DNA of 8,852 nucleotides from a virus (taxonomy: Duplodnaviria > Heunggongvirae > Uroviricota > Caudoviricetes). The notes below the pieces were generated by a model. It did no database searches. It saw only the letters and a list, made by a program, of their open reading frames with translations, and was not told where the DNA came from. Both the position numbers and the translations under genes were made by a program. This document shows, piece after piece, positions 1 through 8,852 of this stretch. Position 1 is the first letter of the stretch, and each line of letters starts with the position of its first letter. The stretch lies in IMG/VR virus record IMGVR_UViG_638341087_000017, one strand, 5' to 3'.

Positions 1-72
1 GACAAAACTCCCTATTTAAATATTCATTCCAAACACTGGGAGTCATCACAAACAGCCCCCATACATGACAAC

Positions 73-99
73 AAAAACCGGAGCCAGACTCCGGTTTTT
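73..99 (-). terminator. Bidirectional rho-independent terminator-like hairpin downstream of the last minus-strand gene
   Basis: Plus strand reads aaaaa-ccggag-ccaga-ctccgg-ttttt: a perfect 6-bp GC-rich stem (78-83 / 89-94), 5-nt loop, with an A5 run on one side and a T5 run on the other, so it has a U-tract in either orientation. It lies 15 nt past the stop codon (114-116) of the small minus-strand ORF. Confidence 0.65.
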
Positions 100-113
100 G
101 TGAATCCGTCGGG

Positions 114-383
114 TTACTTCATCCCGCCAATATTTTCCCACGTCCCGTCAGCACGCAGGATTTGCAGCGGTCTTACCACGCACTGTATCTGCTTTTTATC
201 CGCATCCAGTATCACCACCTGCGTGATTACCCTGTCCTGCTCCGGGATAATGCCATTCTCATCTGACTCCAGGATGTCTGCCGGCCCCAGTCGCAGCTGT
301 GCTGTAAGTAACTCCCCGTGTTCACGGTCATCATGCTTTCCGCAACCACACAGACGCTGCATAAGTTTTTTTAGTATGTTCAT
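114..383 (-). CDS. Hypothetical 89-aa protein; C-terminal ~55 residues paralogous to the C-terminal domain of the upstream tail fibre
   Basis: ATG at 383-381 is preceded by a strong Shine-Dalgarno (minus strand CAGGAGAATGAC-ATG). It sits 1 nt after the TGA stop (387-385) of the fibre gene, which suggests translational coupling. Stop is TAA at 116-114. Product MNILKKLMQRLCGCGKHDDREHGELLTAQLRLGPADILESDENGIIPEQDRVITQVVILDADKKQIQCVVRPLQILRADGTWENIGGMK. The segment RLGPADILESDENGIIP...LQILRADGTWENI aligns with the fibre C-terminus [17 protein letters not shown]...[13 protein letters not shown]. The 133-aa track ORF (114..515) is the same frame extended upstream into the fibre gene; the SD-associated ATG at 383 is the more plausible start. 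I do not recognise the N-terminal 30 residues. Confidence 0.6.
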   Translation of the reverse strand: MNILKKLMQRLCGCGKHDDREHGELLTAQLRLGPADILESDENGIIPEQDRVITQVVILDADKKQIQCVVRPLQILRADGTWENIGGMK

Positions 384-384
384 G

Positions 385-1590
385 TCATTCTCCTGTTCTG
401 CCTGTATCACTGCCCACTTCATCCAGCCCCTTAACATCCTGCCACGGCCCGTCACCAAACCTGACCTGCAAATGCCGAAACAGCCCCTGAACCTGTGTGG
501 CATCTTTGGGGTCAAGAAAGGTCAGTCCGGTGATGAGTGCGCCATCTGTATCCGGGAACCAGCCATTGCTGTTTGTCTCAATAATGCTCGCCGGCCCCAG
601 ACGAAAACGGATTTGTGTCTCCCCCGGGTCGCCCTTCGGTCCCTGAGGTCCGGTTGCCCCCACCGGGCCAGCCGCACCTGTTTCTCCTTTCGGTCCCTGT
701 GGGCCTGCCGGACCAGCATCACCTGCCGGTCCCCGTTCGCCGGTTGCCCCGACAGGGCCGGTGTCACCGCGCTCTCCCTTATCACCCTTCGGCCCCTGAG
801 GACCCGCGGGCCCCTGTTCCCCCTTTGGCCCGGGAGGTCCCACCACGGTGGGGATTCGGTTTACGGCCTCTTCCGCCGCTATCCTGCTTTGTTCCGCTGA
901 CTGTGCGCTTTCTGCTGACTCCCGGGCTTTTTCTGTTGCGGTCGTTGCATCCCTGGCTGCATTACCGGCTGCACTTTCTGCCGTCTTTCTTGACAATTCA
1001 GCTTCTGCTGCACTTTGTGATGACTCACTGGCTTTTTGAGCGGCCGCAGAAGCCGAGGACGAGGACGCATCCTCTGACTGCTTTGCAGCGGCTGCACTTT
1101 CTGCCGCCTGCCGGGCTGACTCCGATGCCTCCCCTGCTGAAGTGTCAGCATTTGCAGCGCTCTCTTCTGCCTGACTGGCTGATATGCCGGCATTCCTCGC
1201 TGACGTCTCCGCCTCTCCGGCATTCTTCTTCGCCTCCTCAGCGTGACGCGCCACCTCTTCCACCATCAGTTCAAAACGACGCAGTGCCTCCGGCCGGACG
1301 TCATCCTCCGACATGGCACCGAGAAAATCATTCAGCGTCCCCGGTTGAGAATCTTCATACACGGTGATGGTCCCGGCATGTGACGGCGGGAATCCTTCCA
1401 CCAACAGAATGACGCTGTACTGACCGTACTCAACGTCCATGCTGTAACGACCGGCTTCATCCGGATTTTCTGAGGCCACCGTGTTCACCACCACCGTGGC
1501 GCTGTTACGTCTGGCTTTCAGTTGAATGGTGCAGTTCTCTACCGGTTTTCCTGTGCCGTCTTTCAGTACACCTGAAATCTTTACTGCCAT
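385..1590 (-). CDS. stf: Side tail fibre protein (lambda Stf-like N-terminus) with Ala/Ser/Glu-rich low-complexity region, collagen-like Gly-X-Y tract and a ~76-aa C-terminal domain
   Basis: After the track's leading MN, the product begins [97 protein letters not shown], which matches my recollection of the lambda Stf N-terminus. I place the start at the ATG at 1590-1588 (the track starts 2 codons upstream at a GTG, 1596). Position after lom matches the lambda order J-lom-stf. Stop is TGA at 387-385. Confidence 0.85.
616..840 (-). repeat. Collagen-like tract: 25 uninterrupted Gly-X-Y triplets inside the tail fibre gene
   Basis: Translation [75 protein letters not shown] has glycine at every third residue with no interruption. 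On the plus strand this appears as a Pro-rich mirror frame (track ORF 615..1367). Confidence 0.85.
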
Positions 1591-1601
1591 ATTCACCCCA
1601 C

Positions 1602-1627
1602 AAAAAAGCCCGCCTGAACCGGCGGGC
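1602..1627 (-). terminator. Rho-independent terminator-like hairpin downstream of lom
   Basis: Plus strand aaaaaa-gcccgcc-tgaacc-ggcgggc: a 7-bp GC stem (1608-1614 / 1621-1627) with 6-nt loop. On the minus strand the stem is followed by TTTTTT. It lies between the lom stop (1657-1655) and the stf start (1590). Confidence 0.7.
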
Positions 1628-1654
1628 TGTCATAACACTGTGTTACCTGGCTAA

Positions 1655-2254
1655 TCAGAACTTATAACCGACACCCATGATGAAACCGTCAGTGCGCCAG
1701 TCGCCACTGCCGGAGCCTTCATAAGCAATATCAATGGCCACGGATTCGGTCGGGTTAAACTGCACGCCAGCTCCCCACGCCAGAGACGTGTTGCTGTGGC
1801 GACCGTCATCACTTCCGGTCAGCACGTCGTGCGTTTTCCCCTTGTTGTCAGTTACGCGGAGATAATCCCCGGAGAAAGTCGACACACGGCTGTAAGCCAC
1901 TCCCGCCATCGCATACGCGCTGAACCATTCATTCACGCGCACAGACGGCCCCGCCATTACGCTGAACCAGCGGTTACGCACGGAATCTTCATGCCAGCGG
2001 GTATCGCTGTAACGGGTAAGCTGGCGATTCCTGTCTCCTGCATAGCTGAACGACGTCACCATCCCCAGTGTGTCCGTAAACTCATAACGGTATTTCACGT
2101 TAATCCCGTTCAGTTCATCGCTGCCAGGAACGTTCGTCGAGACATGAAGATACCCCGCGCTCAGCGTTGACTGATGTTCAGACGCCCATGCAGGCGCACC
2201 AGATACGGCCAGACAAATGGCTGCGGACAAAATGGCGGCATAAAGTTTACGCAT
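1655..2254 (-). CDS. lom: Lom/Ail family outer-membrane beta-barrel protein (prophage moron)
   Basis: 199-aa product with an N-terminal signal-peptide-like segment ([24 protein letters not shown]) and C-terminal ...[27 protein letters not shown] ending in an aromatic residue, as expected for an outer-membrane beta-barrel. It resembles lambda Lom as I recall it ([39 protein letters not shown]). SD GAGAGG lies 7 nt upstream of the ATG at 2254. Position immediately after J is canonical. Confidence 0.92.
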
Positions 2255-2278
2255 AATTACCTCTCGCTTTTCTGCAAT

Positions 2279-2302
2279 AAAAAAGGCGTCATTTCTGACG
2301 CC
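2279..2302 (-). terminator. Rho-independent terminator-like hairpin immediately downstream of J (tJ-like)
   Basis: Plus strand aaaaaa-ggcgtca-tttc-tgacgcc: 7-bp stem (2285-2291 / 2296-2302) with 4-nt loop. On the minus strand the stem is followed by TTTTTT. It lies 19 nt after the J stop (2323-2321) and about 25 nt before the lom ATG. Confidence 0.7.
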
Positions 2303-2320
2303 CGTTCTGGGTTATAAAAT

Positions 2321-5300
2321 TCAGCTGATACTGATACCTGCTGTGGATTTTTTCATCACCACAACCAGCAGATCGCTGATACTTGCTGTGGGATACCAGT
2401 TATTTACCAGCCATGCTGACACCGAAAACTCCAGCGTCATGTGACCGTGACCGGCAGGCATATCAATAACGCCACTGTAAATCAGCGTATTATCCAGCGC
2501 GGTACGGTTATAAATTTCAGCACCGTTTTTCCGCACTATCAGACGGCATGAGGAGTAAATATCAGTATGCTCTCTCTCATGTTTAGCGCCGCTGAATGCC
2601 ACCGCCGGAATAACAATTTGCCGGTCAAACGGCTGATCGTCATAAACCCTGACGGTAATGGTCCCTGATGGCCACCGCTCCGGTGCACGGGAATCCCGGG
2701 GGAAAGCTTTGCCCACTGTTTTAACGAGATCGCCTTCAATCTGGTTCGCGGACAGTTTTCCCAGAACCCGACAGTTCTCGTTAATCGTGACGTTGTTGAG
2801 CGTCCCGGAATTCGCATTCACGTTACCGCTGATATCAGCATTTCTTGCGGTCAGCCTGCCCTCCGGCGTCAGGGAAAACGTCGGGGGGTTGCCGGATGAC
2901 GTGATACTCACCGCAAACAGTCGCTTCAGGAACACGTCGTTCATGAACAGCTGATTCCCCTGCGCCACAAATAACGGCGTGCTGTTGCCGCTCTCCGGAT
3001 TTATCATCGCGATACGGTCAGCCAGCAGCAGTATGTTGCTCAGTGACTGGCCATCAGTATCCTCAATCCCCGCTCCAATCCCGGCCACATAGGGAATGCC
3101 GTCTTTCGTTTTTTGAACCTTCAGCATGTAAAGTGCAGCAAGGTCATCATTTGTGTCCTTCTGCACGCGCTGTATCTGCTGTATGGTGGCGCTCTGGTCT
3201 TCCAGCGTTTTACTGACCGTCTGTGTGATTTCATTGCGGGTTTCGGTGATGGTGGTCTTCATCTCCGCCATCTCATCCGCAAGCTGGCTGTTGTCTATCA
3301 GCTCCCACAGCCCCTGAGCCAGATGCAGTTTTCCTATTTTTTCCCGAAACAGCCCCAGATACCCTTCTGCATCATTGCTGGCCCGGCCACTGGCTTCCAC
3401 AAAAGCAGATTTCCCCACCAGGTTGACGCTGCGCACGTAAAACCAGAAATCCTTCCCGGGCTTAATGTGCGGGCCGGATACACTCCACTGACTGCCGGTC
3501 CCCAGATAACGGGCAGAGGTTTCCACCTGAGATGTGTCTGCGATTTTTGCCTCCGAAAACCAGAACTCAAACTGTACCGTCGGGTCATACACCGCAAGAC
3601 GCGGGACCGCTGTTATCTGAAAATAGCCCGGTGTCAGCTCAATCGTGGCGGGTACCGCAGGTGCATTAATCCTGAACGTGGTGGTGGCCGGTTCGCCCTG
3701 CTGGCCATAACTGTTAATTGCCCTGACTGTCAGGGTGTATTCCCCGAGCGGCAGACCACTGAAACGGTGCGCCGTGTCTGCGGTGATGGCGGTGGTCACC
3801 AGACGGCTGTCTTCTCCGCTTCCGCTGGTCAGGCGCAGACTGAAGCGCACACCCTTCACCACCCGCGGCGTGTCCCATTTCGCCTGTGCCAGATACTGAC
3901 CGTCAGCCGCGCTCACCTCCACCGTCAGGTGCTGCACTGCCGGCGGGATGACGCTGTTCAGCGAACCGGACAGTGGCTCAAAGCTGGCCCCGTTATCCAC
4001 AATGGCTTCTTTTTCCGGCACATGCTGCACTGCCGTGATGGCAAAGGTACCGTCCGTGTTTTCCCGGATGGAAACACAGCGGAACAGGCGACGACGCAGT
4101 GACGGCAGGGAGAGTCCCCACACACCGTATGTCTCCACGCCATCCGGCAGGGTACTGACCTGTATCCGGTCCGGCGCGGGGTGTGCGGTGATGTCCACAC
4201 TCACCGGCTTACCGCTGCCGTTAATCAGGTTCACCGTGGCGGCACCGGTCTCCGGCAGGGTCACCTCACGGTCCAGTGTCAGGGTGCGGCTGGCGGCATC
4301 GATGGACAGGACACGTCCGCCGGTCATGGTCCCGGCATAGTCGTTATCACAGATTTCAATAATGTCACCGGGTGTGTGACGCAGCCCCTGTGACCCGAGC
4401 GTGAAATCCACCGTCTGCGTTTCCAGCAGTCCGGTCTTTATCACCCACAGCCCGGCACGGTGGGCCTGACCGCGACTGGTGCAACCGAACGCATCCATCT
4501 TCAGCAGGTTGCGCCCGTAGCGCAGTATGGCTTCCGGGTCTTCCACCAGTTCCGTGGAGGTCTGCCAGCCGTTCTGCGGGTCGGTGTAATTCACCTCCAC
4601 CGCCGTGTGGCGGTCCTTCAGGGCGCTGAAGCTGTAGCGAAACCCCACGCCGTTATCATCCACCACCACATCGCAGTTGGTGTACGGCCACACCACATCC
4701 GACGGGCGGTCCTGAACGAACGTCAGCGTCTGGCCGTTCCATACCGGCATACAGCGCATCGCCGAGCAGAAATCACTGAGAACGTCCCACGCCTTACGCT
4801 GTTGTGACAGGTACGCATTAAAGGTCATCCGCGGCTCTGTGCCCCCGAAACCATCCGGGACCGTCTGGTCGCAGTACTGCCCGATGGCATACAGCGCCCA
4901 CTTGTCAACATCCGCCGCCACCAGACGTTTTCCCATGCCGTAGCGCGGGTGAGTCAGCATGTCCCACAGGCACCAGGCCGGGTTGTTGCTGTATGCCGGT
5001 TTCAGGCTGCCGTCCCAGATGCCGCTGTACGTGCGTTTTTCCGGGTCATAGTTTGACGGTACCTGGATGATGCGACCTCGGATATGGTAGTTCACCGTCA
5101 TCTGCTGACCGCCAAACTGCTCCGCATCCACCTGCATCCCCACAATCGCCGTGTTCGGGTAGCACTGTTTCACATCGATGATTTCGGTGTATGACGACCA
5201 GAGCGTCTTATTCTGCAGCTGGTCCGGGGTGCTGTCCGCTGTCTCCCGGACCATCCGGATGTTAAAAGGACGGGGAGGCAGATTATCCAGAATCACCGAC

Positions 5301-5794
5301 GCCAGAAACTGCGAGGTGGTCTTGCCGTTAATGGTGACATCCTTTTCCGTCACCCAGTTACCGTTACGCTGCAACTGAATCAGCAGTCGGACAGAAGAGG
5401 GATTACGGTCGCCCTTTGAGGTGGTCTCCACCAGTGACTGCACCCCGAAGGTGACCCGCAGACGGTCAATGTTCGCTGACGTGATGGTGCGCGTCACCGG
5501 CTTTGCCTTCGTCACTTCCACGCCCAGTGCGGTTTCAGAGCCGGATGACTCAAAACCTTCCGGCGGTGTCTGCTCCTGCTCCCCGGCGCGCCAGACCGCT
5601 GTCACACCATGTATCACAGGATTACCGTCCGTGTCCGTCAGCGGGGTTTTGTTCACCAGGATACTCTGCAGCCCCTTCACCGGACCTTCAATCGGCCCTT
5701 CACCAATGGCGTCAATCACGCTCATCATCTGCGTGGACTTAAGATTGTCCTTTGCCTCTACCGGCGTGTGCGCCTTGCCGCCACCTTTACCCAC
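2321..5794 (-). CDS. J: Tail tip / central tail fibre host-specificity protein J
   Basis: 1157-aa product starting [22 protein letters not shown]... with long stretches that match my memory of lambda gpJ ([100 protein letters not shown]). Start is GTG at 5794-5792, preceded by AGGAGAGGGGG. Size and position (after I, before lom) are canonical. The last ~150 residues differ from my recollection of lambda. Confidence 0.95.
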
Positions 5795-5837
5795 TCTGTC
5801 CCCCTCTCCTGTCTGATGTCTGAATCTGTTTATGCCC

Positions 5838-5869
5838 CAAAAACGACAGGCACCCCGGAGGGTGCCTGT
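5838..5869 (-). terminator. Terminator-like hairpin in the I-J spacer, oriented for the minus strand, ~45 nt upstream of the J start
   Basis: Plus strand 5846-5869: acaggcaccc-cgga-gggtgcctgt, a perfect 10-bp GC-rich stem with 4-nt loop. On the minus strand the stem is followed by CG then TTTTT (plus-strand 5839-5843 aaaaa). Whether it terminates, attenuates or only stabilises RNA cannot be decided from sequence. Confidence 0.45.
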
Positions 5870-6003
5870 GTCATGACGGAATAAAATTTCTGAATTTCTT
5901 CACATTTTCTGTACGCCCCCGTGGCAGATATCATTCCCGGGCGTTACAGTTTTTTCGGGCCAATAAAAACAAAACTCCCTGTGGTTAATCTTCATTTTCT
6001 GTT

Positions 6004-6035
6004 CCCGCAGCCTCCATACACTGCGGGATTTTTTT
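6004..6035 (+). terminator. Terminator-like hairpin in the I-J spacer, oriented for the plus strand (antisense to the tail operon)
   Basis: Plus strand cccgcag-cctccataca-ctgcggg followed by a, then 7 T (6029-6035): 7-bp stem, 10-nt loop, U-tract on the plus strand. It abuts the I stop codon (6043-6041). No credible plus-strand gene lies upstream of it. Confidence 0.45.
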
Positions 6036-6040
6036 ATGCT

Positions 6041-6721
6041 TTACCCCTGCCGCCCGATAACCACCACCTTCCCGCCCCCGCCTTCATCACGGGTGCTGAT
6101 GTCCTGGGAGATTCGCCGGGAGCCAACCAGCATTTCACCGTAAGGCACCGGCATCGGGTTCCCCTGAGCAATCATGTTGTCCAGTGAGGAAAAATACGTG
6201 TTCTGTCTGCCGTTATCCGTTGCGCGGTAATCCGGTGTTTTTGCCTTCGGGGCAAGCATCTGAGCCACACCACCCAGTATCATGCTGGCCCCCAGTGAAA
6301 ACAGCATCGTGGTGGCAGAAAAACCACCGGCTGCCAGGGCTGAACCCCATAACGCCATTGATGCCCCGGCAGTGAAGAAAGAGCCCACGATGGCTGCCGC
6401 CCCCAGCACAATCTGCAGTCCACCTTTTCCGGCCCCGGCCAGTCGCGGCACAATGTGGATGACCGTTCCCTCACCCAGCTGTTCGTGAAGACGGGCGTAC
6501 ACCGCCTCCGGTGCCGTGTCCTCACCGCGAATACGTATCTGGTACCAGCCTTCGTTCATCTGACGGCGGAATCCCGGCATCTGCATCGACAGGGCACGGA
6601 TGGCTTCCGCTGCCGTGTTCACATACAGGCTGAGGCGGCGGCCAAATCGTTGTAAATCCCCGTGAAGGCAGATGCGTGCCAGTGGCGGTGACGCCAGACA
6701 GAATGCGTTCGTCGTTGCCAT
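6041..6721 (-). CDS. I: Tail tip assembly protein I
   Basis: 226-aa product MATTNAFCLASPPLARICLHGDLQRFGRR...IHIVPR.AGA...QIVLGAAAI.GSFFTAG...FSLGASM.LGGVAQMLAPKA.TP...DNG.QNTYFSSLDNM.AQGN..PV.YGEM.VGSR..SQ.IST.DEG.GG.VVVIGR matches my memory of lambda gpI in sequence and length. The ATG at 6721 has an upstream GGGAGAGG. The start overlaps the 3' end of K by 103 nt. Confidence 0.93.
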   Translation of the reverse strand: MATTNAFCLASPPLARICLHGDLQRFGRRLSLYVNTAAEAIRALSMQMPGFRRQMNEGWYQIRIRGEDTAPEAVYARLHEQLGEGTVIHIVPRLAGAGKGGLQIVLGAAAIVGSFFTAGASMALWGSALAAGGFSATTMLFSLGASMILGGVAQMLAPKAKTPDYRATDNGRQNTYFSSLDNMIAQGNPMPVPYGEMLVGSRRISQDISTRDEGGGGKVVVIGRQG

Positions 6722-7362
6722 TTTTCGGAATACCTCTCCCGTTTACTCAGTTGTTCAGGCAGATGGTGAAGCAGTTCACCGTTGCCGCAGTAAATGGCGG
6801 CATGATTGGCCACCGATGCGCCAAAGCAGCACAGCAGGATATCGCCCGCCTGTGCAGAGGACAGGGGCACCCGGTAAAAGCCGGTGACCGCCATATTGTC
6901 CAGGTAAAGGTTCTGACCGTTGCGCCACCAGTCATCCTCACGCTCAAAATCCGGCATATCAATTCCCGCCAGATGGTAGGCATCCCGGAACAGCGTGTAA
7001 CAGTCCGTCACCCCGTGCTCAAAGCGCCGTCCTGTCAGATGTGGCACACAGCGGAATTTATGAATTTCCCCCCGGCAGACCAGCCACCAGGACAGTGCAC
7101 TTTTTATCTGCAGCCGCCGGTCAGCCTCGCTCAGCCAGGGCAGCCCACCGGGATGACTGTGGACCAGTGCCACAATCTCCCCCTGCATCTCTGCCCGCAG
7201 CCAGTCTTCCGGTGCGATACGAAAATACGCCTCCGGCTCTGCAGAAATATTCACACAAGGGATATACCGCTCCCCCTCCGGCGTTCTCACCACGAAGCCG
7301 CACGACTCCGCAGGCGCACACCGCCGGGCATGCGCCAGAATCGCTGATTCTGTCTGTGTCAT
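6619..7362 (-). CDS. K: Tail tip assembly protein K (N-terminal MPN/JAMM-like domain plus C-terminal NlpC/P60-like domain)
   Basis: 247-aa product MTQTESAILAHARRCAPAESCGFV... contains the JAMM signature H-S-H-x7-S-x2-D (VHSHPGGLPWLSEAD) and a downstream Cys/His pair typical of NlpC/P60 (GVTDCYTLFRDAY ... ANHAAIY). Position between L and I is canonical. Start is ATG at 7362, 5 nt after the L stop. Confidence 0.93.
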   Translation of the reverse strand: MTQTESAILAHARRCAPAESCGFVVRTPEGERYIPCVNISAEPEAYFRIAPEDWLRAEMQGEIVALVHSHPGGLPWLSEADRRLQIKSALSWWLVCRGEIHKFRCVPHLTGRRFEHGVTDCYTLFRDAYHLAGIDMPDFEREDDWWRNGQNLYLDNMAVTGFYRVPLSSAQAGDILLCCFGASVANHAAIYCGNGELLHHLPEQLSKRERYSEKWQRRTHSVWRHRHWHASAFTGIYNDLAAASACM

Positions 7363-7367
7363 TGGAT

Positions 7368-8066
7368 TTACTGCGAAAGTTTGTTAATGGAAAGGAAACC
7401 GCCAAAATTAGCCACCATGCCGCGCATCTCACACCCGCGCATGCACTTGCTGCATCTGTCCTTACGGATATCGGTGGTGGGTTTATCGAACTCATCCGCC
7501 ACAGCCCCGCCCGTGTAACCACACTCATCAGAGCGGTAGGTCCACATACAGGTATTCGCCAGCATGATGCGACCGGGAAACAGCGCCCCGTCCGTCTCCG
7601 TCGGTGTCGCCAGCACAAACGAGGCCGTCATGGCCGTCAGCGATGACATCTGCTCCACCACCCACCGGTCCGTCAGCTCCTGCTCAGGGTCTGCCTCAGG
7701 ATTGCCCGCCACAAAATTCACCGCATCCAGAAAACGGGCATACACCCGGCGGCGGACCACCGTGGCCCCCACCAGACTCTGCAGGTCCTCCGCCATCCCG
7801 GTGACAAGGCCAAACAGATTGGACACCGTCAGCGACGGGCGGGCACTGCTGCCCCGGCCGTTCATCTCAAAGCCGCTGCCGTCAATCGGGTATGCCTCAT
7901 ACTTACGCCCCTGCCAGGTGACCGGCTCCCCTTTTTCATTCAGCTCATTACAGAAAAAATACCGCTCACCACCCTGTACCGTCAGGTCGATTTCCCAGAG
8001 TACCACCCGCGGTGACTGCTCTGACTTAACCGACTCGTTCAGACTTTCTTCGCGAATATCCTGCAT
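7368..8066 (-). CDS. L: Tail tip assembly protein L (Cys-rich C-terminus consistent with an Fe-S cluster)
   Basis: 232-aa product MQDIREESLNESVKSEQSPRVVLWEIDL... with a C-terminal cysteine cluster (DECGYTGG...DRCSKCMRGCEMRG). Length equals lambda gpL as I recall it. Position between M and K is canonical. The ATG at 8066-8064 shares a nucleotide with the TGA stop of M. Confidence 0.93.
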   Translation of the reverse strand: MQDIREESLNESVKSEQSPRVVLWEIDLTVQGGERYFFCNELNEKGEPVTWQGRKYEAYPIDGSGFEMNGRGSSARPSLTVSNLFGLVTGMAEDLQSLVGATVVRRRVYARFLDAVNFVAGNPEADPEQELTDRWVVEQMSSLTAMTASFVLATPTETDGALFPGRIMLANTCMWTYRSDECGYTGGAVADEFDKPTTDIRKDRCSKCMRGCEMRGMVANFGGFLSINKLSQ

Positions 8067-8407
8067 CAGTTCACCACCTGCTCAATCGTACAACTGAAAT
8101 CACTGTACCTGGCGTTATCTGTGACGCTCCACTCCCGGCACACCACCCTCACCGTCCGGTTATGTTTCGGCGGTCGCCACAAAAAGGCACGGTAACCACC
8201 ATGCCAGGATAAAAATTCATCCAGCCAGCGCCGGGTTGGTTCATCCGTCACCCGGAACACCGCCTGAAACGTCTTCAGTCTGGCATTAAGTCCCGTCGGT
8301 CGGCGCTGTTCATAACCGTCACCAAACCGAACCCTCACCACCGACGGTTTCTCACTCACCTGCATCCCTTCACGCGGGACCAGATGCAGCGTTTTTATCT
8401 CAGCCAC
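8066..8407 (-). CDS. M: Tail tip protein M
   Basis: 113-aa product containing ...VRVRFGDGY.QRRPTGLNA.LKT.......FL..HGG...FLW.PP...R...V.C..WS.......F..EQVVN, which is lambda gpM-like. Start is GTG at 8407-8405, overlapping the H stop (GTGGCTGA); an in-frame ATG 14 codons downstream is an alternative start. Stop overlaps the L start. Confidence 0.82.
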   Translation of the reverse strand: MAEIKTLHLVPREGMQVSEKPSVVRVRFGDGYEQRRPTGLNARLKTFQAVFRVTDEPTRRWLDEFLSWHGGYRAFLWRPPKHNRTVRVVCREWSVTDNARYSDFSCTIEQVVN

Positions 8408-8852
8408 TCAGCATTCCTCCGTCACGTCGCATGGACAGCATCACCGCCTGCACCCGCTGGTCAATCAGCTGCACAAGACTGCCTGCCGCCTCCGCCCCTA
8501 TCTGTCCGTTAGCCCCGTCATTCTGAATGGCGATGTGGTAGACCGGGGAATACACCAGACCGGCACTGCCGTTCATACTGCCCACCGCGCGTACGCCCAG
8601 CGAGCCATCCGCCGCCCGGGTCAGGGGCATAATGGCTTCAGGTCCGGCTTCCCCCATCAGCCCGGCCCCTTTTGCAAACGCAAAGTACGTGGGCGTGTCC
8701 ACAATGCTGTTGCTGTACGCACTCAGGTTTGCCGAGGTATACACGCCGCCTTTTGCATTGGCCACCGCACCGCCCAGCCAGTCACCAATGCTGCCAATAA
8801 ATCCTCCCGCACCGGACATACCGTTTGCCGCCGTCTTAATTCCGTTGACAAT
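8400..8852 (-). CDS. H: Tail length tape measure protein H, C-terminal portion (partial; 5' end lies beyond the right edge)
   Basis: The minus-strand frame is open from the window edge (8852) to the TGA at 8402-8400. The Gly/Ala-rich product ...GAGGFIGSIGDWLGGAVANAKGG... and its position directly upstream of M fit the C-terminus of a lambda-type tape measure. The track ORF 8400..8819 is the same frame from an internal Met. Confidence 0.8.
   Translation of the reverse strand: MVNGIKTAANGMSGAGGFIGSIGDWLGGAVANAKGGVYTSANLSAYSNSIVDTPTYFAFAKGAGLMGEAGPEAIMPLTRAADGSLGVRAVGSMNGSAGLVYSPVYHIAIQNDGANGQIGAEAAGSLVQLIDQRVQAVMLSMRRDGGMLSG

Follow-up and report, generated by a model that had tools for sequence, protein, structure and literature searches.

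Closest described systems

In lambda, the slot after the fiber gene holds tfa. The same slot, directly 3' of the fiber gene, is taken by Tfa proteins (lambda Tfa, Mu U / TfaMu) and by gp38 of the T2/S16 type, and in the syntenic slot of Stx2 phage 86 a gp38-like adhesin with a Gp38_N domain follows a fiber ending in an S74 chaperone domain. A second C-terminal copy 3' of the fiber gene is also found in DGRs (BPP-1 mtd VR/TR) and in invertible cassettes (Mu Gin, P1 Cin, e14 Pin).

The systems nearest to the locus analyzed here come from Stx phages. ORF68 of the Stx2 phage Sp5 (VT2-Sakai) encodes an 89-aa polypeptide with a phage fiber C-terminus domain. It was classed among the non-essential late genes and was absent from the nine plaque-negative mutants, whereas the fiber gene ORF67 is essential (Mondal et al., 2016; PMC5155283). 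The same authors found no frameshift signal between the fiber gene and ORF68 and proposed that ORF68 acts as a reservoir. For the fiber EPclA, the C-terminal PfC domain was shown experimentally to trimerize on its own and to nucleate the collagen helix, and recombinant EPclA (rEPclA) forms both the trimer and the collagen helix without a small protein (Ghosh et al., 2012; PMC3368898).

The small ORF of the present locus belongs with these sequences. Sp5 ORF68, whose protein is 93% identical to it, phi24B 'gp59' (ADN68460) and the small 'tail fiber' ORFs of the 933W type are its orthologues (PHROG 576). All encode 89 aa, start 1 nt after a collagen-PfC fiber gene and are followed by the same hairpin. 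The Sp5, phi24B and 933W types differ in that they are short-tailed podoviruses with another N-terminal fiber part and a longer collagen region. The arrangement of a small ORF after a PfC fiber is already known, being both annotated (Pfam, PGAP, PHROG 576, GenBank HM208303; the NCBI PGAP name is 'phage tail fiber C-terminal domain-containing protein') and published, and our finding mostly rediscovers it. An earlier note on this DNA knew of no characterized function for the arrangement. It was right in that no function has been reported, but the arrangement itself had been annotated and discussed (PMC5155283). On expression, the literature searched yielded nothing useful besides the three papers cited. 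New here are the one-to-one co-occurrence of the two genes, the cassette shared between phage types, the purifying selection, the conserved ribosome-binding site and junction, and the assignment of unique virion-proteome peptides.

Organization of the locus

The analyzed stretch of 8,852 nucleotides (hereafter the window) is a Caudoviricetes record (IMGVR_UViG_638341087_000017), and its gene content comprises tail genes, lom and the fiber only. In this lambda-like, long-tailed E. coli prophage the genes of interest follow lom and close the late operon, and all are on the minus strand. The EPclA-type side tail fiber gene (385-1,590) encodes 401 aa from an ATG at 1,588-1,590. From the N-terminus, the product comprises PfN, a coiled coil, the collagen tract, PfC and an 11-residue tail, followed by the stop codon TGA (385-387); this is the EPclA architecture described in PMC3368898. 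Pfam matches were obtained to PF08400, PF01391 (the Gly-X-Y tract, about 619-843) and PF06820 (the PfC domain, fiber residues 327-390, 421-612).

The small ORF occupies 114-383 (ATG at 381-383, stop codon TAA at 114-116) and encodes an 89-aa protein whose only domain is PfC. Residues 28-89 form this domain (117-302), which is nearly invariant across alleles, while the variable residues 1-27 (MNILKKLMQRLCGCGKHDDREHGELLT; 303-383) form an N-terminal extension with a short predicted helix. The putative coupling junction (384-394) consists of the Shine-Dalgarno sequence AGGAG (390-394), 6 nt 5' of the small-ORF ATG, the fiber stop at 385-387 and the single base C384 between stop and start. This bears out the earlier reading of a small ORF with its own Shine-Dalgarno sequence starting 1 nt past the fiber stop. 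Nearly all related loci (about 148 of 151) retain the GGAGAATGACATGAA junction with its Shine-Dalgarno sequence.

Directly 3' of the small ORF lies a terminator-like hairpin (71-101) with a 14-bp stem, a 3-nt loop and a U-run (dG -31.9 kcal/mol, z=-3.1). It is kept across related loci, whose sequences diverge just past it. No sigma-70 promoter-like site was found in positions 1-1,700, so the small ORF is most likely expressed from the late transcript. An antisense ORF at 100-900 was rejected as a true gene, since the sense frame has the lower pN/pS, a Pfam domain and peptide support.

The small ORF as a second copy of the fiber tip domain

The 89-aa ORF is a second, free-standing copy of the fiber's own tip domain. 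BLASTP aligned its residues 29-88 with fiber residues 328-389 at 25 of 62 identical positions (40%; 63% positives, E=2e-13), in line with the 35-45% estimated by eye in the earlier note. Both tips match PF06820 (Phage_fiber_C, "PfC") end to end and far above its gathering score of 25 bits: the small ORF with 123.2 bits (E=5.3e-36, profile positions 1-64 of 64) and the fiber with 123.1 bits (E=5.7e-36, the entire 64-position profile). The small ORF also matches PHROG 576 (phrog_576, an 89-aa 'tail fiber protein') over its full length (residues 1-89 aligned to positions 1-89 of the 89-position profile, E=1.8e-60).

At the DNA level the codon-aligned copies are 55% identical, and their longest identical run is the 11-nt CTGGGGCCGGC (plus strand gccggccccag), one of the short shared runs on which the copies had previously been judged well diverged. 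The pair was not detected in a repeat search of the window. The view of the small ORF as an old, diverged paralogue and not a recent repeat is sustained.

Compared with the PfC of EPclA and EPclB fibers, the small ORF has the same Pfam domain and the conserved core motifs, including RLGP and DG.W, but neither collagen nor an attachment domain accompanies it there, and the identity is only 40%. A PDB sequence search returned no relative for either the small ORF or the fiber PfC. The AF2 monomer of the small ORF, built on an 11-sequence alignment, was too poor to be usable (pLDDT 53.5, pTM 0.30) and shows a low-confidence helix at residues 3-11.

The resemblance to Tfa and gp38 is one of gene position and of a proposed action at the distal fiber end, not of sequence. 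A Pfam search found no match to the Gp38_N attachment domain (PF21721) in the small ORF and none to Peptidase_S74 in either the small ORF or the window fiber, and searches of Pfam, NCBIfam and PHROGs at E<=1 gave the small ORF no match to Caudo_TAP or Tfa. The small protein also differs from Tfa and gp38 in being a paralogue of the very domain on which it is proposed to act, and in that the fiber folds without it. DGRs and invertible cassettes differ from the present pair, in which the small ORF is independently translated, in direct orientation and 55% identical to the other copy. A DGR was rejected: the copies are 55% identical, their mismatches fall on A 30, G 29, C 15 and T 8, and no reverse transcriptase is present in the window. 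An invertible cassette of the Gin/Cin/Pin type was rejected on the direct orientation of the copies, with no relevant inverted repeats and no recombinase ORF in the window.

Linkage, distribution and transfer of the cassette

The small ORF and the fiber PfC each occurred in 296 records of the phage collection, with near-identical organism breakdowns. Among 158 sequences (157 IMG/VR loci plus the window), 147 hold exactly one fiber PfC and one small-ORF PfC, and 143 of the pairs are directly adjacent. The pair is also present in a divergent Citrobacter rodentium prophage remnant. A survey of related prophages, as proposed in the earlier note, shows that the small ORF accompanies the PfC fiber, but the co-variation also looked for there did not exceed ordinary linkage. 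Variant associations between fiber PfC and small ORF had a mean Cramér's V of 0.23, against 0.28 for linkage within a gene, and the small PfC is near-invariant while the fiber PfC varies at about nine positions.

Homology to the short-tailed Stx2 phages Sp5 and phi24B begins at about position 826, inside the collagen tract, and is lost at about position 56; positions 56-826 of the window are 89% identical to both phages. The conserved cassette of about 770 bp comprises the distal collagen, PfC, the small ORF and the terminator hairpin, which marks its distal end and is the same as the hairpin after ORF68 in Sp5 and phi24B. This cassette has moved as an intact unit between lambda-like long-tailed and 933W-like short-tailed phages. 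The linkage of fiber and small ORF may be partly due to one or a few historical transfers of a contiguous block.

In EHEC genomes, the small ORF and its hairpin are matched at a median of 11 places. The small ORF has a narrow taxonomic range, with members in Escherichia, in Shigella and in Citrobacter rodentium. Only four loci were recovered from 185,579 species genomes, one in E. albertii, one on a contig that is probably a contaminant and two on MAG fragments. Among 1.84 billion representatives there were 90 matches, almost all of them fragments of the two E. coli subfamilies. A profile search for more homologues added only three further short fragments from a distant family. Distant proteins with PfC-like modules in tandem within a single chain were also found (P0152). 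Fragments of the small-ORF 3' end recur downstream in several loci.

Selection and variation

The PfC part of the small ORF is under strong purifying selection, with a pN/pS of 0.066-0.071 at a pS of 0.13. The ratio is 0.16 for the whole small ORF and 0.36 for its N-terminal extension. The fiber PfC, with 0.225, is less constrained than its free-standing copy. In a six-frame comparison the sense frame had the lowest pN/pS, and 21 of the 38 polymorphic sites were at third codon positions. Within the small-ORF PfC only positions 50 and 81 vary commonly, and further variable positions, 3-28, belong to the N-terminal part; among them, Cys14 is replaced by Tyr in 18 of the 143 pairs. Related loci hold 152 intact 89-codon copies, and the C. 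rodentium copy, in its prophage remnant, has decayed to 78 aa with an internal deletion. The suggestion that the small ORF is a remnant is contradicted by this purifying selection and by the 152 intact copies.

Expression and virion proteome

Two peptides unique to the orthologue 'gp59', VITQVVILDADKK and ADGTWENIGGMK, are listed in the published proteome of purified phi24B virions, the kind of data that the earlier note had proposed to check for the 89-aa product. Their signal consists of very few spectra, against 2267 for the fiber. The authors labeled the entry 'Spike or just gp59?', and the fusion entry exceeds the fiber entry only in a low-molecular-weight gel band. If the small protein is part of the virion, it lies far below a 1:1 ratio with the fiber, and it could be a contaminant. 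Peptides that can be named as MS targets for the small ORF are VITQVVILDADKK, ADGTWENIGGMK and LGPADILESDENGIIPEQDR.

A frameshift fusion of fiber and small ORF was rejected; no signal was found (PMC5155283), and of the hypothetical fusions that the phi24B authors included in their database none was reported. The kept Shine-Dalgarno sequence and TGAcATG junction, the low pN/pS and the virion peptides indicate that the small ORF is very probably expressed with the fiber, as had been supposed. Given the pN/pS of 0.07, the conserved start signals and the detected peptides, the small ORF is a genuine, conserved and expressed late gene and not a decaying fragment.

Alternative explanations

We consider it rather unlikely that the small protein is a dedicated, transient Tfa-like chaperone, a stricter form of the accessory partner proposed below, which would only template or accelerate PfC trimerization or prevent mis-pairing among the fibers of the many co-resident prophages, and would never enter the finished virion. 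Like a Tfa-type gene, the small ORF lies immediately 3' of the fiber gene, in the tfa slot and with a coupled-translation arrangement (TGA-C-ATG plus Shine-Dalgarno sequence in about 148 of 151 loci), PfC is a trimerization and nucleation domain (PMC3368898), and only trace amounts are found in virions. However, the small protein is not required for folding or trimerization (PMC3368898; PMC5155283): the fiber folds without it in recombinant expression (PMC3368898), and the Sp5 orthologue is non-essential where the fiber gene is essential (PMC5155283). The small protein does not resemble members of the Tfa or Caudo_TAP families, and being nearly invariant it cannot discriminate fiber alleles. 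It seems still less probable that a free PfC trimer, released at lysis or acting in the infected cell, binds the surface ligand of the fiber tip instead of the fiber and serves as a decoy that limits re-adsorption to debris or blocks superinfection. A free copy of the distal domain would suit such a role, the phi24B authors seeing in that domain a potential part in receptor recognition. So would the strong conservation of the small protein (expected for a conserved ligand), its scarcity in virions and its dispensability for K-12 plaque formation. Against it, the protein has no signal peptide and no hydrophobic segment, no promoter for expression in the lysogen was found, receptor binding is not an established property of PfC, and the small PfC differs from the fiber PfC at 60% of positions, making the same ligand unlikely. 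Its LCGC motif resembles a lipobox but lacks an h-region, and a lipoprotein or secreted protein was rejected by inspection, there being no hydrophobic core and Cys14 being variable.

A different kind of explanation, raised by Mondal et al. (2016) and in the earlier note, treats the small ORF as a DNA reservoir from which recombination grafts a small-type PfC onto the fiber. Rare chimeras are known: in P0063 the collagen tract runs straight into a small-type PfC, the joint lying at the shared GPA/CTGGGGCCGGC site, and in P0129 the N-terminal part of the small ORF is joined to the C-terminal part of a fiber PfC. The median of 11 matching places in EHEC offers many opportunities for exchange, and the recurring 3'-end fragments indicate that the region does recombine. 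Yet P0063, the only fusion of collagen to small PfC, lies at the very edge of its contig and could be an artifact of assembly, and no full-length fiber with a small-type PfC occurred among 176, 245 and 90 database hits. A DNA identity of 55% with a longest run of 11 nt is too little for efficient homologous exchange, which leaves the idea of a swappable cassette weak. The window also lacks an invertase, an inverted cassette and a reverse transcriptase, the mismatches show no adenine specificity, and no frameshift signal was found (PMC5155283). Moreover, a silent cassette needs neither a conserved Shine-Dalgarno sequence and ATG nor a 27-codon N-terminal extension or a pN/pS of 0.07, and peptides of the free product were detected in phi24B. 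The small ORF is probably not a silent cassette, and we judge the reservoir improbable, slightly more so than a decoy. Far less credible again is the view that the small ORF has no function and is the leftover of an ancient duplication or recombination, carried along only by virtue of its place between fiber gene and terminator. Its dispensability in Sp5 (PMC5155283), narrow range in Escherichia, Shigella and C. rodentium, and decay in prophage remnants such as the 78-aa C. rodentium copy are what such a leftover would show, but the population-genetic signal speaks strongly against it: synonymous diversity is 0.13 with a pN/pS of 0.07, the 89-codon frame is intact in 152 copies, the start signals are conserved, and the small-ORF PfC is more constrained than the fiber PfC. 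The phi24B peptides point the same way.

A possible accessory partner of the fiber knob

The reading we prefer, tentatively and with a probability of about 0.45, is that the small protein is an accessory partner of the fiber's distal knob, a PfC homotrimer that would cap it or help to assemble it and that is dispensable on K-12. Co-assembly with the fiber tip is most likely among the roles considered and fits the trimerizing PfC of the fiber (PMC3368898). The protein, a free-standing copy of the PfC knob of about 62 residues behind a short, variable, predicted N-terminal helix, is putatively translated from the fiber mRNA by termination-reinitiation coupling through AGGAG and TGA-C-ATG. Such coupling would place its synthesis beside freshly released fiber C-termini. 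The cassette is the only sequence common to both virion types around the fiber, which leaves the collagen-PfC end of the fiber, or the small protein itself, as the only candidates for a partner encoded by the phage. Its PfC homotrimer may dock coaxially on the distal PfC trimer of the fiber or transiently co-assemble with it, as a loosely bound cap or an assembly aid; the tandem PfC-like modules of P0152 suggest that such modules can stack along a fiber. Since rEPclA trimerizes without the small protein (PMC3368898), the latter is not a required chaperone. The small ORF fills the gene slot used in other phages for a Tfa or gp38-type tip partner, and its product would be dispensable for plaque formation and lysogenization on rough K-12. 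Loss of Sp5 ORF68 gives no reported defect on K-12 (PMC5155283), an observation that counts against an accessory role.

A more specific version, which we regard as unlikely, takes the small protein as a 'bead' supplied in trans and paralogous to the fiber knob, which would either stack homotypically on the fiber tip as a detachable cap, masking or regulating the surface that binds the receptor, or be set free at lysis as a soluble, tip-like decoy. If true, such a cap or decoy bead would be a mechanism without characterized precedent among the Tfa, gp38, intramolecular-chaperone and DGR systems.

Collagen-like side fibers are carried by most lambdoid EHEC prophages, among them the Stx phages through which Shiga toxin spreads. 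Knowing if the small protein acts as a cap, an assembly aid or a mimic of the fiber tip would clarify how these phages recognize their hosts, and would also supply a compact self-trimerizing module for engineering collagen-like or fiber proteins.

Gene organization at the end of the tail module

The window holds the tail end of a lambda-like prophage, and its nearest DNA matches were E. coli O157:H7 prophages and Stx1/Stx2 phages (97-98% identity). All genes are read on the minus strand: the C-terminal end only of H, then M, L, K and I, followed by J (2321-5794), lom (1655-2254), a side tail fibre gene (385-1590), the small ORF of 89 codons (114-383) and a strong hairpin (71-101). The fibre comprises, in order, PfN (PF08400), a coiled coil, a collagen tract (PF01391) and the C-terminal domain PfC (PF06820), which is the EPclA architecture (Ghosh et al., 2012; PMC3368898). 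At the junction with the small ORF, AGGAG is followed by a 6-nt spacer that includes the TGA stop and C384, and then by the ATG, in agreement with the earlier note, which had described a Shine-Dalgarno sequence and a start 1 nt past the fibre stop. A run of seven A's (CTAAAAAAACTT) occupies codons 4-6 of the small ORF (366-372, minus strand); it is broken where Lys5 is Arg (9/143 alleles) and has no apparent function.

Both database annotation and the literature already cover this arrangement. The NCBI pipeline names the small ORF 'phage tail fiber C-terminal domain-containing protein', and it matches PHROG 576 over its full length. The orthologue of the short-tailed Stx2 phage phi24B is annotated in GenBank as 'phage fiber C superfamily; contains a RLGP motif', while ORF68 of phage Sp5, 93% identical to the small ORF, was described as an 89-aa polypeptide comprising a fibre C-terminus domain (Mondal et al., 2016; PMC5155283).

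Relationship between the small ORF and the fibre tip

Residues 29-88 of the small ORF aligned with fibre residues 328-389 at 40% identity (BLASTP, E=2e-13), and both copies covered all 64 positions of PF06820 (E~5e-36). Judged from these alignments, the resemblance to the fibre C-terminus proposed in the earlier note is genuine and far above chance. The two copies were also well diverged at the DNA level, as had been claimed, with 55% identity in the codon alignment and the 11-mer already quoted there as the longest identical run. A sequence search of the PDB returned no relative of either copy. The AF2 monomer of the small ORF was poor (pLDDT 53.5), a plausible outcome for an obligate trimer when the alignment is shallow.

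Several tandem partial PF06820-like repeats were present in distant fibre-like proteins from the representative search, namely P0152 (565 aa), P0166, P0176 and P0177; therefore, the PfC core motif occurs elsewhere as a stackable repeat. Four such repeats precede the collagen tract in P0152, and P0177 displayed 'HIQWRxGxGxW' hairpin repeats.

Distribution and linkage

The small ORF was detected in 296 of 50,697 phage records, always with at least 88% identity, and the fibre PfC likewise in 296, with a near-identical organism breakdown. The carriers include long-tailed phages, such as the classical phage 434, 2B8, VT1-Sakai and cdtI, and short-tailed ones, such as 933W, VT2-Sakai (Sp5) and phi24B. 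A total of 158 sequences (157 IMG/VR loci and the window) were compared, and 147 of them encoded exactly one copy each of the fibre PfC and the small-ORF PfC. Across the set, 143 pairs were directly adjacent, 152 copies of the small ORF were intact at 89 codons and 154 fibre PfC ends were present. Departures from the one-plus-one pattern came from a copy interrupted by an IS, a fibre with a frameshift, tandem duplications and contig edges. The junction sequence was kept in about 148/151 loci and the downstream hairpin was conserved as well, while the sequences part ways just 3' of it.

Between the window and the short-tailed Sp5 and phi24B, DNA homology was confined to 56-826 (minus strand; about 770 bp, 89% identity), with counterparts at 3451-4327 and 2451-3327 of the comparison loci L158 and L164. 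This stretch comprises distal collagen, PfC, small ORF and hairpin, and the homology ends just past the hairpin, so that these elements form a single mobile cassette.

The small ORF with its hairpin was found in 698/5426 complete E. coli genomes, at a median of 11 places per genome. In database homologue searches the family was essentially absent beyond Escherichia, Shigella and Citrobacter rodentium. The PfC of the small ORF recurs with 100% identity on a 725-bp contig from a Xanthomonas pisi assembly (L160), and a fibre-type PfC occurs on a Clostridiales MAG contig (L162); contamination by E. coli phage or mis-binning appears to explain both. A C. rodentium prophage remnant (L167 3494-4916) has a degraded pair, with an internally deleted fibre of 161 aa and a small ORF of 78 aa with a 4-residue deletion, immediately 5' of a gene for an NleG effector.

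L129 (2-947 and 3191-4148) and L075 (153-1773 and 3901-4612) each carry two pairs of fibre end and small ORF, no more than about 3 kb apart on a single contig; these are tandem duplications or adjacent-prophage junctions. Truncated 3' halves of the small ORF reappear downstream, 0.7-3 kb from the intact gene (L105 5213-5386; L112 4369-4563; L116 5213-5407; L144 5214-5408; L052 4975-5169 and 7170-7301; L094 4101-4424 plus 5609-5818), one copy being insertion-split. These halves suggest that small ORF and hairpin serve as a recombination joint for variable cargo 3' of the tail module, T3SS effector genes being one example.

Selection and expression

Pooled Nei-Gojobori estimates from 100 distinct alleles gave a pN/pS of 0.066 (at pS 0.13) for the PfC part of the small ORF, 0.36 for its N-terminal 27 codons and 0.225 for the fibre's own PfC. 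The annotated frame had the lowest ratio among the six frames, and 21/38 polymorphic sites were at third codon positions. A 266-codon antisense ORF (100-900, plus strand) that runs across the small ORF, the PfC domain and some of the collagen tract was open in almost all alleles; its pN/pS of 0.16 was above that of the annotated frame, and staying open was its only support. Codon-position coincidence and the GC-rich codons of collagen probably gave rise to it as a by-product. A similar antisense ORF is annotated in phi24B (vb_24B_37c).

A strong intrinsic-terminator-like hairpin with a T-run (1607-1628, minus strand) separates lom from the fibre gene, so expression of fibre and small ORF probably depends on late antitermination. 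Since, in addition, no sigma-70-like promoter was detected at window positions 1-1700, both are most likely expressed from the Q-antiterminated late transcript.

In the virion proteome that accompanies a 2026 cryo-EM preprint on phi24B (bioRxiv 10.64898/2026.04.10.717836, Supplementary data 1), two peptides, VITQVVILDADKK and ADGTWENIGGMK, are unique to the small-ORF product. They were listed as belonging to the hypothetical 'Fusion_6159' entries and to 'gp59_start', the row being labelled 'Spike or just gp59?', and are absent from the main text of the preprint. Only in a low-molecular-weight gel slice did the fusion row outnumber the fibre row, by 25 spectra to 24. Weak as they are, these data directly indicate that the protein is produced and accompanies virions through purification in small amounts.

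Possible role of the small protein

The reading proposed in the earlier note finds partial support: the small ORF is an expressed paralogue, as was considered probable there, whereas the note's alternative of a decayed remnant is contradicted by the low pN/pS in the PfC part. A reservoir, in which the small ORF is kept as a swappable alternative tip, has little support: DNA identity between the copies is too low, there is no recombinase, no reverse transcriptase and no adenine bias in the mismatches, and no full-length fibre with a small-type tip was found among the database hits, the sole collagen::small-PfC fusion sitting at a contig edge.

Because the cassette is the only fibre-region sequence common to two unrelated virion architectures, a phage-encoded partner would have to lie inside it, and would thus be the fibre's collagen-PfC end or the small protein itself. 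In lambda the same slot after the fibre gene holds tfa. Stx2 phage 86 (L165 9174-12056) has the same podovirus backbone as Sp5 but a different fibre-tip cassette, in which the collagen fibre terminates with a Peptidase_S74 intramolecular chaperone and is followed by a gp38-like adhesin (PF21721) in place of the small ORF, and then by cor. The tandem PfC-like modules within one collagen-containing chain (P0152) suggest that PfC-like trimers may stack along the fibre axis.

From the cassette-only partner, the tfa/gp38-like slot and the tandem modules, we favour a free PfC homotrimer that would act at the distal knob of the fibre, as a cap held loosely in place or as an assembly aid, and would be dispensable on rough K-12, at slightly less than even odds (about 0.45). 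Against this stand the folding of the fibre without the small protein, a deletion without reported phenotype and the very low virion abundance. Full-length EPclA expressed alone folds as a trimer, and the fibre PfC self-trimerises and re-nucleates the collagen helix (Ghosh et al., 2012; PMC3368898). Other possible readings are a decoy directed at the host and a chaperone whose action is strictly transient. The remaining interest lies in the purpose of a trans-encoded copy of the fibre's own trimerisation knob.

Follow-up and report, generated by a model that had tools for sequence, protein, structure and literature searches.

A predicted collagen-like side tail fibre of the EPclA family encoded by a lambda-like prophage of Escherichia coli

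A gene on the minus strand of a Caudoviricetes genome fragment (385..1590; IMG/VR record IMGVR_UViG_638341087_000017) encodes a protein in which a lambda Stf-like start is joined to a long run of collagen-like triplets. This locus raises the question of what kind of fibre such a protein makes, whether it belongs to a family already described, and whether its collagen-like tract really has the length given by the assembly. We analysed the whole stretch of 8,852 nucleotides, hereafter called the window, whose scope is the tail-tip module. The fibre ORF was translated from an ATG at 1590 to a TGA at 385-387, giving 401 codons; its mechanical start is a GTG at 1596, two codons 5' of the ATG. According to the ORF listing, the translation and matches to PF08400, PF01391 and PF06820, the 401-aa product has the domain order PfN-PCoil-Col-PfC.

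The N-terminal region (PfN, residues 1-133; 1192..1590, minus strand) matched the Pfam family of prophage tail fibre N termini, PF08400, with an E value of 3.9e-69. Residues 1-93 also matched the collar-domain chain of Ur-lambda Stf, 9e7m (E = 3.5e-52, about 93% identical). In a BLAST comparison with lambda orf-401, similarity was high to about residue 116 and then decayed, ending near 116-160; it faded gradually inside the coiled coil and did not stop at a domain boundary. An AF2 model of the fibre monomer began with six strands followed by a helix. In the cryo-EM structure of Ur-lambda Stf (PMC12617516), residues 1-94 likewise form a six-stranded beta domain plus a helix, and 12 copies make a collar at the gpV/gpM junction, from which flexible linkers lead to four trimeric fibres. 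On the strength of these matches, residues 1-93 are assigned to the Stf collar domain for tail attachment, and the coiled coil is predicted to start from about residue 98.

The next region (PCoil, residues 134-250; 841..1191, minus strand) is rich in Ala, Ser and Glu. Across residues 101-250, the composition was 30% Ala, 16% Glu and 16% Ser. The dominant period of Ala/Ser across residues 98-247 was 3.5 residues, which was equalled in none of 500 shuffles. Helices were modelled by AF2 at 98-171 and 177-244 with a pLDDT of 75-93, and the coiled-coil helix was the only confident part of the model. The region is read as a trimeric coiled-coil shaft, as is known experimentally for EPclA (PMC3368898; see below).

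Downstream of PCoil lies the collagen-like tract (Col, residues 251-325; 616..840, minus strand). A regular-expression count found a single run of exactly 25 Gly-X-Y triplets, and the tract matched Pfam Collagen (PF01391; E = 2.6e-14). Because glycine makes up only 7.4% of the remaining protein (frequency, 0.074), 25 in-phase glycines are no chance event; their probability is about 5e-29 per start. Pro occupies 13 of the 25 X positions and Asp or Glu another 9, while the Y positions hold five each of Lys, Ala and Thr, four Gln, and two each of Arg, Pro and Val, so that Lys or Arg is found at Y in 7 triplets. The protein ends with 76 residues (388..615, minus strand) that include a match to the prophage tail fibre C terminus, PfC (PF06820, residues 327-390; E = 5.7e-36), and are identical in all 76 positions to the C terminus of the tail fibre protein H0004 of VT1-Sakai. 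The C-terminal 76 residues are presumed to be the distal tip and to serve as a trimerisation and helix-nucleation module. The AF2 monomer of the full fibre, built on an alignment of 31 sequences, had a mean pLDDT of 55.6, with about 30 for Col and about 40-50 for PfC; the alignments used for AF2 were shallow because the protein family is narrow. An earlier note on this DNA, made from the letters alone, had described a lambda Stf-like virion-attachment N terminus, an Ala/Ser/Glu-rich helical stretch and 25 uninterrupted triplets at 616-840, and all of these descriptions held, the last of them to the exact count and coordinates.

To which family does this protein belong? The exact fibre protein is present in RefSeq as WP_000268878.1. 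Compared with the 437-aa tail fibre H0004 of VT1-Sakai (Sp15, from E. coli O157:H7 Sakai), 398 of 401 aligned residues were identical; the two proteins differ by three substitutions and a clean 36-residue gap in the collagen tract, with no other difference. The VT1-Sakai tract holds 37 triplets (111 aa), whereas that of the present fibre holds 25 (75 aa). The non-collagen parts therefore have the same length, 326 aa in each case (401 - 75 and 437 - 111). A protein of this kind was named EPclA, for EHEC prophage collagen-like protein A, by Ghosh et al. in 2012 (PLoS One 7:e37872, PMC3368898), who described the architecture PfN-PCoil-Col-PfC and reported copies of 437 aa in Sakai and EDL933, with a PCoil of 116 aa and a collagen domain of 111 aa. 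The primers with which EPclA was cloned in that study match the two ends of the present gene exactly (1564-1590 and 388-414). The fibre shares PF08400 and PF06820 and more than 90% identity with the named copies. Between PfN and Col it has an Ala/Ser-rich PCoil of about 116 aa with heptad-type periodicity, followed by a single uninterrupted (Gly-X-Y)n. Pro is favoured at X and Lys, Arg, Ala, Thr or Gln at Y, matching the preferences in Table 4 of PMC3368898. The gene also resembles EPclA genes such as ECs2717 and ECs2941 of E. coli O157:H7 Sakai in its position behind J and lom and in the small PfC-only gene downstream. By all of these sequence comparisons, the fibre gene is a member of the EPclA family.

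Much of what can be said about the folding of this protein comes from the work of others on near-identical proteins. Recombinant EPclA is a trimer, seen in electron micrographs as a dumbbell with a hinged stalk (PMC3368898). In the same study, its Gly-X-Y tract gave a collagen circular dichroism spectrum with a Tm of 42°C, and the Ala/Ser region was a trimeric coiled coil with a Tm of about 52°C. PfC trimerised on its own, and a Col-PfC fragment refolded rapidly, with PfC renucleating the collagen helix. A triple-helical, collagen-like shaft and a C-terminal trimerisation module had both been suggested in the earlier note; they have been demonstrated experimentally in the EPclA family, the latter in a protein 99% identical to the present one, although the note did not recognise the published family. 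The reading of the fibre is correct but ordinary, with nothing new in its interpretation, because the EPclA family was described and biochemically characterised in 2012. Its importance goes little beyond correct annotation, the family, the helix, the trimerisation domains and the length polymorphism having been in print since then.

The relation to lambda Stf (PDB 9e7m and 9mgh; Sci Adv 2025, PMC12617516) is one of a shared proximal half and an exchanged distal half. Both proteins have the collar domain followed by an Ala/Ser-rich trimeric coiled coil, their genes lie behind J and lom, and a role in fast initial adsorption is presumed for both. In lambda Stf, the coiled coil is much longer (residues 102-393; PMC12617516); a hinge, a gp37-like distal domain containing Pf2 repeats and a domain that binds OmpC come after it, and the protein depends on the Tfa chaperone. 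The present fibre has instead the collagen helix and the self-trimerising PfC knob. In Pfam searches, neither PF03406 nor other distal Stf domains were found in the fibre, and Pfam and phrog searches found no tfa gene downstream of it, the gene in that place being the PfC-only ORF. The earlier note had stated that the shaft differs from that of lambda. This was right for the distal half, in which the hinge, the gp37-like part, the receptor-binding domain and Tfa are replaced, but not for the Ala/Ser coiled coil, which lambda Stf also has.

We then considered the length of the collagen tract, for which the earlier note had foreseen variation between isolates through slippage or recombination. 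Among the 67 full-length homologues retrieved, the tracts contained 4, 8, 14-17, 19-21, 25, 26, 32, 34 or 37 triplets, and Stx phage genomes carried fibre forms of 389, 407, 437 and 440 aa. The EPclA collagen domains in the tables of PMC3368898 measure 63, 78, 81, 111, 114 and 144 aa, always in steps that are multiples of three. The 75-aa form found here is absent from these 2012 tables and present in RefSeq. The indels that we saw in the collagen tract were also all multiples of three, the pattern that selection for an open frame would be expected to leave.

The genes around the fibre support its place in a tail module. The window was 100% identical to contig AAJV02000005.1 of E. coli GCA_000167855.1 across 7590 bases. 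Pfam identified, on the minus strand, the end of H followed by M, L, K, I, J (1157 aa) and an Ail/Lom outer-membrane protein, and then the fibre gene. The L, J and M proteins are 76%, 66% and 45% identical to their lambda counterparts, respectively. Comparison with the lambda map showed that the order J-lom-fibre is that of lambda J-lom-stf. All tail genes from M through the small PfC gene are intact ORFs of the expected lengths. Behind the small PfC gene, a hairpin with a U-run (72..95, minus strand) had a folding energy of -30 kcal/mol (z = -5.3), a stability equalled in 0 of 200 shuffles; it is probably the end of the transcription unit. The terminator scan detected two further structures on the minus strand, a terminator-like hairpin between lom and the fibre gene (1607..1628) and a hairpin plus U-run behind J (2284..2303). 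A TGTTATGAC motif is found at 1629-1637 on the minus strand, and the 2012 paper, which noted this upstream motif, proposed it as a promoter (PMC3368898). J, lom and the fibre pair are each flanked by terminator-like structures within what is expected to be a single late operon; the internal hairpins are presumably read through by means of Q-type antitermination.

Separately, we noted by eye that BLAST conservation of J (2321..5794, minus strand) was lower in its C-terminal receptor-binding domain, at about residues 1027-1157. Judged from this sequence, J may use a receptor that need not be LamB.

Taken with the architecture, this context makes it very probable that the gene is an EPclA allele whose product serves a lambda-like siphovirus prophage of E. 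coli as its side (lateral) tail fibre. The most serious rival reading is that the gene is an intact but unused relic of a defective prophage, never placed on a particle, with its triplet differences arising from neutral drift. EHEC-type genomes, including those matched here, hold up to 17 paralogous copies of the fibre region, several of which are frameshifted or split (Table 2 of PMC3368898; fusions of 494 and 527 aa), and the J gene beside the VT1-Sakai fibre gene is truncated. However, the intactness of the window's tail genes from M to the small PfC gene and the in-frame nature of all collagen-tract indels speak against such a relic, and we regard it as unlikely.

How the present allele came by its 25 triplets could be traced in the DNA. 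Its best matches in complete E. coli genomes have 108 extra bases. Alignments with E. coli 10671 and VT1-Sakai placed the junction of this 12-triplet in-frame deletion, relative to the 37-triplet allele, at 690..716 (minus strand). Two copies of an imperfect direct repeat, each about 35 nt long and coding for an 11-residue motif, bound the 108-bp difference. According to DNA and protein alignments, the switch from the variants of the left copy to those of the right copy occurs within an 11-nt exact block, CCGGCAGGCCC. Tandem Repeats Finder detected no DNA-level tandem array in 300..1700; the only repeats in the tract at the DNA level were dispersed direct repeats of 21-23 nt, among them a family called D1. 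The Gly-X-Y periodicity is thus a feature of the protein. Since there is no DNA-level tandem array, the events are better explained by recombination, either among the dispersed copies of the motif or between paralogous prophages, than by simple slippage. The length variation anticipated in the earlier note was confirmed.

The same direct repeat could also be a source of error, in that 25 triplets might reflect an assembly collapse of a true 37-triplet allele through the internal repeats and the paralogous prophages. Both assemblies that contain the exact protein are drafts. Yet the two assemblies, GCA_000167855.1 and GCA_013047345.1, are independent of each other and share the same allele. Other 25-triplet alleles, 11-12 substitutions away, are found on 22 and 4 additional contigs, including one of 2.7 Mb. 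The 11-nt exact block shared by the repeat is too short to mislead an assembler, and alleles of 21, 26 and 27 triplets are present in finished phage and E. coli genomes. With the protein shared by two assemblies and diverged 25-triplet alleles on other contigs, a collapse is very improbable.

If the gene is indeed an EPclA-type side tail fibre, its assembly can be outlined as follows. Three chains would form one fibre, anchored by its three N-terminal beta-sandwich domains (residues 1-93). The collar domains would sit in a 12-membered ring where the tail tube meets the tail tip, giving four fibres per virion as in lambda. Past the collar, an Ala/Ser-cored trimeric coiled coil would extend over about residues 98-245, and beyond it the 25-triplet collagen triple helix would measure about 21 nm (75 residues at about 0.29 nm each; the rise per residue calculated in PMC3368898 is 0.288 nm). 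A small trimeric PfC knob would end the fibre and would nucleate folding of the collagen helix from the C terminus. By analogy with lambda Stf, this knob may contact the host surface and accelerate the first, reversible phase of adsorption, which precedes receptor engagement by the central fibre J. We infer that virions made by the prophage carry this fibre and that PfC is a receptor-binding domain. Changes in triplet number would arise by recombination or slippage between near-identical tract motifs or between paralogous prophages in one genome. EPclA-type fibres belong to the lambdoid prophages in which genes for Shiga toxin and type III effectors reside, so the length and tip of the fibre probably influence which strains such phages reach. 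The questions of the PfC receptor, of a tuning of adsorption by shaft length and of the PfC-only gene concern the whole family and are not specific to the present window.

Binding to host matrix or cells is known for the collagen-like proteins of several pathogens, and Ghosh et al. left open the possibility (PMC3368898) that an EPcl-type protein could be a bacterial surface adhesin acting on host tissue, comparable to Scl1/Scl2 of Streptococcus, and no virion component, but for the present gene this reading is very improbable: the protein begins directly with the Stf collar domain, which leaves no room for an N-terminal signal peptide, domain searches found no cell-wall or membrane anchor in the fibre, the gene lies within a tail operon, and the known expression of EPcl-type proteins is tied to phage induction. 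Scl1 and Scl2 of Streptococcus pyogenes and BclA of Bacillus anthracis resemble the fibre in their Gly-X-Y triple helix, which lacks hydroxylation, owes its stability to charged residues and is nucleated by a neighbouring globular trimerisation domain. They differ in being anchored cell-surface or spore proteins with other flanking domains and other X/Y preferences. A related protein is EPclB, which forms the lateral fibres of Stx phages with short tails (933W L0121, Sp5 ORF67/ECs1228 and phi24B gp61). EPclB likewise combines a beta-sandwich at the N terminus with coiled-coil and collagen parts and a C-terminal PfC, and its gene is followed by an 89-aa PfC-only gene (Sp5 ORF68). Unlike the present fibre, it has two collagen domains split by a Pf2 repeat, a length of about 645 aa and a podovirus adaptor in place of a lambda-type tail tip. 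EPclB was located at the tail end of phage Sp5 by immuno-EM (PMC5155283), and a preprint on phi24B argues that its PfC-bearing fibre is unlikely to bind BamA.

The small gene downstream of the side tail fibre gene (114..383, minus strand) encodes 89 aa consisting of a PfC domain only (PF06820, E = 5e-36; phrog_576, E = 1.8e-60). It starts 4 nt past the fibre stop codon and is preceded by GGAG at 390-393; the annotation of the source contig also lists a gene of 89 aa here. Its product is 40% identical to the fibre's own PfC. The protein is very widespread, with 1362 members in one 90% cluster. An AF2 model built on an alignment of 17 sequences had a mean pLDDT of 50.9. In Sp5, the homologous ORF68 is dispensable, and a role as a reservoir of variation for the tip has been proposed for it (PMC5155283).

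Several natural fusions connect the fibre with this small ORF. The frame of the small gene (+1 relative to the fibre gene) is open upstream to 515, that is, for 44 codons (384..515, minus strand). Several assemblies lack 1 nt of a G4 run at about 484-487, which fuses the fibre frame into the small ORF and yields the 494- and 527-aa proteins (loci L007-L009, 1501-2985); these consist at this end of half a PfC, an out-of-frame linker and a second PfC. These fusions occur on dozens of contigs, including some of 5.2-5.3 Mb, and may be either real alleles or homopolymer sequencing errors. In another case, a 95-aa entry (P0211, L004 4-291) at the very start of a 3.3-kb contig, a collagen tract (ending in GATGERGPA) is joined in frame, at a shared Gly-Pro-Ala, to the PfC of the small ORF (containing DILESDENG). 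The matches listed contained no fibre that is normally tipped by the small-ORF PfC; the small-ORF homologues listed, at least 120 in number, were all 131 aa or shorter, and 85 of 86 fibre C termini resembled the fibre-type PfC more closely than that of the small ORF. The exceptions with a small-ORF PfC are frameshift or deletion fusions.

Such fusions hint at a role of the small gene as a cassette. It is nevertheless doubtful, in our estimate, that the translationally coupled small gene supplies a functional second tip, either by co-assembling with or capping the fibre or as a cassette that replaces the tip and switches host range. If the cassette version were true, a 1-nt deletion or a short recombination would swap the fibre tip and change the host range. 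Two translational routes to a longer product were also rejected. Programmed frameshifting into the small ORF is unlikely because reaching that ORF takes a shift to +1 and slippage on the G4 run would give -1. Read-through of the fibre TGA would meet the next stop after 17 codons.

Two long antisense ORFs on the plus strand, at 100..900 (266 aa) and 615..1367 (250 aa), lie opposite the collagen and coiled-coil coding regions. Their predicted products appeared by eye to be rich in Pro, Ser, Leu and Arg. From their composition, we judged these ORFs to be by-products of biased, periodic codon content.

Past the left end of the window, the source contig (L002, 7591-11724) carries a type III effector gene (PF06416, NleG) and a gene for a 1128-aa DUF4765 protein. 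In other strains (L007), the same position is occupied by genes for an OspG kinase and Cif. Effector genes appear to be interchangeable at this site, behind the tail fibre genes.

Follow-up and report, generated by a model that had tools for sequence, protein, structure and literature searches.

A common and probably exchangeable receptor-binding allele at the C-terminus of a lambda-family J protein

The window, an 8,852-nt stretch of viral DNA (Caudoviricetes; IMG/VR record IMGVR_UViG_638341087_000017), carries a tail-tip gene cluster in the order M-L-K-I-J-lom-stf, colinear with those of lambda and phage 21 (Table 1). In phage 21 an annotated terminator occupies the same J-lom position as the hairpin of the window. 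The small orfs between I and J gave no PHROG match, and an Rfam scan of the window returned no match.

Table 1 Features of the tail-tip region in the window
Feature	Position (nt)	Strand	Remarks
M	8066-8407	minus	ORF and Pfam
L	7368-8066	minus	ORF and Pfam
K	6619-7362	minus	ORF and Pfam
I	6041-6721	minus	ORF and Pfam
J (tip attachment / central tail fibre protein)	2321-5794	minus	1157 aa, GTG start, uninterrupted ORF
Alpha-helical shaft of J, aa ~815-886	3136-3352	minus	A further variable module that assorts independently; exceeds the lambda shaft by 28 aa (four heptad lengths)
Exchanged 'specificity' cassette, J aa ~961-1140	2375-2914	minus	Breakpoints from mismatch profiles
Segment under study, last 159 codons of J plus stop	2321-2800	minus	Fibre/linker end (aa 999-1023) and receptor-binding domain (RBD; aa ~1024-1157), Ig-like beta-sandwich
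Terminator-like hairpin with T-run	2284-2303	minus	18 nt past the J stop, ahead of lom
lom homologue (Ail/Lom outer-membrane beta-barrel)	1655-2254	minus	PF06316, E=1e-118; conserved right flank of the cassette
stf-like gene	385-1596	minus	ORF and Pfam

By its architecture (hub, two FNIII/Ig domains, helical shaft, tail-tip fibre with beta-prism, C-terminal RBD) the product of J is a lambda-family tip attachment protein. Six Pfam domains, all well over their cut-offs, follow one another from N- to C-terminus (PF24801, PF13550, PF24421, PF24489, PF09327 and PF12421), with FNIII-A_GpJ, Phage-tail_3, Ig_J, Ig_J_second, Phage_Tail_Tip and Ig_GpJ_C as the named matches. A phmmer comparison with lambda gpJ in the PDB (8iyk) covers aa 1-834 and 863-1156 with E=0. 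The J C-terminal receptor-binding domain (PF12421, Ig_GpJ_C) is found at aa 1027-1157 with E=9.8e-38 and 129.7 bits (cut-off 26.2 bits), the match spanning profile positions 1-135 of 135. At the nucleotide level, J is 97.2% identical to that of Stx1a_EH182.

Comparison with lambda J (retrieved from NC_001416) revealed unequal divergence along the protein. The hub (aa 1-608) is 76.5% identical to lambda, and the FNIII/Ig region (aa 609-814) and the central straight fibre (aa 887-998) are each 67% identical, while the last 159 aa share only 44% (tblastn, E=2e-33) or 44.7% (MAFFT) identity. Identical residues number 603/814 over aa 1-814 vs 71/159 in the RBD segment (Fisher p=2.1e-12). The original prediction of a C-terminus of ~150 residues divergent from lambda was thus borne out, its position and the peptides it quoted being correct, and no high-identity alignment of this region to lambda J was obtained (44-45% only). 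The accompanying view that the rest of J is conserved holds for hub, FNIII/Ig region and fibre, but fails for the shaft, which is the most diverged J segment relative to lambda (16.7% identity) as well as being longer. Nor is the resemblance of the C-terminus to lambda confined to general architecture, as had been supposed: the RBD is a clear homologue, in the same Pfam family and with the same fold (Foldseek TM 0.78).

In an AF2 model of the RBD segment (pLDDT 77.8) nine strands were predicted, with values of at least 79 over most of the core. The top Foldseek matches of this model are 9wcb and 9wca (A8 gpJ) and 8xcj and 8xck (lambda gpJ RBD), all with TM 0.76-0.79; the next matches have TM of 0.40 or less. 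The A8 gpJ chimera is the best structural match (E=6.5e-18, TM 0.76) and also the best sequence match in the PDB (E=1e-56, 62% identity), differing from the window in sequence and length of loops L1 and L2. The LamB-binding lambda RBD (TM 0.78-0.79; E=1e-33 by sequence) has PF12421 and the J architecture in common with the window, although L4 differs by 1 aa and the shorter lambda shaft is unrelated in sequence.

Four predicted bottom loops (L1 to L4; RBD residues 32-45, 71-80, 102-104 and 132-143), labelled 'bottom' from the topology of the AF2 monomer and their closeness to published indel hotspots, coincide with, or lie a few residues from, the lineage-defining indels described at lambda 1012, 1048/49, 1077/78 and 1107 (Maddamsetti et al. 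2018, PMC6646904). RBD types in our panel differ by indels at or beside all four sites. Loop lengths in the window equal those of lambda at the first three sites (1012, 1048/49 and 1077/78) and are phi21/A8-like at L4, the length of L3 being uninformative as every RBD type but that of 434 has it. The window RBD is no simple copy of any characterised specificity, and its loop set looks hybrid. Identity to lambda is 31% in the bottom loops and 46% elsewhere, a weak and non-significant difference (p=0.13), and loop-concentrated divergence is significant only in comparison with 434 (p=6e-4). An explanation by changes in the loops only was dropped on this account, as strands have diverged too; with divergence spread over strands and loops, no changed contact surface stands out from the sequence.

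Breakpoints were mapped with a 30-nt mismatch profile against same-backbone relatives and a 100-nt identity profile. Nucleotide identity along J is at least 94% upstream of the cassette, 59-66% within it and 93-98% downstream; over aa ~961-1000 the sequences differ moderately and over aa ~1020-1135 heavily, while the final ~17 codons are once more held in common. Uniform divergence along same-backbone J genes was not seen, the drop being confined to ~2914-2375. Downstream, lom is 94-100% identical (nt) to lom of relatives with other RBD types. J backbones 95-98% identical to that of the window carry RBDs with only 66% (Stx1a_2598), 65% (YYZ-2008) or 44% (phage 2851) identity, the difference between backbone and RBD being significant in each same-backbone comparison (Fisher p=8e-29 to 9e-52). 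Conversely, VT1-Sakai has an RBD 98% identical (aa) to that of the window on a J that is frameshifted and has a different shaft/fibre module (shaft 58-74% nt identity). The suggestion that the C-terminus is a mosaic host-range module is well supported by these combinations and by the localised drop in identity.

A modular, independently recombining 'specificity region' of J has been described previously (Maddamsetti et al. 2018, PMC6646904), and the cassette mapped here roughly equals that region (lambda 960-1132). Judging from sequence, J of the window has both of its hallmarks, a separate history with discrete breakpoints and indels at the four sites. The fusion point used in engineering (lambda aa 964, ~aa 990 of the window; PMC11338833) falls within the natural junction. 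The J tip module, its boundaries and its exchangeability are already documented and in use in engineering, as in chimeras of lambda J joined at aa 964 and in delivery vectors with A8 or 1A2, the latter a second OmpC-specific gpJ chimera (PMC11338833).

A homologue search with the 159-aa RBD gave almost exclusively short partial proteins, which served to gauge prevalence and to build the alignment for structure prediction, and RBD typing was carried out on full-length J from phage GenBank records. Four clusters, mutually 37-47% identical, were distinguished; identity between the window type and the phi21/A8 group is 62-66%. RBDs 97.5-100% identical to that of the window are found in Stx1a_EH182, Stx2a_2409 and the JNE series, VT1-Sakai (Sp15), PPompW, JLK-2012 and vB_EcoS-640R1 (protein identity 100% for the Stx2a_JNE and Stx1a_EH182 phages and 98% for VT1-Sakai). 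In this EHEC lambdoid phage group whole J is 94-97% identical (nt) in the closest members and ~89% in VT1-Sakai and PPompW, with gene order I-J-lom-stf as in the window and a backbone a few percent (nt) removed. Phi21 shares with the window a related RBD (66-69% identity; 66.5% over the segment under study), the long shaft (+28 aa), 9/12 residues of L4 and an identical C-terminal stretch of 16 residues, but its backbone is only ~76% identical, and relative to the window it lacks 4 aa in L1 and has 5 extra aa after L2. Turner and 2H10, both natural phages, have an RBD identical to that of A8 (sequence taken from the PDB alignment), and the RBD of YYZ-2008 is 99% identical to it. J of phage 434 has a homologous RBD, 42-44% identical to that of the window and set apart from it by indels in each of the four loops; this type is also present in PhiR11_1 and in phage 2851, whose J backbone is 89-98% identical to that of the window by domain.

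Near matches to the window-type RBD are present in ~60% of complete E. coli genomes, with matches of at least 90% nt identity in ~3,165 complete-genome records (median 2 and maximum 9 copies per genome). The RBD is thus a distinct, very common and already sequenced allele class of E. coli prophages, a real but ordinary case, and its thousands of member sequences, together with the matches in these genome records, indicate a class under selection and not decaying.

Taken with high confidence, the segment at 2321-2800 is the C-terminal RBD of a lambda-family J, a common allele of 'VT1-Sakai/Sp15 type' forming part of an exchangeable cassette and, by homology, docking on a porin. This RBD, a homologue of the lambda gpJ RBD with the same beta-sandwich fold, sits on an EHEC-type J backbone and behaves as a ~0.5 kb cassette that recombines in conserved sequence to either side: the end of the central straight fibre at one flank, the last ~17 codons together with lom at the other. 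As a result one backbone is found with four or more RBD types, and one RBD with different shaft/fibre modules. By analogy with lambda gpJ-LamB and A8 gpJ-OmpC, the three RBDs borne at the end of the fibre trimer would dock on a trimeric outer-membrane porin, their four bottom loops entering its extracellular mouth. Docking would then spread the RBDs and twist the fibre, after which the alpha-helical shaft may flip, the tail tip open and DNA be ejected, as in the docking and triggering mechanism described by Ge & Wang (2024; PMC11101478).

A trimeric porin is, on the same analogy, the most likely receptor of the RBD. Lambda J uses LamB and 434 J uses OmpC (PMC11101478), phi21 natively uses LamB (PMC11336670), RBDs of A8/Turner/2H10 type use OmpC (PMC11338833; OmpC chains are contained in PDB 9wcb) and OmpC is the receptor of phi330, the one EHEC siphophage for which a receptor has been proven (PMC12502783). 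J of Gifsy-1 binds OmpC but also the non-porins OmpX and BtuB (PMC12312913), so that a porin receptor is not guaranteed for the window RBD. Gifsy-1 J was rejected as a model, its C-terminus being only ~18% identical to that of lambda and of another type; J of phi330 is a different and shorter protein. A full-text literature search found no published receptor for phages with the window RBD (VT1-Sakai, PPompW, JLK-2012, WGPS2, vB_EcoS-640R1 and the PhiR phages). The step taken in the original prediction, from divergence to a different or altered receptor, is not safe: the phi21 RBD is 47% identical to that of lambda yet uses LamB, while the A8/Turner-type RBD is 82% identical to that of phi21 yet uses OmpC, and percent identity is therefore no predictor of the receptor in this family. 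Phi21 gains OmpC use through I1025T; the counterpart in J of the window is Leu1023, so this change does not pre-exist here, and the residue is uninformative since the OmpC-using A8 keeps Ile.

Recognition of OmpC, as by 434, A8, phi330 and Gifsy-1, with an OmpC-dependent host range of the prophage, is a credible if tentative reading. Most J proteins characterised outside lambda have OmpC as their receptor (these same four), its reliable expression in the gut (PMC11338833) fits the prevalence of the allele, and L4 of the window is identical to that of A8 at 9/12 positions, with an identical C-terminal strand. However, only 4/14 residues of L1 and 4/10 of L2 match A8, with indels, the RBD is only 42% identical to that of 434, and phi330 J is another, shorter protein. 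The RBD may instead still recognise LamB, in which case its divergence would come from drift on a scaffold that is itself conserved, or from an arms race against LamB loops that are polymorphic; this is almost as likely as OmpC. The precedent is phi21, natively a LamB phage in spite of its distance from lambda and, among characterised RBDs, the nearest to that of the window. Agreement with lambda in length at L1, L2 and the L3 site (434 alone departs at L3) points the same way, as does a WPSGT motif in L1 common to lambda, with 7/14 residues of this loop identical, a count that neither phi21 nor A8 reaches. The closeness to phi21 is weak evidence, though, given the OmpC use of the A8/Turner type; moreover, the phi21-specific insertion after L2 is absent from the window RBD, and LamB is not dependably expressed in the gut (PMC11338833), where E. 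coli carries this allele with extreme success.

A receptor other than OmpC or LamB is on the whole unlikely. The hybrid loop set (lengths of L1 and L2 as in lambda, L4 as in phi21/A8) led us to entertain that this RBD class, the commonest J tip allele in sequenced E. coli, recognises an outer-membrane protein other than the known J receptors of E. coli lambdoid phages (LamB, OmpC and OmpF), or is a natural dual-receptor binder; we regard this as rather improbable, but if true it would establish how long-tailed Stx prophages and those carrying effectors mainly enter EHEC. That the divergence is simply decay of a defective prophage gene, devoid of functional meaning, is very improbable. Many EHEC lambdoid prophages are indeed defective, and the VT1-Sakai J with this RBD type is split by its frameshift, but J of the window is uninterrupted with all domains, the RBD protein is 100% identical in many independent Stx phages, the nucleotide boundaries of the cassette are sharp where decay would be uniform, and the core of the AF2 model is confidently folded.

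The J C-terminal cassette decides which outer-membrane protein a lambda-like phage needs and thereby which strains can acquire the prophage, and the prophage here is a relative of long-tailed Stx1- and Stx2-converting phages. Assigning a receptor to this allele class would aid prediction of Stx-phage host range and add a broadly applicable tip for engineering.

The shaft of J (aa 815-886) is 63.9% identical to that of phi21 and 97-100% identical to those of EHEC-type J. Its variation in length is apparent from the spacing between the GYL and YVAGIG motifs, which is 91 in J of the window as against 63 in lambda, and reaches 164 in PhiR49_2.

The window covers the tail-tip portion of a minus-strand, lambda-like late operon. 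J carries the complete Pfam domain set of lambda gpJ, including the receptor-binding domain (RBD; PF12421, aa 1027-1157), and matches solved lambda gpJ (8iyk) with E=0. Segment 2321-2800 corresponds exactly to the last 159 J codons plus the stop codon and holds the peptides quoted in the original prediction.

Genes of the tail-tip operon in the window
Gene	Position	Strand	Remarks
H		minus	end only; first in order
M	8066-8407	minus	
L	7368-8066	minus	
K	6619-7362	minus	
I	6041-6721	minus	
J	2321-5794	minus	1157 aa, GTG start
lom homologue	1655-2254	minus	
side-tail-fibre-like gene	385-1596	minus	collagen repeats
small ORF	114-383	minus	downstream of side-tail-fibre-like gene

J proteins of lambda (NC_001416), phage 21 (phi21) and phage 434 served as references and were aligned region by region. 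The proposed C-terminal divergence is real: identity is 44-44.7% (44% by tblastn of the last 159 aa, E=2e-33) versus 76.5% in the hub and 67% in the FNIII/Ig domains (aa 1-814 to RBD, Fisher p=2.1e-12), and the high-identity C-terminus named beforehand as refuting was not seen against NC_001416. That the rest of J is conserved holds for the hub, FNIII/Ig domains and central fibre, but not for the shaft, the most diverged region (16.7%) and 28 residues longer. The view that the C-terminus shares only general architecture with lambda is too cautious: it is a clear homologue of the lambda RBD, the top four Foldseek matches of an AlphaFold2 model (pLDDT 77.8) being A8 gpJ (an engineered chimera) and lambda gpJ RBD structures (TM 0.76-0.79) and all others having TM <=0.40.

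Amino acid identity (%) of window J to other J proteins, by region
Region	J aa	lambda	Stx1a_2598	YYZ-2008	2851
Hub	1-608	76.5	97.9	97.5	97.5
FNIII/Ig domains	609-814	67	95.1	88.8	89.3
Alpha-helical shaft	815-886	16.7	98.6	97.2	97.2
Central straight fibre	887-998	67	94.6	96.4	96.4
Last 159 aa	999-1157	44.7			
RBD			66.0	64.8	44.0

Since J differs from its lambda counterpart by 24-33% throughout, comparison with lambda demonstrates a host-range module only weakly. Sharper evidence for the predicted mosaic comes from Stx1a_2598, YYZ-2008 and 2851, phages with a J backbone nearly identical to that of the window and RBDs at 66.0, 64.8 and 44.0% (backbone versus RBD, Fisher p=8e-29 to 9e-52). Nucleotide identity to these relatives is at least 94% down to ~2914, 59-66% from ~2700 to ~2400, and back to 93-98% over the last ~17 J codons and lom. 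VT1-Sakai is the converse, with 97-99% nt (98% aa) identity in the RBD and 58-74% nt identity in shaft and fibre (window ~3500 to ~2900). At least two independently assorting modules therefore make up the 3′ third of J, and segment 2321-2800 is the distal of the two. The boundaries of this module (J aa ~961-1140) roughly match the lambda ‘specificity region’ (residues 960-1132), shown to be an independent evolutionary module (Maddamsetti et al., PMC6646904), and enclose lambda aa 964, the fusion site of functional gpJ chimeras (Brödel et al., PMC11338833). The shaft (window 3089-3364, minus strand; J aa ~811-902) is a second variable module, assorting independently of the RBD since VT1-Sakai combines the same RBD with a different shaft and fibre. 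It exceeds that of lambda by exactly 28 aa, four heptad lengths, and GYL-to-YVAGIG spacing is 91 in the window; lambda, 434 and Turner have 63 and PhiR49_2 has 164. In VT1-Sakai (AP000400, 508-3980) a mutation splits J into two overlapping CDSs, annotated as truncated, whereas window J, of the same RBD type, is intact.

Alignment of 16 RBDs (window, 14 phages and A8) gave four groups with 37-47% identity between groups, except 62-66% between groups 3 and 4: lambda (group 1); 434, PhiR11_1 and 2851 (group 2); phi21, Stx1a_2598, A8, Turner, 2H10 and YYZ-2008 (group 3, phi21/A8); and the window type, with Stx1a_EH182, Stx2a_2409, VT1-Sakai and PhiR49_2 (group 4). Stx1a_EH182 and Stx2a_2409 match the window RBD at 100% identity, PhiR49_2 at 90% and the phi21/A8 group at 62-66%; against lambda and 434 identity falls to 44% and 42%. 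A8 shares its RBD fully (100%) with the natural phages Turner and 2H10, and stands at 99% to YYZ-2008 and 82% to phi21; phi21 and Stx1a_2598 share 89%. Four predicted loops on one sandwich face (RBD residues 32-45, 71-80, 102-104 and 132-143; lambda 1004-1017, 1043-1052, 1074-1076 and 1105-1116) lie at, or a few residues from, the four indel hotspots defining J lineages (lambda 1012, 1048/49, 1077/78 and 1107; PMC6646904). In lambda, four bottom loops (L1-L4) insert into LamB (Ge & Wang, PMC11101478). The window type matches lambda in length at the first three indel sites (at the third, 434 alone differs) and is in the phi21/A8 state at the last. Divergence from lambda was not confined to the loops (identity 31% in loops versus 46% elsewhere, p=0.13).

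Reading divergence from lambda as a different receptor is unsafe. The phi21 RBD is about as distant from that of lambda (47% identity) as the window RBD, yet its native receptor is LamB (PMC11336670), and A8-type RBDs, at 82% to phi21, nevertheless use OmpC (PMC11338833; 9wcb). A single substitution, I1025T, gives phi21 OmpC use; its counterpart in window J, located on the trimer axis directly preceding the RBD, is Leu1023 (2726-2728). Stx1a_2598 likewise has Leu there, lambda and A8 have Ile, and 434 has Phe. In the literature searched, no phage carrying a window-type RBD had an experimentally assigned receptor. Weighing the receptors used by related phages, the mixture of loop states and an argument from OmpC expression in the gut, we would tentatively guess OmpC, though at less than even chances; LamB is nearly as likely, and some other receptor less so.

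By homology to the lambda gpJ-LamB (8xcj; PMC11101478) and A8 gpJ-OmpC (9wcb) complexes, three RBDs at the trimeric fibre end would dock on a trimeric porin with L1-L4 in its extracellular mouth, then close at the top and splay at the bottom; the beta-prism fibre would twist, the helical shaft flip and partially refold, and the FNIII strings be released as the hub opens, leading to DNA ejection. All parts required for this relay are present and intact in window J.

By megablast, 3378 of 5426 complete E. coli genomes matched the cassette DNA (2401-2800), with ~3,165 records at >=90% identity, 637 at >=99%, a median of two copies per genome and a maximum of nine. Clusters comprising thousands of proteins from E. 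coli, E. albertii and Shigella also carry the cassette, in every case under the annotation host specificity protein J or phage tail tip protein. The window-type RBD is thus a very ordinary allele. The original prediction, confirmed in substance and corrected in two details, is likewise ordinary, because the sequence is already public (protein-identical copies in published Stx phages), the existing annotation is correct, and earlier work has both described and made use of the recombining, hypervariable J specificity module. The sole remaining point of some value is the receptor of this very prevalent allele class.

The side-tail-fibre-like gene product combines a Prophage tail fibre N-terminal domain with a low-complexity stretch rich in Ala, Ser and Glu, Gly-X-Y repeats of the collagen type and a C-terminal Phage_fiber_C domain. 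The small ORF (89 aa from the probable start ATG 383; phrog_576) is a paralogue of that C-terminal domain, in the position of the annotated tail fibre assembly chaperone of 434. Most of the closest complete E. coli genomes (97% identity) have an IS66-family element inside the 8.8-kb region and some also an IS21-like element; the window has neither, and no complete E. coli genome in the collection searched matched it at >~97.6% overall. Terminator-like hairpins with T-runs lie directly after J (2284-2303) and after lom (1607-1628) on the minus strand, so that lom is possibly a separate transcription unit; phage 21 also has an annotated terminator after J. The I-J gap (5795-6040, minus strand) is 246 nt versus 60 nt in lambda. 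Neither lambda nor phi21 has an equivalent of it, Rfam gave no match and PHROG none for its small ORFs, and across most EHEC-type phages the gap is conserved at 97-100%. It contains a strong terminator-like hairpin (5869-5846; 10 bp, 7 GC, T-run) ~50 nt upstream of the J start and a second right behind the I stop. The J start codon (5792-5794) is GTG in the window and all EHEC-type backbones examined, and ATG in lambda, 21, 434, Turner, 2H10, PhiR11_1 and PhiR49_2.

Follow-up and report, generated by a model that had tools for sequence, protein, structure and literature searches.

In phage lambda the tail genes I and J are separated by only 60 bp (I end, 15444; J start, 15505), and I–J gaps of roughly 40–55 bp, based on ORF calls, occur in the distant lambdoid tail modules of Enterobacter, Rahnella, and Pantoea. 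In the window analyzed here, the full 8,852-nucleotide stretch of the IMG/VR virus record IMGVR_UViG_638341087_000017, the same two genes lie 246 bp apart (5795–6040), raising the question of what the additional DNA encodes and why terminator-like structures should occur inside a late tail operon. The spacer is bounded by the tail assembly gene I (6041–6721, minus strand, stop codon TAA at 6041–6043) and by gene J, for the host specificity or central tail fibre protein (2321–5794, minus strand), both taken from the ORF list and matching ORF71 (‘tail assembly protein’) and ORF72 of phage BP-4795, respectively. The annotated ends of I and J in BP-4795, which is 98% identical, are the same as those in the window, and the GTG start codon of J at 5794 agrees with the annotations of both E2348/69 and BP-4795. 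A preliminary description had reported a 246-bp spacer compared to about 60 bp in lambda, with two opposing terminator-like hairpins, and both statements were confirmed, as the hairpins are present and stable (fold energies better than those of nearly all shuffled sequences). The hairpin nearest to I, formed on the plus strand, is referred to as hairpin 1 and the hairpin nearest to J, formed on the minus strand, as hairpin 2.

By sequence comparison, the I-proximal part of the spacer is a significant homolog of two small RNAs (sRNAs) that have been described under separate names, PasB and EcOnc22–24. The predicted sRNA gene is antisense to the tail operon and extends from 5956 to 6035 on the plus strand, with the ends set by homology to the 83-nt PasB, while a 5′ end at ~5941–5943 is predicted if the start is set by a TATCAT −10 element. 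PasB aligned to 5962–6035 of the window (79% identity over 77 nt, E = 1e-11, blastn) and EcOnc22 aligned to the window with 77% identity over 71 nt (E = 5e-10, blastn), and the window copy was recovered against the described RNAs with nhmmer (E about 2e-6). A covariance model constructed from 15 other alleles, with the window-type alleles left out, matched 5943–6034 on the plus strand (57.2 bits, E = 2e-10) and nothing else significant in the window. The Rfam 15 covariance models had no match in the spacer (E ≤ 1), and the sole Rfam 15 match in the whole window, a lncRNA at 1686–1790, was judged to be due to chance. Among the explanations offered in the preliminary description was a small plus-strand transcription unit ending at 6004–6035, and this explanation is supported, with homologous spacers yielding an 83–85-nt Hfq-dependent sRNA from the same strand and ending at the same hairpin.

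PasB (pathogenicity-associated sRNA B) originates from prophage PP6 of EPEC E2348/69 (Pearl Mizrahi et al. 2021, PMC8550237), where it is an 83-nt RNA on the minus strand (NC_011601, 1466343 to 1466261; Table S6, PMC8550237). In this genome I ends at 1466255 and J starts at 1466496, placing PasB between the two genes on the opposite strand, and the published PasB Northern probe (AATCCCGCAGTGATCGCGGAGCT; PMC8550237) falls on the tail-sense strand of hairpin 1. The RNA has a BaseMean of 482–1082 in EPEC, compared to 5–15 for the tail genes, is strongly reduced in an hfq mutant (log2FC = −6.8), and has 37 RIL-seq interactions (PMC8550237). EcOnc22, EcOnc23, and EcOnc24 of EHEC Sakai were reported as plus-strand Hfq-CRAC peaks with an ~85-nt Northern band that is destabilized in an hfq mutant (Tree et al. 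2014, PMC4104026; coordinates and probe in Table S2). These map to the I–J gaps of the Sakai prophages Sp15, Sp14, and Sp11, opposite to tail genes carried on the minus strand. The EcOnc22–24 probe sequence is the complement of the strand with hairpin 1 at its end (first 23 nt exact, compared by eye). The published EcOnc22 peak coordinates (NC_002695.1) seem to land on hairpin 2 when read in NC_002695.2, but the two versions are offset in this region by ~+128 bp, as measured with the Northern probes of EcOnc22–24 and EcOnc42, and applying the offset places the peak on the body of the sRNA and not on hairpin 2. The targets of EcOnc22–24 were listed as unknown in a 2021 review, and the function of PasB is described as not established (Zhu et al. 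2026 preprint).

Hairpin 1 is the predicted Rho-independent terminator of the sRNA (6003–6035, plus strand). The stem pairs U-CCCGCAG (6003–6010) with CUGCGGG-A (6021–6028) across a 10-nt loop and is followed by a U7 tract (6029–6035) that leaves 5 nt to the I stop codon, such that the hairpin with a 7-T tract by the I stop in the preliminary description was borne out, with the stem beginning at 6003 and the tract extending to 6035. The predicted fold has an energy of −13.9 kcal/mol (z = −3.65; a single shuffle out of 200 was equally good), and the structure is absent from a simple terminator scan because the loop limit of that scan is 8 nt. Across 17 distinct alleles the CCCGCAG/CTGCGGG stem and the A+U tract are invariant and the loop is variable in both sequence and length (~10–17 nt), while the 3′ end of PasB maps onto the last U of the aligned terminator. 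Judged from the alignment, an invariant stem and U tract, a variable loop, and conserved single-stranded motifs are the kind of constraint typically seen at an sRNA terminator. The motifs in question, AACUCC (5973–5978) and UUAAUCUUCAU (5985–5995), fall in conserved or invariant columns of the family alignment, within a body that is unpaired in predicted folds (5973–5995, plus strand) and is a candidate seed or Hfq-contact region; the seed of PasB has been placed just 5′ of the terminator (Zhu et al. 2026 preprint).

The window allele has diverged from both characterized RNAs, with an overall identity of only 72–75%. PasB has in common with the window the I–J slot, the antisense strand, the CCCGCAG/CUGCGGG stem with a U7 tract a few nucleotides from the I stop, and the motifs AACUCC and AUCUUCA, but differs in the 5′ half, the terminator loop, and the promoter-like site (−10 TATAAT in PasB compared to TATCAT in the window, where the −35 is also poor). 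EcOnc22–24 share the slot, strand, terminator stem, and UUAAUCUUCAU motif, and their spacers are almost identical to that of the window in the half next to J, hairpin 2 included, whereas the central 100 bp have diverged (72% identity over the sRNA). Expression and Hfq dependence have been demonstrated for PasB, and EcOnc22–24 have been detected experimentally (CRAC, ~85-nt Northern band, dependence on Hfq); at this level of divergence the window allele may have other targets or be inactive. Published PasB variants are only a few nucleotides apart (Zhu et al. 2026 preprint), and the window allele therefore lies outside the variants described so far.

A putative sigma-70 promoter for the sRNA is located at 5905–5934 on the plus strand, with a −35 element TTTTCT (5905–5910), an 18-bp spacer, and a −10 element TATCAT (5929–5934). 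In a position-weight scan of the short alleles, TTCACA-16-TATAAT (12.9 bits) occurred at the same position in 12 of 23 distinct short spacers, compared to 8.0 bits for the window-type site with its TATCAT −10 and poor −35, and a strict consensus promoter scan returned none in the window. The predicted start would give an RNA of ~95 nt compared to 83–85 nt in the relatives, and the TATAAT box of PasB predicts a start ~14 nt upstream of the 5′ end derived from RNA-seq coverage, which points to processing of the RNA or to an incorrect promoter assignment. Upstream of this site is an A/T-rich block (5870–5908; sense strand AAAATGTGAAGAAATTCAGAAATTTTATTCCGTCATGAC) that is conserved in all short alleles. 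The promoter-proximal part of the block, AATGTGAAGA(T)ATTCAGA..TTTT (to ~5883–5885), is retained in the 336–344-bp and 903-bp spacer classes that lack hairpin 2, and this part therefore travels with the sRNA promoter and not with the terminator-like hairpin. The 10-bp direct repeat CATTTTCTGT of the preliminary description was recovered at exactly the positions given (5903–5912 and 5993–6002, together spanning 5903–6002, plus strand), with the first copy in the −35 area and the second immediately 5′ of the terminator, and these are the only two copies in the window (0.01 expected). In other alleles only a core, ATCTTCA...TTT, recurs at both repeat positions.

Given the observed sequence features, their conservation, and the homology to two detected sRNAs, the spacer is very probably a self-contained cassette, located within the late tail operon of a lambdoid prophage of EHEC/EPEC type, with a divergent allele of the PasB/EcOnc22–24 sRNA and a separate sense terminator-like element before J. 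We infer the expression, exact 5′ end, promoter, seed, and targets of the window allele, along with the role of the sense terminator. The sRNA gene would extend from ~5943 or 5956 to 6035 on the plus strand, with the promoter-like site at 5905–5934 and the terminator abutting the I stop. The RNA of the relatives is made in the lysogen, when the tail genes are nearly silent, is bound and stabilized by Hfq, and is ligated to many chromosomal and accessory mRNAs, and for these reasons it is most likely a trans-acting, Hfq-dependent base-pairing regulator. Pairing would take place through the pyrimidine-rich motifs just 5′ of the terminator.

It is unlikely that the window allele is instead a decayed, non-expressed relic of PasB, with hairpins that persist because the prophage segment is young and recombining. 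Although the promoter-like site is weaker than those of other alleles, a Sakai allele with an equally weak −35 and an AATAAT −10 nonetheless gives a Northern band, and the 25–28% divergence from the two characterized RNAs has left the terminator stem, the U tract, and both conserved motifs intact. A PasB-2-like copy in Sakai Sp12 is not among the reported CRAC peaks, which would be consistent with a silent relic and suggests that not every allele is detectably Hfq-bound in every condition, but BP-4795 and many genomes of O157, O111, O103, and O121 strains carry the window-type allele itself with 100% conservation.

Hairpin 2 (5839–5869, minus strand) has perfect 10-bp arms (5846–5855 and 5860–5869; stem 5869–5860/5855–5846 in the direction of the tail genes) with seven GC pairs and a 4-nt UCCG loop, followed on the minus strand by CG, a T tract (TTTTT, 5843–5839; UUUUU in the RNA), and GGGG. 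The terminator scan detected the element, its predicted fold has an energy of −25.9 kcal/mol (z = −4.86; none of 200 shuffles was as good), and the perfect GC-rich stem and tail of the preliminary description were reproduced in full, with the distance from the T tract to the J start, estimated there at ~45 nt, measured at 44 nt. The intervening J leader (5795–5838, minus strand) contains, as read from the sequence, a Shine-Dalgarno region AGGAGAGGGGG (5810–5800) ahead of the GTG. In 12 distinct alleles 98.3% of the alignment cells in the stem are paired, compared to 32–48% in slid controls, and the G + T4 that follows the stem does not vary. One compensatory change from C:G to U:A occurs, in five alleles, and as this is the only covarying pair the support from covariation is modest. 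Hairpin 2 is, from this conservation, a sense-strand intrinsic terminator-like element, and its role as a terminator is considered below as a prediction.

A terminator-like structure before J had been considered unexpected in the preliminary description, and this view is weakened because the 60-bp lambda spacer has a comparable sense-strand hairpin (−21 kcal/mol, z = −3.0) and because a spacer of ~240 bp is common among relatives, being the norm in EHEC and EPEC lambdoid prophages. As with hairpin 2, the lambda structure is a GC-rich sense stem-loop with a T-rich run after it, a short distance ahead of the ribosome-binding site of J, but it has an 8–10-bp stem of other sequence and no sRNA cassette upstream. 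On this comparison, lambda and the window have in common an old feature, a terminator-like hairpin before J, and hairpin 2 was probably inherited from a lambda-like ancestral spacer. Late transcription in lambdoid phages is antiterminated by Q and reads through intrinsic terminators. Hairpin 2 would stop RNA polymerase that lacks the Q modification, and Q-antiterminated late transcription would pass into J. In the position-weight scan, the tail-sense strand had no consistent promoter candidate across alleles, including none to feed hairpin 2.

An alternative in which the main role of the spacer is in cis, with the sense terminator (5839–5869) attenuating or processing the late mRNA to set J relative to I and the antisense RNA pairing with the I–J transcript, draws on the strong conservation of hairpin 2, its compensatory change, its position 44 nt before J, and the lambda hairpin in the same place, and the sRNA is by construction perfectly complementary to ~80–95 nt of the late mRNA. 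The read-through of intrinsic terminators by Q-modified polymerase argues against such attenuation, as does the expression of PasB while the tail genes are almost silent, and in the portion of the supplementary RIL-seq tables examined no partner of PasB is I or J, the partners being other mRNAs. Further, the 336–344-bp and sodC spacer classes retain the sRNA while hairpin 2 is absent. A predominantly cis role is quite improbable. As an additional role, the attenuator or the RNA processing or stability element for J put forward in the preliminary description may still apply, through the minus-strand hairpin.

It is very doubtful that the spacer encodes a small tail-sense protein, for which the candidate is a 31-codon ORF (5900–5995; MKINHREF...) with the antisense RNA over its start codon, in the manner of a type I toxin-antitoxin system. 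The ATG is preceded by a purine-rich stretch and lies opposite the conserved sRNA motif, but it is present in only 9 of 23 distinct alleles, being ACG or deleted elsewhere. A 39-codon ORF in the Sakai allele is preceded by a good Shine-Dalgarno sequence (GGAGAG), but the window and Sakai frames diverge after a 5-bp indel. The peptide is not hydrophobic, none of the RefSeq matches has a gene annotated there, and there is no consistent sense promoter; a type I toxin-antitoxin system was rejected on the basis that neither the start codon nor the frame is conserved.

Of 5426 complete E. coli genomes, 786 (~15%) contain relatives of the ~240-bp spacer, with a median of 4 copies and up to 11 per genome, and Sakai carries three allele types. 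Every copy examined occurs in a lambdoid prophage I–J gap, or in the remnant of one (Sp9), and no gene is annotated in the spacer in any RefSeq match. The preliminary description had named a commonplace spacer in which no transcript ends map as the outcome that would speak against its reading; the spacer is indeed common, but transcripts do map there in the relatives. The idea of a miniature mobile element (MITE- or REP-like) as the source of the additional DNA, inserted by chance between I and J, is hardly credible, since the multicopy occurrence and the absence from lambda that would favor it are offset by the lack of terminal inverted repeats or target duplications, by the confinement of all examined copies to I–J gaps (such that copy number tracks prophage number), and by alleles that form a graded mosaic and not a set of identical copies.

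The earlier suggestion of a small inserted element holds only loosely, in that the spacer behaves as a moron cassette, while a repeat scan of the segment returned no terminal repeats or other mobile-element features. The concept of the moron reportedly goes back to Juhala et al. 2000. As judged from its sequence, the spacer has the attributes of a lambdoid moron, being an addition to the late operon that brings its own terminator and a promoter-like site and is variably present among related phages, and the cassette is absent from lambda and from the distant lambdoid tail modules. The likeness extends to known phage-borne morons such as sodC-F1/F2 of O157:H7 (D’Orazio et al. 2008, PMC2569942), as in Sakai Sp10 (ECs_1989) and some IMG/VR loci the same I–J slot is filled by sodC, encoded on the strand of the sRNA, and both are autonomous units within the late operon; the difference is in the cargo, a protein gene in the case of sodC and a non-coding RNA of ~80–95 nt in the cassette.

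Other sRNAs from lambdoid prophages of LEE-positive E. coli, AgvB/AsxR and HnrS (EcOnc10–12), are likewise short, Hfq-associated, and multicopy, and each ends at an intrinsic terminator. These have no sequence similarity to the window, and the AgvB and AsxR Rfam families (cited by Zhu et al.) were unmatched. Both were rejected as identities for the window sRNA based on location, with AgvB/AsxR, the anti-sRNAs, occurring 3′ of PR′ (a moron site) and HnrS having Sakai coordinates between the Rz endopeptidase and terminase genes, as opposed to the I–J position of the window sRNA.

A broader reading, possible but tentative, is that a single sRNA scaffold has diversified within the I–J spacer, which would be a fixed allelic slot, with the RNA possibly also gating J in cis. 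The scaffold would consist of the shared upstream block, the promoter position, the two short motifs, and the terminator, with at least five alleles differing in their bodies. For the cis component, the RNA may pair with the I–J late mRNA at induction and, together with the sense terminator, gate J. If cis gating were true, expression of J, of the tail fibres, and of the effector cargo downstream would be switched between lysogeny and lytic growth, and if the allelic slot were true, several co-resident alleles would provide polylysogens with a combinatorial set of regulators.

The spacer feature is real but largely already explained, since the sRNA family is known and the window adds to it a new allele that had gone unannotated, and the general picture of prophage sRNAs is unchanged, making the result a useful annotation and not a surprise. 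RNAs of the PasB family rank with the more abundant Hfq-bound prophage sRNAs of EPEC and EHEC and yet are absent from Rfam and from RefSeq annotation. Recognizing the window spacer, PasB, and EcOnc22–24 as alleles of one locus joins two literatures that have used separate names, and the window allele widens the family past the near-identical variants surveyed so far, while the alignment marks the motifs most likely to be the seed. As sodC also occurs there, the I–J junction is a recurrent moron slot.

The window covers the distal portion of a lambda-like tail operon, with minus-strand ORFs corresponding to M (8066–8407), L (7368–8066), K (6619–7362), I (6041–6721), J (2321–5794, with a GTG start), a lom-like gene (1655–2254), and, downstream of the latter, a tail-fibre ORF. 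The K and I ORFs overlap by ~100 bp (6619–6721), as they do in the annotation of phage BP-4795, and the actual start of I may be more downstream than that of the listed ORF. BP-4795 is 98% identical to the window and, as its annotated gene ends agree with those of the window, the I-J spacer could be set at 5795–6040 (246 bp). The lambda spacer measures only 60 bp (end of I, 15444; start of J, 15505), and the preliminary description was correct both about the enlargement and in its lambda figure. More distant lambdoid tail modules from Enterobacter, Rahnella, and Pantoea had I-J gaps of roughly 40–55 bp.

The spacer contains a plus-strand terminator-like hairpin (hairpin 1; U-CCCGCAG/CUGCGGG-A with a 10-nt loop, 6003–6028; −13.9 kcal/mol, z = −3.65), followed by a U7 tract (6029–6035) that terminates 5 nt short of the I stop, and a minus-strand hairpin before J (hairpin 2, 5846–5869); both had been proposed from the sequence and both were present and stable. 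One of the four interpretations originally offered for the spacer, a small plus-strand RNA ending at the 6004–6035 terminator, was supported through homology to two experimentally detected RNAs. In enterohemorrhagic E. coli (EHEC) O157:H7 Sakai, three homologous Hfq-CRAC peaks were reported on the plus strand, EcOnc22 (prophage Sp15), EcOnc23 (Sp14), and EcOnc24 (Sp11), along with a Northern band of ~85 nt that lost stability upon hfq mutation (Tree et al. 2014, PMC4104026, Table S2). Their positions in NC_002695.2 fall in gaps between minus-strand genes annotated as ‘tail assembly protein’ and ‘host specificity protein’. The first 23 nt of the Northern probe (GGGAGAGAACGATGAAGATTAAC) match the tail-sense strand directly beside hairpin 1, so the RNA detected comes from the other strand, with hairpin 1 at its end. 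The published coordinates refer to an earlier genome version, for which the probe of the neighbouring sRNA EcOnc42 gives a local offset of about +128 bp; after this correction, the EcOnc22 peak was located on the RNA body and not on hairpin 2.

The second RNA is PasB, an 83-nt Hfq-dependent sRNA of enteropathogenic E. coli E2348/69 (NC_011601, 1466343 to 1466261, minus strand, prophage PP6), with 37 RIL-seq interactions and a log2 fold change of −6.8 when hfq is mutated (Pearl Mizrahi et al. 2021, PMC8550237, Table S6). This interval is between I (ending at 1466255) and J (starting at 1466496) in the orientation opposite to both, and the published Northern probe (AATCCCGCAGTGATCGCGGAGCT) corresponds to the tail-sense strand of hairpin 1 in the E2348/69 allele. 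As slot, strand, and hairpin 1 all match, PasB and EcOnc22–24 represent one locus, and, judged by the spacer, strand, terminator, and motifs that they have in common, the names appear to cover a single family. No EHEC homologue of PasB is given in Table S6 of Pearl Mizrahi et al. 2021 (PMC8550237), ‘EcOnc’ is absent from the text of the Zhu et al. 2026 preprint (a Storz-lab survey), and the equivalence is stated in neither source.

The window spacer aligned end to end with both the PasB and EcOnc22 spacers. The predicted window RNA, which would span 5956–6035 (+) when mapped from the ends of PasB, was 79% identical to PasB over 77 nt (blastn, E 1e-11; 75% globally) and 77% identical to EcOnc22 over 71 nt (E 5e-10; 72% globally). 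A covariance model built from 15 distinct alleles, from which window-type alleles were deliberately excluded, matched the window at 5943–6034 (+; 57.2 bits, E = 2e-10) and nowhere else significantly. By sequence, the window element represents a new allele within the known PasB/EcOnc22–24 family, one that is fairly divergent and lacks annotation.

Spacers were extracted from 77 related loci possessing both I and J and grouped into length classes (234–250 bp, the majority; 295 bp; 336–344 bp; 848–851 bp; and 903 bp). The 17 distinct sRNA alleles compared share an invariant terminator stem (CCCGCAG/CTGCGGG) and A+U tract, with a loop of variable sequence and length (about 10–17 nt). The RNA body retained two short motifs, AA(C/U)UCC and (U/C)(A/G)AUCUU, and was otherwise variable. 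In the window, these correspond to AACUCC (5973–5978, +) and UUAAUCUUCAU (5985–5995, +), both unpaired in predicted folds and both pyrimidine-rich, and thus complementary to purine-rich ribosome-binding sites. The likely PasB seed is immediately upstream of the terminator, and a function for the family was not established (Zhu et al. 2026); we infer that the AACUCC/UUAAUCUUCAU region is a candidate seed.

A position-weight scan identified TTCACA-16-TATAAT (12.9 bits) on the sRNA strand in 12 of 23 distinct short spacers, 65–73 nt upstream of the terminator stem. Window-type alleles have a putative promoter at the same position (TTTTCT-18-TATCAT, 5905–5934, +; 8.0 bits), in the Sakai allele, AATAAT is combined with a poor −35, and a strict consensus promoter scan of the window found none. 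On the sense strand of the short alleles, no comparable or consistent site was present. The promoter box predicts a start ~14 nt before the PasB 5′ end given by RNA-seq coverage, a mismatch that would reflect either trimming of the RNA in the U-run or use of a weaker TAnnnT box closer to the 5′ end. Upstream of the promoter, a 39-bp A/T-rich block (5870–5908) was nearly invariant across alleles; its promoter-proximal part (roughly 5883–5908) was kept in spacer classes without hairpin 2 and therefore belongs with the sRNA promoter. The 10-bp direct repeat CATTTTCTGT occurred where it had been reported, with no further copy in the window. Its core (ATCTTCA, then TTT) is located at 5897–5912, in the block upstream of the promoter, and at 5988–6002, in the sRNA body beside the terminator, with the same two places in the E2348/69 and Sakai alleles; its tail-sense sequence is AAAATG(TG)AAGAT, in two copies ~90 bp apart. 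A 31-codon sense ORF (5900–5995) was rejected because it is not conserved (ATG in only 9 of 23 distinct alleles, with differing window and Sakai frames).

Using megablast, the spacer was matched in 786 of 5426 complete E. coli genomes, at 2997 places (median, 4; maximum, 11 per genome), nearly all chromosomal, and was also found in 148 phage records, chiefly Stx-converting phages. No annotated feature underlay the E. coli matches listed, and a search against Rfam 15 returned no match, even at E ≤ 1. A mobile element was rejected, given no terminal repeats and that all copies examined sit in the I-J gap; HnrS and AgvB/AsxR were rejected as identities because they occupy other prophage sites. 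Short contigs in assemblies labelled as unrelated organisms (Streptomyces flavalbus, L086; Parendozoicomonas haliclonae, L088; and a Clostridiales MAG, L094) carried a tail gene I with 91–98% identity to its E. coli phage counterpart and look like assembly contamination.

The I-J slot behaves like a moron site. The 848–851-bp (L039, L013, L018, L041, L034) and 903-bp (L033, L035) spacers carry a Cu,Zn superoxide dismutase gene (sodC) on the sRNA strand, antisense to the tail genes and upstream of a PasB-like RNA. The same arrangement was annotated in Sakai Sp10 (ECs_1989, L104 5675–6202, between I and J), and these phage-borne sodC genes have been described before (D'Orazio et al. 2008, PMC2569942). 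The usual sRNA promoter and upstream block are both kept in the 903-bp type and absent from the 851-bp type, such that the sRNA of the latter would sit in the sodC 3′ region. Sakai alone possesses three allele types, the EcOnc22 type (Sp11, Sp14, and Sp15), a sodC-linked type (Sp10), and a near-exact PasB (Sp12) with the single change C27A, as in the published PasB-2. The Sp12 copy (L103; spacer 2217392–2217732) has no Hfq-CRAC peak in Table S2 of Tree et al. 2014 (PMC4104026), whereas peaks were recorded for the three EcOnc22-type copies despite their greater divergence; sRNA alleles may differ in expression. A second spacer class (336–344 bp in L010 and relatives, 295 bp in L053, and L103 12393–12733 in Sp12) kept the sRNA, with the J-proximal half, including hairpin 2, replaced by unrelated sequence with a terminator-like hairpin that works in both orientations by sequence (AAACCCCGGTATC...GATACCGGGGTTTCT); exactly this 48-bp piece is missing from one locus.

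Hairpin 2 is a perfect 10-bp inverted repeat followed on the minus strand by CG-UUUUU-GGGG (−25.9 kcal/mol, z = −4.86), and was called by a terminator scan. Among 12 distinct alleles, 98.3% of its cells were paired compared to 32–48% in slid controls, and the G + T4 after the stem was invariant. One pair changed from C:G to U:A in five of the 12 alleles, and as this is the only covarying pair, evolutionary support is modest. The T tract occurs on the sense side only, making hairpin 2 a sense-strand intrinsic terminator-like element. In Sakai Sp9 (L102 1148–1772), a deletion eliminated the sRNA along with K and I in full and a portion of L, leaving a 187-bp gap before J with hairpin 2 still inside. 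The lambda spacer, which could be weakly aligned with the J-proximal portion of the window spacer, has a comparable sense hairpin (AAACCGCC-UGCG-GGCGGUUUU-GUCAUUU; −21 kcal/mol, z = −3.0), for which we know of no described function. After this hairpin (L100 163–190, lambda 15462–15489), a T-rich run closely precedes the J ribosome-binding site. In our reading, the hairpin before J is ancestral and the sRNA cassette is added DNA. Lambdoid late transcription is Q-antiterminated, so hairpin 2 should not block late J expression; in a lysogen, it would stop unmodified polymerase short of J, lom, the tail-fibre genes, and the downstream cargo (type III effector genes in Sakai).
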